From: an uncultured Flavobacteriaceae bacterium
GTDB taxonomy: Bacteria; Bacteroidota; Bacteroidia; NS11-12g; UBA955
Direction: 5' to 3'
Length of the DNA: 64,000 bases
NCBI GenBank assembly: GCA_964450355.1
Contig: CAYVDH010000001.1
Location: 2,767-66,766 of the forward strand
Below are positions 1 to 64,000 of this stretch, in pieces (positions within the stretch are counted from its first letter, which is position 1; each line of letters opens with the position of its first letter). The notes beneath the pieces were generated by a model that saw only the letters and a program-made list of their open reading frames with translations, was not told the origin of the DNA and searched no databases. The position numbers were made by a program, and so were the translations under genes.

Positions 1-46
1 GCATTGATGTTACTTGGAGTTATGAACTTAATATTTGTATAATCAA

Positions 47-625
47 ATGATAAAACCATTTTTCAAGCAAAAAATATTACTCGCTTCTCAAAGCCCAAGA
101 AGACAGTTTTTACTTAAGGAAAGTGGCTTTGATATAGAACCCATAAAAATTGATGTTGAAGAAAATTTTGACACTAAATTAATGGCTCAAGAAATCCCAT
201 TATTTCTAGCTAAAAAGAAAGCCAATGCTTATACAAAAGAAATTGAAAACAATCAATTATTGGTTACTGCCGATACTATAGTATGGCTAAACAACAAAGT
301 TCTAAACAAACCACTAGACATGCATGAAGCCAAAGCCATGTTACAAGAATTGTCCAACAATTCTCATTCCGTATATACCGCTGTCAATGTAAAATCAAAT
401 AATAAAGAAATTAGTTTTTATGATGAGTCTAAAGTGTATTTTAATGAATTAAACGAACAAATAATAAATCATTATCTAGAACACTATTCACCATTAGACA
501 AGGCAGGCGCATACGGAATTCAAGAATTCATAGGCTTTGTTGGCATAAAAAGAATAGAGGGTTGTTATTACAACGTCATGGGTTTCCCTGTGTCTAAATT
601 CATTGAAGAAATCAATAAGCTTTAG
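47..625 (+). CDS. maf: Maf-like nucleoside triphosphate pyrophosphatase (septum formation protein Maf family)
   Basis: ORF 35..625. The first ATG at 47 gives [23 protein letters not shown], which carries the Maf N-terminal LASxSPRR motif. Length of about 190 aa is typical. Confidence 0.85.
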
Positions 626-2090
626 CAAACAGTACCCTTTGAGAGGAAGAACTTCCTGTCAAAACACATTTCCCTTCTTCTTGTTTATTGTTTAAAGGAA
701 TGCATCTGATGGTTGCTTTTGTTAATTCTTTTATTTTCTCTTCAGTTTCGCCAGTGCCATCCCAATGTGCCGACACAAAACCTGCTTTATTTTCTATCAC
801 TTGAACAAATTCATCCCAAGTGTTTACTTCTGTAATGTTTGAATTTCTAAAATCTAAAGCTTTTTGATACATTGTGTTTTGAATTTCAATCATCAATTTT
901 GGAACTGTTTCTAAAAGTTCATCATTGTTTACTATGGATTTGGTTTTAGTATCTCTTCTAGCCAATTCTACTGTTTTATTTTCAACATCCCTAGGTCCAA
1001 TTCCAATCCTTAATGGCACACCTTTCAATTCCCATTCAGCAAATTTAAAGCCTGGCTTATGAGTATCTCTGTTGTCAAATTTTACAGAGAGGCCTATGCT
1101 AGTCAATCGTTTTTTAATGGATTCTGCTTCATCAAACACTTTTGCTTTTTCCTCATCTGTGCGAAAAATAGGCACTATTACCACTTGAATTGGAGCTAAA
1201 TTAGGAGGCAACACTAATCCTTCATCATCGCTATGTGCCATTATCAATGCTCCCATTAATCGAGTTGAAACTCCCCAACTGGTAGCCCATACATACTCTA
1301 ATTTACCTTCTTTACTTTGAAATTTCACATCAAATGCTTTTGCAAAATTTTGTCCTAAAAAATGAGAGGTACCCATTTGAAGAGCTTTTCCATCTTGCAT
1401 CAACCCTTCAATGCAATAAGTGTCATCTGCACCTGCAAATCTTTCATTTTCTGTTTTCACACCTTTTATCACAGGAACAGCCATGTATTTTTCAGCAAAC
1501 TCATTATAAACTTCTAGCATTTGCACAGTTTCAGCAACAGCTTCTTCTTTGGTAGCATGGGCAGTATGCCCTTCTTGCCACAAGAATTCAGCAGTGCGCA
1601 AGAACAATCTGGTTCTCATTTCCCATCTCACAACATTCGCCCATTGATTGATTAGTATAGGTAAATCTCGGTATGATTCAATCCACCCTTTATACGTGTT
1701 CCAAATAATGGCTTCGCTGGTGGGCCTTACCACTAGTTCTTCTGTCAATTTAGCTTCAGGATCTACAATCAATTTACCTTTGTTGTTTGGATCAGTTTTC
1801 AACCTGTAATGAGTCACTACTGCACATTCTTTTGCAAAGCCTTCTGCATTTTTTTCTTCTGCTTCAAATAAACTTTTAGGAATAAATATTGGAAAATAAG
1901 CATTAGAATGACCTGTTTCTTTGAACATTTTGTCTAATTGTTGCTGCATTTTTTCCCAAATTGCATACCCATAAGGTTTTATAACCATGCAACCTTTTAC
2001 GGCTGAATGTTCAGCCAAATCAGCATTTTTCACTAACTGATTGTACCATTCACTGTAATTTTCACTTCTTTTTATTTTGTCGAAAGCCAT
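612..2090 (-). CDS. proS: Prolyl-tRNA synthetase, class II, archaeal/eukaryote-like type common in Bacteroidota
   Basis: 492-aa ORF with N-terminus [46 protein letters not shown], characteristic of the short ProRS form, and a C-terminal ...RVLFAKAY. Confidence 0.95.
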
Positions 2091-2113
2091 TTTTAAATTT
2101 GGAATAAATTTTG

Positions 2114-2121
2114 TATCTTTG
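2114..2121 (+). promoter_or_regulatory. Candidate Bacteroidota -7 promoter element TATCTTTG
   Basis: Matches TAnnTTTG, 49 nt upstream of the ATG at 2171. A second match, TAAATTTG, lies at 2094..2101. Confidence 0.4.
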
Positions 2122-2127
2122 AAAGTG

Positions 2128-2135
2128 CAAAGGTA
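2128..2135 (-). promoter_or_regulatory. Candidate -7 promoter element TACCTTTG for proS
   Basis: The reverse complement of caaaggta matches TAnnTTTG, 37 nt upstream of the proS ATG (2090). Confidence 0.5.
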
Positions 2136-2170
2136 TTTAATCCTTTCACCATAAAAAAATCAAAATCTAT

Positions 2171-3094
2171 ATGAGAAATTCAATCTTTTTATCTTTATTC
2201 TCAATTTTGGTATTTAGTTCTTGTTCAGTAACAAGACAAAAATCTACCATTCAAGGAAGAAATGACGAAGTTTACTTCACTCCTTCTGACACAAGAATTT
2301 ATGCGACCAAAAGCGAAGTTAGATCTTCACAATCTTCTCTACAGAACAACTCCAATACTCAGAGCAATGCTGGCAACTACACCTCTAGTTATTCCAACAG
2401 GCTAAGACATTTTGGTACTCGCTCAAGATTTAATTATAACAATTACCAACCTACACTTGTCCCAACTATGAGTTACAATCCATACACAGGATGGAATTGG
2501 GGCATGAGTTACATGGATCCTAGATTTGGATTTAACTCTGGATTTCACAGCCCTTTTTCAAGGTATTATGGATATCAAATGCCTTATTACGATCCATTTT
2601 TCGCAAACTCTTATTATAATTACAACTCTTTCTACCCTTTTTATACTTACAATCCATACATGTACATGTGCCCTCCACACTATTGGCCAAATTATTATTT
2701 TGGCTATGGTTACGGATATGGGTATGGGTATGGATATAATTATTATGGAAGCAATTATTACAACACCAACAGATATTCGAGCAGCAGACCTACTTTAAAC
2801 AACCAAAGAAGAACAGGCGGAAATAACAACATCCCTGCTTCTAACTCCAACACCAACCAACCTCAAAACAATAGCACCAATTCCAACAATAACAACAATG
2901 GAACTGGATGGTGGAACTCAAGTTCAGGCAGTTCAAATTCAGGCAGTGGAAGTAGCTCTTCTAACAATGGTAGCGGATCTTCTGGTGGATGGTGGAATTC
3001 TGGAAGCGGTTCTACCTCTCCTTCATCTGGTAGTTCCAGCAGCGGTAGTTCTAGTAGTGGAAGCTCCAGCAGTGGAAGCACAAGAAGAAGATAA
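2171..3094 (+). CDS. Lipoprotein with extreme Tyr/Gly/Asn/Ser low-complexity (prion-like) composition
   Basis: Signal peptide plus lipobox (MRNSIFLSLFSILVFSSC), then an aromatic-rich stretch (...YYGYQMPYYDPFFANSYYNYNSFYPFYTYNPYMY...GYGYGYGYGYGYNYYGSNYY) and a Ser/Gly/Asn tail with two GWWNS motifs. It ends in (SSSSG)n-STRRR. The overlapping ORFs on other frames and strands are repeat artefacts. Confidence 0.6.
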   Translation: MRNSIFLSLFSILVFSSCSVTRQKSTIQGRNDEVYFTPSDTRIYATKSEVRSSQSSLQNNSNTQSNAGNYTSSYSNRLRHFGTRSRFNYNNYQPTLVPTMSYNPYTGWNWGMSYMDPRFGFNSGFHSPFSRYYGYQMPYYDPFFANSYYNYNSFYPFYTYNPYMYMCPPHYWPNYYFGYGYGYGYGYGYNYYGSNYYNTNRYSSSRPTLNNQRRTGGNNNIPASNSNTNQPQNNSTNSNNNNNGTGWWNSSSGSSNSGSGSSSSNNGSGSSGGWWNSGSGSTSPSSGSSSSGSSSSGSSSSGSTRRR

Positions 3095-3118
3095 CTAAAT
3101 AATACATTTATTAACCTT

Positions 3119-4642
3119 ATGTTTAAAAACAAAATTTATACCCTTGTGATGGCAATTGCTTTGCCTTTTCAATTGTTTTCCCAATTCGAATCTGATGCCA
3201 TCAGGTTGTCTATGCAAACCCTAGGTTCTTCCGCTCGAAGCTATGGGATAGGTGGTGCATTTGGAGCAGTAGGTGCCGACCCCAGTTCTGCTGCCATTAA
3301 TCCTGCTGGATTAGCAAGATACCGAACAAGTAAATTGTTTTTAAGTACTGCTTTTTACAATGCTAAAACCAAAACGACATTCGGAAACAACGAATTTTCA
3401 AATTCAAAATTCAATTTCAATATCCCAAATTTTGGATTTGTAGCCAACATTAGAGCCGAAGGTTACGAAGAAAAAAAACCTGAAGGGATGGTCAATTTTG
3501 TTTTTGGGTTCAACATGAACAGAATTGCAAATTTCCATAAAAGCACCACTTTTGAAGGGAATAATAAAATCAGCAGCATCACTCAAAACTGGGCTCAAAG
3601 AGCAACCGAAGATGGAGTGATAGCGCCTGAATTCTCAAAATATTCTATCCATCATTTAGCTTTTGAAACTTGGGCTATAGATGCAGATACCAACTCTAGC
3701 ACCCCCGCATATAAATCAGCTTATGGAACTAATGCCATTGATGTAAACCAATCTGGAACAGTGTTAAGTTCTGGCAGCATCAACGATTATAACATCAGCT
3801 TAGCTGGAAATTACAAGCACGTTTTTCATGGTGGAATTTCAATTGGATTAAGAAGAGCTAGATACAAAGAAGAATTTTCTTTTACAGAAAGAGACAATAA
3901 AAACACCACCATAAAAGACATAGAAAGTGTAAACTTTGAATCAAATTTATTGACAAGAGGCAATGGATTTAATGCAAAAATTGGCTTTATTGCAACACCT
4001 ACCGAATTCATACGAATAGGATATGCATACCACTCTCCTACTTTATTTAATTTAACAGATTCCTATTTTTATTCCATTACATCAAAATATGATTTTGGCG
4101 CTAAAAACCCTTTTGGATTAAACAGGCAAAACACCTTTTTAAGAACACAACCGGCAACATATAAATACACCATTACAACACCTTCTCGCAATGTATTTAG
4201 TTTAGCCCTAGTAAACAAAGAAATTGGCTTTATTTCCCTAGATGCTGAAACAGTAAATTACTCTAGTGCAAGAATGAAAGCATCAGACTATGCATTCAAA
4301 GATGAAAATTTAAGTTTATCACGCAACTATAAAAATGTGGTGAATCTTAGAATTGGAGCTGAGCTAATACAAGATGAATTCAGATTCAGAGCAGGTTATG
4401 CCCGTTATCCTAGTCCATACAAAGATGGCTATGTCCCTTTTGTTAAAGATTTGGTTAACAACATTTACACCTTAGGGTTTGGCATTAAAACAGATGATTA
4501 TGCCATAGACCTGGCTTTTGTAAACAGTGGATTTGCAGATTATACAGTACCTTATCAATTATCAAATGGCCAGTATTACACTGCAACAAACAATGTTAGA
4601 GCAAATAATTTCATTATTTCTGCTAGCATTAACATTGATTGA
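3119..4642 (+). CDS. Outer-membrane beta-barrel protein, FadL/TodX/PorV-superfamily-like
   Basis: Signal peptide, then ARSYGIGGAFGAVGADPSSAAINPAGLA, the N-terminal motif shared by FadL/PorV-type barrels. The rest of the 507 aa shows an alternating aromatic/polar pattern. It starts 24 nt after the preceding lipoprotein gene. Confidence 0.6.
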   Translation: MFKNKIYTLVMAIALPFQLFSQFESDAIRLSMQTLGSSARSYGIGGAFGAVGADPSSAAINPAGLARYRTSKLFLSTAFYNAKTKTTFGNNEFSNSKFNFNIPNFGFVANIRAEGYEEKKPEGMVNFVFGFNMNRIANFHKSTTFEGNNKISSITQNWAQRATEDGVIAPEFSKYSIHHLAFETWAIDADTNSSTPAYKSAYGTNAIDVNQSGTVLSSGSINDYNISLAGNYKHVFHGGISIGLRRARYKEEFSFTERDNKNTTIKDIESVNFESNLLTRGNGFNAKIGFIATPTEFIRIGYAYHSPTLFNLTDSYFYSITSKYDFGAKNPFGLNRQNTFLRTQPATYKYTITTPSRNVFSLALVNKEIGFISLDAETVNYSSARMKASDYAFKDENLSLSRNYKNVVNLRIGAELIQDEFRFRAGYARYPSPYKDGYVPFVKDLVNNIYTLGFGIKTDDYAIDLAFVNSGFADYTVPYQLSNGQYYTATNNVRANNFIISASINID

Positions 4643-4649
4643 TTAGTAG

Positions 4650-4801
4650 AATTTTTGGATTTATGAATTTATGGATTTATATTCTCAAATTATATGAAAG
4701 ATTCTAATAACCAATAACAAATAACTATTTAACTATTTTATAATTTTTGAATTTATAAATTTTTGGATTTATTCTCAAATTATATGATAGTTACTAATAA
4801 C
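4650..4801. repeat. Imperfect direct repeat of a ~60-bp unit (copy 1 at 4650..4711, copy 2 at 4742..4801)
   Basis: Copy 1 is aatttttggatttatgaatttatggatttatattctcaaattatatgaaagattctaataac. Copy 2 is aatttttgaatttataaatttttggatttattctcaaattatatgatagttactaataac. Each copy runs into heptamer units, 4 after copy 1 and 27 after copy 2. Confidence 0.85.
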
Positions 4802-4986
4802 AAATAACAATTCAACAATTAACTATTAACAATTAACCATTAACAAATAACTATTAACCATTAACAAATAACTATTTAACAATTCAACAATTAACTATTA
4901 ACTATTAACAATTAACCATTAACAATTAACCATTAACAAATAACAATTAACCATTAACCATTAACCAATAACAATTAACGAATAAC
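4795..4986. repeat. Heptanucleotide tandem array, 27 units, consensus NAWTAAC (three 8-nt variants)
   Basis: Read unit by unit: taataac aaataac aattcaac aattaac tattaac aattaac cattaac aaataac ... caataac aattaac gaataac. There is a higher-order ~72-bp duplication (4809..4880 vs 4881..4944). The array is non-coding and lies between convergent genes, ending 3 nt before the stop codon of the MarC-family gene (4990..4992). Confidence 0.9.
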
Positions 4987-4989
4987 TAA

Positions 4990-5556
4990 CTAAGCCAGCA
5001 AGTTGTTTTTAAATATTTTCACAGCAATTGCTATTAATATCACGCCAAAAAATTTACGAATCACTAACAAACCTCCTTCACCTAACAATTTTTCTAATTG
5101 TTTTGAAGATTTTAACACGATATACACCACGATTAAATTGATAACAATTCCGACATATATATTTATTGCTTGGTAGTTCGCTTTTAAAGACATGATGGTA
5201 GTTAAAGTCCCACTTCCTGCTATGATTGGAAAAGCAATGGGAACTATGCTTCCAGTTTTGGCATTTGGGTCTGTTTTAAAAAAATCGCGACCTAATACCA
5301 TTTCTAACCCAATGATAAATATAACTACTGAACCTGCTAATGCAAAAGAATGAATATCTATTCCCAAAATAGACAACAACTTTTCTCCAAATAAAAAAAA
5401 TGCCGTCATCAACAACCCTGAAACCAATGTGGCCTTTTCGCTTTGAATATGACCAATCTTATTTCTAAGTGAGATAATCACAGGAATTGAACCAATAATA
5501 TCGATTACAGCAAACAAGGTAAAAGTAATAGTTAATGCTTCATTAAAATCAAACAT
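4990..5556 (-). CDS. MarC family (UPF0056) integral membrane protein
   Basis: 188-aa multi-TM ORF. The N-terminus ...TFTLFAVIDIIGSIPVIISL is typical of the MarC family. Confidence 0.8.
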   Translation of the reverse strand: MFDFNEALTITFTLFAVIDIIGSIPVIISLRNKIGHIQSEKATLVSGLLMTAFFLFGEKLLSILGIDIHSFALAGSVVIFIIGLEMVLGRDFFKTDPNAKTGSIVPIAFPIIAGSGTLTTIMSLKANYQAINIYVGIVINLIVVYIVLKSSKQLEKLLGEGGLLVIRKFFGVILIAIAVKIFKNNLLA

Positions 5557-5560
5557 GGTG

Positions 5561-5568
5561 CAAAGGTA
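5561..5568 (-). promoter_or_regulatory. Candidate -7 element TACCTTTG only 4 nt from the MarC-family start codon (leaderless-type arrangement)
   Basis: caaaggta at 5561..5568; ATG complement at 5554..5556. Confidence 0.45.
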
Positions 5569-5793
5569 ACTTAAAAAACCTAGAACCGTGTTTAAACAAT
5601 TCCTTTTTCAAACGTTTACTAATTGATATCTTATCAATTCATTGAATGAATCTAGTCAGGCATTATCAAAAAACTACTTAACTAAAATAACAATACCTAT
5701 TTCCATATTTATCCACAATTTTACAACCATATAACCATCCCTTAATGGGGAAAAAATAGAACAATTTGACAAATTTCATAAATTAGTTAACTG

Positions 5794-5801
5794 TATTTTT
5801 G
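5794..5801 (+). promoter_or_regulatory. Candidate -7 element TATTTTTG
   Basis: Matches TAnnTTTG, 22 nt upstream of the ATG at 5824. Confidence 0.45.
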
Positions 5802-5823
5802 AACTTTCAATTTTTTAAATTCA

Positions 5824-6507
5824 ATGGAAATAAAATATTACGGTCATTCCTGTTTCACTATTCAAGTTTCTGGATGCACTTTGCTTTTCGACCCGTTTAT
5901 TACTCCAAATGAATTAGCTAAAGAAGTGAACATCGATGACATTAAACCAAACTACATTTTGATTAGTCATGCTCACCAAGACCATGTTTATGATGCATTA
6001 GAACTTGCAAGCAAAAATCAATCTACCATCATAGGAATTTGGGAAATAAGCGAATGGGCAATTAAAAATGGCCATTCAAAAACTCATCCCATGAACATTG
6101 GTGGAAGTTGGGAGTTTGAATTTGGCAAAGTACACATGGTCAATGCCGTTCATTCAAGCTCTTTTGCCGATGGAAGTTATGGCGGGAATCCCGTTGGATT
6201 TGTCATTCAATTCAACAACAACAAAACTGTGTATTACTCAGGCGATACAGCCTTGACATTAGACATGCAATTAATTCCACTAAAACACAATTTAGACATC
6301 GCATTATTGCCAATTGGCAACAATTTTACTATGGATGTAAAAGATGCCATGATTGCTTCTGACTTTATAAATTGTAATAAAATAATTGGAATGCATTACG
6401 ACACCTTTGGCTACATTAAAATTGACAAAGAAAAAGCACAAGAATTGTTCAAAGAAAAAAACAAAGAACTTATACTATTAAACATCAATCAATCGTTAGA
6501 AATATAA
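5824..6507 (+). CDS. UPF0173-type metal-dependent hydrolase (metallo-beta-lactamase fold)
   Basis: MEIKYYGHSCFTIQVSG...LLFDPF and HAHQDH motifs; 227 aa. Confidence 0.85.
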   Translation: MEIKYYGHSCFTIQVSGCTLLFDPFITPNELAKEVNIDDIKPNYILISHAHQDHVYDALELASKNQSTIIGIWEISEWAIKNGHSKTHPMNIGGSWEFEFGKVHMVNAVHSSSFADGSYGGNPVGFVIQFNNNKTVYYSGDTALTLDMQLIPLKHNLDIALLPIGNNFTMDVKDAMIASDFINCNKIIGMHYDTFGYIKIDKEKAQELFKEKNKELILLNINQSLEI

Positions 6508-6512
6508 CATAA

Positions 6513-7313
6513 ATGGGAAAAATAATCACAATTGCAAACCAAAAAGGTGGGGTAGGAAAAACAACAACTGCTATCAACTTAGCTGCAAGCTTAGCTGTAC
6601 TCGAGTACAAAACATTATTAGTAGATGCCGACCCTCAAGCCAATAGTTCTTCAGGAATTGGTTTTGATCCTCAAAACATCAAAATTGGTTTGTACGACTG
6701 CTTAGTTAATGAAGCTAGGCCCGAAGACATTGTTCTAAAAACAGATTTAGAATACTTGCATCTACTGCCTTCAAACATCAATCTAGTGGGCGCTGAATTA
6801 GAAATGATAGACCTTGCCAACAGAGAAAGAGTAATGAAAATAGCCTTTGAAAACATCAAAAAAAACTACGACTTTATCATCGTAGATTGTTCTCCTTCTT
6901 TAGGTTTAATAACTACCAACTCTTTATGCGCTGCAGATTCTGTCATCATCCCTGTTCAATGTGAATATTTTGCATTAGAAGGCTTAGGGAAATTATTGAA
7001 TACCATCCGTATTGTTCAAAAAGAATTGAATAAAAATTTATCCATTGAAGGCATTTTATTGACCATGTACGATTCTCGATTAAGATTGAGCAACCATGTT
7101 GTTGAAGATGTTAAAATGCATTTTCAAGACTTGGTATTTGACACAATCATTCCGAGAAACACCAAATTAAGCGAAGCCCCAAGTTATGGATTGCCTGTAA
7201 TCACACACGACATAAGCAGCAAAGGTTCTACTACTTATTTAAATCTTGCTCGTGAAATTTTACAAAGAAACGGATTAACCAAAATGGAATCAAAAGAAAA
7301 AGCAACTATATAA
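6513..7313 (+). CDS. parA: Chromosome partitioning ATPase ParA/Soj
   Basis: Deviant Walker A motif: MGKIITIANQKGGVGKTTTAINLAASLA. Full-length ParA-like sequence sitting directly upstream of parB. Confidence 0.95.
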   Translation: MGKIITIANQKGGVGKTTTAINLAASLAVLEYKTLLVDADPQANSSSGIGFDPQNIKIGLYDCLVNEARPEDIVLKTDLEYLHLLPSNINLVGAELEMIDLANRERVMKIAFENIKKNYDFIIVDCSPSLGLITTNSLCAADSVIIPVQCEYFALEGLGKLLNTIRIVQKELNKNLSIEGILLTMYDSRLRLSNHVVEDVKMHFQDLVFDTIIPRNTKLSEAPSYGLPVITHDISSKGSTTYLNLAREILQRNGLTKMESKEKATI

Positions 7314-7331
7314 ACACACTAAAAGAACAAA

Positions 7332-8246
7332 ATGACTACTATCAATAAAAACAAAAAGAATTCAGGATTAGGCAAAGGTTTAGCTGCATTATTGCAAAAC
7401 GCAGAAACCGATATTACAGTTTCACCAGAATACAGAGCCAGTGGAGGCATTCAATTTGTTGAAGTCAATCAAATTGAAGCCAATCCATTTCAACCAAGAA
7501 CAGAATTTGAACAGAAAGCCCTTCAAGAATTATCAGAATCAATAAAAATACATGGATTGATTCAACCAGTTACTGTTCGCAAAATGGGGTATGACAAATA
7601 CCAATTAATCAGTGGCGAAAGAAGAACCAGAGCTGCTATTTTAGCAGGACTTGAAAAAATCCCTGCTTACATCCGAATTGCAAACGACCAAGAAATGCTA
7701 GAAATGGCATTGATTGAAAACATTCAAAGAGAAAACCTGAACCCAATTGAGGTAGCATTGTCTTACAAAAGATTGATAGATGAGTGCCAATTGAAACAAG
7801 AAGAACTAGGAGACAGAGTGGGAAAAGATAGGAGCACTGTCAGCAACTATTTGAGATTATTACGCCTACCTGAGCCAATTCAATTAGCTATAAAAATCAA
7901 TAAAATTTCAATGGGACATGCTAAGGCAATTATGGGTGTAGATGATACTGAAGATCAACTTGCCTTATTCAAACGCATTGAGCTAAACAACTTAAGCGTA
8001 AGAGGAACCGAAGAAATAGTAAGGTCTGCAAAACAAAATTCTCAATCAGAAAAAGAAAATAAAAGCATTGAAAAACTATTTGAATTAGACGATGCATTGA
8101 AACTAAAAATGGAAAAATTAAATGCATTTCTTAAAACTCAAAGCATTGTGAAACCTAAAGGAAATAAAGGAGAAATTGTGATTCCATACAGCAACTATCA
8201 AGAATTGGAACGAATTTTGACCAAATTAACTTTGAATGAAGATTAG
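7332..8246 (+). CDS. parB: Chromosome partitioning protein ParB/Spo0J
   Basis: GLGKGLAALL, QPRTEF, the ParB box LISGERRTRAA, and an HTH segment (STVSNYLRLLRL). Confidence 0.95.
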   Translation: MTTINKNKKNSGLGKGLAALLQNAETDITVSPEYRASGGIQFVEVNQIEANPFQPRTEFEQKALQELSESIKIHGLIQPVTVRKMGYDKYQLISGERRTRAAILAGLEKIPAYIRIANDQEMLEMALIENIQRENLNPIEVALSYKRLIDECQLKQEELGDRVGKDRSTVSNYLRLLRLPEPIQLAIKINKISMGHAKAIMGVDDTEDQLALFKRIELNNLSVRGTEEIVRSAKQNSQSEKENKSIEKLFELDDALKLKMEKLNAFLKTQSIVKPKGNKGEIVIPYSNYQELERILTKLTLNED

Positions 8247-8820
8247 TTTTTTATTCTTAATCATTTCTATTTTTTTGAGCAACTCTATAAAGGCTCAATA
8301 CGCTAGCAAACATTTTAACAATTTTGCACTGAACCCTTCTATTACTGCTAACGATAGTAATAAAAAACACTCGCCACACAAAGCCTCATTGTATAGTGCT
8401 ATTTTGCCTGGATTAGGACAAGCTTACAATAAAAAATATTGGAAAGTCCCTATCGTATATGCTGGTCTTGGCAGTTTTGGTTATTTCATTTTAAAAAATA
8501 GAAAAGAAATGAAATTAAGACAACACGAACTCAATATCAGATTTGACAACGATACCAATACCAGACCACAATATCAATACAGAAACATTACCAGCGACCA
8601 ATTAAAAGCTGAACGAAATCTTTTCAGAACTAACAGGGATTACAGCATCGTTGGATTTGCCTTATTTTATGTCATCAACATCATAGATGCCACTGTAGAT
8701 GCCCACTTTTACAAATTCAATATTGACAAACCACTTGCTGCTCAAAAACAAAAAAACTGGAACATTTATTCATCGCGATTCAACGGAAGAAACACTTACG
8801 GATTAAGCTTTAATTTTTAA
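8236..8820 (+). CDS. DUF5683-like membrane protein (conserved parB neighbour in Bacteroidota)
   Basis: SAILPGLGQAYNKKYWKVPIVYAGLG motif. It overlaps the end of parB by 11 nt. Confidence 0.7.
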   Translation: MKISFLFLIISIFLSNSIKAQYASKHFNNFALNPSITANDSNKKHSPHKASLYSAILPGLGQAYNKKYWKVPIVYAGLGSFGYFILKNRKEMKLRQHELNIRFDNDTNTRPQYQYRNITSDQLKAERNLFRTNRDYSIVGFALFYVINIIDATVDAHFYKFNIDKPLAAQKQKNWNIYSSRFNGRNTYGLSFNF

Positions 8821-8827
8821 AAAAATC

Positions 8828-9256
8828 ATGAACAAAATAAACAACACCATATTAAGTCTTGCCTCTGCAATTCTATTTTTTTCTTTTACATCATTCAATA
8901 AACACGAGGTAAAATATGAAATCAATAACCCTACTGACAAAAAAATCTATGGGCTAGGTGACACCATTTTTATCAAAGGAAAAGTGAGCGCTAACGACCA
9001 TTTGCACAATGTGAATATAAAAATCACAAGAGATGATAACCAAACAGAATTGTTTTACAAAAACATACATACTCATAGCAATTCCGAAAACATCAATTTA
9101 TACTATGTTAATTATTTAAGAGAAAATGTTGGATTAACGGTAAAAATTAGCACTTCAGGTCACGATGGAATAGAAAACTCCTCTAAATCCATCCAAGTAA
9201 GCACTAAATACAAAGCCAAAAACACCAAAACAAAAACGAAAAAAAAGTCTAAATAA
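8828..9256 (+). CDS. Hypothetical secreted protein with lysine-rich tail
   Basis: 142-aa ORF with N-terminal hydrophobic signal and C-terminus KAKNTKTKTKKKSK. I recognised no family. Confidence 0.4.
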   Translation: MNKINNTILSLASAILFFSFTSFNKHEVKYEINNPTDKKIYGLGDTIFIKGKVSANDHLHNVNIKITRDDNQTELFYKNIHTHSNSENINLYYVNYLRENVGLTVKISTSGHDGIENSSKSIQVSTKYKAKNTKTKTKKKSK

Positions 9257-9260
9257 CCTT

Positions 9261-9680
9261 TTACTTTTTGTAGGTAAAACCAACAGGTGCATACAGTTTT
9301 CCATAATCATACATATCTATGTATAAGGTCATGGTATCCGAACCTTGCCAACTGACTTTATAAACATCTAACAATCCTGTATTCATAAAACCATTAGAAG
9401 TTTTAAAGCTACAACAACTCCCTCTTCTGACATAAGAAATTTCTTCCCCATTCGGACCTTAAAGTGAGTTTAAATACTGCCTTTCATTTTGTGGACCTTG
9501 CATGGATTTTACACCTCCAACATGTATCGGATTTTTCTCAGAATAACCATAAGATTTATCTTCACTGATGCCCAATATTTTAAAAGGAATAGGGCTTGAA
9601 CTTACTTTTTTAGCTTTACATCCATTGTTGATAAAGGCAACAGAAAAGACACTTAAAATCAAAATAAAATAGGTTTTCAT
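9261..9680 (-). pseudogene. Lipoprotein gene interrupted by one in-frame TAA (9459..9461)
   Basis: ORF 9459..9680 (MKTYFILILSVFSVAFINNGC...NERQYLNSL) stops at TAA. The same frame then stays open for 65 more codons (GPNGEEISYVRRGSCCSFKTSNGFMNTGLLDVYKVSWQGSDTMTLYIDMYDYGKLYAPVGFTYKK) to TAA at 9261..9263. Confidence 0.65.
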
Positions 9681-9711
9681 AGAACAAACATAGCAATTAA
9701 ACTACTAAAAA

Positions 9712-10974
9712 TCAACCTTTAAATTCAAAACCTTTCCAATTCACCCAATACATCTGATTGTTTTTTTCTACTTCAATCAACAAATACCCATTGGGCAATA
9801 AATGATAACTTAAAATGGATTGGTATTTGGGTTCTATAACATGAGTCAATTGATTGTTGATGACTTGACAATAACCATATAAATCATTTTTAACAAGGAC
9901 ATAATTAGGGCACTCAAATTCATAAATCTTATCATAAGACATTGGCAATATTAATTTTTTAGTGTTAGTGCTGTTGATTAATCCCCATCTACCACTTTTC
10001 ATCACAAAAAACTCCAATCCAACTTTCTTTTGTTTGGAATTCCATAAGTCGCATACCCTATAATATGTTATAGAATCGTATTCAAAAGGTATGATGATTT
10101 TATTGTACTGGTTCAATACCCCATATTTCCCATTCAATTTCCCAATAAAAAAAACACTGTCTAATTGATAACCTACAATTAATTTGTCATACAATGCAGG
10201 CATAGTATCTCTTATCTTTTTATTTTTGACATGGTACCTAATCACACCTTTCTTTTTGTTTTTATTAGTATAAACATAATAATCTACTATATCATTAACC
10301 GAAGTATTTGATTTGTCTTTATTCGATTTATTATCATACTCTGGCGAATTCATTCCTTGAAATTGTTTCATCTCTTTACCAGCTGAGTCAACATACACCA
10401 ATTTTAGGTCATCGTTATAATAATAAAAATAAGAGATTTTTTTTTCTTCATTGAGCTGATGATTAATATTCGATTTCATGGGCTTGATCAACAAGTCAAC
10501 TTTTGAACTTATTTGATTGTATTTATATAAACTATACTGGCTACCAGCACCTATGGCTTTGATGTAATTTCCTACTACAGAAACATTTTGAAATTCAAAA
10601 GGCAACAATTGTTTTCCATTTATACCGTATATGGCTTTGTTTTCATTTTCCGAATTTTCAGTTACAAGAATTAATTCGCCCAACAATTGAATATTTAAAT
10701 AATTTGAACTCAATACAGTTTCACCACGTTCATTGATTAAGCCAAACAATTCTACTTCATTTACTTCATTGCTTATTAATGCCAATTTTTGTGACTGAAA
10801 AAAATAAGCTTTTTGAAACTTGGGTTGTATAACTACCCTTCTATTGGTGTCGCAATACCCCATTAATCCATTTTGTGATTTATATGGTACATAATAACAA
10901 CAGGCTTGAGAAAACAACTGATTATTATAAAAAAGAATGGCAGTTAGCAAAATTAATATTGACTTTATCTTCAT
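9712..10974 (-). CDS. WG (KWG) repeat-containing secreted protein
   Basis: Signal peptide and repeated units such as FGLINERGETVLSSNYLNI, YGVLNQYNKIIIPFEYDSI and WGLINSTNTKKLILPMSYDKI. Confidence 0.7.
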   Translation of the reverse strand: MKIKSILILLTAILFYNNQLFSQACCYYVPYKSQNGLMGYCDTNRRVVIQPKFQKAYFFQSQKLALISNEVNEVELFGLINERGETVLSSNYLNIQLLGELILVTENSENENKAIYGINGKQLLPFEFQNVSVVGNYIKAIGAGSQYSLYKYNQISSKVDLLIKPMKSNINHQLNEEKKISYFYYYNDDLKLVYVDSAGKEMKQFQGMNSPEYDNKSNKDKSNTSVNDIVDYYVYTNKNKKKGVIRYHVKNKKIRDTMPALYDKLIVGYQLDSVFFIGKLNGKYGVLNQYNKIIIPFEYDSITYYRVCDLWNSKQKKVGLEFFVMKSGRWGLINSTNTKKLILPMSYDKIYEFECPNYVLVKNDLYGYCQVINNQLTHVIEPKYQSILSYHLLPNGYLLIEVEKNNQMYWVNWKGFEFKG

Positions 10975-10980
10975 TAAATT

Positions 10981-11775
10981 TTAGGGTTTAAAACAGGTAT
11001 AAATAACTTCTGAAAATTCTTTATGTACAAGAGAATTACTGGCGATGATGTGTTTTCCAAATAAATAATCTTCACCTCCATTAAAATCTTTAACTTCTCC
11101 ACCAGCTTCTTTTACCAACAACACCCCTGCAGCTACATCCCATGCATTCAGTCCTATTTCAAAAAAACCTTCGAATTTACCACTGGCAACATAAGCTAAA
11201 TCTACTGCAGCTGAACCCATTCTTCGCAATCCGTGACACGATTTCATGAATTGTTTCAAAAGCTCAATGTATTCGTTTAATTGTTCGAATTCATAATAAG
11301 GAAATCCTGTCGCTAATAAGGATTTTGACAATTGAGAACAATCAGAGACATGAATAGGCTTACCGTTCAACCATGCCCCTCCTCCTTTTCTCGAAGTAAA
11401 TAAATCCTTTCGGCCTAGTTCATAAACCACACCAATTAAAATATCATTACCTTTAACCAAAGCAACACTGATGCTGAATACTGGCACATGATGAATAAAA
11501 TTAGTAGTACCATCTAGAGGGTCAATGATCCAATTGTATTCTTTCAACTCATTGTCAGTTGTATTTTCTTCTGTTATAAAACCCGAATCGGGAATGAGTT
11601 GTTTCAGTCCTGCCACTAATTGTTTTTCTGCTTCAATATCCACATAACTCACAAGCTGATTCAGCCCTTTTGATTCAACACTGTTTTGTTGAAACCGTTG
11701 CCTTTCGCTGAGTATAAATTCCCCTACTTGAGTTACAAGTCCATTGACTTCCGCAGTAATCCATGATAAATCCAT
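10981..11775 (-). CDS. suhB: Inositol monophosphatase family protein
   Basis: IMPase motifs: WIIDPLDGTTNF and AWDVAAG. I start it at the internal ATG (MDLSWITAEV...). The longer ORF to 11892 would run through the divergent promoter region and into the neighbouring gene. Confidence 0.85.
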   Translation of the reverse strand: MDLSWITAEVNGLVTQVGEFILSERQRFQQNSVESKGLNQLVSYVDIEAEKQLVAGLKQLIPDSGFITEENTTDNELKEYNWIIDPLDGTTNFIHHVPVFSISVALVKGNDILIGVVYELGRKDLFTSRKGGGAWLNGKPIHVSDCSQLSKSLLATGFPYYEFEQLNEYIELLKQFMKSCHGLRRMGSAAVDLAYVASGKFEGFFEIGLNAWDVAAGVLLVKEAGGEVKDFNGGEDYLFGKHIIASNSLVHKEFSEVIYTCFKP

Positions 11776-11789
11776 TGTTATAATAACGA

Positions 11790-11797
11790 CAAATGTA
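11790..11797 (-). promoter_or_regulatory. Candidate -7 element TACATTTG for suhB
   Basis: 14 nt upstream of the ATG at 11775. It lies inside the over-long ORF-track version, which supports the shorter start. Confidence 0.45.
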
Positions 11798-11829
11798 ATA
11801 CCATAGTTTATAAGTTTAATACAATTCCT

Positions 11830-11837
11830 TAATTTTG
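11830..11837 (+). promoter_or_regulatory. Candidate -7 element TAATTTTG for the DUF2079-like gene
   Basis: 8 nt upstream of the ATG at 11846. Confidence 0.45.
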
Positions 11838-11845
11838 CCTTTTTC

Positions 11846-13315
11846 ATGTTAAAAAACAAACTCAATATTTCCTTTTCAAAACTCGACAACAAATGGCTAA
11901 TAGCGACTTTGTTTTTTCTAACTATTTATTGTTTAATTTCCTTGGTCAACCATTATTGTTTTAGAACTTATGCTTGGGATTTGGGAATATTCAACAATGC
12001 GATATATGATTACAGCAGATTTCGATGGAATGATGGCTGTGTGTTCAGGGAAATTCCAGAAAATTTACTTTCCGATCATTTTGATTTATACCTCCTTTTA
12101 TTTTCACCACTTTCGCATGTATTTGGCGAATACACTTTACTTGTTGTTCAAATATCGGCTATAATTATTGGCAGCAAAGGCGTTTACAAATACATACAAT
12201 TAATCAGCGACAACAATCAACTTGCCTTATTTGCTAGCATTCATTTCTATTTGTTTTTCGGAATTTATTCTGCACTGTCTTTCGACTATCACAGCAATGT
12301 TGTAGCAGCATTAATTAGCCCTTGGTTTTTTGTTTATTTAAAAGAAAAAAAACTAAGTAAAGCCATTGCAATGTTTGTCATGATAGGTATAGCAAAAGAA
12401 ACCATGCCTTTGTGGCTTTTTTGCATTTGCTTAGCGGCAGCCATTGAATTTAGAAAAGAAAAAAAAACAAGAACCATTTTAATTCTTCTTTCAATTATTG
12501 GTTTAGTATGGTTTGCTAGCCTTGTCAAAGTGGTAATGCCTGCCATTTCAATCCATAACGGCTACCATCATTTTAATTATCAGATTTTAGGTAATTCTTT
12601 TGAAGAAGCATTTTTAAACATACTTAAACATCCAATAAAAACAATTGAATACTTGTTTACTAATCACAGTGGCAAAAATTACAATGACGGCATTAAGCTT
12701 GAATTTTGGCAATTCATACTATTGAGTGGTTTGCCGTTTTTAATTGCACGACCATGGTTTTTAATCGCATTAATCTCTCCTTTGTTTGTTAAGATGTTCA
12801 ATAGTAACCCTACCATTTGGAGCATAGATGCACATTACTCCATTGAGTTTGCTGCAATCTTATCATTGGGAGTTTTTTCAAGCATCAATCAAATAAAAAA
12901 CAATGCCCTTAAATACACAACAGTAAGCTTAGTATTATTTGGCTCATTGTATTGCACGTTCAAGTATTTTGATGGCACTGTGTATTGGCATCCTTACGAA
13001 AGGATTAGATTTTACCAAGCAGATCATTACACTAACAATTACTCTATAAAAGAAGCTCACAACATGATAGACATGGTTCCTAAAAATGCCATAGTGAGTG
13101 CACAATCACCTTTTGTTCCACATTTTGCATACCGCGACAAAGCTTATCAATTCCCAGTAATAAGAGATGCTGAATACATCATGGTATGCAGTAAAGAATA
13201 CTTTTACCCCATCGATGAAAAAGAGTTCAATCAAAAAATTGAAGAATTAAAATCATCTGGAGAATGGGAATTAATTAAAGAACATGAAGGCCTGATGTTG
13301 TTTAAGAGGAAATGA
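11846..13315 (+). CDS. DUF2079-like polytopic membrane protein
   Basis: 489 aa with many TM segments. The N-terminal region ...CFRTYAWDLGIFNNAIYDY resembles DUF2079. Confidence 0.7.
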   Translation: MLKNKLNISFSKLDNKWLIATLFFLTIYCLISLVNHYCFRTYAWDLGIFNNAIYDYSRFRWNDGCVFREIPENLLSDHFDLYLLLFSPLSHVFGEYTLLVVQISAIIIGSKGVYKYIQLISDNNQLALFASIHFYLFFGIYSALSFDYHSNVVAALISPWFFVYLKEKKLSKAIAMFVMIGIAKETMPLWLFCICLAAAIEFRKEKKTRTILILLSIIGLVWFASLVKVVMPAISIHNGYHHFNYQILGNSFEEAFLNILKHPIKTIEYLFTNHSGKNYNDGIKLEFWQFILLSGLPFLIARPWFLIALISPLFVKMFNSNPTIWSIDAHYSIEFAAILSLGVFSSINQIKNNALKYTTVSLVLFGSLYCTFKYFDGTVYWHPYERIRFYQADHYTNNYSIKEAHNMIDMVPKNAIVSAQSPFVPHFAYRDKAYQFPVIRDAEYIMVCSKEYFYPIDEKEFNQKIEELKSSGEWELIKEHEGLMLFKRK

Positions 13316-13821
13316 AATACATCAAAGATATATTAATCCTTGTAGCGATGTTATGTATTGGCACATCCATTGTTTACATTAGAAGTATTGAATATTATGA
13401 AAACTACATGTTCTTTACATTAACTTTATCTATAACAGGACTTATAATTGGTTATTTGATTTACTCTATTATTAGTTTTTTAATTCCTTATTTGAAAAAC
13501 ATAGAAATCATCAATGGGCATGGATTTAAAATTATGACTTTAGTCTCATGTTTTTTCTTTTCTTTGGGATTAGGCACAATCATAAACAATCATTTTAGCC
13601 AATATTCTGAAATAAAAGTTTATGAAATAATTGAAAAAATTAGTAATAATTACAGCACAAAAACTTATTATTTCTTCATTTCAGATGATATCACAAATGA
13701 GAAAAGAATACCTGTAAAACATAAAATTTACGACTATTACAACGAAGGAGATAATATACAAATTGAGCGAACTAAGGGAATATTGGGAGGAATTTATTTT
13801 GGGGAAATTATAGAAAACTAA
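13312..13821 (+). CDS. Hypothetical membrane protein
   Basis: 169-aa ORF with 3-4 hydrophobic helices. Its start overlaps the upstream stop by 4 nt (ATGA). Confidence 0.4.
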   Translation: MKYIKDILILVAMLCIGTSIVYIRSIEYYENYMFFTLTLSITGLIIGYLIYSIISFLIPYLKNIEIINGHGFKIMTLVSCFFFSLGLGTIINNHFSQYSEIKVYEIIEKISNNYSTKTYYFFISDDITNEKRIPVKHKIYDYYNEGDNIQIERTKGILGGIYFGEIIEN

Positions 13822-15527
13822 TGTTTAATCACTTTCAACCAAACAGTTCTATTTTCACTCTCTATTTTCAGCATGTACACTCCAGATTTAATTTCTCTGA
13901 AATCAACAAAAGACTGATCCAAATCGGAATTTTGAATGATTAATTTTCCAGTGTTATCAACTATCGAATACGCATTGATACGAATGTTATCAAAATGCAA
14001 TACATCAATGACAGGATTAGGATAGCTTTTTACCCAATTATTTTTCAATTGATTGACACTTGCTCCATTGCCATTAAAAGCTGTATCCATGAAAACAACG
14101 GTAACACTGTCACAATTGGTGCAAGATGTTGTTGGGTTAGTAAAACAATATTTATAGGTTTTAGTTACGGACCACATGCCCATAAAGTCAATATCATCTA
14201 TGTATATTGTTCCATTGGCATTAATTTCATCACCATACCATTTGCCATTTGAATTTCCTTGGTAATTGCTCATCAATGCAACTGAATCTTTATCATTAAA
14301 AATGGTATCTGGGGTTGTTAATGTCACTTGTGGCAAGCCATTGACAATGTATGTCAAAGTATCAGAAGTATTACATCCAGTAAAATAATCGTTAATGACT
14401 AGTTGATGAGTTCCTGTTTGACAAGCAGTATTGAATTCTTTAAAGTTGGTAATGCAATTAGAATAAGTTAAATCTTGCCAAGCACTCATAAAAGGCCTTT
14501 TATTGTCCTTTTTATTTCTAACAGTGCTATCTAACATGATTTTACCATCGTTTGCACAAAATTTATCCTTTGTTTGCTCGTATTCAGGCAAAGGAATGAC
14601 AGTTAGAATTGAAGTATCACAACTTAAGCAACCTGTAAGCCCATCTTGAAAACAATATTGTATAATGTATTCCCCTTGTCTATTGGATTGATTTGCTGTT
14701 CCTGGATCAAACATCCATTTAAGTGGCACTACTGTGGTATCTTTATAAATTACCGAGTCGGGGTTTACTCCTGAATTGGTTGGAACTTTTAAACATTTAA
14801 AAGTAGAAATACCACCAATTCTAACTTGACTTACTGGATGAATAACGCTGTTGTATAATTCGTAATCACCATTTAATTGGCAAATAACCGATTCTTGAGT
14901 AACCACAGTTGGTGCGGGATACAATCTGATGGTTGATTTTCCAGAATTTACACAACCATTGTCATCTGTATAACTAAAAAATATAGAATCTCTCAATCCG
15001 GTTTTAGGCACATGGTCGTTTGAGATATTTGAAGCAAAATCATAGTAAAACCAATTGGTTCCAGCAGGACCTCCAGTCACCCACCCTTTTTTATCCCAGT
15101 ATTTTATTTTGTCTTTGTTGCCACCATTAGCTGTAACTACATCCAATATTCTTTTGCCAGAATTGTAACAATTAGCAGCCATAGAAAACCCACTGATTGT
15201 TGGCAAAGCGTGAGTTATTAACTCAAATGAATCATAATCAGTATAGGTGATACTGTTTACTGTTTTGGTGACTTTAAGTTCATATAGTTTAGTTCCAATA
15301 TTAGTAGATTTCATTTTCAAAAACTCATTGTTAGATACCACTGAATTAGAGCTTAGGTCTTTCCACTGATATGTTCCAACATCACCTTGACTTAAACCTG
15401 TACCAGTTACCTTTATTGAATCGTTTAAACAATTTTCTTTATCAGCTCCAGCATTGGCAGTGACTTGAGCATGGATTATCATGTTAGAAATAAAAATAAA
15501 GAAGGAAAGTGTAATTAATTTTTTCAT
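13818..15527 (-). CDS. Secreted Cys-rich protein with T9SS C-terminal sorting domain
   Basis: Signal peptide; C-terminus ...SYPNPVIDVLHFDN...GVYMLKIESENRTVWLKVIKH is typical of type A T9SS CTDs. Confidence 0.75.
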   Translation of the reverse strand: MKKLITLSFFIFISNMIIHAQVTANAGADKENCLNDSIKVTGTGLSQGDVGTYQWKDLSSNSVVSNNEFLKMKSTNIGTKLYELKVTKTVNSITYTDYDSFELITHALPTISGFSMAANCYNSGKRILDVVTANGGNKDKIKYWDKKGWVTGGPAGTNWFYYDFASNISNDHVPKTGLRDSIFFSYTDDNGCVNSGKSTIRLYPAPTVVTQESVICQLNGDYELYNSVIHPVSQVRIGGISTFKCLKVPTNSGVNPDSVIYKDTTVVPLKWMFDPGTANQSNRQGEYIIQYCFQDGLTGCLSCDTSILTVIPLPEYEQTKDKFCANDGKIMLDSTVRNKKDNKRPFMSAWQDLTYSNCITNFKEFNTACQTGTHQLVINDYFTGCNTSDTLTYIVNGLPQVTLTTPDTIFNDKDSVALMSNYQGNSNGKWYGDEINANGTIYIDDIDFMGMWSVTKTYKYCFTNPTTSCTNCDSVTVVFMDTAFNGNGASVNQLKNNWVKSYPNPVIDVLHFDNIRINAYSIVDNTGKLIIQNSDLDQSFVDFREIKSGVYMLKIESENRTVWLKVIKH

Positions 15528-15551
15528 AAGTGTAAGAATTTAAGGATACTT

Positions 15552-15559
15552 CAAATGTA
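15552..15559 (-). promoter_or_regulatory. Candidate -7 element TACATTTG for the T9SS cargo gene
   Basis: 24 nt upstream of the ATG at 15527. Confidence 0.4.
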
Positions 15560-15663
15560 CTAAAAAAATATAAAAGTGTCAAATTCAATCCATTCAAACT
15601 TATAAATGTTCAAAATTCCACCATAAGTGTATGAAATTGGGGAATAAGTGTTTTTGATTAAAA

Positions 15664-15697
15664 TAAAAAAAAAGACCGAAATTAAATCGGTCTTTTA
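15664..15697 (-). terminator. Rho-independent terminator downstream of mdh
   Basis: Stem aagaccga / tcggtctt with a 7-nt loop. On the minus strand it is followed by a ~10-nt T run (A run at 15664..15673 on plus). Confidence 0.7.
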
Positions 15698-15721
15698 ATA
15701 TTGAAAAATTGTTATCTAATC

Positions 15722-16657
15722 TTACATACTCATAGTACTCAACACCGCGTTCATGCTGCGAACAGCTTCTGCACTTTTGTTGAATGCTGCTTGCTCTGTT
15801 TCGTTTAGTTTGTAATCGATGATTTTCTCCCAACCGTTTCTTCCAATCACTACAGGAACTCCTAAACAAATGTCTGATTGACCATATTCGCCATCTAATG
15901 CAACACAACAAGGCATTACTTTTTTCTCATCTCTAACTATGGCTTCTACCAATGCTGCTCCTGCTGCTCCTGGCGCATACCAAGCACTAGTGCCCAACAA
16001 TCCTGTTAGTGTAGCACCTCCTACCATGGTATCTGCTGCTACTTTAGCCAATTGCTCATCATTTAAATAATGATTCACTGGCAATCCATTTACTGTCGCT
16101 AATCTGGTTAATGGAATCATAGTAGTATCACCATGACCACCTATAACCACGGCATGCAAATCGTTTGTAGATGCACCAGTAGCTAATGACAAATAGCATT
16201 TAAAACGAGCGCTGTCTAATATTCCTCCCATTCCTATGATTCTGTTTTTAGGAATTCCACTTGATTTTAACGCCAAGTAAGTCATGGTATCCATTGGGTT
16301 ACTGATTACAATGATGATGGCATTTGGAGAATGTTCTAATATATTTTGAGTAACACCTTTAACTATTCCTGCATTAATCCCAATCAACTCTTCGCGAGTC
16401 ATTCCTGGCTTACGTGGTATTCCACTGGTAATTACTACTACATCGCTGTTAGCGGTTTTAGAATAATCATTGGTACTTCCAGTAATTTTGGTATCAAACC
16501 CAAGTAAAGATGAAGTTTGAAACAAATCCAAAGCTTTACCTTCACTGATGCCTTCTTTGATGTCTAACAACACCAATTCTGAACACAATTCTTTGCGGGC
16601 AATGTTATCAGCACATGTTGCGCCTACTGCTCCGGCTCCTACTACTGTTATTTTCAT
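15722..16657 (-). CDS. mdh: Malate dehydrogenase (LDH-like family)
   Basis: MKITVVGAGAVGATCA Rossmann N-terminus; 311 aa with full-length MDH-like sequence. Confidence 0.95.
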   Translation of the reverse strand: MKITVVGAGAVGATCADNIARKELCSELVLLDIKEGISEGKALDLFQTSSLLGFDTKITGSTNDYSKTANSDVVVITSGIPRKPGMTREELIGINAGIVKGVTQNILEHSPNAIIIVISNPMDTMTYLALKSSGIPKNRIIGMGGILDSARFKCYLSLATGASTNDLHAVVIGGHGDTTMIPLTRLATVNGLPVNHYLNDEQLAKVAADTMVGGATLTGLLGTSAWYAPGAAGAALVEAIVRDEKKVMPCCVALDGEYGQSDICLGVPVVIGRNGWEKIIDYKLNETEQAAFNKSAEAVRSMNAVLSTMSM

Positions 16658-16689
16658 TTTATTTGATATTTGGTTTTAAAAAATTTATG

Positions 16690-16697
16690 CAAAAATA
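16690..16697 (-). promoter_or_regulatory. Candidate -7 element TATTTTTG for mdh
   Basis: 32 nt upstream of the ATG at 16657. Confidence 0.45.
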
Positions 16698-16749
16698 GAA
16701 TAAGTATTGTTAATTATTCATGAAGAATTTAAGGAGTTATAAACTAATT

Positions 16750-17943
16750 TTACTCCGTTTCTATGGCATGAATACCCGGCAATAGTTTACCTTCAAAATA
16801 TTCTAACAAAGCACCTCCTCCTGTAGAGACATAACTCACCTTATCCGCATATCCAAATTGATGTATCGCTGCGGCACTGTCTCCACCTCCAATTAAACTA
16901 AATCCTCCATTCAGTGAAACAGAAGCTACTGACTCTGCCACCGCTTTGGTTCCTTCAGAAAAATTAGCCATCTCAAACACCCCCATTGGTCCATTCCACA
17001 ACACCGTTTTAGAAGATTTTATCACTTGACAAAACTCTTCTATAGCTTTAGGTCCAATATCTAAGCCCATGTACCCTTCACTTATCGTCTGGTTGTTTTC
17101 AATTTTGGTATTGGCATTGTTGTCAAATTTATCTGCGACTTTAGAATCAATAGGCAACAACAATTTTACATTTTTAGATTTCGCTTTTTCTATCAACTCA
17201 AGCGTCAAAGGCATTCTATCGTCTTCGCAAAGTGAATTTCCAATGCTGCCACCCATGGCTTTAGCAAATGTGTATGCCATTCCTCCTCCAACAATGATGT
17301 TATCCGCAATGTTCATCAAATTTTCTATGATCAACAATTTATCGCTTACTTTAGCTCCTCCTACAATGGCTGTAAATGGGCGCTGAGGCTGATCTAATAC
17401 TTTTTTGGCATTTAAAATTTCATTTGCCATCACATAGCCAAAACATTTTTTCCCTTTAAAATATTGAGCGATAACCGCTGTAGAGGCATGTGCTCTGTGT
17501 GCAGTTCCAAATGCATCGTTCACATAAAAACTACCCATTTTACTCAGTTTTTCAGCAAATTCTACATTCCCTTTTTCTTCGTCTTTATAAAATCTCAAAT
17601 TTTCTAATAATAAAATCTCCCCTGGTTTCAACTCGTTAGCCAACTGATAAGCCGTTTCACCTATACAATCATCAGCAAAATACACATTGGCTTGACTCAA
17701 TTCTTTCAACCTTTCTACCACGTGTTTTAATGAATATTTTTCAGCAGGACCTTCCTTAGGCCTGCCCAAATGACTCATTAAAATGCAACTGCCGCCATCT
17801 GATAGTATTTTTTTAATACTAGGTATAGTGGCAGCTATACGTGAATCATCAGTGATATTAAACTCCGAATTTAATGGCACATTAAAATCGACACGCATTA
17901 ATACTTTTTCATTGTTAAAATTAAATTGATCTATTGTTAGCAT
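16750..17943 (-). CDS. pgk: Phosphoglycerate kinase
   Basis: [24 protein letters not shown]... and SHLGRPKEG motifs. I start it at the internal ATG 17943 because a -7 motif lies inside the longer ORF. Confidence 0.95.
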
Positions 17944-17965
17944 TGAATTATTTTTTTTGAGTTGG

Positions 17966-17973
17966 CAAAGGTA
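17966..17973 (-). promoter_or_regulatory. Candidate -7 element TACCTTTG for pgk
   Basis: 22 nt upstream of the ATG at 17943. Confidence 0.5.
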
Positions 17974-17994
17974 ATTTATCAAATTCACAATATC

Positions 17995-18024
17995 AAAAAG
18001 CCAATTTATTTCTCTGTAAATTGG
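17995..18024 (-). terminator. Hairpin terminator downstream of hipA-like gene
   Basis: Perfect 8-bp inverted repeat ccaattta(N8)taaattgg at 18001..18024, followed by a T-rich run on the minus strand (17995..18000). Confidence 0.55.
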
Positions 18025-18028
18025 AGAG

Positions 18029-19291
18029 CTAAAAAAGGTAAAAATCCTTTTTCATGTTGCCAATTATTTTTGTCGGGATAGCCAAATCTTGAGCTTTTTG
18101 TTCCCAAAATTCAACAGATGAAAGCAGTTGTTCGATGATGGAACTTGGGTTTTTAATGGTGTATTTTTTAGCTAAAACAAGCACATCTTCTTTTGAAATG
18201 TTTTGTCTTTTTCCATTGATAGACAAAGCTCTCGACACTTTTTTATAATTCAGCAACGGATTCAACGAAAATGTCAAATCATACGCTGGAGCTAAACTCC
18301 ATTGATCCGTTAATTCGTTGTAAATAAACGAATGATTCTTGAGATGATCATCGGCATTTGCATACACCAAATTAAAAACCATTCGTTTAAACAATTCTTC
18401 AATTTGTTTGTGTGGAATTTTTAAAAACAAGGCTAAATCAAATAGATTTTCATAAGAAGATACTTCAGGATTTTTAAAATCCCAACCTGTTAAACCCGAA
18501 GCGGTCAGCACGTGATTCTTTTTCCCATTTTGTCTATCAAACCTCATTGTAGCAAAGTGTTTGCCGTCTATCAACTTTGACTCCATCATTGAAACTCCAA
18601 GCTCCTTAGCCAATAAATAATAACTGTATTCAATCAATTCTTTGTTGTAGGGCAATTCTTCGTCTAAGTGTAATTTCACTAAATAATGATTGTATTTATC
18701 GGAAAATTCCAAATCGCCAGGAATGATTTTTCCTGATTTTTTATTTTCCGAAATCACTATTTTGGGGTGGGCGCCCCCAGCTGAACTTCCAATTTTAAAT
18801 ACATTAATCAAGGATTCTGTATCCAAATGCTCGGCTTGAGTGTTTTGTTTTACATCCATTACTTGTTTCAACACGTCTATAATTTCATTCAAATCAATGG
18901 AGGTATGCCTAGGAATGTGCTTAACGGGAGTGTATTCCAAAGCCCCCATTCCTCTGTTAGCCACATACGCAAGTTGTTCAAGCACACTGATGGATTTACT
19001 GCCTTTCCCGTTTGCATCTAACCACGATTTAAACACCAAATTGCCAAACATATCGGGCAAGGAATCTGCTATCATAGGAGGCAACCCTTTGAAAGTATCA
19101 GAATTGAATTGACTAAACACTTGGGTGTGTTCTATGCGTTTAAAAACAAGTGGGAACAAGTGTTCATACATGCCTGTTTTTAAAAAAACAGGATTGAACT
19201 GAAAATACGACTTGTTTTTGTTTTCATCAAAGCCAAGTTTTCCAATTTCAATTCCAAAACAATGCACTTGCACAAGTTCATTTTTAGCCAT
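18029..19291 (-). CDS. hipA: HipA-like serine/threonine kinase toxin (type II TA)
   Basis: HipA motifs [19 protein letters not shown] and LAPAYDL. The ATG at 19291 ([10 protein letters not shown]) lies 2 nt after the stop of the upstream HTH gene. Confidence 0.85.
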
Positions 19292-19293
19292 AA

Positions 19294-19560
19294 TCAATAC
19301 AATGATTTTATGCTGTTGTTATCTATTTCATCGTTGATAAGGGTCATCAATTTGTCTAACAAATCAAAATGTTGCATCACCTTAAACCAAGTATCAATTG
19401 TTACATTGTTAGCTGATTCCAAGTTCTGAATGGTGATCCTTGACATGCCTAAATTATCCGCCAATTCATTTTGAGTCAATCCATTTTTTTTGCGAAGCTC
19501 CTTACACAATAGAGCTAACTTAAGCTTAAGTTCTTCAATTGTAGTAGAATTTAACAACAT
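19294..19560 (-). CDS. hipB: XRE-family helix-turn-helix antitoxin (HipB-like)
   Basis: 88 aa; the HTH is LRKKNGLTQNELADNLGMSRITIQNLE. It sits immediately upstream of the hipA-like gene. Confidence 0.75.
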   Translation of the reverse strand: MLLNSTTIEELKLKLALLCKELRKKNGLTQNELADNLGMSRITIQNLESANNVTIDTWFKVMQHFDLLDKLMTLINDEIDNNSIKSLY

Positions 19561-19567
19561 AAATACA

Positions 19568-19587
19568 TATTTTAATATGCAAATATA
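19568..19587 (-). promoter_or_regulatory. Promoter/operator repeat copy 1 (tattttaatatgcaaatata), contains -7 match TATATTTG
   Basis: Exact 20-bp direct repeat with 19652..19671. The -7 match (caaatata at 19580..19587) is 19 nt upstream of the hipB ATG. Confidence 0.5.
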
Positions 19588-19651
19588 CTAATAATAATTA
19601 ATAATGCATATTATTTTATTTAATATAGATTGATATAATTTATTTTATGAT

Positions 19652-19671
19652 TATTTTAATATGCAAATATA
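19652..19671 (-). promoter_or_regulatory. Promoter/operator repeat copy 2 (tattttaatatgcaaatata)
   Basis: Exact duplicate of 19568..19587. Two further ATGCA-core sites lie near 19601..19612 and 19698..19709. Confidence 0.45.
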
Positions 19672-19859
19672 AAATTATTTGGCATTTATAAATATTTTAT
19701 TATGCAATAATTGAAAAATAATAAAACAATAAAACAATCTTTATTGGAAAACAAATACTTCATTAGTCCATCAAAAATCAAGCACCAAACCTGTATAACT
19801 CTATAAATAAAATTATTCGTTCAATACAACTCAATTCCTTATTTTCGCAAACTAATATT

Positions 19860-20834
19860 TTGTCCACTTCAATTGATACTATAAAACTCCCTATTGACAA
19901 TGAATTAAAATTGTTTGAATTGGCGTTCAGCAAAAGCATGAAAACCCATGTACCATTGCTCAACACCATTATGCACTACATAGTAAAAAGAAAAGGAAAA
20001 CAAATTAGACCTATGTTTGTGTTGTTTTGCGCTAAATTGCATGGTGAAATCAACGAAAGAACATACAGAGGAGCCAGCTTGATTGAATTGCTACATACAG
20101 CCACCCTTGTTCATGATGACGTGGTAGATGGCAGCGACAAGAGAAGAGGATTTTTCAGTATTAATGCCCTTTGGAAAAACAAAATTGCTGTGTTGGTAGG
20201 AGATTTCTTACTAGCCAAGGGCTTGTTACTCTCCGTTGACAACAACGATTTCGACTTGCTTAAAATCGTCAGCGAAAGCGTAAAATTGATGAGCGAAGGA
20301 GAACTTCTTCAACTTGAAAAAGCCCGCAGATTGGATATCACAGAAGAGGTATATTACGATATCATCACTAAAAAAACTGCTTCATTGATTGCTAGTTGTT
20401 GCGCAATTGGATCAGCAGCAGCTAATGCCAGTGTCGAAACCATTGAGAAAATGAGACTTTTTGGCGAATACAGTGGCATAGCTTTTCAAATAAAAGACGA
20501 CCTTTTTGATTATGGAGACAACTCCACAGGCAAACCAACTGGCATCGATATCAAAGAAAAGAAAATGACACTTCCTTTGATTTTTGCACTGAATCAAGCT
20601 ACCAAACCTGAAAGAAAACACATCATTTATCTAGTAAAAAACAAAAGCCACAAAAAAGAAACGGCTAAAGAAGTGATACAATTTGTATTGAATAAGGGAG
20701 GATTTGACTATGCCAACAAACAAATGGAGCTATACCGCAACAAAGCCAGAACTATATTGAACGAAATGCCTGATAACGAGGCAAGAAATAGCTTAAATCA
20801 ATTGTTAGATTTTGTAATAGAAAGAAAAAAATAA
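19860..20834 (+). CDS. Polyprenyl diphosphate synthase (trans-isoprenyl, octaprenyl/solanesyl type)
   Basis: The two aspartate-rich motifs are LVHDDVVD and KDDLFDYGD. There is an apparent TTG start at 19860, and no in-frame ATG would preserve the conserved N-terminus. Confidence 0.85.
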   Translation: MSTSIDTIKLPIDNELKLFELAFSKSMKTHVPLLNTIMHYIVKRKGKQIRPMFVLFCAKLHGEINERTYRGASLIELLHTATLVHDDVVDGSDKRRGFFSINALWKNKIAVLVGDFLLAKGLLLSVDNNDFDLLKIVSESVKLMSEGELLQLEKARRLDITEEVYYDIITKKTASLIASCCAIGSAAANASVETIEKMRLFGEYSGIAFQIKDDLFDYGDNSTGKPTGIDIKEKKMTLPLIFALNQATKPERKHIIYLVKNKSHKKETAKEVIQFVLNKGGFDYANKQMELYRNKARTILNEMPDNEARNSLNQLLDFVIERKK

Positions 20835-22051
20835 TGAGTGTCAGTTCGTTTATTGCCCAAAAATTAGCTTTAAGTAAAAACAAAACCTTCACTTCATTAA
20901 TTATACGCTTGGCTTGGATAGGTGTGGCCCTTAGCGTTTCTGTCATGATTATTGCTGTATCGGTAGTGATTGGATACAAAAAACAAATATCCGAAAAAGT
21001 CATTGGTTTTAATGGCCACCTCGAAATACACTCAACCGGTTCAACTGGCAACTTTGATTACACTTTGTTTACGGATTCTACTCCATTAGTGAACGATTTA
21101 AAAAAAATTAAAGATTTGGGCGAAATTCAACCCATCATTGCTAAACCAGGGATTTTGAAATCTGACGAGGAAGTGGAAGGGATTATTTTCAAAGGAGTAT
21201 CTGCAAATTATAATTTTAATTTTTTTAACAAAAACTTAATTAAAGGCAAATGCCCTAACACCTCTGACAGCACTAGAAAGAGAGAAATCATGGTTTCGCA
21301 ATTGTTGGCAAAAAAGCTTAAGCTAGATACTGGACAAAAAGTTAAAATATTTTTCATTAATGAGCCTGTCAGAGTAATTCCATGTAAAATTACTGGAATA
21401 TACGAAACGGGCCTTGAAGAAAGTGACCAAGTAATGGTTATAGGAAGCCTTAAGGAAATGCAAAGAATATTTGCAAATAAAAACCAAAAAATCACTCACT
21501 ATGAAATCACCACTTCAAACACCAAAAACTTAGCACAATTTACAGATTTAGTACATAAAAAAATACCCCTTGAATTAGCCGCTCAAAACATGATTCAACT
21601 CAATCCTCAAATTTTTGACTGGCTTGGCTACCTTGATCAAAACATTTCCATCATATTGACTTTAATGATTGTTGTTGCCTGCATCAACATGATGACAGCC
21701 CTGCTTGTACTTATCATCGAACGCACCAACATGATTGGAGTTCTAAAAGCTGTTGGTTCCACTAACAAACTCATTAGAAAAATATTTTTAAATCATGCCT
21801 TTTATATATTATTGATTGGATTAATTTTAGGTAACATTTTAGGCCTTTCCATTAGCCTCATTCAACAACACTACCACGTCATCAAACTACCTCAAGAAAC
21901 TTATTATTTATCATACGTTCCAATCCATATCAATTGGTTCTTTGTTTTATTAATCAACATCGGAACAGTTTCCATTTGCATGATTTCCTTGCTTATTCCT
22001 TCGAGAATGATAAGCAATATCCACCCAGTAAAAGCCATTAAATTCAACTAA
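20834..22051 (+). CDS. FtsX/LolE-family ABC transporter permease
   Basis: 405 aa with an N-terminal TM, a large periplasmic loop and a C-terminal 3-TM FtsX-like domain. The start overlaps the upstream stop (TAATG). Confidence 0.8.
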   Translation: MSVSSFIAQKLALSKNKTFTSLIIRLAWIGVALSVSVMIIAVSVVIGYKKQISEKVIGFNGHLEIHSTGSTGNFDYTLFTDSTPLVNDLKKIKDLGEIQPIIAKPGILKSDEEVEGIIFKGVSANYNFNFFNKNLIKGKCPNTSDSTRKREIMVSQLLAKKLKLDTGQKVKIFFINEPVRVIPCKITGIYETGLEESDQVMVIGSLKEMQRIFANKNQKITHYEITTSNTKNLAQFTDLVHKKIPLELAAQNMIQLNPQIFDWLGYLDQNISIILTLMIVVACINMMTALLVLIIERTNMIGVLKAVGSTNKLIRKIFLNHAFYILLIGLILGNILGLSISLIQQHYHVIKLPQETYYLSYVPIHINWFFVLLINIGTVSICMISLLIPSRMISNIHPVKAIKFN

Positions 22052-22591
22052 ATGAACTACCCATTTACTCTTAAAATATCTTCTGTTACCAATCTGTCTG
22101 ACGCCAGATATGCTGCTGGTGCTTGGGCTAACTACCTTGGTTTTTGTTGTGACCCCAGCAACACAAACTACATTGACCCCAATAAAATGAAAGAAATTAA
22201 GGCTTGGGTCAATGGCCCTGAAATTGTTTTGGAATTCAACAAGCAACCCCTTGAATGGATCAGTGATTTTTGCCATGAAATAAAACCAAATGCCATTCAA
22301 ATACCACTTGAATTTTACAACCCTCAACTCATAGAATTACAATTAAAAATCATCCTTGAAGTCAGTTCGATAAGTACCATCCCAGTAGGCATTACTGAGT
22401 TGATTACCTCAGACAGTGACATTGCAAAACATTACACAAATTCAGGATACACTGTCATGTATCAAATAGAAAACCTAAATGAAGACATCAAGGATTACAA
22501 TGGAATAGCCTTGTTAGGTTTAATGGAAGACAAACCTGGAACCAGAGACCACAGCAATTGGACAGCTTTTTTAGAACCTTATATGAATTGA
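22052..22591 (+). CDS. Hypothetical protein, possibly TrpF-like (phosphoribosylanthranilate isomerase-like fold)
   Basis: The N-terminus LKISSVTNLSDARYAAGAWANYLGF resembles TrpF-like proteins. The ATG directly abuts the upstream stop. This is a weak call from memory. Confidence 0.35.
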   Translation: MNYPFTLKISSVTNLSDARYAAGAWANYLGFCCDPSNTNYIDPNKMKEIKAWVNGPEIVLEFNKQPLEWISDFCHEIKPNAIQIPLEFYNPQLIELQLKIILEVSSISTIPVGITELITSDSDIAKHYTNSGYTVMYQIENLNEDIKDYNGIALLGLMEDKPGTRDHSNWTAFLEPYMN

Positions 22592-23223
22592 AATTGCAAG
22601 TATTTAATGGTTATTCCTTGCTCTCTCCACATCCTTTCATAATACGTTTTAATTTTTAATTCATCGGGCATCGGGTCTAAATCATCAATATTCATTACTA
22701 CTTGTGTTATTTGTATGTTTTTGTCTTTGATGTTTTGAAGTGAGTAATTGAATAAAAAATCACTGTCTGTTTTCAAATTAATTTTCTTTTCAACACCTAA
22801 AATCGTTTTGTATTTATCTAAGTATTTATCGCTAGTAAGCCTTTGTTTCTCTCTGGGTTTTTGAGGTTGTGGATCGGGGAAAGTAATCCAAATTTCCTCC
22901 ACTTCTCCATACTCAAAATAATCAGTTAAAAAATCAATTTGAATCCTTAAAAAGGCAACATTTGACCTGTTTGATTCTATGGCTGTTTTAGCCCCCAACC
23001 ACATTCTTGAAGTTTTAACATCTATGCCTATAAAATTTTTATCAGGATACAATTCAGCTAATCCTAGGGTGTATTCACCTCTGCCACACGCCAGCTCTAA
23101 AACAATGGGATGATTGTTTTTAAACACCTCACTTTTCCATTTTCCTTTTAACTGGTTTCTAGCATCGAAAGTATTAGTAAAATTTTGATATTCGTTGAAT
23201 TTTTTTAATTTGTTTTTTGGCAT
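22579..23223 (-). CDS. trmB: tRNA (guanine-N7)-methyltransferase
   Basis: LELACGRGEYTLGLAELYPDKNFIGIDVK SAM-binding motif. I start it at the internal ATG (MPKNKLKKF) because a -7 motif lies inside the longer ORF. Confidence 0.9.
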   Translation of the reverse strand: MPKNKLKKFNEYQNFTNTFDARNQLKGKWKSEVFKNNHPIVLELACGRGEYTLGLAELYPDKNFIGIDVKTSRMWLGAKTAIESNRSNVAFLRIQIDFLTDYFEYGEVEEIWITFPDPQPQKPREKQRLTSDKYLDKYKTILGVEKKINLKTDSDFLFNYSLQNIKDKNIQITQVVMNIDDLDPMPDELKIKTYYERMWREQGITIKYLQFQFI

Positions 23224-23234
23224 GTATTCAGCAG

Positions 23235-23242
23235 CAAAGGTA
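23235..23242 (-). promoter_or_regulatory. Candidate -7 element TACCTTTG for trmB
   Basis: 11 nt upstream of the ATG at 23223. Confidence 0.45.
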
Positions 23243-23278
23243 ATTAACAACTACTCATTTTTAAAATTGAAATAAAAA

Positions 23279-23866
23279 TCAATACACTTTGTATTTAGTT
23301 CTTTTTACCAATTGTTTTAAAACATGGTCATATTTAATTTTATTTTTATTTAATTTCACTTTTTTAGGTAATGCCATAGGCAAATAAACAGCATAGAACA
23401 ACAACCCTGATGTAAAGCTTGCAACATAAGTTGTTTTATCTTCTCTTGACAAAAAATATCCATCACCGGTTTGAAATGTGCCTATACCTGATATTAGACC
23501 TGAACAAAGAACAATTAAACCTCCTTTCAGTCCATTTTTATCCCTGTTAATTTTTAAGCTTGTGATATTTTTAAAATAAAACTTTCTAAAAATAACTACA
23601 TTTAACTTAGCTGTATCTATCTTTTTAGGATTCACATTGCACACCACTATACCATTGCTATCAATTTGGTACAAATAAGCTAAATATGGCCTCTGATTGT
23701 GTAATATTTTAGCTGTTTTAATGTGAACTTTATACACTTTTTTATATTCAAATACATGACAACTTAGTGAGTCATTGTCTTTAGTTACCACTTTAAATGA
23801 CTGACCTTTCACATTGAACAAACTCAACAACGACAACACTAACAACAAAGCCAATGAGTTATTCAT
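23279..23866 (-). CDS. Hypothetical protein with signal peptide and C-terminal hydrophobic segments
   Basis: 195-aa ORF that overlaps the upstream gene by 8 nt. I recognised no family. Confidence 0.4.
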   Translation of the reverse strand: MNNSLALLLVLSLLSLFNVKGQSFKVVTKDNDSLSCHVFEYKKVYKVHIKTAKILHNQRPYLAYLYQIDSNGIVVCNVNPKKIDTAKLNVVIFRKFYFKNITSLKINRDKNGLKGGLIVLCSGLISGIGTFQTGDGYFLSREDKTTYVASFTSGLLFYAVYLPMALPKKVKLNKNKIKYDHVLKQLVKRTKYKVY

Positions 23867-24839
23867 TTATTAACTTATTTATTTTTAATCTATCCACCTT
23901 TCCACCTTCGTTCATTGGAATTTCATCTATACAAATTATTTCTTTTGGCACTATGTATGGGTTTATTTTTTTTAGAAAATACAAATCATCTGTTGTCAAG
24001 TTGATTTTTGAATCATGCACAAGCACTATCTTATTTCCAAGCACTTCATCTTTCTTACTGCTTATTGCCATGTTTTCTTTTAAATTCATTTCTTTGTAAA
24101 TCAAACTTTCTATCCATTCGGGATGAAATTTCAAACCTCCTGTATTGATTACAAAATCAAGCCTTCCCAACACTTCAAACTCTCTTGAACTTAGGCAATT
24201 TACTAAATCAGTTGTAACAAGTTCTTGATTGTAAAAAGGAACATTTAGTACGGCTTCTCCACTCTCACCTTGTCGGATGCTTACCTCATCAAAACAAGTA
24301 AAATATCCATCCTTTTTTATCTCCTTATAGGCAATATGAGAATAGGTTTCGGTCATTCCGTAAGTATGAAAAATGCTTACACCATCATATTCTTCACTTT
24401 TTAATTCATTCAATAACCTAGGATTAATATCAGCCCCCCCTATCAACACTTTTTTCAATTTATTAAACCTCAATCTCGATTCCTTTTCATTCAATATATA
24501 ATGAAGCTGTTGAGGAGTGAATGAACAAACAGTTGCATTTGTATCTTTCAACAAAGGATTTAAACCAGGCTCTGCAATTTCAATGTCCACTCCCCATACT
24601 TTTGCTCTAACTAATTGCATAATCCCTCCTACTTTATTTAATGGCAAACAACACAAAATTTTATCTGAAGTATTTACTGATAAAAACTTTGCAGTATTCA
24701 TAGCGCTCCACTTCATCCATTGTTTATGAAGTATAATCTCTTTTTGATTTCCAGTGCTTCCCGATGTCTTAATTATCCATTCATGCGAAGCATCATCGTC
24801 CCAAAAAACATGAAAAGATTTTATTGCATCATCATTCAT
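23859..24839 (-). CDS. Short ANL-family adenylating enzyme (O-succinylbenzoate-CoA ligase-like)
   Basis: AMP-binding motifs TSGSTGNQKE and TYGMTET near an unusually early N-terminus; 326 aa. Confidence 0.6.
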   Translation of the reverse strand: MNDDAIKSFHVFWDDDASHEWIIKTSGSTGNQKEIILHKQWMKWSAMNTAKFLSVNTSDKILCCLPLNKVGGIMQLVRAKVWGVDIEIAEPGLNPLLKDTNATVCSFTPQQLHYILNEKESRLRFNKLKKVLIGGADINPRLLNELKSEEYDGVSIFHTYGMTETYSHIAYKEIKKDGYFTCFDEVSIRQGESGEAVLNVPFYNQELVTTDLVNCLSSREFEVLGRLDFVINTGGLKFHPEWIESLIYKEMNLKENMAISSKKDEVLGNKIVLVHDSKINLTTDDLYFLKKINPYIVPKEIICIDEIPMNEGGKVDRLKINKLINE

Positions 24840-26111
24840 TTATTTAGAGAGAAATACATCTACTTCTTTTAAAAAGGCATCAATTTCTTTTGTGTTATTA
24901 TAGATGTGAGTAGATACTCTTAAACAATTGATTTCATTTTCAGCTACAAACCTTGTCACAATATTATTTTCTGTGCATTGGTTATGCAAATCGGACATGG
25001 ATTTATCTTTTATTTTAAAAGAAATTTGGGCAGCTTTTGAAATGGCTTCTGTAGGAGTTAACATGTCTATGTTTTTATTTAACTTCATTAAATTTTCTTG
25101 AAGATAATTGGACAAATATTTCACTCTTTTTTCAATCAACTCTTTGCCAATGTTGTTTTGAAACTCTATGCACTTTTCAATCCCTTTGAACAACGCAGCA
25201 TTTTGAGTTCCGTAGAAATACCTATGACCATTATCTACATAACCTTTTAAAATTGGTGGCTTAGTTAGCATATCCCAACCTGTATCAAACCCGCCACCGC
25301 CATAATAAGCTTGCAATTTATTTCTTTTTTCTTCAGACACAAATAAAAACCCAGTTCCTTTGGGACCTAACATCCATTTATGACAACAGCCTGCATAAAA
25401 ATCACACCCTATGTCTTTTAAATCTATTTGTAACATCCCTGGAGGATGAGCTCCATCTATCAACGAAAAAATATTTTTATCTTTTGCTAGTTTGCAAATT
25501 TCTTTAACCGGTAGCACTTGACCGATAGTGCATGGAATATGAGGCAAACTAATGACTTTTGTTCTTTTAGTGATGGCTTGTTTCACTATATTCAATGTCT
25601 CTTCAGCCGTTTTACCTAAATGAATCACCTTCAATTTAATGCCGTGTAATTTGGCCCTATTAAGCCAAGGAGTAGCATGTCCCACATGTTCATGAGTAGA
25701 AATTATGACTTCATCTCCCTTTTTTAACTTCAAACCCCAACACACCACATTGATTCCTTCGGTAACATTCCTCATCAAACTTATTTCAGAATCTTTACTA
25801 CCTAAAAATTTGGACAAACTATTAATAGCATAATCCTCATAACCACCATATCTACCTTGAGTTTCAATGTTTAACATCTCGTTTTGCACTTCATTTAACA
25901 CTGGATAAGGCGATGGTCCCATGGTTCCATTATTTAAATAAATTTTACTGCTTCTAAGAGGAAACAATTTTCTTACTGCGTTCCAATACTCTTCAGTATC
26001 TATTGGTTTTTCAGGCAATTCATTTGCCCCAAAAGAATTAGGCATGGACAGTGAAAAAGCCCCTGTAAGTAATGCTGTTTTTTTTAAAAAATCCCTTCTG
26101 TTTGTTGTCAT
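24840..26111 (-). CDS. Class V aminotransferase-fold PLP enzyme with twin-arginine (Tat) signal
   Basis: N-terminus MTTNRRDFLKKTALLTGAFSLS is a Tat motif. The class V fold region contains ...CCHKWMLGPKGTGFLF, which carries the PLP lysine. Confidence 0.8.
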   Translation of the reverse strand: MTTNRRDFLKKTALLTGAFSLSMPNSFGANELPEKPIDTEEYWNAVRKLFPLRSSKIYLNNGTMGPSPYPVLNEVQNEMLNIETQGRYGGYEDYAINSLSKFLGSKDSEISLMRNVTEGINVVCWGLKLKKGDEVIISTHEHVGHATPWLNRAKLHGIKLKVIHLGKTAEETLNIVKQAITKRTKVISLPHIPCTIGQVLPVKEICKLAKDKNIFSLIDGAHPPGMLQIDLKDIGCDFYAGCCHKWMLGPKGTGFLFVSEEKRNKLQAYYGGGGFDTGWDMLTKPPILKGYVDNGHRYFYGTQNAALFKGIEKCIEFQNNIGKELIEKRVKYLSNYLQENLMKLNKNIDMLTPTEAISKAAQISFKIKDKSMSDLHNQCTENNIVTRFVAENEINCLRVSTHIYNNTKEIDAFLKEVDVFLSK

Positions 26112-27104
26112 TTAATTAAAATTTATTTCGGCACTATCACCTAAGTTTAAACTGTGAACTGTCCCTTGCAAACAGGCATCATTTCCAATCAAGGAATTGC
26201 TTAATACTGCATTATTAATTTCAGCCATTGGTCCAATGATGGATTCTTTGATAATGGATGAGTTAATGATGGCATGCTCACCAATGCTGACATTTGGCCC
26301 AATAATGCAATTCTTTATTCTACTCCCTTTACCTATATGCACTGGTTGAATGATGATGTTTGTTGAAGCAATTTCTTTATCAACAATTATCTCTGGATTT
26401 CGTTTTAAAAGCAGTTCATTTGTTTGTAATAATATTTCTTTTTTACCACAATCGAACCAAGTCTCAACAGGAAACGAATTAAACACATACCCCATGGAAA
26501 TCATGCACATCAATGCATCGGTTAAATGAAATTCATTTTGAGTTTTGATGTTGTTTTCTATGTTTGATTCTATGCATTTTAACAATTGTTCTGTTTCTTT
26601 TACTTTATAAATACCTACCAAAGCTAAATTAGATTTTGGAATACTGGGTTTTTCCACCAATTTGGTTATTACATTTTGTTCATTTATTTCAGCTACACCA
26701 AACTGCCTTGGATCATCTACTTTTTTAACCCCTAATGTGGAGTGAGGCGATTGAATAATCTCTTTCCAATTCACCTCACAAATAGAATCCCCTAGAATTA
26801 TTAACAATTCGTCATTTATTATTTTATCTTTAGCTAACCATATCGCATGTCCTGTTCCTTTACCAGATGTTTGAATGACAAATTCAGTGTTAATTTCAGG
26901 GTAATTTTGTGTAATGTATTGTTCTATTTTATCGCCTAAATAACCTATGATAAAAACAATGTCTTTAATTCCTGCATGAACCAACTGATCTACTATATGA
27001 CCAATAATGGGCTTACCAGCCACAGGGATTAAAGACTTGGGCTGAGTGTGAGTATGTGGCCTTAGTCTTGTACCAATACCAGCTACTGGAATTACTGCTT
27101 TCAT
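26112..27104 (-). CDS. Sugar-phosphate nucleotidyltransferase with C-terminal left-handed beta-helix
   Basis: MKAVIPVAGIGTRLRPHTHTQPKSLIPVAGKP motif. The C-terminus shows hexapeptide-like repeats. Confidence 0.8.
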   Translation of the reverse strand: MKAVIPVAGIGTRLRPHTHTQPKSLIPVAGKPIIGHIVDQLVHAGIKDIVFIIGYLGDKIEQYITQNYPEINTEFVIQTSGKGTGHAIWLAKDKIINDELLIILGDSICEVNWKEIIQSPHSTLGVKKVDDPRQFGVAEINEQNVITKLVEKPSIPKSNLALVGIYKVKETEQLLKCIESNIENNIKTQNEFHLTDALMCMISMGYVFNSFPVETWFDCGKKEILLQTNELLLKRNPEIIVDKEIASTNIIIQPVHIGKGSRIKNCIIGPNVSIGEHAIINSSIIKESIIGPMAEINNAVLSNSLIGNDACLQGTVHSLNLGDSAEINFN

Positions 27105-27109
27105 TTATA

Positions 27110-27117
27110 CAAACTTA
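27110..27117 (-). promoter_or_regulatory. Candidate -7 element TAAGTTTG, 5 nt from the start codon at 27104
   Basis: caaactta at 27110..27117; a leaderless-type arrangement. Confidence 0.4.
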
Positions 27118-27225
27118 CATAGTTTTTTAATTTATCAAAAAAAACATTTTACTTATCGTATAAATATTCATGATGGTCGATAAAATAAAAACCAATTACA
27201 TTTATATTATTCCTTTGATTGATTT

Positions 27226-28134
27226 ATGTCAACAACCCCCATTTTAAGCATTGAAAACGTAAGCAAATTTTACACAAACAAAACTGCTTTAAATAAAGTA
27301 AGCATGACCGTTCCTAAAGGTGAAATATATGGATTGTTAGGTCCAAATGGCGCTGGAAAAACCACTTTGATTCGCATATTAAATCAGATTACACAACCAG
27401 ACGAGGGTAAAGTGTTGTTTTACAACGAACCTTTGAGCAATAAACACATCAAATCTATTGGTTATTTGCCCGAAGAAAGAGGTTTATATAAAAAAATTAA
27501 AGTTCAAACACAGTTAGAATACTTTGCAAAACTTAGAGGGTTAAATCAAAAGGAAGCTAAATCCAGGGCTGAATTTTGGCTAAATGAAATGGGATTATTC
27601 GATATTAGAAAAAAGAAAATTGAAGAATTAAGCAAAGGAATGCAACAAAAAATTCAATTCATTGTTGCTGTTATCAATGAACCTGAACTGATTATTTTGG
27701 ATGAACCTTTTAGTGGATTTGACCCTGTAAACGCTGAATTATTAACTCAAAAAATTCTTGATTTAAAAAAAAATGGTTCTACCATACTTTATTCTACTCA
27801 CCGAATGGAAAGTGTTGAAAAACTATGTGATTCCATGGCATTAATTCATCAATCAGAAAAAATACTCGATGGAACACTCTCTGAAATCAAAAACAAATTT
27901 AAGAAAGACCAATTCTCTCTATGCACAAAAGGATATTACACCCCTAGTAACTCTGAATTTAAAGTGTTAAATCAATCAGTTGATGAAATAGGCAACATCA
28001 ATTACGAAATCGCTATTGGCAACCGAAACAACAATGAATTACTTACTGATGTTTGCCAACAAACTGAAATCATTTCTTTCAATCAATACATTCCAAGCAT
28101 TAACGAAATCTTTATTCAATTGGTGACAAAATAA
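27226..28134 (+). CDS. ABC transporter ATP-binding protein (NatA-like)
   Basis: Walker A motif GPNGAGKTT, signature LSKGMQQK and Walker B motif ILDEP. Confidence 0.85.
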   Translation: MSTTPILSIENVSKFYTNKTALNKVSMTVPKGEIYGLLGPNGAGKTTLIRILNQITQPDEGKVLFYNEPLSNKHIKSIGYLPEERGLYKKIKVQTQLEYFAKLRGLNQKEAKSRAEFWLNEMGLFDIRKKKIEELSKGMQQKIQFIVAVINEPELIILDEPFSGFDPVNAELLTQKILDLKKNGSTILYSTHRMESVEKLCDSMALIHQSEKILDGTLSEIKNKFKKDQFSLCTKGYYTPSNSEFKVLNQSVDEIGNINYEIAIGNRNNNELLTDVCQQTEIISFNQYIPSINEIFIQLVTK

Positions 28135-28138
28135 CAAG

Positions 28139-29431
28139 ATGAAAAACATTTTACTCATATTAAAACACGAATACATTACTAGGGTTAGTAAAAAATCTTT
28201 TATAGTAATGACGTTGATAGGTCCGCTGTTAATTGCATTGTTTTATGGCACCATTGCCATGATTGCCTATTATCAATTTGACAGCAGCAGTGCGAAACAA
28301 ACTGCCATATTCGACCCTCATGCATCCATAAGCGACTCCATCACTTCCACTAAAACATTTACTTTTTCTCAAACAAATGACTTACAAAAAAGTAAAAAAG
28401 AGATTGAAAATGGCAATTTAGATTTTCTGATTACTATTGAAAATAAAATTGGCGACAGCATGACCTTGATTGCTAAAAAAAGCATTTCCATTTCTGACAA
28501 AAATGATTTAAAAGAGGTGTTAACACAACACCTTTTTAATCAAAATTTAAAACTAAGGGGGTTAAATTCTAATTTGATTGACAGCATTAAACCACACATT
28601 AAAATGAAAGACAATTTAATCAGTGGTGAAGTTAGCGGAACTGAAATAAAATCAGGGATTGGCTATGTAGCGGCTATGATTATTTACATGTTTATATTCA
28701 TGTATGGGGTTATGATTATGAGAGGTGTAACTGAAGAAAAAAACAACCGAATAGTTGAAATCATCATTTCATCGGTTAAACCTTTTGAGCTGATGATGGG
28801 TAAAATTTTTGGAATTGCATTAGTTGGTATCACTCAGTTCATTGCTTGGATGATGCTGACAGGAATATTAACATCCATTATAAGCATTGCATTGGGTGTA
28901 GAACTTGGCAATGACATTCAACAACAAATTCCAGTAAACGATATGAAACCAAGCGCCAATGAAATGGGCATGTTAAAAGACATCATTATCCAATTCAAAA
29001 GCATTAATTTTCTTAAAATCACTGTAGGATTTATTGTGTTTTTCTTTGGTGGATTTTTATTGTACAGTGCTTTATTTGCAGCTATTGGTAGTGCAGTAGA
29101 TAGCGAAACCGAAACTCAACAATTCATGTTACCAGTATCCATGCCTTTGATATTTGGCCTTGTAATAGCTCAAATGGCTGTAATCAAAGATCCAAATGGA
29201 ACCCTTGCTACCGTGTCTAGCATGATACCTTTTACATCTCCTGTCGTGATGATGGTAAGAATTCCATTTGATGTTTCGTGGACAGAAATAATCATATCTG
29301 CCATCATTTTGTTTTCTACTTTCGTGCTCGTAGTATGGATGGCAGCCAAAGTTTATCGAATTGGAATTTTAAGCTACGGCCAAAAAGCCAGTTATAAACA
29401 AATATGGAAATGGTTAATCAATAAAAATTAA
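28139..29431 (+). CDS. ABC-2 type permease (NatB-like)
   Basis: 430 aa with an N-terminal TM, a large extracytoplasmic domain and 5 C-terminal TMs. It lies directly downstream of the ATPase gene. Confidence 0.75.
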   Translation: MKNILLILKHEYITRVSKKSFIVMTLIGPLLIALFYGTIAMIAYYQFDSSSAKQTAIFDPHASISDSITSTKTFTFSQTNDLQKSKKEIENGNLDFLITIENKIGDSMTLIAKKSISISDKNDLKEVLTQHLFNQNLKLRGLNSNLIDSIKPHIKMKDNLISGEVSGTEIKSGIGYVAAMIIYMFIFMYGVMIMRGVTEEKNNRIVEIIISSVKPFELMMGKIFGIALVGITQFIAWMMLTGILTSIISIALGVELGNDIQQQIPVNDMKPSANEMGMLKDIIIQFKSINFLKITVGFIVFFFGGFLLYSALFAAIGSAVDSETETQQFMLPVSMPLIFGLVIAQMAVIKDPNGTLATVSSMIPFTSPVVMMVRIPFDVSWTEIIISAIILFSTFVLVVWMAAKVYRIGILSYGQKASYKQIWKWLINKN

Positions 29432-29444
29432 TTTAATTCGCACA

Positions 29445-29627
29445 ATGAAATACTTATTATTAACCTTAATTACAGCAACTGCATTTTTTTCATGTACAAA
29501 TTCAGCTAAAGAACAAGAAGAAAAAAAACGCGACAGCATAGAAACAGTTGAAGACAAAAAAGTGGATCAGATTCTACAAAATGAAGATTCATTGATGGAA
29601 GCCAAACGCAAGGAATTAGGAATATAA
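29445..29627 (+). CDS. Small lipoprotein
   Basis: MKYLLLTLITATAFFSC lipobox; 60 aa with a charged tail. Confidence 0.4.
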   Translation: MKYLLLTLITATAFFSCTNSAKEQEEKKRDSIETVEDKKVDQILQNEDSLMEAKRKELGI

Positions 29628-29652
29628 CTTTCAATTTTAAAGGGAAAAGGCA

Positions 29653-29660
29653 TAAATTTG
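29653..29660 (+). promoter_or_regulatory. Candidate -7 element TAAATTTG for glyQS
   Basis: 12 nt upstream of the ATG at 29673. It overlaps the TTG start used by the ORF track, which favours the ATG. Confidence 0.45.
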
Positions 29661-29672
29661 CCCCTTTCAAAA

Positions 29673-31214
29673 ATGAATCCCGAAGAATTATTTAAAAATG
29701 TCATATCTCACACTAAGGAGTATGGTTTTATTTTCCAATCCAGTGAAATTTACGATGGCTTAAGTGCTGTTTATGATTATGGTCAATTAGGAGTTGAACT
29801 AAAGAAAAACCTAAGAGAATATTGGTGGAAAAGCATGGTTCAAATGCATCAAAACATTGTTGGAATTGATGCCGCCATATTCATGCACCCTACTACTTGG
29901 AAAGCCAGCGGGCATGTGGATGCTTTTAACGACCCATTGATAGACAACAAAGACAGTAAAAAAAGATACAGAGCCGATGTATTAATAGAAGAGCACATTT
30001 CTAAAATTAGAGCAAAAGCAGACAAAGAAGTAGAAAAAGCTAAAAACAAATTTGGCGAATCTTTTGATGAAAGTTTATACAGGCAAACGAATACACGTGT
30101 ACTAGAATATTCCCAAAAAGCCAACGACATTGAAAACCGATTTAAAAACGCTATACAAGACAACAACTTAGATGGAGTAAGACAGATAATAATAGATTGT
30201 GAAATTGTTTGCCCTATTTCAGGAACAAAAAACTGGACAGAGGTAAGACAATTCAATCTCATGTTTTCAACTCAAATGGGTTCTGTAAGTGAAGATTCTA
30301 ACACCATTTATTTGAGACCAGAAACAGCACAAGGAATATTTGTCAATTATTTAAATGTTCAAAAATCTGGCAGAATGAAAATCCCTTTCGGTATAGCACA
30401 AACAGGGAAAGCATTTAGAAACGAGATTGTAGCGCGCCAATTCATTTTCAGAATGAGGGAATTTGAACAAATGGAAATGCAGTTTTTTGTCAGACCAGGA
30501 ACTGAAAACGAATGGTACGAATATTGGAAAAACTTCCGAATGAAATGGCACTTAAGTCTTGGATTAGGGGAAAATAAATACAAATTTCACGACCATTTAA
30601 AATTGGCTCATTATGCCAAAGCTGCTTGCGATATAGAATTTGATTTTCCGTTTGGTTTCAAAGAATTAGAAGGCATTCACAGCCGTTCCGACTTTGATTT
30701 AAAACAACACGAAGAGTTCAGTGGAAAAAAACTTCAATACTTCGACCCTGAATTAAACGAAAGTTATGTTCCATATGTAGTAGAAACATCCATAGGACTC
30801 GACAGATTATTTTTAGCAACTCTTTCTACTTCATTAAAAGAAGAAACCTTAGAAGATGGTAGTACAAGAACAGTTTTACAATTGCCATTTGCTTTAGCTC
30901 CATACAAAATAGCTATATTACCATTGGTAAAAAAAGATGGATTATCGGAGAAGGCAGAAGAAATATACAATGAATTAAAATACGATTTTAACTGTTATTT
31001 CGAAGAGAAAGATGCTATTGGTAAACGGTATAGAAGGCAAGATGCCATGGGAACCCCTTATTGTGTTACCATCGATTACGACACCATGTCGGACAACACG
31101 GTTACTGTAAGGCATCGCGACACCATGGCGCAAGAAAGAATAAACATCAGCCAACTGAAGACATTGTTTTCAGAAAACTTGAGTTTAAATCAATTATTAA
31201 GAAAATTAAATTAA
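29673..31214 (+). CDS. glyQS: Glycyl-tRNA synthetase (dimeric alpha2 type)
   Basis: MNPEELFKNVISHTKEYGFIFQSSEIYDGL... together with class II motifs; about 513 aa. Confidence 0.95.
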   Translation: MNPEELFKNVISHTKEYGFIFQSSEIYDGLSAVYDYGQLGVELKKNLREYWWKSMVQMHQNIVGIDAAIFMHPTTWKASGHVDAFNDPLIDNKDSKKRYRADVLIEEHISKIRAKADKEVEKAKNKFGESFDESLYRQTNTRVLEYSQKANDIENRFKNAIQDNNLDGVRQIIIDCEIVCPISGTKNWTEVRQFNLMFSTQMGSVSEDSNTIYLRPETAQGIFVNYLNVQKSGRMKIPFGIAQTGKAFRNEIVARQFIFRMREFEQMEMQFFVRPGTENEWYEYWKNFRMKWHLSLGLGENKYKFHDHLKLAHYAKAACDIEFDFPFGFKELEGIHSRSDFDLKQHEEFSGKKLQYFDPELNESYVPYVVETSIGLDRLFLATLSTSLKEETLEDGSTRTVLQLPFALAPYKIAILPLVKKDGLSEKAEEIYNELKYDFNCYFEEKDAIGKRYRRQDAMGTPYCVTIDYDTMSDNTVTVRHRDTMAQERINISQLKTLFSENLSLNQLLRKLN

Positions 31215-31444
31215 TGCATTTCTAATGAACTAGATCTGGATTCTTCATTTAGAATGTTGATAACAGATACAGAAGGATTTTCTTTTATTTCATCCAATTC
31301 GTTTAAAGTTTGTAATGAATGATTATAAAAGTTTCTGAGTTCTTCATTTTCAGAAATTGCTTTTTGAATGGATGGAATCAATTGTTTATCCAATTCACCA
31401 TACAAATACAATAAGATGTCATTTTGAGTAAAATTTTGAGTCAT
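31211..31444 (-). CDS. Small acidic protein downstream of the ECF sigma gene (possible soluble anti-sigma or partner)
   Basis: MTQNFTQNDILLYLYGELDKQLIPSIQKAISENEELRNFY...; 77 aa from the internal ATG at 31444, with no TM segment. Confidence 0.45.
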   Translation of the reverse strand: MTQNFTQNDILLYLYGELDKQLIPSIQKAISENEELRNFYNHSLQTLNELDEIKENPSVSVINILNEESRSSSLEMH

Positions 31445-31500
31445 AAGCTTTATTTTATAATTAAATAACGTAGATTGATGTTTGATATTGTATAAAAACA

Positions 31501-31530
31501 AAAAAAGACAGAAAAATCTGTCTTTTTTTT
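31501..31530 (-). terminator. Bidirectional hairpin terminator or attenuator between the sigma gene and the small downstream gene
   Basis: aaaaaagacag-aaaaat-ctgtctttttttt: a stem with flanking A and T runs. Confidence 0.6.
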
Positions 31531-31553
31531 ATAATTATTTAATTTTCATTGAA

Positions 31554-32138
31554 TTACTTTTGCAGATAAGCTGCCTTTTCTTCAATTAATTTTTTAAGAT
31601 TGATTAATGCATACCTCATTCTGCCCAGAGCAGTATTGATGCTACAATTGGTAATATCAGCAATTTCTTTAAAACTCATATCACCATAATGTCTGAGAAT
31701 TAACACTTCTTTTTGGTCGTTAGGCAGCAATTTAATTAAATCTCTTAGGCCTTTTTTACATTGATTTTGGATGGCATTTTCTAAAGAGTTGTTTTCGGCA
31801 AATCTCATGTTTGTGAAAATATCTTCAGATTCCGTAGATGAAATGGTTGGCATTCTTTTTACTTTACGGAAATAATCCATAGCCAAATTACGAGCAATTC
31901 TGATTACCCAAGGTAAAAACTTACCACTTTCCTCGTATTTACCACCTTTAAGAGTATTTATAACCCTTAGAAATGTTTCTTGGAAAATGTCTTCAGCGAT
32001 GTAGCGATCGTTTACTACCAAATTAATGGCGGTAAATACTTTAGTTTTGTAGCGATTAATGAGCATGTCCATGCATGCGTCATTTCCTGAGATGTAGAGT
32101 TCTATTAACTCTTCGTCATTTTTGTGATACCTGTTCAT
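31554..32138 (-). CDS. ECF-type RNA polymerase sigma-70 family factor
   Basis: Region 2 (DIFQETFLRV) and region 4 HTH (MSFKEIADITNCSINTALGRMRYA); 194 aa. Confidence 0.9.
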   Translation of the reverse strand: MNRYHKNDEELIELYISGNDACMDMLINRYKTKVFTAINLVVNDRYIAEDIFQETFLRVINTLKGGKYEESGKFLPWVIRIARNLAMDYFRKVKRMPTISSTESEDIFTNMRFAENNSLENAIQNQCKKGLRDLIKLLPNDQKEVLILRHYGDMSFKEIADITNCSINTALGRMRYALINLKKLIEEKAAYLQK

Positions 32139-32145
32139 ACTAAAA

Positions 32146-32150
32146 CCTCC
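32146..32150 (-). promoter_or_regulatory. Strong Shine-Dalgarno GGAGG 7 nt upstream of the sigma-factor ATG
   Basis: The minus strand reads aatGGAGGttttagtATG. Other starts in the window lack purine-rich SD sequences. Confidence 0.5.
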
Positions 32151-32310
32151 ATTTTTTTTAATTAAAGGCTGATTACCTTTGGTAAAATTTTTAACTATAG
32201 GCTAATTGTTTTAGTATGTCTTTATTGTATAGGCAGGTGTATTTTTAACGAATTTAATTGCAATTTAAACCAAATAAATTTAATTTCCAAATTTATTTTC
32301 AAAATAAATA

Positions 32311-32340
32311 AAAAAGGCCAGTGAAATTCACTGACCTTTT
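32311..32340 (-). terminator. Hairpin terminator downstream of the ppiD-like gene
   Basis: Stem ggccagtga/tcactgacc (one mismatch) flanked by A and T runs. Confidence 0.6.
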
Positions 32341-32362
32341 AAATGTTTTTAATGATTATCTA

Positions 32363-34462
32363 TTAGTAATATTTGTATCTTTCGTCTTTTACTTTAGCTA
32401 GCTTTTTCAATGAACTAGAAATGGTTTCATACACTCTTGATTTTTGTGAACTGTACAAAGTCATTTTTCTATCTTTCAATGCATCTGTTTTTTCAGGTTT
32501 AGTAAATTGTTCGACATATATCACATGCACTCCATCGTTGCTGGCATATGGGCTTGAAAATGCTTTTTCTTTACATCCCATAATAAATCCTACAACTTTA
32601 GGGTCATTACCTGCTAATGGAACATTTCCAGAAGCAAACACAACACCTTCAAAAGGCTGAGCTATTGATTTCAAAGCTATGGCTAAATCCTCAGGAGATT
32701 TTGCTGTTTTTAATGCTGCATTAAATTGTTCTTTTAATTTTTCAGCTTTTTTCTCTTTGGTAACAAGCTCCGTAACTTTATCTCTAACATCTTCAAGTGT
32801 AGCTGTTCCTTCTTTTCTTATGGCAGTAAGTTTGGCTACTATCAATTGATTTTCTAAACTAAACACTTCAGAAATGTCTCCTTTTTTAGTATCTTCATTG
32901 TACATCCATCTGACAATTTCTTTTGCTTCACTAACACCTTCAAACGTACGAGCACTTTGTTTTATATTTTTTGCTACGCTTTTTGCAATTTTAAATTGAT
33001 TGGTCATTTTTTCAAAATCTACTTTATTGTCTGTAAAACTCATTTTAAATTCTTGAGCTTTGTTATAAGCAGCATCTTCTGTATTTTTTAATGCCGAAAT
33101 GGATTGACGAACTTCAGCAAATTGAACTTGTTTATTTGAACGTGGATCTACCATTTTTAGAATAATTACTCCAAATAATTTTGAACTCAACACCGTAGCA
33201 TCACCATTTTTCATGTTTTTGATGGCTTTGTTTAAATCATCAGTTTGTTCTCCTTCACGGAACCAACCCATGTCATAAGCAGTCCTCAATTTACCTGTTT
33301 CAGATTGTTTGTTTAAATAATCCAATGCATTCGTAGAAGCTTTTAATTCTCCTAATAAAGCTCTTGCCCCTGCAACAGCAGCAGCAGTATCTGCTTTAGT
33401 TGTTCCATTTACAGGCACTTCAGCTCTCACTAAGTGAACAAAACCTATGCTATCAGTTTTAACTTTTTTAACTTTAATTAAACTGTATCCTCCATTGTAA
33501 TAGATAGGTCCCATGACACTGTCAGTTGGGGAATTAAAAATCACATTTTCTACTTCTTTTGGATTTGAACCTCTTCTTACAAATTGATTGTTGTATGGTG
33601 TGTTGCTGCCTTTAACAGTCACAAAAAGTGAATCGTCTGTTGAAGAAGCAAATTCCGAAACCATGTTTTGCATGGATTCTTTAATATCAAGTGTATCTTC
33701 TTTAGATGGCAATATTGGCCACATGGCAAATTCAATATCTCTGCTTGCATCTTGTTTGAACTCCTCTTTGTGTTTGTTTAAATAAGATTTTAAATCAGAG
33801 TCAGTAACTTTTATGTCTTTGTCCTTGATGCTTACATAAGACAAAGTAACAGCCTTACCTTTGGCAGCTAATGTATTGCTATAAAATTCATCTTCAACAT
33901 CTAATTTTGTTGCGTAATACGATTTTGAAACCAACGCATTGTATTTTTTACTTTTTGTTTCTAATACTACTTGTTCAATTAATCTGTCAAATTGTTTCAT
34001 CAATTCCGGTCTTTTTTTAGCCACTTTTTCTTTGAAATCTATGACGTTTTTAGGATTAAACTCCGAACCTTGTTGTGAGAAATTTTGAACAATTACTGGG
34101 TGTGCGTCTTTGGAATACAATAATTTTTTAACTTCAGCATCAGATAAATCAATCCCTAATTTTTCATACTCCAAGTTCACAACTTTATTTTGAAAAAGCG
34201 AATTCCATACCATGGTAGAGATTTGTTCTTTTGCTGCTTCGTCTATTGGTTGACCAGACTCTTCATACATTTTAATGGTTTGATTTAATTTGTTGTCAAA
34301 TTCAACATAATTTATGTTTTTACCATAAATGCTCCCTACATTTCCATCGTTGGATCTTGACCTGTTACTAGTTAAATAATCACTAATTACAAACAAAAAC
34401 AATGAACCTAAAACGATAAAAAGTACCAATCCAGATCTGCGTAACTTATTTAATATTGCCAT
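32363..34462 (-). CDS. PpiD/SurA-like periplasmic chaperone / peptidyl-prolyl isomerase
   Basis: 699 aa with an N-terminal membrane anchor (MAILNKLRRSGLVLFIVLGSLFLFV) and a long SurA-N-like region plus parvulin-like region. Confidence 0.75.
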   Translation of the reverse strand: MAILNKLRRSGLVLFIVLGSLFLFVISDYLTSNRSRSNDGNVGSIYGKNINYVEFDNKLNQTIKMYEESGQPIDEAAKEQISTMVWNSLFQNKVVNLEYEKLGIDLSDAEVKKLLYSKDAHPVIVQNFSQQGSEFNPKNVIDFKEKVAKKRPELMKQFDRLIEQVVLETKSKKYNALVSKSYYATKLDVEDEFYSNTLAAKGKAVTLSYVSIKDKDIKVTDSDLKSYLNKHKEEFKQDASRDIEFAMWPILPSKEDTLDIKESMQNMVSEFASSTDDSLFVTVKGSNTPYNNQFVRRGSNPKEVENVIFNSPTDSVMGPIYYNGGYSLIKVKKVKTDSIGFVHLVRAEVPVNGTTKADTAAAVAGARALLGELKASTNALDYLNKQSETGKLRTAYDMGWFREGEQTDDLNKAIKNMKNGDATVLSSKLFGVIILKMVDPRSNKQVQFAEVRQSISALKNTEDAAYNKAQEFKMSFTDNKVDFEKMTNQFKIAKSVAKNIKQSARTFEGVSEAKEIVRWMYNEDTKKGDISEVFSLENQLIVAKLTAIRKEGTATLEDVRDKVTELVTKEKKAEKLKEQFNAALKTAKSPEDLAIALKSIAQPFEGVVFASGNVPLAGNDPKVVGFIMGCKEKAFSSPYASNDGVHVIYVEQFTKPEKTDALKDRKMTLYSSQKSRVYETISSSLKKLAKVKDERYKYY

Positions 34463-34572
34463 ATTTTTTTAAAAAGAAGTGCAAAATAATAGTTTTAATG
34501 CCTAATTCACAAACTTATCTGTAATTTTATTGTCTTTTTTACGTTTAAGCATATAAAATCGAAATAATAGAA

Positions 34573-35163
34573 ATGAAAAAATTAGCTATTTTGTTATTAA
34601 TCAATCTTTTTCTACACCCAACCTATGGAATCAAGAAAGATTCTGTTTTAGTGTTGTTTGTATATGGTTCAAAGCCATTAACGTCTGGTGAGGAAAAATG
34701 GTTTGGAGGAATTCACGGAGGACATGTCAGTATTCAATATAAAAACAAATTTATTAGTTTTATTCCCAATGATGGGTTTCATTACATCAGCAAAAAAAAC
34801 AAAAAATCAGCATTTGTCATTGAAGAAGAAAACTATTTTGTATTTGACACCACCAATAGCCGGTATTTAATCATTAGCATTCCTGTGGATAGCATTCAAA
34901 AAGCCAAACTTGATTCCGTATGTGAACAGCGTTTAAAAGACCCTGTTTATGATTATGCCTTCATTGGAATGAGATGTGCCTCAGCGGCATACGAACTTTT
35001 ATCTGCTGCAGGCATCTATAAAACAAAGCGTTTAGGCACTTTAAAAAGAAAATATTTTTACCCAAAATTACTTCGTAAAAAAATGATTAAAGAAGCAAAA
35101 TTAAACCATTGGCACATGGTATATCGAAAAGGCAAAACAAGTAGAAAGTGGGAAAAAGATTAA
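34573..35163 (+). CDS. Hypothetical secreted protein, possibly a permuted papain-like (NlpC/P60 superfamily) fold
   Basis: Signal peptide. A His-containing segment (GGIHGGHVSIQY) is followed by YDYAFIGMRCASAAYELL, giving a His-then-Cys order. This is a weak call. Confidence 0.35.
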   Translation: MKKLAILLLINLFLHPTYGIKKDSVLVLFVYGSKPLTSGEEKWFGGIHGGHVSIQYKNKFISFIPNDGFHYISKKNKKSAFVIEEENYFVFDTTNSRYLIISIPVDSIQKAKLDSVCEQRLKDPVYDYAFIGMRCASAAYELLSAAGIYKTKRLGTLKRKYFYPKLLRKKMIKEAKLNHWHMVYRKGKTSRKWEKD

Positions 35164-37025
35164 TCCAATTCGCTTAATTCAAGCCATCTCATGGTTTTAA
35201 TCTCTATGTCTTTATTGATTTGTTCTAATTTTGCAGCCCATTCTGCAATGGTTACATGGCTTTCGGAACCTGTTTCTAGTTTCTTTTCAAAATCCAATTT
35301 TAAATTCTCCAACTCATTTAATTCTTTTTCTATTTGATTGAATTCTTGCAGTTCTTTGAAGCTCTTTTTTATTTTCTTAGTGCCATTTTCTTTATTTTCT
35401 ATGGGTTTTATTTCTTTTTCAGGTTCTTGTTTTACCTTTTCTGATGCTGCTTGTTCCATTCTTAAATCAGAATAGTTTCCATAAAAGTCTTTTATCACCC
35501 CATTTTCTTCAAACACAAAAAGGTGCTCTACTAAATTGTCCATAAAATATCTATCGTGAGAAACAAGCACAAGACAACCTTTGTAATCGTTTAAAAAATC
35601 TTCAAGTACATTTAAAGTATCTATATCTAAATCGTTGGTTGGTTCATCTAAAATTAAAAAATTAGGATTTGAAACCAATACTTTTAGCAATTGTAATCTT
35701 TTTTTTTCACCACCACTTAATTTGCTGATGGGAGTGTGTTGCATGGAAGGAGGAAACAAGAACATTTCTAACAATTTAGCTACACTTACTTCATCGCCAT
35801 TACCCAGCACTACATATTCTGCTATGGCTTTAACTTCATCAATGATTCTGTTGGAATAATTAAGCAACTCATTTTGCTGAGTAAAATATCCTAAATTCAA
35901 GGTTGGCCCATGCACTATAGAGCCTTTATTAGGATTTATTTTTTGAGTCAATAAATTCAAGAAAGTGGATTTGCCTATTCCATTTTTCCCTATGATGCCA
36001 ATTCTATCTTTTTTATTAAATAAATACGTAAAATCATTCACTATTGGTAAATCTTTGTATGAAAATGAGACATTGTTCATTTCTATCACTTTATTTCCCA
36101 ACCTGGTTGCTTCAACATTGATTTCTACTTTCGATTCTGTATTTGCTTGGCTAACTTTGTCTTTTAAATCATAAAATGCTTCAATTCTGCTTTTCGATTT
36201 TGTACCTCTAGCTTTAGGCATTTTTCTCATCCACTCAAGTTCTTTCAACATGAGCAATCGGGCTTTGGACATTTCAATTTTTTCATTGGCTTTTCTTGCC
36301 GATTTATTTTCTAGAAACTTAGCATAATTGCCGTTGTGATGGTATAATTTGCCCCCATCCAATTCAATGATTTGTGTGGCTACATTGTCTAAAAAATACC
36401 TATCGTGGGTAATCATCAACAACGTTATAGAATGTGACTTTAACAACACTTCAAGCCATTCAATTGCTTCCAAATCTAAATGGTTGGTGGGCTCATCTAA
36501 CAACAGCAAATCGGGCTTAAACAATATCATTTTAGCTAATGCTACGCGTTTTCTTTGTCCACCACTCAATGATTGATTTAATAATTTGATGTTGTGAATG
36601 CCCAGCTTAGATAATACCTGTGCTACTAATTTATCAAAATCCCAAGCTTCATATTCTTCCATTTTTTCCAGTAGATATTGCATTTTATCTGCAGGAAAAT
36701 CATCATTTAAAATGGCCATATCGTATTGTTTAATGATGGACAATACGGGATTATCATCTCCATAAATGGTTTGTTCAATGGTTTTTTGCAAATCCAGTTC
36801 GGGGTCTTGTGCCAAATAAGCAACAGTTGCTTGGTTAGAAAAGGCAACATTTCCATTGTCTTGTTTTTCGATTCCAGCTATGATTTTAAGTAAAGTTGTT
36901 TTCCCTGCTCCATTGGCACCTACCAATGCCATTTTATCACCTTTGCTAAGTCCAAAGTGTATGTCGTTAAACAACCATTTATCAGAATAAGATTTTGAGA
37001 GATTATCTACAGAAAGTAAGTTCAT
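35160..37025 (-). CDS. ABC-F family ATPase (translation-associated, Uup/EttA-like)
   Basis: Two ABC cassettes (GANGAGKTT and GKNGIGKST), no TM domain, and a C-terminal coiled coil. Confidence 0.9.
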   Translation of the reverse strand: MNLLSVDNLSKSYSDKWLFNDIHFGLSKGDKMALVGANGAGKTTLLKIIAGIEKQDNGNVAFSNQATVAYLAQDPELDLQKTIEQTIYGDDNPVLSIIKQYDMAILNDDFPADKMQYLLEKMEEYEAWDFDKLVAQVLSKLGIHNIKLLNQSLSGGQRKRVALAKMILFKPDLLLLDEPTNHLDLEAIEWLEVLLKSHSITLLMITHDRYFLDNVATQIIELDGGKLYHHNGNYAKFLENKSARKANEKIEMSKARLLMLKELEWMRKMPKARGTKSKSRIEAFYDLKDKVSQANTESKVEINVEATRLGNKVIEMNNVSFSYKDLPIVNDFTYLFNKKDRIGIIGKNGIGKSTFLNLLTQKINPNKGSIVHGPTLNLGYFTQQNELLNYSNRIIDEVKAIAEYVVLGNGDEVSVAKLLEMFLFPPSMQHTPISKLSGGEKKRLQLLKVLVSNPNFLILDEPTNDLDIDTLNVLEDFLNDYKGCLVLVSHDRYFMDNLVEHLFVFEENGVIKDFYGNYSDLRMEQAASEKVKQEPEKEIKPIENKENGTKKIKKSFKELQEFNQIEKELNELENLKLDFEKKLETGSESHVTIAEWAAKLEQINKDIEIKTMRWLELSELD

Positions 37026-37037
37026 TGTTAAAGCTTA

Positions 37038-37045
37038 CAAAAATA
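37038..37045 (-). promoter_or_regulatory. Candidate -7 element TATTTTTG for the ABC-F gene
   Basis: 12 nt upstream of the ATG at 37025. Confidence 0.45.
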
Positions 37046-37080
37046 GAACTTTAACAGTACATATCTGTTAAATTAAAGGA

Positions 37081-37470
37081 TTAATAATACTCCTTTTTGA
37101 ACTTGCGGTGTGGCGAAATGAGGTACAACAACAATATTCGTGAATACCTAAACAAAACAGGAGTTAACAACAACACCAATGAAATGATGCCTATGACAAT
37201 TTTTGTAAAACTCCAATCAGCATTGATAGCAATGATTCCGAACACTATCATCAATGCTGTACTAAAACCATAACTGATGTACATTGCCCCCCAATAAAAC
37301 CCTGTTTCATGTTCAAATTGCAATTGACAATGTGGGCAATTGGTGTTGGTTTTCATGAATTCAAACACATTAAACAACGATTTTTGGAACACATTTCCTT
37401 TTCTGCATCTTGGGCATTTACAAGCCAATATGCTGACGAATGCCGAAGGAGGATTAGCTATTTCACTCAT
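37081..37470 (-). CDS. DUF983-like zinc-ribbon membrane protein
   Basis: CPRCRKG...CPHCQ double CxxC followed by two TM helices; 129 aa. It is the last gene of the oxidase-biogenesis array. Confidence 0.7.
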   Translation of the reverse strand: MSEIANPPSAFVSILACKCPRCRKGNVFQKSLFNVFEFMKTNTNCPHCQLQFEHETGFYWGAMYISYGFSTALMIVFGIIAINADWSFTKIVIGIISLVLLLTPVLFRYSRILLLYLISPHRKFKKEYY

Positions 37471-37702
37471 GACTTGTAGCTAAATTTTGTTTGTAATTTT
37501 TATACCATAAATAACCAACAACAGCTGCAATGACATATACTGTACCCAGCAACATCAATATTCCTATGTTTAAACCATTTCCAACACTTTTGGTTTGCAA
37601 AGTCCTGCTGCTTTCAACACTAGCTTTACACATTGGGCATTGAGCTATGGCATTGGTGACTGTTAAAAACAAAATAAAAACACTTAAGCTAATTTTTTTC
37701 AT
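37463..37702 (-). CDS. Small exported CxxC protein with C-terminal membrane anchor
   Basis: 79 aa with signal peptide ...TNAIAQ, then CPMCK at the predicted mature N-terminus and one C-terminal TM. It overlaps the DUF983 start by 8 nt. Confidence 0.45.
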   Translation of the reverse strand: MKKISLSVFILFLTVTNAIAQCPMCKASVESSRTLQTKSVGNGLNIGILMLLGTVYVIAAVVGYLWYKNYKQNLATSHE

Positions 37703-37708
37703 TTTTTA

Positions 37709-38242
37709 TTAATTTGGGTAATAAGGTGAAATCATTAAATACACAATAACACCGGTGATAGAAACATAAAACCAGATAGGCCATACGTATTTAGTCATTT
37801 TTTTATGCTTGCTGTACTCTCCAGTTAAACCTCTGTAAACAGTATATAAAATAAATGGGAGAATGACTCCAGCCAGCACAATGTGTGAAATAAGCAATAT
37901 GAAATACAATGTTTTATACTCACCAAGGTAACTGGTTTCTGCTGTAGTAAAATGGTATAACACATAAGTTATTAAAAACAAAATGGAAAACAAAACAGCA
38001 AGCAACATGATGTTTTGATGAATTTGAAATCTTTTTTGTTTCACTGCAATTAATCCTAATAACAACAAAACACTAACAATGGAGTTTAAAATGGCGCTGA
38101 TCAAAGGAAACACATGAGTATCAAACCCAAAATCTACATCCAATTTGTACCTTCTCATCATGGTTACTAGTCCAAACACAACAATAGATAACGCAATGAT
38201 GACAATGTTTGCTAGCTTATCGTTTTTTTGTATTATTTTCAT
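37709..38242 (-). CDS. DUF420-like membrane protein (oxidase-associated)
   Basis: 177 aa with 4-5 TM helices. It overlaps the SCO gene by 4 nt. Confidence 0.7.
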   Translation of the reverse strand: MKIIQKNDKLANIVIIALSIVVFGLVTMMRRYKLDVDFGFDTHVFPLISAILNSIVSVLLLLGLIAVKQKRFQIHQNIMLLAVLFSILFLITYVLYHFTTAETSYLGEYKTLYFILLISHIVLAGVILPFILYTVYRGLTGEYSKHKKMTKYVWPIWFYVSITGVIVYLMISPYYPN

Positions 38243-38904
38243 TTTTTATATTCCAATTTAAGTGCTCTAACAGCGTCTATAATTTCTTTTTTGTCTGCTT
38301 GACCCCCAGTTTCAAATACCCCTCTTACTCTTCTTAAACGATCCACCAATACAATTTGTTCACTGTGAAACAATCCTTGATGACCAGCATCAGCTCCTGG
38401 TATTTTAAAGCTGAATTCTGCTAAATTGTATATTGTTTTTTTATTGCCAGTTAGGAATTGCCATTGTGGGAATTTTACGTTAAAAGATTTAGCATATTGT
38501 CTGAGCACTGCTGGTGAATCGTTAGCAGGGTCAACAGTAAAGCTTAAAAACCTGATGGCAGTATCTTTTTCAAATTCGGTATAAATATGTTGTGCAATAA
38601 AGCCATTCATTTTAGGACAAGTTGTTTGGCAGGTGCTGAAAAAGAAATTAGCTAAATAAATGTGATTCCCTATTGAATTTAAAGTGGTAGAATCCCCATT
38701 TTGATTTACTAATTTAAAATTGCTAATGGTGTGGAATATGGTATCTCCTTTGGGAGTAATTTCTATATCAAATAAAATAGGGAGTTTTTTGCTGTAATGT
38801 TTCCCTGTTTTATTGATCATTACCCAAATGATAGGTACAACTAGCAATAAAAACAAAAAACCCAATACTTTCCAGGTTGGGTTTTTTTTAAATTCGGTAT
38901 TCAT
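38239..38904 (-). CDS. SCO1/SenC family copper chaperone
   Basis: Thioredoxin-fold CxxxC motif FFFSTCQTTCPKM and a downstream His (...LFHSEQIVLVD). Confidence 0.85.
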   Translation of the reverse strand: MNTEFKKNPTWKVLGFLFLLLVVPIIWVMINKTGKHYSKKLPILFDIEITPKGDTIFHTISNFKLVNQNGDSTTLNSIGNHIYLANFFFSTCQTTCPKMNGFIAQHIYTEFEKDTAIRFLSFTVDPANDSPAVLRQYAKSFNVKFPQWQFLTGNKKTIYNLAEFSFKIPGADAGHQGLFHSEQIVLVDRLRRVRGVFETGGQADKKEIIDAVRALKLEYKK

Positions 38905-38909
38905 TGATT

Positions 38910-39257
38910 TTAATTGTTAAGGCTCACGTAGTGACCTTCGAGTAACAGTAACCAAACCAAATAACTAATAAACAATATGGCTGGTAAAATAAGCATGTAT
39001 CTTAAAAACTTTTTCTCATAATTTAAGTGCATAAAAATACCAACAATTAATACTGCTTTTACAATTCCAAAAGCTATGAATATGATGTTGCGAAACAAAC
39101 TAGCTTCAGCAGCAAAATAAATAATAAAGTCAACAATGGTGATGGCTAAAAGAATCCAAAATGTTCTCCATAGACTTTTAGTACCATGAGATTCAGGGTG
39201 AGGTATATAGGTTTCTGGAATGTATTCTCCTTCGGTTGTATGATGATGATTGCTCAT
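38910..39257 (-). CDS. Cytochrome c oxidase subunit IV family protein (bacterial type)
   Basis: 115 aa with 3 TM helices, positioned directly after the subunit III genes. Confidence 0.65.
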   Translation of the reverse strand: MSNHHHTTEGEYIPETYIPHPESHGTKSLWRTFWILLAITIVDFIIYFAAEASLFRNIIFIAFGIVKAVLIVGIFMHLNYEKKFLRYMLILPAILFISYLVWLLLLEGHYVSLNN

Positions 39258-39283
39258 ATAATTTTATTTTTATTGAATGATGA

Positions 39284-40036
39284 TTAAATTAAATAATAGA
39301 ATGTGAAAACGAAAACCCATACTAAATCAACAAAGTGCCAGTATAAACCTACTTTTTCTACCATTTCATAATGACCTCTGCGCTCGTAGGTTCCGCCAAT
39401 GACGTTCAGCCAAATGATGATGTTAATTACAACTCCACTTAAAACGTGAAATCCATGGAAGCCTGTAACTATAAAGAATAAGGCTGCAAATGGCACTGGA
39501 CCTGCTTGTCTATCAGTAGGCAACCAATGAACATGGCTTCCAAAACTCAATGAATTAGCTTTATTAACCCCATCAGCAGTAAAACCAAAATTATTGGAAA
39601 ACAATCTTCCACCTTCTCCTATAAATTGTGACCACTCCCAAGCTTGACAACCCAAGAAAGCTAAACCTCCTATGATGGTTAAAAACATGTATAAAGTCAC
39701 TTGATATTTATCTTTTCTGTGTCCTGCTTCTACTGCTAGAACCATGGTTACGGATGATATAATCAAAATCAAGGTCATGACACTAACAAACAGCAAAGGC
39801 AAATGCAAACCATGAAGTAAAGGAAAATGATTAAACACTGTTGCTGGATCAGGCCAAGGAGTAATGGAACCTCCATAACTGAATCTGATGGCTCCATAAC
39901 CAACAAGCAATGAAGAAAAAGTAAAAGCATCGGATAAAAGGAAAATCCACATCATTAATTTTCCATAGCTTACCTTAAAGGGGGACTTACCGCCTTCCCA
40001 AATTGATGTTTCGTCTATTGTAGTAGTATTTGACAT
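39284..40036 (-). CDS. Cytochrome c oxidase subunit III
   Basis: 250 aa with heme-copper oxidase subunit III-like helices (FFIVTGFHGFHVLSGV, YWHFVDLVWVF). Confidence 0.85.
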   Translation of the reverse strand: MSNTTTIDETSIWEGGKSPFKVSYGKLMMWIFLLSDAFTFSSLLVGYGAIRFSYGGSITPWPDPATVFNHFPLLHGLHLPLLFVSVMTLILIISSVTMVLAVEAGHRKDKYQVTLYMFLTIIGGLAFLGCQAWEWSQFIGEGGRLFSNNFGFTADGVNKANSLSFGSHVHWLPTDRQAGPVPFAALFFIVTGFHGFHVLSGVVINIIIWLNVIGGTYERRGHYEMVEKVGLYWHFVDLVWVFVFTFYYLI

Positions 40037-40060
40037 TTAAATTTTAAAATTTTGTAATAA

Positions 40061-40660
40061 TTACACTGCGAAATAAATAAATATTATTAAATAAATCCAT
40101 AGAATTCCTAAAAAGTGCCAATATGTTTTGCAAATATTTATGAACACTAGGTTTTTTTTATGGATTTGTAATTTCGAAGACTTAACAATAGCAACGATTA
40201 GAAGGATTATCCCTCCTAAAATATGCAATAAATGAGCTAAGCTAAAAACCCATAAAAAAGAAGCAGAAATATCTCCGGCTTGCTTATTTATGATGGTTAA
40301 ACCCATTTTTAGGAGTTCTTTGTAGCCTAAAATTTGAGAAATAGTGAAGGCAATTCCAAATATCAAGGTAAAAGTTAATAAAGAAGGAATTTTATACACA
40401 TCATCTTTCTTGGCCGATTTATATGCCAATTGCATGAACACGCTGGATACAATAACAATACCTGTGCTAATCCAAAACTGAACAGGAATAGTAAAGTAGG
40501 TCCATACATTGTTTCTTATCCCATCTTCCTTGTGAACCCACATGGCACTGCTAAACCCTACAAATAGCATGATACTGGCAACAATCAACAACCACACTAT
40601 AAAGGTTTTTTCGTTGATGGCAGTTTGTTTTCCTTTTGGTTGTATTGCACTTGTTTCCAT
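40061..40660 (-). CDS. Second cytochrome oxidase subunit III-like protein
   Basis: 199 aa with motifs HLLHILGGI and YWHFLGILWIY. It is a paralogous, shorter subunit III-type protein. Confidence 0.7.
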   Translation of the reverse strand: METSAIQPKGKQTAINEKTFIVWLLIVASIMLFVGFSSAMWVHKEDGIRNNVWTYFTIPVQFWISTGIVIVSSVFMQLAYKSAKKDDVYKIPSLLTFTLIFGIAFTISQILGYKELLKMGLTIINKQAGDISASFLWVFSLAHLLHILGGIILLIVAIVKSSKLQIHKKNLVFINICKTYWHFLGILWIYLIIFIYFAV

Positions 40661-40666
40661 TTTTAT

Positions 40667-41563
40667 TTAAAAAAAATAACTAATTAATATTAAAGGCATG
40701 TATAATAATGAAGCAAACATTAATCTTTTAGCGCTTACTTCACTTAAATCTGAATACAATTGATATGCTCTGTAAAGCAAATACATAGCACAAGGTACAA
40801 TGATAATCAAACTGTAAATGGTAGAAAATTTAGAAGATAACACTGGATAAATGGTAATTATAAACAAAATACCCGTGTACCATATAATTTGTAAGGCGTT
40901 TTTTTTGGTTCTGCCTTCGTAAGATGGCAATAAAGTGTAACCAGCTTTTCTGTAATCGTTTTCGAGCAACCAAGCAATGGACCAAAAATGTGGAAATTGC
41001 CAAAAAAACTGTATGCTAAAAAACAGGATTGCCATGTCATCTATATTGCCTACTACAGCTATCCAACCAATAGATGCAGGCAATGCTCCAGGAACTGCGC
41101 CTACAAAAACAGCAAAAGGGGATATTTTTTTTAATGGAGTATATGCTAAAACATAAATAAAGAAGGACAACAATGATAACAATGCACATCGTCCATTGAC
41201 TAGAATTGTCAGCATTAACAAACCAATGATGACGCTTACAGAAGCAAACCAAATGGCATCATTTTTTGATATTTTACTATTTGCTACTGGTCTATCCATA
41301 GTTCTAGACATTAGCTTATCAGTATCAATTTCAATCACTTGGTTTAAAGCATTAGCCGAAATAACCACCAACAATCCTCCAATTACAAGTCCAAAAAACA
41401 GCAACCAATCAAAACTTAAACCAGTTTTATATAAACCCAAAAAATAAGTTATTATAGTAGTTCCTACAACAGAAACGCTCAATCTGAATTTACTTAATTG
41501 AAAATATTGAGCAAACAATTCTTTACTTAATGGCTCGGCTTTATTTATCAATGTATTATCCAA
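40667..41563 (-). CDS. cyoE: Protoheme IX farnesyltransferase (heme O synthase)
   Basis: UbiA-family motifs (NQVIEIDTDKLMSRTMDRP); 298 aa, adjacent to ctaA. Confidence 0.9.
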   Translation of the reverse strand: MDNTLINKAEPLSKELFAQYFQLSKFRLSVSVVGTTIITYFLGLYKTGLSFDWLLFFGLVIGGLLVVISANALNQVIEIDTDKLMSRTMDRPVANSKISKNDAIWFASVSVIIGLLMLTILVNGRCALLSLLSFFIYVLAYTPLKKISPFAVFVGAVPGALPASIGWIAVVGNIDDMAILFFSIQFFWQFPHFWSIAWLLENDYRKAGYTLLPSYEGRTKKNALQIIWYTGILFIITIYPVLSSKFSTIYSLIIIVPCAMYLLYRAYQLYSDLSEVSAKRLMFASLLYMPLILISYFF

Positions 41564-41564
41564 A

Positions 41565-42596
41565 TTATCGAATTTTAGGATTAAAAATTAATTGGCAAAG
41601 ATACACAGTAATTGTGAATATAACACCTGCTAAAAACACATGCATCACTTGAAATACTAAGGGAAATTGAAATCTTAAATTAAATACTCCACTTAAATAC
41701 TGTAAACACAACAATGCTAGAACGACTATGAGTAAATTTAAGCTGAGTTTATCTTTCATTGATTTATTTTTAAACAAGATAAAACCAGTAAAAAAAATAA
41801 CCACTAAAGCCAATGCCCTGTGTAAATAAAATGAAAATCCTAATGAATCTAAATTCATGGTATTATTTGCATAAAGAGTACCATTAGCAATAGCCAAATC
41901 AGATGTATGTCTCAATTGCGTTCCAAATAAAATTTGAACTAAACTTAAAATCAATAAAAACACTATCCACCACTTGTATTTTATCAAATTAATGTTGTTT
42001 TCGTTCAATTGAGGGGCAAAAACACTTAACATAAAAAACACTAAAGCAGCATACGCTAATAAATAATGAATTGAAACAATGATTGAAAACAAATTAGTAG
42101 CAACAACAATGCTTCCTAGCCAACCGTTAAACAACATAAAAAAGAACCCTAAAATGCCAAACCAAAATTGTTTTTTATTTGAATTGAATTTTGTTTTAAA
42201 TAAAGTTAAAAAAAATACTAAAGAAAACAACCCAGACAATACCCCTATTATTCTATTGATGTATTCTGTCCACGCTTTTCTAACGTTGAATTCTTCAGGC
42301 AAATAAACAGTATTGTCGTTTAACAATTGTTCAGCCTCTTTTTTAAATCCAATGCTCTTTAATAACCCTGCAAATTTGTTGACTTTTTTTATTCTTTTTT
42401 GCAAATGTACATCTTGATAATTGGGAGGCAATTGTGAAACATCTGAAGGAGGTATGTATCCATCAAAACATTTAGGCCAATCGGGGCAACCCATGCCACT
42501 TCCTGTGCTTCTTACAAATCCACCTGCCAATAACAACAATAAAACAAAAGATATTGAAAGTAAACCAGAAACTTTATTTATTTTTTGATAATTCAA
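41565..42596 (-). CDS. ctaA: Heme A synthase (COX15/CtaA family)
   Basis: 343 aa with 8 TM helices and a Cys pair in the first loop (GMGCPDWPKC). Confidence 0.8.
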   Translation of the reverse strand: MNYQKINKVSGLLSISFVLLLLLAGGFVRSTGSGMGCPDWPKCFDGYIPPSDVSQLPPNYQDVHLQKRIKKVNKFAGLLKSIGFKKEAEQLLNDNTVYLPEEFNVRKAWTEYINRIIGVLSGLFSLVFFLTLFKTKFNSNKKQFWFGILGFFFMLFNGWLGSIVVATNLFSIIVSIHYLLAYAALVFFMLSVFAPQLNENNINLIKYKWWIVFLLILSLVQILFGTQLRHTSDLAIANGTLYANNTMNLDSLGFSFYLHRALALVVIFFTGFILFKNKSMKDKLSLNLLIVVLALLCLQYLSGVFNLRFQFPLVFQVMHVFLAGVIFTITVYLCQLIFNPKIR

Positions 42597-42652
42597 GTCA
42601 GACTAAATTAAGCTTTAAAACCAGTTTACACTTTTTCCATTTTAAAGCACTG

Positions 42653-42660
42653 CAAAGGTA
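42653..42660 (-). promoter_or_regulatory. Candidate -7 element TACCTTTG for the ctaA array
   Basis: 56 nt upstream of the ctaA ATG (42596). Confidence 0.4.
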
Positions 42661-42693
42661 AACAAATATCAGTTTTAATCAATATTTTTTCCA

Positions 42694-42720
42694 TAAAAAA
42701 AGCCCCCATTTCTGGAGGCT
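42694..42720 (-). terminator. Rho-independent terminator downstream of ctaD
   Basis: Stem agccccc/ggaggct with a 6-nt loop, followed on the minus strand by a 7-nt T run. Confidence 0.65.
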
Positions 42721-42740
42721 CATCTTTATAATTAATTAAG

Positions 42741-44651
42741 TTACGCTAATTTGGTTTTAAACAATCTAACAAAGGAACTAAAGAAAACTTGTGAAGGTCT
42801 TTCATTGTTCACATTCATGTTAACTGTTTCGTTATTGGTGCTTGGCGCTTCGTAATGAGCTGGCTCACCATTTCCTATTTCGTTTTGAGGGAAATAATCC
42901 AATTCTCTATCTGGTCGGCTGTATTCATGAGGACCTCTGTAAACAGTAGGTATAGCTCCATGCCAGTTACCATGTACATGTTCTACTTCTGTAGTCCATT
43001 CAAGGGTATTAGATTCCCAAGGGTTTTTGGTTGCTTTTTTACCAATAAAAATATTTGAGAAGAAATTGTAAATGAAAAACAATTGTCCAATTCCTCCAAT
43101 AAATGCTGCAATTGTAATTAATACATTTACATCCATCCATATTCCAAATTCAGGAATTAATGAAAACTCATAATATCTACGTGGTACACCAGCTAATCCC
43201 ATAAAATGCATTGGGAAAAACACAAGGTAAGCTGAAATGAATGTAAACCAAAAGTGAAGACTTCCTAAGGTTTTATTCATCATGCGACCAAACATTTTAG
43301 GATACCAGTGATAAATTCCGCTAAACATACCAAATATAGCTGCGCTACCCATTACCAAGTGGAAATGTGCTACCACAAAATAACTGTCGTGAAGTTGAAC
43401 ATCCAATGCTGCATTTCCTAAATAGATACCTGTCAATCCGCCTGATATAAACAAAGAAACTAGACCTATGGCAAATAACATGGCTGGAGTGAAACGAATA
43501 TTCCCTTTCCATAAAGTAGAAAGGTAGTTAAATGTTTTCACAGCAGAAGGTACTGCAATAATCAAGGTGACATACATAAATACTGTTCCTAAAAACGGAT
43601 TCATTCCTGTAATGAACATGTGGTGACCCCAAACTATGAATGACAAGAAAGAAATTCCTATCAAAGATATCACCATGGCTGTATATCCAAAAATTGGCTT
43701 TCTAGCATTTGTAGCAATTACTTCAGAGGTAATACCCAGTGCAGGCATTAAAATGATGTAAACCTCTGGGTGACCTAAGAACCAAAATAAGTGTTGGAAC
43801 ATGATAGGACTACCACCACTGTTTGTTAAAGCTCCAATGTTATTCAAATAAATATCACTCAAGTAAAAACTGGTTCCAAAACTTCTATCAAAAATCAAAA
43901 ATAATCCAGCTCCTAATAAAACAGGGAAAGATAATAATCCTAAAATGGCAGTTAATAAAAATGCCCAAATGGTTAAAGGCAATCTGTTCATTGACATTCC
44001 CTTTGTTCTCATGTTTAATACTGTAGTTATATAATTGATACCACCTAATAAAGAAGACACAATGAATAACACAATAGCAACAAGCCACAAGGTTGTTCCT
44101 AATCCAGAGCCAGGCATGGCTTTAGGCAAGGCGCTTAATGGCGGATATACTGTCCAACCGCTAGATGCAGGTCCTGTTTCAACAAAGAAGGAAGACATTA
44201 ATACACAAGAAGATAAAAAGAAAAACCAATAAGACAACATGTTCATGAAGGGAGATGCCATATCTCTTGCTCCTACTTGTAAAGGAATTAATAAGTTACT
44301 AAAAGTTCCACTTAATCCAGCTGTAAGTACATAAAACACCATAATGGTACCGTGTATGGTAACAAGTGCCATGTAATAGTTAGGATCTAATTTACCTCCT
44401 TTAGCCCACTTTCCTAACAAACTTTCTAATATTGGAAAAGTTTCATTAGGCCATGCTAACTGCATTCTGAAAAGTAAAGACATTCCCATTCCAAAACAAC
44501 CCATGATGATACCAGTTATTAAGAACTGTTTTGAAATCATCTTGTGATCTGTACTGAAAACGTATTTTCTAATAAATGATGGCTCGTGATGCTCGTGGTG
44601 AGCATGATCATCATGATGAGCGTGTGTTTCTTTTATTGTATCGGTACTCAT
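42741..44651 (-). CDS. ctaD: Cytochrome c oxidase subunit I
   Basis: 636 aa with canonical heme-copper motifs (WFFGHPEVYI-type segment FWFLGHPEVYIIL; HHMF). It has a His-rich N-terminal extension. Confidence 0.95.
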   Translation of the reverse strand: MSTDTIKETHAHHDDHAHHEHHEPSFIRKYVFSTDHKMISKQFLITGIIMGCFGMGMSLLFRMQLAWPNETFPILESLLGKWAKGGKLDPNYYMALVTIHGTIMVFYVLTAGLSGTFSNLLIPLQVGARDMASPFMNMLSYWFFFLSSCVLMSSFFVETGPASSGWTVYPPLSALPKAMPGSGLGTTLWLVAIVLFIVSSLLGGINYITTVLNMRTKGMSMNRLPLTIWAFLLTAILGLLSFPVLLGAGLFLIFDRSFGTSFYLSDIYLNNIGALTNSGGSPIMFQHLFWFLGHPEVYIILMPALGITSEVIATNARKPIFGYTAMVISLIGISFLSFIVWGHHMFITGMNPFLGTVFMYVTLIIAVPSAVKTFNYLSTLWKGNIRFTPAMLFAIGLVSLFISGGLTGIYLGNAALDVQLHDSYFVVAHFHLVMGSAAIFGMFSGIYHWYPKMFGRMMNKTLGSLHFWFTFISAYLVFFPMHFMGLAGVPRRYYEFSLIPEFGIWMDVNVLITIAAFIGGIGQLFFIYNFFSNIFIGKKATKNPWESNTLEWTTEVEHVHGNWHGAIPTVYRGPHEYSRPDRELDYFPQNEIGNGEPAHYEAPSTNNETVNMNVNNERPSQVFFSSFVRLFKTKLA

Positions 44652-44660
44652 GCTTTTTTT

Positions 44661-46235
44661 TTATTTTACTGCTAATTTTTTATTTGAACTTAATGAATCT
44701 ACTTTGTTACTTGTACTATCAGATGTTTGATTTGCATTTGGAGTTGCAGGAGTTGTTTCTACAGCTATGTTTTTACCAAAAGCTGTAGGTTGTTCTGCTA
44801 ACCATTTTTCATAATCTGCTTTTTCTTCAACCACTACTTTTAATTTCATTCCATAATGAGAAGTTCCACATATTTTATTGCAATATAAATAGAATTCAAA
44901 CTCTTCACCGTTTTCTGCTTTAGCTTGAGCGGTAGTTTTTGTTGGAATAAAAGTTAATTTAGTAGGCAATCCAGGAACAACGTTCATTTGAGCTCTGAAG
45001 TGAGGCAACCAAGCACTGTGAATGATGTCTCTGGAGCGGAACAATAAAGTAACTGGTTGTCCTTTTACCAAATGAAGCTCTTGTGTTATCACATCGTCTT
45101 CTGCATGATTAGAAACAAATTTACTGTATAAATTGTTTTTGTTAGAATTGTTTTTATCTTTTAAAATGTCATTAACTCTTTGTTTTTGAATCTTTTTTCT
45201 ATTTAAGGAAGCTTCTAAGTCTGACATCATTTCTCCATTTTTCAATGTTTCGATTTCATCTTCAATTCCTTCCATTGCTGTATAGTCTTTTAAATCATCT
45301 GCTGCTTTGTAATCAGCTTCCAATTGAGCCAACTTTGCTCCAGATTTCACTTTTTGAATTTCTCTCTCAACTTTTACTATGGCAGTGTCTAGTTCCACTA
45401 ACATTTCTAGGATAGCAGGCTCATATCCCAATCCTAATTTATTGTTAGATTCAGAAATGAATTTATAATCCATTTTGCCTAGTTCACCATCTTTACCAGC
45501 ATATCTGGCATTCCAACCAAATTGGTAAGCAAATATTTCAATTTTAGTAGGGTTGCTTTTTTCTCCTGCATACATGATGCTATTCCAAGTTTTGTGGCCT
45601 CTTAATACTAAAATAGTTAACACTATTGCAGGAATAATGGTCCAAAATACTTCCAATTTGTTGTTGTGAGAATAATACAACGCCTTTCTGTTTGGATTGT
45701 AAGTATATTTAAAGGCAAACCAAAACAATAAAAACTGAGTAATAACAAATACAATGGTAGTCAGAATTAAGGTAATTTGGAACATGCTGTCGTAAGTAGC
45801 TCCATGTTCACTTGCAGCATTTCCTAAAAGGACATGTTTACCATGGTTTTTGTATTCCCATGCTACGGCTGCTAACCCAACAATCATGAATATCAACATC
45901 AACCATGAATTAAATTTATTTCCGTTGAGGGTTTCTTTTCCTGTTATTTTTGAAGTGATTGCTGCTATATCAAAAGCAGATGCAATAACCAATACAAGTA
46001 ATACAACAAAAATAAGCAATCCCCATTTGATTTTGTTTTCTAAACTTTTTTCAGGTGTATCTATTTTTGCAGGATCGTACTTGAACTCATCTGCCCCGAA
46101 AAGAGGTTTCTCGGCATAGGTGTTCTCTGTTTGATGACTTTTAATGTCCACCGATTGAAAAGAGGTGTATGACAGAATGAAAAAAGCAAAAGCTGCTAGA
46201 AATACTTTAAGAATGGTTTTTATTTTTTTATTCAT
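44661..46235 (-). CDS. ctaC: Cytochrome c oxidase subunit II (CuA type, extended form)
   Basis: CuA ligands DIIHSAWLPHF and CNKICGTSHYGM. There are extra N-terminal TM helices and a long charged insertion, and no CxxCH heme c motif. Confidence 0.85.
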   Translation of the reverse strand: MNKKIKTILKVFLAAFAFFILSYTSFQSVDIKSHQTENTYAEKPLFGADEFKYDPAKIDTPEKSLENKIKWGLLIFVVLLVLVIASAFDIAAITSKITGKETLNGNKFNSWLMLIFMIVGLAAVAWEYKNHGKHVLLGNAASEHGATYDSMFQITLILTTIVFVITQFLLFWFAFKYTYNPNRKALYYSHNNKLEVFWTIIPAIVLTILVLRGHKTWNSIMYAGEKSNPTKIEIFAYQFGWNARYAGKDGELGKMDYKFISESNNKLGLGYEPAILEMLVELDTAIVKVEREIQKVKSGAKLAQLEADYKAADDLKDYTAMEGIEDEIETLKNGEMMSDLEASLNRKKIQKQRVNDILKDKNNSNKNNLYSKFVSNHAEDDVITQELHLVKGQPVTLLFRSRDIIHSAWLPHFRAQMNVVPGLPTKLTFIPTKTTAQAKAENGEEFEFYLYCNKICGTSHYGMKLKVVVEEKADYEKWLAEQPTAFGKNIAVETTPATPNANQTSDSTSNKVDSLSSNKKLAVK

Positions 46236-46276
46236 TTCAATAAATGCTTCTAAGATTATATATCTTTAGTTGGTCG

Positions 46277-46284
46277 CAAATTTA
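46277..46284 (-). promoter_or_regulatory. Candidate -7 element TAAATTTG for ctaC-ctaD
   Basis: 41 nt upstream of the ctaC ATG (46235). Confidence 0.45.
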
Positions 46285-46372
46285 TTGTTATTTTTCAAGA
46301 ATTGTAAAAAAAAACTTACTTAATTTTATAAACAATATAAAACACTGCAAAACAGAGGTTTAATAGTTTTAA

Positions 46373-46888
46373 TTAACGTAATCTATCAACTGAAGCAAGT
46401 AGTTTAATGTCTTTTTTAATTCCTTTAAAGGCTAAATAATTAAATAAAAATAAACTCAAACCTATAAAAAATCCCAAATATGTTTGTGAGTCAAAAGTTG
46501 ACTGAAACAAGTTTGTTACTTTGTATTTTTGATAAACTATATAAAAATTCACTAACCCTATGAATAAGGTATTAAACATCACTAAACGAAGTTGAAGAGC
46601 TAAATTTTTAAATAAAAAGATAGATACTAAAGCCATTAGCAATGCAATTAACAAAGAATAGGTAATTAAATTGTTTTTATGTTCAAACCTGGAATTATCG
46701 TTATTTAAATCAAAAACAGTTTTATTCATAAAAATATCGTAAGTTATTTTTTCACTAGGATTGACAATGGTTTCAGATTCTTTTGCTCCCATTCCAATTC
46801 CTGAAGATATTTTCAAATTCCCAAACATCATGATGGAGGTTACTAAAACAATTACCAATAAATATACTGATTGAATTCTTTGAATCAT
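46373..46888 (-). CDS. DUF4293-like membrane protein
   Basis: MIQRIQSVYLLVIVLV... N-terminus and 4 TM helices. Confidence 0.65.
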   Translation of the reverse strand: MIQRIQSVYLLVIVLVTSIMMFGNLKISSGIGMGAKESETIVNPSEKITYDIFMNKTVFDLNNDNSRFEHKNNLITYSLLIALLMALVSIFLFKNLALQLRLVMFNTLFIGLVNFYIVYQKYKVTNLFQSTFDSQTYLGFFIGLSLFLFNYLAFKGIKKDIKLLASVDRLR

Positions 46889-46893
46889 GGTGG

Positions 46894-46901
46894 CAAAAAT
46901 A
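46894..46901 (-). promoter_or_regulatory. Candidate -7 element TATTTTTG, 5 nt from the start codon at 46888
   Basis: caaaaata at 46894..46901; a leaderless-type arrangement. Confidence 0.4.
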
Positions 46902-46908
46902 ATTATTT

Positions 46909-48165
46909 TTATGTCTTTAATTTTTTCTTTTTTGCACTAGGGAACAATATATTGTTCAGTATCAATCTATATCCAGGGCTATTAGGAAACAAAGCTAAGT
47001 TTGTTGGCGGCTCTCCTACCATGTGTTGGTAATCCTCTGGGTCGTGTCCACTGTAAAAAGTCCAAGTGCCTTTACCCATGGTTCCGTGTATATATCGGGC
47101 TTCATTTGCAGCTTTGTATTCTCCCATCACCAATACCTCCGGTTTGATGAATTGTTTTCTGAATGCAGTAGTTTGTCCCATAAACCCTTTGATGGTTTGG
47201 GTGTGGTTTTGACACAACATAGTAGGTATGACATCCCATTTTGCACTGAAATCAAACAAGGTAAAATTGTCGTCTTTTTCCTGAACATTTCTGTAATTGG
47301 TATTGTCAATAGTAGCGTGTTCATAGGCATAAGGACTGGTTTCTAAAGTGTAGTCTTTAAAAGCAAATCCATTGTCAAATTTAATTTTTGTTTGAGCATA
47401 AGGATCGGCTCCATCTCCATCAAACATACTTTCACAGATATCAATACCATCTGCTGCCAAAGCGATATCATAAGTATCTGTAGCGCTACACATCGCAAAT
47501 AAAAAACCTCCACCTAAACAAAAGTCTCTTATTTTTTTAGCCACAGCTGCTTTCATTTCCGACACTTTTTTGTATCCATTTCTTGTTGCACAAGCTTCGT
47601 TTTCTTTTACATCTTCTAAGTACCATGGGGCATTTCGGTATCCATACCAAAATTTTCCATATTGTCCTGTAAAATCTTCGTGATGTAAATGCAACCAATC
47701 GTATGTAAGCAGCTTCTCTTGTAACACTTCATCATCATATACTTTGTCATAAGGAATTTCAGAATATTCTAAAACCATGGTTACTGCATCGTCCCAAGGC
47801 TGTTTGTTTTTGGGCGAATACACTGCTATTTTAGGAACTTTAAGCAATTTAACACTTTCCATGTTTACCTCGGGATTACTGATTTCTACTTGAATGGAAT
47901 TAGCTTTAGCTTCAGTAATGATTTGGTAATCTACTCCCCTAATTTTACATTCATTTTCATATTCTGTTTCAAATGGGAACATGAAACTTCCGCCTTCGTA
48001 ATTCAATAGCCAATCTACTTCTGCGCCTTTTTGCAACACCCAATAAGCAATGCCATAGGCTTTCAAATGATTTTTCTGTCCTTCGTCCATAGAAATTAAT
48101 ATTTGTAAGGGATACAAATTTGTAATGCTAACGAAAGTCAAAATAAATGCTGCTATTTTTTTCAT
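46909..48165 (-). CDS. Hypothetical secreted protein (from memory, this family is often auto-annotated as asparagine synthetase B-like)
   Basis: 418 aa with a signal peptide. It overlaps the crcB stop by 4 nt. I recognised no catalytic motif. Confidence 0.45.
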   Translation of the reverse strand: MKKIAAFILTFVSITNLYPLQILISMDEGQKNHLKAYGIAYWVLQKGAEVDWLLNYEGGSFMFPFETEYENECKIRGVDYQIITEAKANSIQVEISNPEVNMESVKLLKVPKIAVYSPKNKQPWDDAVTMVLEYSEIPYDKVYDDEVLQEKLLTYDWLHLHHEDFTGQYGKFWYGYRNAPWYLEDVKENEACATRNGYKKVSEMKAAVAKKIRDFCLGGGFLFAMCSATDTYDIALAADGIDICESMFDGDGADPYAQTKIKFDNGFAFKDYTLETSPYAYEHATIDNTNYRNVQEKDDNFTLFDFSAKWDVIPTMLCQNHTQTIKGFMGQTTAFRKQFIKPEVLVMGEYKAANEARYIHGTMGKGTWTFYSGHDPEDYQHMVGEPPTNLALFPNSPGYRLILNNILFPSAKKKKLKT

Positions 48166-48527
48166 TTCAATCCTTTGATAAAAATAATGTAAGTAAGTCC
48201 TAATCCTACAAAGTTAGTTAAAAAAAAATAAATAAACGCCATCATGTAATGTTGATTTTTTAACAACAATACAGTTTCCATAGAAAAAGATGAAAAGGTA
48301 GTGAATCCTCCAAGTATTCCAGTAATGATAAATAATTGATACGCTTCTAAACCTTTGTTTTTAAAAAAATAAATGGACATAAGCCCAATTAATACACATC
48401 CAATTATATTCGCTGAAAATGTAGCAAATGGAAAACTGTTGCCATCTGATTTACCAATTATCATTTGTAATATAAACCGTAAAACAGCTCCTATACCACC
48501 TCCAATAAACACCATTAAATAGTTCAT
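48162..48527 (-). CDS. crcB: Fluoride ion channel CrcB/FluC
   Basis: 121 aa with 4 TM helices: MNYLMVFIGGGIGAVLRF... and GILGGFTTFSSF. Confidence 0.85.
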   Translation of the reverse strand: MNYLMVFIGGGIGAVLRFILQMIIGKSDGNSFPFATFSANIIGCVLIGLMSIYFFKNKGLEAYQLFIITGILGGFTTFSSFSMETVLLLKNQHYMMAFIYFFLTNFVGLGLTYIIFIKGLK

Positions 48528-49441
48528 TTTTGTTCTATTTTCAATTGATTCAACATCAATTCAATTCCTTGTTCGAATGAGTGTGGATTGTAACCGAGTT
48601 CTTTTATTGCTTTATCCAACACAAAGCCTGTTATGGGTGGTCGTTTGGCTGCTTGATTTAAAGTGCTAGAATTTGTTCTTTCAATGATGCTTTTGTCTAA
48701 ATGAAAGTAATCTGCTACCCTATTTACTAACTCGAATATGCTCATAAAATCCTTGCCAGAAATGTTGAAAATTCCTTTTGCATGTTTATCTTCGGCTAAA
48801 AAACAACCCATCGCTAAATCTTCTGCTAATGTAGGAGTTCTGTATTGATCATCTACCACTTTAATTGATTGCCCTTTTTCTAATGCTCCTTTTGCCCACA
48901 AGACAATGTTGCTTCTGCTCATATCTGCTACAATCCCATACACCAATACTGTTCTTAAAATTGCCCAATTTTCGCCATGTTGTTTTATGATGTTTTCTCC
49001 TTTAAGTTTAGACCATCCATAGTAACTCAATGGATTGGGTGTTTCATTTTCGTCCAATGGACCATGTGTTCCATCAAAGATAAAATCGGTAGATAAATGG
49101 ATTAAGTGAACTTGATTGTTTAGGCAATGTTTTGCTATATATTCTACTGCTTTGACATTTAAACTATCGCATAATTCTTGCTCCGATTCACAAGCATCTA
49201 CATTGGTCATTGCTGCTGTATTAATAACGCAATGTGGCTTGTATTTCTCTATGACAGTTTTTACATCTTCCTCGTTTGTTATATCAAGTTCGCAATAGTT
49301 TAGTTTATTTTTTTCTGGATGTCTGCATTCTCCTTTGGCTGTAGCTATGAGCTCTTTGTCTGATTTGTCAAGGTATAAATCAATCAATTTCTGACCTAAA
49401 AGTCCATTAGCACCAGTGATTAAAACTCTTTTTTTACTCAT
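48524..49441 (-). CDS. SDR-family NAD(P)-dependent reductase, dTDP-4-dehydrorhamnose reductase-like
   Basis: N-terminus VLITGANGLLGQ, YGWSK (YxxxK) and overall RmlD-like length (305 aa). Confidence 0.75.
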   Translation of the reverse strand: MSKKRVLITGANGLLGQKLIDLYLDKSDKELIATAKGECRHPEKNKLNYCELDITNEEDVKTVIEKYKPHCVINTAAMTNVDACESEQELCDSLNVKAVEYIAKHCLNNQVHLIHLSTDFIFDGTHGPLDENETPNPLSYYGWSKLKGENIIKQHGENWAILRTVLVYGIVADMSRSNIVLWAKGALEKGQSIKVVDDQYRTPTLAEDLAMGCFLAEDKHAKGIFNISGKDFMSIFELVNRVADYFHLDKSIIERTNSSTLNQAAKRPPITGFVLDKAIKELGYNPHSFEQGIELMLNQLKIEQK

Positions 49442-49902
49442 TTCGATTTTTTCTTTTTTTTCTTTTTTTTAGATTCGACAGGAGGATTTTTGTAGCTATT
49501 CAGTTCTTCTAAAAATTGCTTATTTACTACTTTGGCTTTAAATCGGGCGTATCTTTCAGGACCATTGTTAATGATAATAATTTCTTTTAACACCTCTTTT
49601 CCTCCAAAGCCATTGCTATGAAATTCCACATGAATAAAACCTCTCTCACCAGGGCCAACTGAATCTTTACTGATGGTAGGTTTAGTACATCCACACGCAG
49701 GATGCGCTTGTTTAATTATTAACTTCTCAGTTCCAATATTGGTAAACCAGAAATCATAAATCACAGTATCGTTGTCTCCTACTGTTCCAAAATCAACAGT
49801 ATCGATATCGAATTTAAGATTGACTTTATCATTGGCTTGTGCTTTTAATTGTGAATTTAAAAGCAAAGACATCAATACCCATGTTAATTTAAAAAACTTC
49901 AT
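49438..49902 (-). CDS. DUF1573-like secreted protein with poly-lysine tail
   Basis: Signal peptide, the HPACGCTKP motif, and C-terminus ESKKKKKKKKSK. Confidence 0.75.
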   Translation of the reverse strand: MKFFKLTWVLMSLLLNSQLKAQANDKVNLKFDIDTVDFGTVGDNDTVIYDFWFTNIGTEKLIIKQAHPACGCTKPTISKDSVGPGERGFIHVEFHSNGFGGKEVLKEIIIINNGPERYARFKAKVVNKQFLEELNSYKNPPVESKKKKKKKKSK

Positions 49903-49926
49903 GTAATCTTTTACTGGTTATGAATA

Positions 49927-49934
49927 CAAAAATA
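49927..49934 (-). promoter_or_regulatory. Candidate -7 element TATTTTTG for the DUF1573-SDR-crcB operon
   Basis: 24 nt upstream of the ATG at 49902. Confidence 0.45.
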
Positions 49935-49942
49935 CGACCAGA

Positions 49943-50686
49943 TTATGATTTTACAAATTGTTTGAAAACTACGCCATTGGTAGTTGTTAATTTAATGAAA
50001 TAATTTCCATTGGACATTGAAGTTAAATTGATATAAAATTGATTTAATCCTGCAGTTGACATACCTGAGTGAATGTTTTTAATTGTTTGCCCCAAATGGT
50101 TGTATAAATCCAATTCAACAAACTCATTGCTTGACAAATTGAATTTTAAATTTACGGATTCAGATGCAGGACTTGGTGATAGGTGCATTTCCGCACTAGA
50201 ATTCAAGTTTTTAACGTTCAAACTAGGGCTTATAGTTTGGCAAGTATTATACAAAAAGCCTACTGACGAATTGCTTGATGGAACAACCAATCGCCTGTAA
50301 TCATCCTGACTTTGTCTGCAACTTGAATCGGGGTGAATGCATTCTTGAGTTGGTCCTATTAAGGCGCCACAGGTACCCCAATCATCAGGAGAAATAATGA
50401 ATTTATAATTCAAATCTCTTCCAATTCCAGCTGTATCAAATTCGATGGTGGTATAAAACACCTTGCCGCTTAACCATTTAAAACGTGGAGAAGATAAGGC
50501 ATCCCAATTTTGGTAAACACTGCCTGCATCTAAAAAATTTCCTCCAATTTTTATGTTGCTGTCTTTGATAGGGACATCGCCATTGTAAGATGACACATCT
50601 ACAAAAAAAGTAATGGATATTTTTGATTGGGCATTAACTATTTGAGCAGTTAAAAGTAGGCAAATGAAAGTGTATATTTTTATCAT
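49943..50686 (-). CDS. Secreted protein with T9SS C-terminal sorting domain (N-terminal carbohydrate-binding-module-like region)
   Basis: Signal peptide. The C-terminus ...NGNYFIKLTTTNGVVFKQFVKS is typical of T9SS CTDs. Confidence 0.7.
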   Translation of the reverse strand: MIKIYTFICLLLTAQIVNAQSKISITFFVDVSSYNGDVPIKDSNIKIGGNFLDAGSVYQNWDALSSPRFKWLSGKVFYTTIEFDTAGIGRDLNYKFIISPDDWGTCGALIGPTQECIHPDSSCRQSQDDYRRLVVPSSNSSVGFLYNTCQTISPSLNVKNLNSSAEMHLSPSPASESVNLKFNLSSNEFVELDLYNHLGQTIKNIHSGMSTAGLNQFYINLTSMSNGNYFIKLTTTNGVVFKQFVKS

Positions 50687-50693
50687 GTCTTTG

Positions 50694-50701
50694 CAAAATT
50701 A
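50694..50701 (-). promoter_or_regulatory. Candidate -7 element TAATTTTG, 7 nt from the start codon at 50686
   Basis: caaaatta at 50694..50701. Confidence 0.4.
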
Positions 50702-50779
50702 GTCGTAAATTTATTATTTTTCGATGATTCGTTGTTTTAAATATATTCAATGCCCTAATTTTTAATTAATCTTGCAGTA

Positions 50780-52840
50780 ATGAAATTGAATATTAAAAGA
50801 ACGACATTAGGAATACTCATTGCCATGGCAATTTTAGGATTTAATACCATTTATCAATCAAAACAAAAAATAAAAAAGATGAAAAAAACTCCTGCTTATG
50901 ACACATCTTCTTTAGACAAAAGTTTTAGACCTCAAGATGATTTTGACAATTATGCCAATGGAGGATGGAAAAGGCTAAATCCTATTCCATCTACTGAAGG
51001 TATTTGGGGAGCTTTTGGCATTTTAGATAAAGAAAACAGTGAAATAAAATTAAAAGGCATCATTGAAACCGCCTTGAAAGTAAAAAATCCAAAAAAAGGA
51101 ACCGATGTTCAAAAAACAGCAGACATGTACCGTTCATACATGGATACAAGCCTCATTGAATCATTGAATTTAAAACCTCTTCAAAAATACATTGATAAAA
51201 TTGACCAAATAAAAACATTAGAAGAATGGGTAAATACCAATGGCGAGTTACAAATCATAGGTGTGAGTTCTGTAGCAGTAGTATATGTTGATGCAGACGA
51301 CAGAAACAGCAAAATGAACGCTGTAAAATGGTATCAAAGCGGACTCAGTTTGGGTGAAAAAAGTTATTACAAAGGAAGTGACGAACGCATTAAAATGATT
51401 CAAAGTGAATTCGTAAAACACGTGGACAAAATGATGGCATTGTGCGGCAGAGACATTAGCAATGTTGGCTCAAATATATTTGCTTTTGAAACTGCTTTAG
51501 CTAACATTCAATTAAGCAATGTAGAATTGCGTGACCCTATTAAAACTTATAATAAAATAAAATCGACTGAATTCAATGTACTTTCTAAAGATGTAGATTG
51601 GAATAGTTTTGCGAAAAAACAAGGTATAATTAGCGATGAAATCATTGTTCATAGCAAACAATATTTCACAGGCTTGAACCAACTATTAACCAATACATCC
51701 ATTGAAACTTTAAAAAATTACACCTACTATCAATTAATTAAAAGATTTTCAAACTATTTACCAAGTAGAATTAAAAATGAAACTTTCAATTTTTATGACA
51801 AAATAAAAAGCGGTAGAAAAGAACAAAAGAAAAGAGCAATTCAAGCCATTGATGTTACAGAAAGTGTAGGCAATGGCAACATATTAGGAAGATTATATGT
51901 ACAACATTATTTTCCTGAAAGCAGCAAAAAGAAAATGGCAGAAATGATAGAAAATGTAAGGGCTGTTTATAGCGAAAGAATTGACAAACTAACTTGGATG
52001 AGTGACAGCACTAAAATGATGGCAAAGAAGAAACTATCTACTTTCACTTATAAAATTGGCTATCCTGACAAATGGGAAGATTACAGCAAAATAGAAATCA
52101 AATCCACTGCATTGATTGAAAACATCATCGCTAATCAACTATGGAACCACAATAAAATGTTGAGCGATATAGGCAAACCAGTGGACAAAGAAAGATGGGG
52201 ATTTTCGCCACAAACAGTAAATGCCTATTACACCCCCTTAAACAACGAAGTAGTATTTCCAGCGGGTATATTACAAGCACCATTTTTTAACCCTAATGCA
52301 GACGATGCCATTAATTATGGTGGAATAATTGCTGTTATTGGCCATGAATTTTCCCATGGATTTGACGACCAAGGAGCACAATACGATGAAAACGGCAATT
52401 TAAGAAATTGGTGGACCAGCAAAGATGAAGAGAACTTTAAAGCTTTGAGTCAAAGGTATATTCAATACTTTAATGGATTTGAACCATTAAAAGGAGTCAA
52501 TATCAATGGAGAACTGACTATAGGCGAGAACATTACTGATTTAGGTGGTTTAACGTTAGCTTACTATGCTCTTGAGCGTTCATTAAAAGGCAAACCCGAA
52601 CCAGCAAAAATTGATGGATTTACTTGGCAACAGCGCTTTTTCTTAAGTTGGGCTCAGGTGTGGCACAATAACATCAAAGAAGAAGAGCTATTGAATAGAT
52701 TAAAAACAGACCCTCACTCTCCTGCTAGGTATAGAATCAATGGACCATTGAAACATTTGCCTGAATTTTATAAGGCATTTGGAGTTAAGGAAGGTGATCA
52801 AATGTGGATACCAGAAAATGATAGAATTTCTATTTGGTAA
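50780..52840 (+). CDS. M13 family zinc metallopeptidase (PepO / endothelin-converting-enzyme-like)
   Basis: HEFSHGFD zinc motif, a downstream ENITDLGG segment, and C-terminus ...RISIW; 686 aa. Confidence 0.9.
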   Translation: MKLNIKRTTLGILIAMAILGFNTIYQSKQKIKKMKKTPAYDTSSLDKSFRPQDDFDNYANGGWKRLNPIPSTEGIWGAFGILDKENSEIKLKGIIETALKVKNPKKGTDVQKTADMYRSYMDTSLIESLNLKPLQKYIDKIDQIKTLEEWVNTNGELQIIGVSSVAVVYVDADDRNSKMNAVKWYQSGLSLGEKSYYKGSDERIKMIQSEFVKHVDKMMALCGRDISNVGSNIFAFETALANIQLSNVELRDPIKTYNKIKSTEFNVLSKDVDWNSFAKKQGIISDEIIVHSKQYFTGLNQLLTNTSIETLKNYTYYQLIKRFSNYLPSRIKNETFNFYDKIKSGRKEQKKRAIQAIDVTESVGNGNILGRLYVQHYFPESSKKKMAEMIENVRAVYSERIDKLTWMSDSTKMMAKKKLSTFTYKIGYPDKWEDYSKIEIKSTALIENIIANQLWNHNKMLSDIGKPVDKERWGFSPQTVNAYYTPLNNEVVFPAGILQAPFFNPNADDAINYGGIIAVIGHEFSHGFDDQGAQYDENGNLRNWWTSKDEENFKALSQRYIQYFNGFEPLKGVNINGELTIGENITDLGGLTLAYYALERSLKGKPEPAKIDGFTWQQRFFLSWAQVWHNNIKEEELLNRLKTDPHSPARYRINGPLKHLPEFYKAFGVKEGDQMWIPENDRISIW

Positions 52841-52848
52841 AACAACAG

Positions 52849-52873
52849 AAAAGGCAGAATAAACTGCCCTTTC
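52849..52873. terminator. Bidirectional hairpin terminator between convergent peptidase and ssb genes
   Basis: gaaaaggcag-aataaa-ctgccctttc. Confidence 0.6.
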
Positions 52874-52911
52874 TATTACCAATTATTAAACACATTAATT
52901 CCATTTAAACA

Positions 52912-53295
52912 TTAAAAAGGCAAGTCGTCACTGTCGTCAACTATGGAATTGCCACTTGCTTTTTTAGTTCCTAAAAACTCAAATTCTTGAACTCTTATTT
53001 CTGTGATTTGTCTTTTTTCACCTGTTTTGGTTTCATATTCTCTGTTAGCCAAACTGCCTTCTATAGCTAATTTCACGCCTTTGTTGACGAATTTTTCAAC
53101 TACATCTGCTTGTTTCCCTCTAAATACTAAGTTGTGCCAATGGGTGTATTCTACGTATTCACCCTTAGCGTTTTTCTGTCTTTCATTAGTGGCTAACCTA
53201 ATTTTAGCCAATTTTCCTCCGTTGTTAAAACTTTTTACCTCTGGAGCTGCGCCCACGTTACCGATCAGTCTTACTGAATTAATTAAACTTTTCAT
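52912..53295 (-). CDS. ssb: Single-stranded DNA-binding protein
   Basis: OB-fold N-terminus (INSVRLIGNVGAAPEVK) and acidic C-terminal tip DDSDDLPF. Confidence 0.9.
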   Translation of the reverse strand: MKSLINSVRLIGNVGAAPEVKSFNNGGKLAKIRLATNERQKNAKGEYVEYTHWHNLVFRGKQADVVEKFVNKGVKLAIEGSLANREYETKTGEKRQITEIRVQEFEFLGTKKASGNSIVDDSDDLPF

Positions 53296-53551
53296 GATTT
53301 ATAAAATTTGTTTTTTTATATCACCACGACATTGTGATGATTTGTAGATGCAAAATTGAGATGCTTAGAAAAAATTAATCGTATTTTAATTGTTTATATT
53401 CGGATAAAAACATTTATAAGCGTTTAAAACCGCCTTTAACATTGACAATAATAACGAATATAAAATGATATTTTTATCCATTTTAATTAAAAAATACCCT
53501 TATCTTCGTTTTTTGATATGAAAAACTACGTTAAGAAGTGTAGTTATTCAT

Positions 53552-54316
53552 TTGTTGACTGCAACCTTAAAGACATCACCATTGACAAAAATTTTCTACA
53601 TATTATTAATCATTATACTGACAAGCTGTTCGGTTAAATACACAGAAAATCTAGTTGACAAAGGATCCAACAAAGAATGTATTAACGAATATAAAAAGGC
53701 TATGAAAGTATACAATAGGGCTATGTTCTTTAATAAGAAAAGTGCTTTGGCATATTGGAGACGCGGAAATCTATATTCGACTGAAACATTTAACTATGAT
53801 TACAAAAAAGCAATAGCAGACTTGACTAAATCTATTCTAATCGATTCAACTTTTAATGGTGGTTATGCCTTTTGGGACAGAGCTTATTGTAAGCGAAATA
53901 TTAACGACACTATCGGTGCATTATTAGACTATAACAAGGCAATTGCTATAAGTCCTGAAAAAGAAACTTTCTACTATTTCAGAGGAACTTTAAAGTTTTA
54001 TCGATTTCATGACATAGATGGAGCACAGCACGACTTTGACAGCGCAATAAAATATTGGGACGGATACGACTTAGCTCGACAATGCAGAGCAGAATTAAAA
54101 GTAGGTATCGGTGATTTTAAAGGCGCAATGGACGACTATAACAAATTACAATATCAACTTCGTGATTTTGATTCGAGCTACGCAGATGTATTTTATTTTA
54201 GAGGTATTGCAAAATATGAAACAGGTGACAAAAACGGTGCTTGTGAAGACTTAGTTACTGCAAATAAACTTGGTTTTGAATTAGCAAAAGAAAAACTAAA
54301 CAAATTATGTAAGTGA
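53552..54316 (+). CDS. TPR-repeat lipoprotein
   Basis: Lipobox ...IIILTSC. TPR-like repeats (AYWRRGNLY, YFRGTLKF, FYFRGIAKYETGDKNGACEDL). There is no in-frame ATG near the start, so TTG at 53552, 53555 or 53582 are candidates. Confidence 0.65.
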   Translation: MLTATLKTSPLTKIFYILLIIILTSCSVKYTENLVDKGSNKECINEYKKAMKVYNRAMFFNKKSALAYWRRGNLYSTETFNYDYKKAIADLTKSILIDSTFNGGYAFWDRAYCKRNINDTIGALLDYNKAIAISPEKETFYYFRGTLKFYRFHDIDGAQHDFDSAIKYWDGYDLARQCRAELKVGIGDFKGAMDDYNKLQYQLRDFDSSYADVFYFRGIAKYETGDKNGACEDLVTANKLGFELAKEKLNKLCK

Positions 54317-54483
54317 AAGCAATAAAGGCAGCAGCTAAAAGGCGTTTGGCAAAAAAGCGGGTTCGTTGCTTTGTTCAACATTCTGGTTTTTTATTTACTT
54401 TTGTACTGGCTTGAACATTTCTGCTTTTTAAACCGCCACTTCCAAGCACCAAAACGTTATGCTTCAGCATAGAATAAGACCAA

Positions 54484-55161
54484 ATGAGAAAAAAACCTTT
54501 ATATTACTTTTTGACTTTTGTAATGTTTTTTTATATTAGTTGTTGGACAGACAACTCAAACAAAAAAGAAACAAATTCTGACACAAACAAAACAACCGTT
54601 AAGATTGACAGTTTACAGAGTGACAAAGTTGAGCTTAATGAAACATTTAATGAAGAAGATATACCAGTTAACGAATACTTGAATGAAAGACTTAAACCAA
54701 TACGAGCTAACTTCAAAAGAATTAACTCAATTGTAAACTGGACATCGATTAAAACCAAAGACATTGAAGTAACAACAGAAAGAGGCGAAGCAAAATTTTA
54801 TTATCTAAAAGGACAATTAGAAAAAATTTCATCCCGACATTTCGGAGAAACATTTCAACTATTAACTGAATATTATTTAAACAATGGACAACTATCATTT
54901 GTGTTTGAAAAGGCTTATAAATATAACAGACCAATATATCACGACTCGGCAGCAATGATAGAAATGAATGACACGGAAACCTTTAACTTTGAAAAATCTG
55001 AAATTATTGAAGTCCGAAATTATTTTGACATTGGAAAACTACTTCATCAAATAAACAATCAAGACTTTGGTTCACCATTCGAAGAAAAATATAGACATGG
55101 AGAAGAAAAAAGAATTAAAACGAACTTTGAAAAACTTATAAAACTTGGGGAAACAAAATAA
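54484..55161 (+). CDS. Hypothetical lipoprotein
   Basis: MRKKPLYYFLTFVMFFYISC lipobox; 225 aa. I recognised no family. Confidence 0.45.
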   Translation: MRKKPLYYFLTFVMFFYISCWTDNSNKKETNSDTNKTTVKIDSLQSDKVELNETFNEEDIPVNEYLNERLKPIRANFKRINSIVNWTSIKTKDIEVTTERGEAKFYYLKGQLEKISSRHFGETFQLLTEYYLNNGQLSFVFEKAYKYNRPIYHDSAAMIEMNDTETFNFEKSEIIEVRNYFDIGKLLHQINNQDFGSPFEEKYRHGEEKRIKTNFEKLIKLGETK

Positions 55162-55252
55162 AAGCCGAACGACCTCCCCAAAAGGCGGAGTTTCTGATTG
55201 TATTTGGATAAATTGTATTTATTTTATAGTTTTACATTTTGTTACAATTGTT

Positions 55253-55280
55253 GCAGCTGTCCCGTCTTTCGGGTAGCTGC
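55253..55280 (+). other. GC-rich stem-loop (11 bp, one bulge) without a T tract
   Basis: gcagctgtcccg-tcttt-cgggtagctgc. It is conspicuous in an AT-rich spacer. Confidence 0.6.
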
Positions 55281-55307
55281 AGACCGATAAAATCATCAAA
55301 TCATCCA

Positions 55308-55568
55308 ATGATTACACAAATCAATGAATTAAAAAATGCCATAGTCAATCTCTATTAACACATGGCTGAAAACATCAAATGGAATAGCCCAAATTTCACT
55401 CATCACCATAAAGATAGAATGACTTTAAGGCTACAAAATACCAACTTTATTCAATTCATTTTACTTTGTGGAGCTAAACTAAATTCTATAATCAAAGAAA
55501 ATTATCCCATGCTTGAATGGAAAAGCTTTGATAGAGCAATTATCCCCATTAAAAAAAACACAACTTGA
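55308..55568 (+). pseudogene. Remnant of a DUF1801-like gene with in-frame TAA (55356..55358)
   Basis: ATG at 55308 gives MITQINELKNAIVNLY, then TAA, and the same frame continues HMAENIKWNSPNFTHHHKDRMTLRLQ... to 55568. From memory, the IKWNxPxF motif and its preceding helix normally lie in one continuous protein. Confidence 0.5.
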
Positions 55569-55682
55569 ATGAAATCATTACCGAATTTATTTCCATATTA
55601 AACCTTTGGCTTAACAACAGTAAACAATATGAATAGGCCTTTTTTCAAGTAACTTAATTAACTCTTAATCGTTTTAAACAAA

Positions 55683-57026
55683 ATGAAAAAAACAATTATA
55701 ACACTTCTAATTTTTATCAACATCAGTGTTGTTTTCTCTCAAAAAATTGACACTTTAAAAATCCATGAATACATTGATTACATAGAAAAAAACAACAGAG
55801 AAATAGGAAGTATTTCCATATTTAAAAATGGCAAAGAAATGTATAACCGAACATTTGGGCACAATAACCAAGTTGCTCAAGCGTTGACAAATCAAACATC
55901 TAAGCTTTCTCTCAACAATAATAACAGGTATCAAATTGGTTCCATTTCAAAACTAGTAACTGCTGTTTTAATTTTCAAATTAATTGAAGACAAAAAATTA
56001 AAGCTAGAGGACAAACTTTCAAAATATTTCCCAAATGTACCTAATTCTAAAAAAATAACAATTAAACACTTGCTAGAACACAGCAGCGGTTTAGGCGATT
56101 ATGTTCTGAAAAAAGACAGTATCTATTGGCTTCAAAACAAAGTACACGAATCCGAAATAATGAAAGAAATTATAAATCAAGGAACACTGTTTAAACCTGG
56201 AAAAAAAATTAAATATTCAAACAGCGCCTATTATTTACTTACCAAAATTGTGGAGAAAGAATACAACAATGAATATGCTGAGATAGTTGACCAAATAATT
56301 TGTAAACCATTGAATTTAAATCATTTTTTTTCAATTAAAAAAGCAGATAACAACACCTTACCTTCTCTAGAATACTCAAATAAATGGGACAAGTTAAACG
56401 AGTTCGACTTTGTTAATGTGATAGGAGTTGGTGATATAAGTTCAACTTCCAAGGATTTAAATGAGTTTATAACACATTTATTCAATGGAAATATCATTTC
56501 AAAATCAAGTGTAGAAAAAATGAAACCCAACATCAACAAAGAGACTTTCGGTAGAGGCATGATGTTGATACCATATTATAACATTATTTTTTATGGACAT
56601 GGAGGTGACACTTATGGCACTCATTCATTATGTGCATACAATGAAAAAGACAGTTTAGCCCTTTCTATTTGTATCAATGGCGAAAGATACCCTCACAATG
56701 ATTTCGCTCTTGACTTGTTAAATATTATTTATAACAAACCACATAAACTTCCTGAATTTATTGAGGAAAAAACCATTGATTACAATGAAATAAAACCATA
56801 CGAAGGCACCTATTCTAGCGCTTCGTTTCCTCTTAAACTTACAGTATTTATAAAAGACAGTTTATTGCATTGTCAAGCCACAAATCAACCATCGTTTTTG
56901 CTTTCAAAAATCAACAAACATCAATACTGCTATACACTTGCCAACATTAACATTGAATTCATTCCAAATGAAAACAAACTCGTATTCATTCAAAATGGCA
57001 TAAAGGAAACTTTGTACAAAGAATAA
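55683..57026 (+). CDS. Serine hydrolase of the beta-lactamase (class C / DD-peptidase) family
   Basis: Signal peptide, SxxK motif (GSISKLVTA), YSNSAY (YxN) and HGG near the C-terminal part of the catalytic domain. Confidence 0.8.
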   Translation: MKKTIITLLIFINISVVFSQKIDTLKIHEYIDYIEKNNREIGSISIFKNGKEMYNRTFGHNNQVAQALTNQTSKLSLNNNNRYQIGSISKLVTAVLIFKLIEDKKLKLEDKLSKYFPNVPNSKKITIKHLLEHSSGLGDYVLKKDSIYWLQNKVHESEIMKEIINQGTLFKPGKKIKYSNSAYYLLTKIVEKEYNNEYAEIVDQIICKPLNLNHFFSIKKADNNTLPSLEYSNKWDKLNEFDFVNVIGVGDISSTSKDLNEFITHLFNGNIISKSSVEKMKPNINKETFGRGMMLIPYYNIIFYGHGGDTYGTHSLCAYNEKDSLALSICINGERYPHNDFALDLLNIIYNKPHKLPEFIEEKTIDYNEIKPYEGTYSSASFPLKLTVFIKDSLLHCQATNQPSFLLSKINKHQYCYTLANINIEFIPNENKLVFIQNGIKETLYKE

Positions 57027-57087
57027 AGAAATGACATAATACTGACAATCAATTGAAAATATGACACTTAATTAACATCTTTTTAGT

Positions 57088-57095
57088 TAATTTTG
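57088..57095 (+). promoter_or_regulatory. Candidate -7 element TAATTTTG
   Basis: 20 nt upstream of the ATG at 57116. Confidence 0.45.
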
Positions 57096-57115
57096 TAATA
57101 ATAAATTCAAGCAGT

Positions 57116-60064
57116 ATGAATAAAAATTACAAAATCAATCGCTTCTTTTATTTAGCATTGCTGTTTAGTTTTAAAACAGCGCTATTTGGAAACAGCTATA
57201 TTGCTGCATATATAAGCTACCAATACATTGAAACCAACAAATACAAAATTTCACTTCATGCTGTGATGGATTGTAATAAGTATTCATTGACTCAAAATTA
57301 TGAAGCAATTCAAATTTACTCAAAAACGAAATCCATTTCAGTAAATCAAAAATTATTTTTAAATAACACCACGAATTTAAACAAACCAAATTGCAGATTG
57401 AACTGCTCTTACAAATACTCCTTAAAAGAATATGTTTTTGAAGATACTATTGATTTCTCTAGTTCTTCATATGCGGCCTTCTTAAACGCCTCCGCTTGCG
57501 ATATTTATTTAACAACCATCAGCGCCTCTAGGCAAAGCACAACCGAGATCTATTCTAATTTACTGATAGTAAGCAGTTTCATTGACCTTTGTAATCATCC
57601 AAAAAACAATTCTCCTAAAATTACCAACTTGAACCAATTCTTTGCTCAATGCGGTTATCCATATTATTTTCAAAATTTTACTGAAGAAATTGACAACGAT
57701 GATTTTACATTTGAATTACAACCTGTCCTAAATTTTGGCAATAGCCCAGTGGCATATAATACAGGCTTAGATTATAGCTTTCCTTTGAATATTTATTGTC
57801 CTCCGAATATAGGTGTAAACAATTGCAAACCATTACCCAATGCCAAACCGCCAAGAGGATTTTTCATCAACAACAAACAACCTGAGCTTGTATTTACTCC
57901 TGAGGATTGTGACCAAAGTAGTGTAATTTCTATGCGAATTAAAGAATTTAGAAACGATTCAAACGGCAACCCTGTCCAAATTGGATTCATGGATTACCAA
58001 TATTCGGTATTCGTAATCAGTGAAAACAACATTATACCAAGCATCTCTGCTCCCCAAAAAATCAATTTTTGTTCTAACAATTTAAATGAATTTGAAATAC
58101 AACTATTTGATGTTCTTAATTCTCCTCTACAAACTAGTCTTGATGGAATAGATTATCAAATAAACAACTTACCTAAAGGTGCCAAAATCACAACATTAGA
58201 TAGCACTTTATCTAAAGTCACTTTAAAAGTTAGTTTTACCCCATCTGATACTCAAACAACCTCAGAAAGTAAAAAGTTAGAAATACTTGCCTTTGACAAC
58301 AACTGTACAAGCAAATTTCTTACTAGAAAAACGATTGAATACAACATTTATTCAACCGCCAATATTCAACAAAAAATTAGCCCTTTACAATGTTCTAAAA
58401 TTGGATTTAAATCTACCGTAAACAATTCTTCTGTTCAATGGCAGGTTAAGAAAGACAACCAATTATACTACTTAAGCAAATTACTAGCCGATTCAACACT
58501 ATCGTTAAAAGCTGGCAAATATTTTGTATTGAGCAAAAACAATTTAAACAATGGCTGCATCCTACACACAAAAGACAGCATTGACATAAATTACTCATTG
58601 ATACCGACAGCTTACCTTGGGAAAGACACCTTTGTTTGCTATAATGATTCATTGACATTAAATCCAAATATAACCAACGGAAATGCCCCATACAATTACA
58701 AATGGAATAAAGCCCCATTAATTAACAAAAGCACATACACTACCAAAGGTAATAATCAACCCCTCATTGTTGTGATTACTGACAATAATCAATGTAAATT
58801 TAGTGACACTATCAATGTTAAACCCATGCCTGAAATCAATGTTTTTCACAACTATGACAACAAACCAAAATGCAAAGAAGACAGCATAGATATTTTTTAT
58901 TATTCCAACAAAACAAGTGGAGTGTATTATCAATGGAGTACTCCATACATAAATACCTATTCAAGCACTGCCTCTTCATTCAAATTGAGCTCAGATACAA
59001 CTGTACTTATCAAAATAAAAGCAATTGACAGCATTAGCTCTTGTTATGACCAAACAGAATTTTATTACAAAGTAAATACTTCTCCTGTCCTTTCTAAATT
59101 AACAAACCATGAAAAATGTCAAGGCGATAGCATCTCGCTTACGGCAGATTTAAGCTCTAACAAAATCATTAAAACCCAATGGGAATTAGACAATGTCATA
59201 TCATCAAAACCCGAATTTAAATTAATCAACTTAAGCAAATCAAAAACGGTTTACCTAACTTATACTGACTCTGACAATTGTGTTTACACTGACTCTTCTA
59301 TCATCACAGTCTATAAAATAATTAACAAATCGTATCCTGATATCAATGTTTGTAACAACGCAAACGTGAATTTATTTTCAAATGGGTTTGAGCAAATGAA
59401 ACAAGGCAAATGGAATTACCCTCTAACTAAAATAGACTCTAATGGCAACATCAAACTTAGCAAAAACGAAATCATTGACATCGAATACAGCTCTGATTAT
59501 AACCAATGTTATTCGCTTCAAAAAGCAAGGGTATTTGTCAATAAAGACTCAGTGTATGCGACATTAAAAGCTCTAGTTACAGTAGTTAATGATGGACTTT
59601 ATACTGAATTTACTTTTCCTGAATTTGCTAAAAATGGTCACAGTACTTTTTTTGAAATTTATTATGGGAATGGAACGTATTTCAGAACGAGAAAAACTTC
59701 TCAACCTCATTATTACACTTATTTTCCAATGGATAAAGAATATGCAGCTTACATGGTATCATCTTCACAAAAATGCCGTGACACATTTTTCTTAAAACAG
59801 CCTATTTCTATAGATTACCTTTCAACGAACATACAACACCAAGGTGACATTCCAAGCATATACCCTAATCCCACACAAAATACAATCACCATAGAAATTG
59901 AATTCGAAACCGAATATACAATTGCAGATGTATCAGGGAAAATTATAGAAAAAGGAAAACTGCAATCTGGTAAAAACCACATTGATTTAAAAAACAATGG
60001 GATGTATTTTATTACCCTAATTACTGCCAATGGCAACTACAGATACAAAGTAATAAAAAATTAA
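57116..60064 (+). CDS. Large Cys-rich secreted/adhesin-like protein with T9SS C-terminal sorting domain
   Basis: 982 aa. The C-terminus IYPNPTQNTITIEI...GMYFITLITANGNYRYKVIKN is a T9SS CTD. The central region has repeated Cys-containing modules. Confidence 0.75.
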   Translation: MNKNYKINRFFYLALLFSFKTALFGNSYIAAYISYQYIETNKYKISLHAVMDCNKYSLTQNYEAIQIYSKTKSISVNQKLFLNNTTNLNKPNCRLNCSYKYSLKEYVFEDTIDFSSSSYAAFLNASACDIYLTTISASRQSTTEIYSNLLIVSSFIDLCNHPKNNSPKITNLNQFFAQCGYPYYFQNFTEEIDNDDFTFELQPVLNFGNSPVAYNTGLDYSFPLNIYCPPNIGVNNCKPLPNAKPPRGFFINNKQPELVFTPEDCDQSSVISMRIKEFRNDSNGNPVQIGFMDYQYSVFVISENNIIPSISAPQKINFCSNNLNEFEIQLFDVLNSPLQTSLDGIDYQINNLPKGAKITTLDSTLSKVTLKVSFTPSDTQTTSESKKLEILAFDNNCTSKFLTRKTIEYNIYSTANIQQKISPLQCSKIGFKSTVNNSSVQWQVKKDNQLYYLSKLLADSTLSLKAGKYFVLSKNNLNNGCILHTKDSIDINYSLIPTAYLGKDTFVCYNDSLTLNPNITNGNAPYNYKWNKAPLINKSTYTTKGNNQPLIVVITDNNQCKFSDTINVKPMPEINVFHNYDNKPKCKEDSIDIFYYSNKTSGVYYQWSTPYINTYSSTASSFKLSSDTTVLIKIKAIDSISSCYDQTEFYYKVNTSPVLSKLTNHEKCQGDSISLTADLSSNKIIKTQWELDNVISSKPEFKLINLSKSKTVYLTYTDSDNCVYTDSSIITVYKIINKSYPDINVCNNANVNLFSNGFEQMKQGKWNYPLTKIDSNGNIKLSKNEIIDIEYSSDYNQCYSLQKARVFVNKDSVYATLKALVTVVNDGLYTEFTFPEFAKNGHSTFFEIYYGNGTYFRTRKTSQPHYYTYFPMDKEYAAYMVSSSQKCRDTFFLKQPISIDYLSTNIQHQGDIPSIYPNPTQNTITIEIEFETEYTIADVSGKIIEKGKLQSGKNHIDLKNNGMYFITLITANGNYRYKVIKN

Positions 60065-60564
60065 TTCGTTTTTAATCTTTGTTTTAACCTTTCTAAATAT
60101 TTAATTTTCAATAAAGATTGTTGAGCGTTTTGGTAATCTTTCAAGTTCATGGACTCTTTTAAATGATTACATTCGGTTTGCTCAAATTCTGCTATTTTGT
60201 TTTCTAACAAAGCTATTTTGTTTGACTCATTGCTTTCTAACAAATCAATTTCTTCGTTAATTTCCATCATTTCCATTAAAAAATCTTGAGGTAAACTCAT
60301 GTCATTGATGGCATTGTGTGAACTTAAATCGATGAGGTACTGAGCACAACTGTAATATTGACTTAGAGTTTTGTATGCTTTGTTATTGAATGCAGTTATT
60401 TCAATCGCCTTATTTAAATCTTCAGAATTATCAGCGAAAAAATCTGGATGGTATAACTTTGATTTTTCTATGAACTTTTGCCTCAACAAATCCTTATCAA
60501 TTTCTACAGAATGGGGTAAGCCATAAAAATCAAAATAGTTATTTGTATTTGGTATTTCAATCAC
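60061..60564 (-). CDS. J-domain co-chaperone, HscB-like
   Basis: J-domain with an HPD motif (YFDFYGLPHSVEIDKDLLRQKFIEKSKLYHPD) plus a helical C-terminal domain; 167 aa. Confidence 0.6.
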   Translation of the reverse strand: MIEIPNTNNYFDFYGLPHSVEIDKDLLRQKFIEKSKLYHPDFFADNSEDLNKAIEITAFNNKAYKTLSQYYSCAQYLIDLSSHNAINDMSLPQDFLMEMMEINEEIDLLESNESNKIALLENKIAEFEQTECNHLKESMNLKDYQNAQQSLLKIKYLERLKQRLKTN

Positions 60565-60567
60565 TTG

Positions 60568-61899
60568 TTACAACCGTTGTATTAATCTATAAATATCGTT
60601 ACCGAAAATAAACACCATTAAACTCAGCAATATCACCATTCCAATGATTTGCATTACATGCATGAATTTTTCATTTAATGGTTTTCTCATGATCATTTCA
60701 GCGATTAAAAACATCACATGACCACCATCAAGAGCTGGAATTGGCAACAAATTCATAAAGGCTAAAATCAAACTCAACATGGCTGTTAAAGTCCAAAATC
60801 GCTCCCAAACCCAATCTGAACCGAACATGGATGCAATGCCTATAGGACCTTGCATGCTTTTAGTTGGGTTAATTTTCCCAGAGATTAGTTTTTTAAATCC
60901 AAGGATATTATCTCTTAATGTCTCGTAAGACTTATTGGTTCCTTTGCTTATAGATTGAGTAAATCCATAATGAAGTTGAACAGTATCTTTTATGTAAAAT
61001 ATATCATTGCTAAAACCCATAGTAGCGTCCTTATTTAACCTAATTGTTAAATACAAAGTATCATTTCCTCTTATTGTCCCAACTTTAACTTTTTTATTGG
61101 AATAATTTAATTTTCTTTTTGAAAACTGATGAAAAAACTCAAAAGTAGTATCATTTAATGAAAATAATTTGTCTCCTTTTTTCAATCCTGCCTTATCTGC
61201 TGAATCTTTTGGCATGATAGAATCTACGACACAAGGCATTGCTATATCAATAAACTTAGACCTTTTATCACTCAATTTATCAATCATGTCATCAGGTATT
61301 TTAATTTTTAAATCTTGTTCACCTCTTTTAACATTGTAATGATTTCCTGACTTTAAAAACAACAAAGGTTTACTTATTTCATCAAAATAAGTGATTTTTT
61401 TATCGTTTACAGCATATATTTGGTCACCATCTTGTAATCCTAAATCTTTGCCTAATTGTTCAACAGCTATTCCATAAGTTAATTTATCTACAGGCACTTT
61501 AGTTTCACCATAATACCAAGTATGTAAAATAAATATAAACACCCCTAAAATCACATTCACAATGATACCACCTAACATCACTATCATTCTTTGCCAAGCT
61601 GGTTTGCTTCTAAATTCCCAAGGTTCAGGTGCTTTGTTTAATTGTTCAGTATCCAAACTTTCATCTATCATACCGGCAATTTTCACATATCCTCCCAATG
61701 GCAACCAACCTATGCCATATTCTGTTTCCCCTTTTTTGAACTTAAACAATTTGAAACCCCAAGCATCAAAAAATAAATAAAACTTTTCCACCTTTATACC
61801 GAACATTCTTGCAGCTGCAAAATGACCCCATTCATGCAATGTTACCAATATCGCCAAAGCACATATCATTTGTGCTGCCATTACCAAACCGTTAATCAT
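60568..61899 (-). CDS. rseP: RIP metalloprotease RseP (site-2 protease)
   Basis: The HEWGHF zinc motif lies in the first TM region, followed by PDZ-like central regions and a C-terminal NLLPIPALDGG motif. Confidence 0.9.
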   Translation of the reverse strand: MINGLVMAAQMICALAILVTLHEWGHFAAARMFGIKVEKFYLFFDAWGFKLFKFKKGETEYGIGWLPLGGYVKIAGMIDESLDTEQLNKAPEPWEFRSKPAWQRMIVMLGGIIVNVILGVFIFILHTWYYGETKVPVDKLTYGIAVEQLGKDLGLQDGDQIYAVNDKKITYFDEISKPLLFLKSGNHYNVKRGEQDLKIKIPDDMIDKLSDKRSKFIDIAMPCVVDSIMPKDSADKAGLKKGDKLFSLNDTTFEFFHQFSKRKLNYSNKKVKVGTIRGNDTLYLTIRLNKDATMGFSNDIFYIKDTVQLHYGFTQSISKGTNKSYETLRDNILGFKKLISGKINPTKSMQGPIGIASMFGSDWVWERFWTLTAMLSLILAFMNLLPIPALDGGHVMFLIAEMIMRKPLNEKFMHVMQIIGMVILLSLMVFIFGNDIYRLIQRL

Positions 61900-62007
61900 A
61901 TCTGTTTATAAAAAATTAAGTCGCGAAAATACAGATATTAACAATAGGTTGTACCCTGCATTGTATTATATTGTTTATTTTATCGATGAGTATTTCGCTA
62001 AGTTCAA

Positions 62008-62015
62008 TAACTTTG
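62008..62015 (+). promoter_or_regulatory. Candidate -7 element TAACTTTG, 5 nt before the GTG at 62021
   Basis: It lies inside the longer TTG-initiated ORF-track version, which favours the shorter start. Confidence 0.35.
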
Positions 62016-62020
62016 TAGAG

Positions 62021-63424
62021 GTGAATTACAAAACAATTAACTCAGACGACTTGCAATATTTTACTTCTGTTATAGGAGAAAAAAATTGTTTAAACAACAA
62101 TGAAATTCTTTATCAATACAGCAAAGATTACACAGAAGACTTAAGTTATCTCCCCTCTGTTGTCTTAATTCCAGAGAGCAAAGAACAAATAAGCGAACTC
62201 ATGAAACATTGTTATCAAGAATGCATCCCTGTATCGGTAAGAGGCGCAGGCACAGGATTAAGTGGGAGTTGCTTACCTACTCATGGCGGTGTGGTTTTGA
62301 GCATGGAAAAGTTAAACAAAATACTGTCTATTGATACTGAAAATTTTCAAGCCCAAGTTCAACCTGGTGTCATCAACGAACAATTGCAAATGGCTGTTCA
62401 AGAATTAGGGTTGTTTTATCCACCCGACCCTGCTAGCAAAGGCAGTTGTACCTTGGGTGGCAATGTAGCACACAGCAGTGGTGGCCCTCGTTGTGTAAAA
62501 TATGGAACAACTAGGGATTTTATATTGAATTTAGAAGTGGTGTTGCCTAACGGTGACATCATCGAAACAGGAGCCAATGTGTTAAAAAACTCAACTGCAT
62601 ACAATTTAACTCAATTATTTGTTGGTAGCGAAGGCACCCTTGGTATAGTGACAAAAATAACACTCAAACTTATCCCATTCCCAAAATTTCGCGCTCTGTT
62701 ATTGTGCAGCTTTTACAGCCCTGAAAAAGCATGTCAAACAGTCCCTAAAATATTGCAATCGGGTGTTATTCCTTCGTGTTTGGAATTCATAGACCGCAAA
62801 GGATTTGATTTATCCATCACCCACAACCAAATACCATTTTCTTTACTAGACAACGAAAAGGCTTTCTTATTGATTGAAGTAGATGCCTTTAGTCATGATG
62901 ATTTATTTCCTCAAATGGAAAAAATAAATGAAGTATTGTCCGAAAACGAGGTGATAAATGTGTTGCCAGCTGATGACAGCAATAACATGGAGAAATTTTG
63001 GAAAATTAGACGAAGCATAGGTGAAGTGGTAAAAAAACAAAGCATATACAAGGAAGAAGACACTGTAGTTCCTAGAATTCATTTAACAGATATATACAAC
63101 AAAGTGAATGAATTAAGCATTAAATATGGATTTGAAGCAGTTTGTTATGGACATGCAGGTGATGGAAATTTACACATCAACATTTTAAAAAACAACTTAT
63201 CAGAAGAACAATGGAATAATGAATTACCAATTGCTATCAGAGAATTATTTACAGAATGCAAAAAATACGGAGGCACAATAAGTGGCGAACATGGCATAGG
63301 CTTGGTACAAAAACCATATTTAGATATTGTTTTCAATCATTCTCATTTTCAGCTATTTAAAGGGATTAAATACACGTTTGACCCTAAAAACATTTTGAAT
63401 CCGGGTAAAATATTTGATATTTGA
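62021..63424 (+). CDS. FAD-linked oxidase (GlcD / D-lactate dehydrogenase family)
   Basis: FAD-binding PCMH-type region (VSVRGAGTGLSGS) and C-terminus GEHGIGLVQKPY. The start is uncertain (GTG 62021, or TTG 61949/61961). Confidence 0.8.
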   Translation: MNYKTINSDDLQYFTSVIGEKNCLNNNEILYQYSKDYTEDLSYLPSVVLIPESKEQISELMKHCYQECIPVSVRGAGTGLSGSCLPTHGGVVLSMEKLNKILSIDTENFQAQVQPGVINEQLQMAVQELGLFYPPDPASKGSCTLGGNVAHSSGGPRCVKYGTTRDFILNLEVVLPNGDIIETGANVLKNSTAYNLTQLFVGSEGTLGIVTKITLKLIPFPKFRALLLCSFYSPEKACQTVPKILQSGVIPSCLEFIDRKGFDLSITHNQIPFSLLDNEKAFLLIEVDAFSHDDLFPQMEKINEVLSENEVINVLPADDSNNMEKFWKIRRSIGEVVKKQSIYKEEDTVVPRIHLTDIYNKVNELSIKYGFEAVCYGHAGDGNLHINILKNNLSEEQWNNELPIAIRELFTECKKYGGTISGEHGIGLVQKPYLDIVFNHSHFQLFKGIKYTFDPKNILNPGKIFDI

Positions 63425-63427
63425 AAC

Positions 63428-63805
63428 ATGAAATTAAAATTAACTACCATTACTTTCCTATGTTTAAGCCTTTTTATTTACCAAGCTTGTAAAGAAAAGG
63501 AAAAAGAAACTCCTACAACAACAAACAATACACCTGTAGATAGCTGTAAAATAAAAAATTACACTTACAATAACACCATCAGTTCTATCATCAGCAATAA
63601 TTGTACTAACAGTTGCCATAAACCAGGTCAAAATGCATCTAATTTTGACATGACTAATTATAACAATTTAAAAACTCAAGCAGAAAAAGATGCTTTTTTG
63701 AACCGATTAAAAAGCACTTCAAGCCCAATGCCTCCAACGGGAAAACTAAACGATAGCATCATCAAAAAAATTGAATGCTGGAAATCTAGTGGATACGTAA
63801 ACTAA
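63428..63805 (+). CDS. Small lipoprotein with a cytochrome-c-like C(x3)CH segment
   Basis: Lipobox LFIYQAC. The segment ISNNCTNSCHKPG ... SSPMPPTG ... IECWKSSGY resembles planctomycete-type cytochrome c domains but has 3 rather than 2 residues between the Cys. Confidence 0.4.
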   Translation: MKLKLTTITFLCLSLFIYQACKEKEKETPTTTNNTPVDSCKIKNYTYNNTISSIISNNCTNSCHKPGQNASNFDMTNYNNLKTQAEKDAFLNRLKSTSSPMPPTGKLNDSIIKKIECWKSSGYVN

Positions 63806-63888
63806 AAAGACATTGTGAATAAAACTAACTATATTGTTAATATAGGAAGTAATTAGGGATTTACTTTCGCATCTAAATTAGTAATTAG

Positions 63889-64000
63889 ATGAAATTTATT
63901 GTATCAGCTCCAGAATTATTGGAACACCTCTTAAAAGTTAGCGGTGCTATTGTGTCTAAACCTGTATTACCTATTTTAGATAATTTTTTATTTGAAATAA
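63889..64000 (+). CDS. dnaN: DNA polymerase III beta subunit (sliding clamp), 5' fragment running off the window
   Basis: MKFIVSAPELLEHLLKVSGAIVSKPVLPILDNFLFEI is a typical DnaN N-terminus. Confidence 0.85.
   Translation, partial: MKFIVSAPELLEHLLKVSGAIVSKPVLPILDNFLFEI

Follow-up and report, generated by a model that had tools for sequence, protein, structure and literature searches.

Next to the prolyl-tRNA synthetase gene (proS), genomes from across the Bacteroidota carry an outer-membrane unit of two genes, in which the gene for a mostly disordered, Tyr-rich lipoprotein is followed by the gene for a FadL-type beta-barrel. We describe this unit in a stretch of 64,000 nucleotides from an uncultured Flavobacteriaceae bacterium (contig CAYVDH010000001.1; henceforth the window), where both genes are real, linked and strongly selected. 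As to what the unit does, we tentatively favour one reading, to which we give a probability of roughly 40%: that the two proteins make up a dedicated, constitutively needed barrel-lipoprotein complex of the outer membrane (OM), conserved in Bacteroidota and serving OM homeostasis, and that its lipoprotein is turned towards the periplasm. The pair is an undescribed variant of the barrel-plus-lipoprotein theme of Bacteroidota. A literature search found no description of it and neither protein falls into a curated family above threshold, in agreement with the initial annotation, which could not assign the pair to any described system.

Gene order and intergenic regions

The two open reading frames, their sizes and their 24-nt spacing were confirmed as initially annotated (Table 1). 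The intergenic region that the lipoprotein gene has in common with proS contains three matches to the pattern TAnnTTTG (versus ~0.13 expected from the window-wide density), and it is identical at 77 of 80 positions to that of an 89%-identical relative (locus L084), despite dS values above 1 in the flanking genes. These Bacteroidota-type boxes may well act as promoters. Within the short spacer between the lipoprotein and barrel genes we found neither a -7 box nor a terminator, and the two genes are probably co-transcribed.

Table 1. Features of the proS-lipoprotein-barrel block in the window (aa, amino acids of the respective protein).
Feature	Position	Strand	Basis
proS (prolyl-tRNA synthetase), divergent neighbour of the pair	612..2090	-	ORF; tblastn in related loci
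Intergenic region common to proS and lipoprotein gene, 80 nt, with putative -7 boxes	2091..2170	.	Motif scan
Putative -7 box TAAATTTG	2094-2101	+	TAnnTTTG match, Bacteroidota-type
Putative -7 box TATCTTTG, 49 nt ahead of lipoprotein ATG	2114-2121	+	TAnnTTTG match, Bacteroidota-type
Putative -7 box TACCTTTG, pointing to proS	2128-2135	-	TAnnTTTG match, Bacteroidota-type
Lipoprotein gene, 307 aa, Tyr/Gly/Asn/Ser-rich	2171..3094	+	ORF; homologues; dN/dS versus L084
Signal peptide and lipobox MRNSIFLSLFSILVFSSC, Cys18	2171..2224	+	Cys18 invariant in family alignments
Motif 1, DEVYF (family DDxY[YF]), 14 residues past lipidated Cys	2264..2278	+	Alignment
Motif 2, YSNRLRHFG (family Y[AS]xR[LI]RRF[HG]), directly ahead of aromatic core	2390..2416	+	Alignment
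Aromatic, nearly uncharged core, aa ~84-200	2420..2770	+	Composition; family statistics; omega
(GY)6 within core, aa 178-189	2702-2737	+	Composition
Asn/Ser/Gly-rich tail with RRTG motif	2771..3091	+	Composition; alignment
Two GWWNS motifs in tail, aa 246 and 273	2906-2920, 2987-3001	+	Composition
(SSSSG)3 in tail, aa 288-302	3032-3076	+	Composition
C-terminal RRR of lipoprotein	3083-3091	+	Composition; alignment
Spacer between lipoprotein and barrel genes, 24 nt	3095..3118	+	ORF coordinates
FadL-superfamily OM beta-barrel gene, 507 aa	3119..4642	+	AlphaFold2; Foldseek; family profile
Barrel mature N-terminus and hatch, aa 22-69 (Q22 after signal peptide)	3182..3325	+	Most conserved part of barrel
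NPA motif of barrel hatch	3299-3307	+	116-sequence alignment

The pair is syntenic across the phylum, as the initial annotation had proposed: among the 80 Bacteroidota genome loci in which the region upstream of the barrel gene is intact, essentially all encode a secreted, Tyr-rich protein there, i.e., this is not a FadL gene that elsewhere lacks such a neighbour. The linkage is indeed tight, with a median gap of 37.5 nt between the two genes (at most 150 nt in 57 of 62 loci). In 68 of 82 related loci, tblastn placed proS directly upstream and in the opposite orientation (tRNA-synt_2b/ProRS-C_1 being the Pfam families recorded on the neighbour genes), and the order of the three genes, seen for example at loci L001 and L083, persists down to barrels that are only ~30% identical.

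The same order is found in Flavobacterium johnsoniae, where Fjoh_4939 is a proline-tRNA ligase, Fjoh_4940 a signal peptidase II (SPII) lipoprotein of unknown function that is predicted to face the periplasm, and Fjoh_4941 a FadL/TodX barrel that the authors of a study on TamL treat as the FadL homologue of that species (PMC12045153). Gene order and annotation suggest that Fjoh_4940 and Fjoh_4941 are orthologous to the window pair. In that study the two proteins were detected in OM fractions (~46 and 19 peptides, respectively) and rose 2.6-fold and 5.6-fold upon TamL depletion (PMC12045153); expression, OM location and stress induction of the syntenic proteins have thus been shown by others, which supports both the expression of the pair and its link to stress. 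The study deals with them in passing and notes only a possible functional link, while the composition, conservation and mechanism of the lipoprotein are not described there.

Composition and constraint of the lipoprotein

The lipoprotein signal is as clean as first described: it ends in VFSSC, with a Cys (C18) that does not vary across the family alignment. Of 78 related upstream proteins, 62 had a recognisable lipobox, and since ~8 family members carry a signal peptidase I (SPI) site in its place, the lipid anchor is not indispensable. The window protein, for which we found no Pfam, NCBIfam or PADLOC match, contains 36 Y, 15 F, 7 W, 67 S, 44 N and 32 G; its Tyr content of 11.7% is the highest in the window (other long ORFs: 4.6%). 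All of the repeats initially noted (the GY run, both GWWNS motifs, the SSSSG run and the terminal RRR) are present, and acidic residues are just as scarce as claimed, being found only at positions 32, 33, 40, 49, 116 and 141, and hence nowhere in the last 166 aa. The description of everything after the first ~100 residues as almost purely Y/F/N/G/P/S captured a strong enrichment but slightly overstated it, the share of these residues being 80% in aa 101-200 (41 of which are aromatic) and 78% in aa 201-307. When AlphaFold2 was run on a fused lipoprotein-barrel sequence, pLDDT was ~30 over aa 18-307, consistent with a mature lipoprotein that is predicted to be disordered. By composition and pLDDT alike, the protein contains a prion-like or FUS-like low-complexity segment, i.e., one that is Y/G/S/N(Q)-rich, charge-poor and predicted to be disordered. 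The initial annotation likened its composition to that of domains that form condensates or dityrosine cross-links, which the window protein might conceivably do as well.

Low complexity raises the question of whether the ORF is a gene at all or has merely arisen from repetitive DNA ahead of the barrel gene. Gene callers do err at this locus, where shadow ORFs lie in other frames and a 174-aa wrong-frame ORF has been annotated in the public records of loci L084-L087. We nevertheless give this explanation almost no credence and rejected it. The tandem repeats in the DNA are short (~37 nt in the GY run, ~45 nt in the SSSSG run), the reading frame is kept relative to L084 with indels in multiples of three only, and dN/dS is 0.045, which together argue that the ORF is not a repeat by-product. 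The other frames of the window contain 6 and 22 stops at this locus, the family is phylum-wide with conserved motifs, and the syntenic F. johnsoniae protein has been seen by mass spectrometry. The ORF thus has both homologues and, in F. johnsoniae, detected syntenic counterparts, the lack of which the initial annotation had named as grounds for dismissing it.

A search for homologues returned 246 representatives (clustered at 50%; E ≤ 1e-3), and the family follows a fixed plan: the lipidated Cys, DDxYY, an acidic spacer, YxxRLRRF, the aromatic core, and a basic Ser/Thr/Arg tail with a C-terminal RR. Motif 1 lies 8-15 aa past the Cys in 51 of 63 members, with D32 and Y35 invariant in its alignment, and motif 2 is found in 45 of 63, with Y74, R77 and F81 invariant or nearly so. 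The spacer has a median net charge of -11; the best 100-aa window of each member contains a median of 41 Y/F/W and 6 charged residues; and the tail, which has a median net charge of +21, ends in RR or RK. While tail length and repeats differ across the family, R213, R214 and R305-307 are invariant or nearly invariant. The tail of the window protein is nearly uncharged save for its terminal RRR, in contrast to the strongly basic tails of most relatives.

Constraint appears to act on the sequence of the lipoprotein and not merely on its composition. Compared with L084, the lipoprotein gene had a dN/dS of 0.045, the barrel gene one of 0.046 and proS one of 0.029. Residues 19-42 were 100% identical at a dS of 0.96, and the part of the aromatic core spanning aa 101-170 was 98.6% identical at a dS of 1.15 (omega 0.005). 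For the Tyr-rich core, the expectation of a conserved composition on a drifting sequence appears to be wrong, given this omega, this identity and the position-specific motifs. Likewise, of 62 distant members a family HMM recovered 26 at E < 0.01, compared with 0 of 310 composition-matched shuffles. Constraint as extreme as that on the core is more readily reconciled with a specific folded or bound state than with a generic sticky polymer.

Fold and class of the barrel

The AlphaFold2 model of the barrel (pLDDT 92.8, pTM 0.87) confidently predicts a FadL-superfamily fold. The top 26 Foldseek matches in the PDB all belong to the FadL family (FadL, TodX, CymD and BamG; E from 3e-15 to 8e-9, probability 1.0), those to FadL, TodX and BamG having E-values of about 1e-15 to 1e-11; target-normalised TM-scores against FadL/TodX-type structures were 0.62-0.67, at 10-14% identity. 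When the profile of the barrel family, which has more than 980 homologues, was compared with PDB sequences, it found 3DWO at 4e-5 and TbuX at 7e-5. The window barrel had no Pfam match at E ≤ 1, and so does not reach the gathering score of PF03349 (Toluene_X), to which some of its homologues have faint or weak precomputed matches. Because the profile finds 3DWO and TbuX all the same, we regard the barrel as a remote superfamily member outside the curated PF03349 family.

Within the FadL superfamily, the barrel belongs to a distinct clade. It has the fold and the NPA hatch in common with FadL, TodX and TbuX (PF03349; PDB 1T16, 3DWO, 3BS0, 3BRY) but is ~80-100 aa longer than the matched FadL, TodX and BamG chains, has ~7 extra, highly conserved residues at its mature N-terminus relative to FadL/TodX, and always follows a gene for a disordered, Tyr-rich lipoprotein, a neighbour that classical FadL genes do not have. 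In the alignment of 116 sequences, G49, G52, N61, P62 and G64 are invariant, and Q22, D26, R29, S31, R40, G46-F48, D54 and R69 nearly so; N61 and P62, followed by A63, form the hatch motif within 'INPAGLA'.

One could argue that such a protein simply imports long-chain fatty acids or other hydrophobic compounds as an ordinary FadL does, and that the lipoprotein is at most loosely associated with it and has an unrelated role. The best structural matches are indeed the FadL proteins of E. coli and P. aeruginosa and TodX, the NPA hatch motif is invariant, NCBI names the relatives 'OmpP1/FadL family transporter', and Fjoh_4941 has been treated as a FadL homologue. We consider this explanation rather improbable: strict pairing, in a fixed order and with short gaps, down to ~30% barrel identity is not what one expects of unrelated neighbours, dN/dS is equal for the two genes, both F. 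johnsoniae proteins rose on TamL depletion, and the barrel is longer than the matched chains and has no PF03349 match.

The barrel was initially called FadL/PorV-type. Of this, the FadL-like fold with its N-terminal hatch motif holds, but the assignment to PorV does not and was rejected: the NCBIfam models PorV_fam (partial match, aa 32-84) and PorV2 scored 33.1 bits against a cut-off of 90 and 20.6 bits against 325, respectively, both covering no more than ~50 N-terminal residues, and the top 50 Foldseek matches include no PorV chain. Orthology to the BamG of B. thetaiotaomicron, P. gingivalis or F. johnsoniae was rejected as well, as the family profile finds no BamG chain among PDB sequences at E < 10 and the BamG chains 9HJM_F, 9HIV_F and 9N2D_B do not outscore E. 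coli FadL as structural matches.

We see very little chance that the pair is instead an accessory module of a known machine, i.e., a BamG/BamH-like unit that belongs to BAM (beta-barrel assembly machinery) or a PorV/PorQ-like one that belongs to T9SS (type IX secretion system), despite several resemblances. BamG is a FadL-like barrel of Bacteroidota to which the lipoprotein BamH is bound, and the paralogous genes bamG2 and bamH2 share an operon (PMC12578637, PMC12611786), so that the BamG-BamH complexes (PDB 9HIV, 9HJM, 9N2D) offer the same pairing of barrel and lipoprotein as the window. BamG chains of three species stand at Foldseek ranks 10, 12 and 18, an extended, conserved N-terminus ahead of NPA is reported for BamG too, and the lipoprotein core is Tyr/Gly/Asn-rich like the surface-facing EL3 loop of Bacteroidota BamA. 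PorV and PorQ (NCBIfam NF033709), in turn, are Bacteroidota barrels from the FadL superfamily that bind partner proteins and have a similar N-terminal motif; there is the weak PorV_fam match, and the organism has T9SS cargo. However, the profile that finds proteobacterial FadL homologues in the PDB finds no BamG or PorV chain at E < 10; BamG of F. johnsoniae is Fjoh_1412, a gene separate from the proS-linked Fjoh_4941; and neither BAM purification reported the lipoprotein or the barrel as subunits. Moreover, BamH is folded, surface-exposed and bears the acidic export signal of BAM surface lipoproteins, whereas for the window lipoprotein disorder is predicted and no such signal is seen. A domain search with it also yielded no T9SS C-terminal domain, which sets it apart from the partners of PorV/PorQ.

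Orientation and possible role of the pair

[quoted passage not shown] Of 63 members of our family, 58 lack any acidic residue in the 6 aa that follow the Cys and the other 5 have one; the window protein reads C-SVTRQK. As the signal is absent, the lipoprotein is predicted by default to face the periplasm and not to form a surface matrix.

This orientation bears on the possibility, raised by the initial annotation but unlikely in our judgement, that the pair serves export and surface display, with the barrel threading or anchoring the unfolded lipoprotein on the cell surface as an adhesive, cohesive, condensate- or amyloid-like layer. An unfolded chain (pLDDT ~30) could traverse a narrow pore, its composition recalls the surface-facing EL3 loop, and the non-lipidated SPI variants could remain attached to the cell only through a protein partner. 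Other FadL-like barrels of Bacteroidota hold surface proteins (BamH in the case of BamG, T9SS substrates in that of PorV), and genes of type B T9SS cargo are reported to be followed by those of their anchoring barrels (PMC9143113). With eukaryotic FUS/resilin-type domains and with secreted functional amyloids that have a dedicated barrel (CsgA and CsgG for curli, FapC and FapF for Fap), the lipoprotein has in common a charge-poor composition rich in Tyr/Gly/Ser/Asn, a chain predicted to be disordered and a gene beside that of an OM barrel. We found no homology of the lipoprotein to FUS/resilin-type domains or functional amyloids, however; unlike these, it is lipid-anchored, predicted to face the periplasm and sequence-constrained in its core, and its neighbour is FadL-like and not CsgG- or FapF-like. 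Apart from the missing export signal and T9SS domain, display is opposed by the predicted periplasmic orientation of the F. johnsoniae counterpart, by the FadL lumen being plugged by the hatch, i.e., by the most conserved part of the window barrel, and by AlphaFold2, which predicted neither docking nor threading.

Under the favoured reading of a periplasm-facing complex, the N-terminal lipid would anchor the lipoprotein in the inner leaflet of the OM, given that a surface-export signal is lacking, and the motifs DDxYY and YxxRLRRF would keep it beside the barrel or on the barrel's periplasmic face. The two proteins would be in physical contact, for which the BamG-BamH pair of Bacteroidota is a precedent; AlphaFold2 docked no segment of the lipoprotein on the barrel in the fused sequence, but with a shallow, unpaired alignment this result counts only weakly against contact. 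The largely unfolded chain, comprising an uncharged, ~40% aromatic core and then a Ser/Gly/Asn tail that is strongly basic in most relatives and ends in Arg-Arg, would hang into the periplasm as the working part of the pair. Its aromatic core may stick to hydrophobic or glycan surfaces (candidates being cargo or lipid of the FadL channel, the membrane interface or peptidoglycan), while the basic tail may grip anionic envelope material. In this way, the pair would act in the homeostasis of OM lipids and hydrophobic molecules and in envelope cohesion. Points that speak against this reading are the extreme constraint on the aromatic core, the family members with an SPI site in place of the lipobox, and the nearly uncharged tail of the window protein.

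A grip on the cell wall recalls Braun's lipoprotein (Lpp), a coiled coil whose C-terminal Lys is joined to peptidoglycan by L,D-transpeptidases. Lpp-type tethers are OM lipoproteins without a surface-export signal and with a conserved basic C-terminus, and so is the window lipoprotein, but the latter, a chain predicted to be disordered, ends in Arg and comes with a barrel. A covalent tether of this type was rejected because the C-terminal Lys is lacking: the protein ends in RRR in the window and mostly in RR elsewhere, with some members ending in K.

A bolder version of the periplasmic complex, which we consider unlikely, is that the pair constitutes a hitherto unrecognised, phylum-wide envelope system in which a FadL-type, lateral-gate barrel is combined with a lipid-anchored, disordered acidic/aromatic/polybasic block copolymer that forms a cohesive, selective phase at the OM. 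If so, lipids and fatty acids on their way across the periplasm could find in this phase a hydrophobic conduit or acceptor. Alternatively, it could be a new, non-covalent tether between OM and cell wall, in a phylum that to our knowledge is without Braun's lipoprotein. Either way, the carrier of a bacterial envelope function would be an aromatic, disordered protein under sequence constraint and not a folded domain.

The proS-lipoprotein-barrel block

The lipoprotein encoded 24 nt upstream of the barrel gene begins with MRNSIFLSLFSILVFSSC and contains 36 Tyr, 15 Phe, 7 Trp, 67 Ser, 44 Asn and 32 Gly residues, its Tyr content (11.7%) being the highest in the window (other long ORFs: 4.6%). Its repeats are a (GY)6 run (aa 178-189), GWWNS motifs (aa 246 and aa 273) and (SSSSG)3 (aa 288-302), after which comes TRRR; acidic residues occur only at positions 32, 33, 40, 49, 116 and 141. 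The initial annotation had described composition, repeats, the scarcity of acidic residues and ORF spacing accurately; the likeness it drew to prion-like, condensate-forming or dityrosine-crosslinking domains is compositional only. The coordinates of the genes and promoter elements discussed here are listed in the table, together with other secreted or envelope-related products of this AT-rich Bacteroidota lineage, which is uncultured and has type IX secretion cargo; the sorting domain of the 982-aa product indicates that the organism has a type IX secretion system.

Features of the window discussed in the text, ordered by position
Feature	Coordinates	Strand	Remarks
proS	612..2090	-	opposite strand to the pair
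-7 box TAnnTTTG	2094	+	80-nt proS-lipoprotein spacer
-7 box TAnnTTTG	2114	+	80-nt proS-lipoprotein spacer
-7 box TAnnTTTG	2128	-	80-nt proS-lipoprotein spacer
Lipoprotein ORF	2171..3094	+	307 aa
Barrel ORF	3119..4642	+	507 aa; 24 nt from lipoprotein ORF
Secreted protein	8828..9256	+	142 aa; near the PF14903 gene; no family match; Lys-rich C-terminus
Secreted protein with WG-containing beta repeats (PF14903)	9712..10974	-	420 aa
SurA-like periplasmic chaperone/PPIase	32363..34462	-	699 aa; SurA_N and two rotamase domains; another envelope-biogenesis gene, unlinked to the pair in other genomes
Protein with Por_Secre_tail (type IX secretion C-terminal sorting domain)	57116..60064	+	982 aa

We investigated the linkage of the two genes in 80 genome loci with a barrel homologue (28-58% identity). 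A same-strand upstream ORF with the properties of this family was found at every locus with an intact upstream region (the exceptions being contig ends or gaps), and the gap between the two genes had a median of 37.5 nt, with 57 of 62 loci at 150 nt or less. The pair is thus syntenic across related Bacteroidota. Directly upstream, on the other strand, lies proS (68 of 82 loci, and likewise the related loci L001, L083 and L084), whereas the genes downstream of the barrel vary, meaning that the conserved block consists of proS and, divergent from it, the lipoprotein and barrel genes. The 80-nt spacer between proS and the lipoprotein gene (2091..2170) is identical at 77 of 80 positions between the window and L084, the relative used for dN/dS, despite a flanking dS above 1 (i.e., saturated synonymous sites). 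It holds three Bacteroidota-type TAnnTTTG -7 boxes, against ~0.13 expected from their density in the window, and the 24-nt lipoprotein-barrel spacer holds none. Two of the boxes, close together and opposed (2114+ and 2128-), suggest overlapping divergent promoters, and the pair is probably co-transcribed from a divergent promoter region common with proS. A sigma-70 promoter and terminator scan was uninformative, as the Bacteroidota promoter consensus differs.

The low-complexity ORF is a real gene. L084, whose barrel is 89% identical, has an intact orthologous ORF of 304 aa that differs in length by a 6-nt and a 3-nt indel only, and comparing the two gave Nei-Gojobori dN/dS (omega) of 0.045 (lipoprotein), 0.046 (barrel) and 0.029 (proS), with dS of ~1.2. 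The possibility that the ORF is an artefact or by-product of repetitive DNA is refuted by the lipoprotein's value; its tandem repeats at the DNA level are imperfect and short (~37 nt in the GY run and ~45 nt in the SSSSG run), and the other two frames contain 6 and 22 stops. Constraint was strongest in the Tyr-rich segment (aa 101-170), with omega of 0.005 and 98.6% identity, contrary, for this core, to the expectation that composition would be conserved while sequence drifts. Other segments were also tightly constrained (aa 19-42, 100% identity; aa 65-100, omega 0.03; aa 171-215, omega 0.04), and looser ones were the spacer (aa 43-64), with omega of 0.24, and the Ser/Gly/Asn tail, with 87-90% identity. 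Constraint this extreme on the aromatic core argues that the core adopts a specific state, bound or assembled, and is not a low-complexity region free to drift. Overall, the lipoprotein and barrel genes form a real, phylum-wide two-gene module under strong selection.

In the public gene calls for L084 and three further related loci (L085-L087) we found a wrong-frame shadow ORF of 174 aa (2389..2913 in L084), and the intact ORF (L084 1992..2906), the counterpart of the window gene, is absent from the public annotation. Because of these wrong-frame calls, a direct protein search gave nothing closer than ~50-60% identity. Such mis-calling of the low-complexity gene leaves the family under-represented in protein databases and exposes an annotation blind spot in close relatives.

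Architecture of the lipoprotein family

The direct search returned 18 homologues, all ~260-330 aa long, with position-specific motifs in common (Cys18, GRTD[DE]VYFT, SNAGNYTSSYSNRLRxFG, NSPFSPYYG..MPYxDPF, RRTG, GWWNS and a C-terminal STRRR). A full HMMER scan of 1.84 billion representative proteins then yielded 246 representatives at E<=1e-3, including 32 at E<=1e-10; every named cluster member inspected was a ‘hypothetical protein’ from a Bacteroidota metagenome-assembled genome. The lipoprotein had no match in Pfam, NCBIfam or PADLOC, and among PDB sequences it matched artificial Gly-Ser linkers only, with no relative of solved structure. The family is undescribed.

We derived a family plan from 80 genomes, using the products of the genes that lie upstream of barrel homologues. 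A lipobox signal peptide was recognised in 62 of 78 of these proteins, and about 8 carried a signal-peptidase I site, ‘AQ(E)YDDxYY’, in its place. At seven loci (L036, L047, L049, L056, L060, L065 and L081) this site is followed by Gln and then directly by DDxYY, and these proteins are non-lipidated variants of the family. The remainder of the plan comprises a first motif, DDxY[YF], 8-15 residues past the Cys (51 of 63 members); an acidic spacer (median net charge -11); a second motif, Y[AS]xR[LI]RRF[HG] (45 of 63); an aromatic core with medians of 41 Y/F/W and just 6 charged residues per 100 aa; a long tail of Ser, Thr, Arg, Pro and Asn with frequent short repeats (median net charge +21); and a C-terminal Gly/Ser stretch ending in RR, RK or PR. 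The window protein is a short form of this plan, with a brief spacer and a nearly uncharged tail. In many relatives (e.g., at loci L009, L077, L029 and L066) the basic tails consist of short repeats of the Ser/Thr-Pro-Ser/Thr-Arg or Lys-Pro-Lys type, such as TPTRTRTTPTRSASPSRST and YSTPSRSTSPSRN, which are absent from the window tail; they resemble SPKK-like motifs, which bind polyanions.

Similarity within the family reflects homology beyond composition, given that at E<0.01 an HMM built from the close family recovered 26 of the 62 distant members and none of 310 composition-matched shuffles. The protein is secreted, usually lipidated and predicted to be disordered, with a conserved block architecture and an aromatic core of nearly frozen sequence.

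The barrel within the FadL superfamily

More than 980 homologues of the barrel were found, all in Bacteroidota-type genomes and named at most generically (e.g., ‘outer membrane protein transport protein’ and ‘OmpP1/FadL family transporter’); all 240 matches listed came from uncultured genomes and were called ‘hypothetical protein’ or bore generic FadL names. The barrel sequence had no match in Pfam, and a search of this single sequence against PDB sequences gave chance matches only. Its AlphaFold2 model (116 sequences) was confident (pLDDT 92.8, pTM 0.87), and in the Foldseek search that the initial annotation had proposed the top PDB matches were all FadL family members (P. aeruginosa and E. 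coli FadL, TodX and CymD; E from 3e-15 to 1e-11, target-normalised TM-scores 0.62-0.67). The barrel family profile likewise detected 3DWO (4e-5) and TbuX (7e-5) among PDB sequences. Of the proposed FadL/PorV type, the FadL part is thus supported and the PorV part is not: the NCBIfam PorV_fam match was sub-threshold (33 bits against a cutoff of 90, over aa 32-84 only), PorV was absent from the top 50 Foldseek matches, and the profile found no PorV or BamG chain at E<10. BamG chains from P. gingivalis, B. thetaiotaomicron and F. johnsoniae ranked 10th, 12th and 18th in Foldseek, no better than E. coli FadL, and these membership tests exclude the window pair as BamG/BamH.

Conservation peaks at the mature N-terminus and hatch, including GGAFGAxGAD and an NPA motif; Q22, D26, R29 and S31 are nearly invariant, and G49, G52, N61, P62 and G64 invariant. 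Following the predicted cleavage site, the mature chain starts with the near-invariant Q22 (window 3182; consensus A|QNExDALRYS), in keeping with the Gln (pyroglutamate) with which signal-peptidase I substrates of Bacteroidota tend to begin. The window barrel is ~80-100 residues longer than solved members and represents a distinct, new clade of the known FadL superfamily.

A possible complex at the outer membrane

The Bacteroidota outer membrane is built differently from that of Proteobacteria, with a distinct BAM complex, TamL and many surface lipoproteins. To our knowledge, Bacteroidota lack Lpp, and the traffic of lipids and fatty acids, the way in which outer membrane and cell wall are coupled and the sorting of lipoproteins are among the steps still unexplained in this phylum. 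An Lpp-like covalent tether was rejected for the window lipoprotein, as its C-terminus is Arg and not Lys, and a curli- or Fap-like amyloid export system was rejected because no related barrel is present.

Two studies from 2025 reported that the Bacteroidota BAM complex includes BamG, a FadL-like barrel to which the surface lipoprotein BamH is bound, that a paralogous pair, BamG2-BamH2, is operon-encoded, that BamG has an extended, conserved N-terminus, and that one extracellular loop of BamA, with no function assigned to it, is rich in Tyr, Gly and Asn (PMC12578637, PMC12611786). BamG-BamH is a precedent for FadL-like barrels as lipoprotein partners, and the window pairing represents a new variant of this Bacteroidota ‘barrel plus lipoprotein’ theme. 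We regard it as improbable that the window pair is an accessory unit of BAM or of the type IX secretion system, the profile search having found no BamG or PorV chain at E<10.

In F. johnsoniae, a study of TamL lists the adjacent Fjoh_4939 (proline-tRNA ligase), Fjoh_4940 (‘periplasm-facing lipoprotein, function unknown’, with an SPII, i.e., signal peptidase II, lipoprotein-type signal) and Fjoh_4941 (an OMPP1/FadL/TodX barrel) (PMC12045153). From gene order and annotation we infer that these genes, the last two with the products A5FA28 and A5FA29, are the same block as in the window. Outer-membrane fractions yielded means of ~46 peptides for Fjoh_4940 and ~19 for Fjoh_4941, compared to ~45 for BamG (Fjoh_1412); on TamL depletion the two proteins rose 2.6-fold and 5.6-fold, respectively, and Fjoh_4941 decreased in vesicles (PMC12045153). 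The authors noted that the proximity of the two ‘might indicate a functional link’ and nothing further, and this passing mention is all that the searchable literature holds on the pair or on a Tyr-rich Bacteroidota lipoprotein (PMC12045153). With 246 representatives and syntenic proteins detected in outer-membrane fractions (PMC12045153), the lipoprotein has both homologues and, by synteny, expression.

We tentatively propose, with a probability of about 0.4, that lipoprotein and barrel form a complex in which the lipoprotein faces the periplasm, and that the pair acts in the homeostasis of outer-membrane lipids and hydrophobic molecules or in envelope cohesion. The N-terminal motifs would hold the chain near the barrel, and the aromatic core and basic tail may bind lipid or hydrophobic cargo, the interface of the membrane, or peptidoglycan and other anionic material of the envelope; through this binding the pair would exert its role. 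An ordinary FadL importer with the lipoprotein gene as an incidental neighbour would agree with the Foldseek ranking, and we consider it doubtful given the linkage at every intact locus. Barrel-assisted surface display of the chain, in line with the export, anchoring or matrix-forming role first suggested for the pair, is also unlikely, if marginally less so: it has a parallel in BamG and BamH, and a periplasm-facing lipoprotein is the default prediction, since the first six positions past the Cys are free of acidic residues in 58 of 63 members and a Bacteroidota BAM study calls surface exposure from at least two (PMC12578637). The original observation is confirmed and its interpretation partly supported.

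For the proposed complex, we also modelled the window lipoprotein artificially fused to the barrel, using an alignment of 18 full barrels and 13 lipoprotein homologues, the latter limited to their N-terminal ~165 aa. The barrel was again confident; lipoprotein residues 18-307 had pLDDT of ~30, except for a low-confidence hairpin at aa 98-112, which supports a disordered isolated chain. In this model the lipoprotein did not dock onto the barrel anywhere along its length, which counts only weakly against a complex, as the fusion is artificial and its alignment was shallow, with unpaired rows.

Predicted disorder from end to end, combined with a near-frozen, ~40% aromatic core, suggests that the chain has a specific assembly or bound state missed by current structure prediction. 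The pair, as conserved as proS and adjoining it phylum-wide, has been without an assigned function; judged by synteny, the outer membranes of F. johnsoniae contain its products in abundance, and a failure of outer-membrane homeostasis induces them. Being conserved, expressed and tied to outer-membrane stress, it merits follow-up and is directly testable in the genetically tractable F. johnsoniae (fjoh_4940, fjoh_4941).
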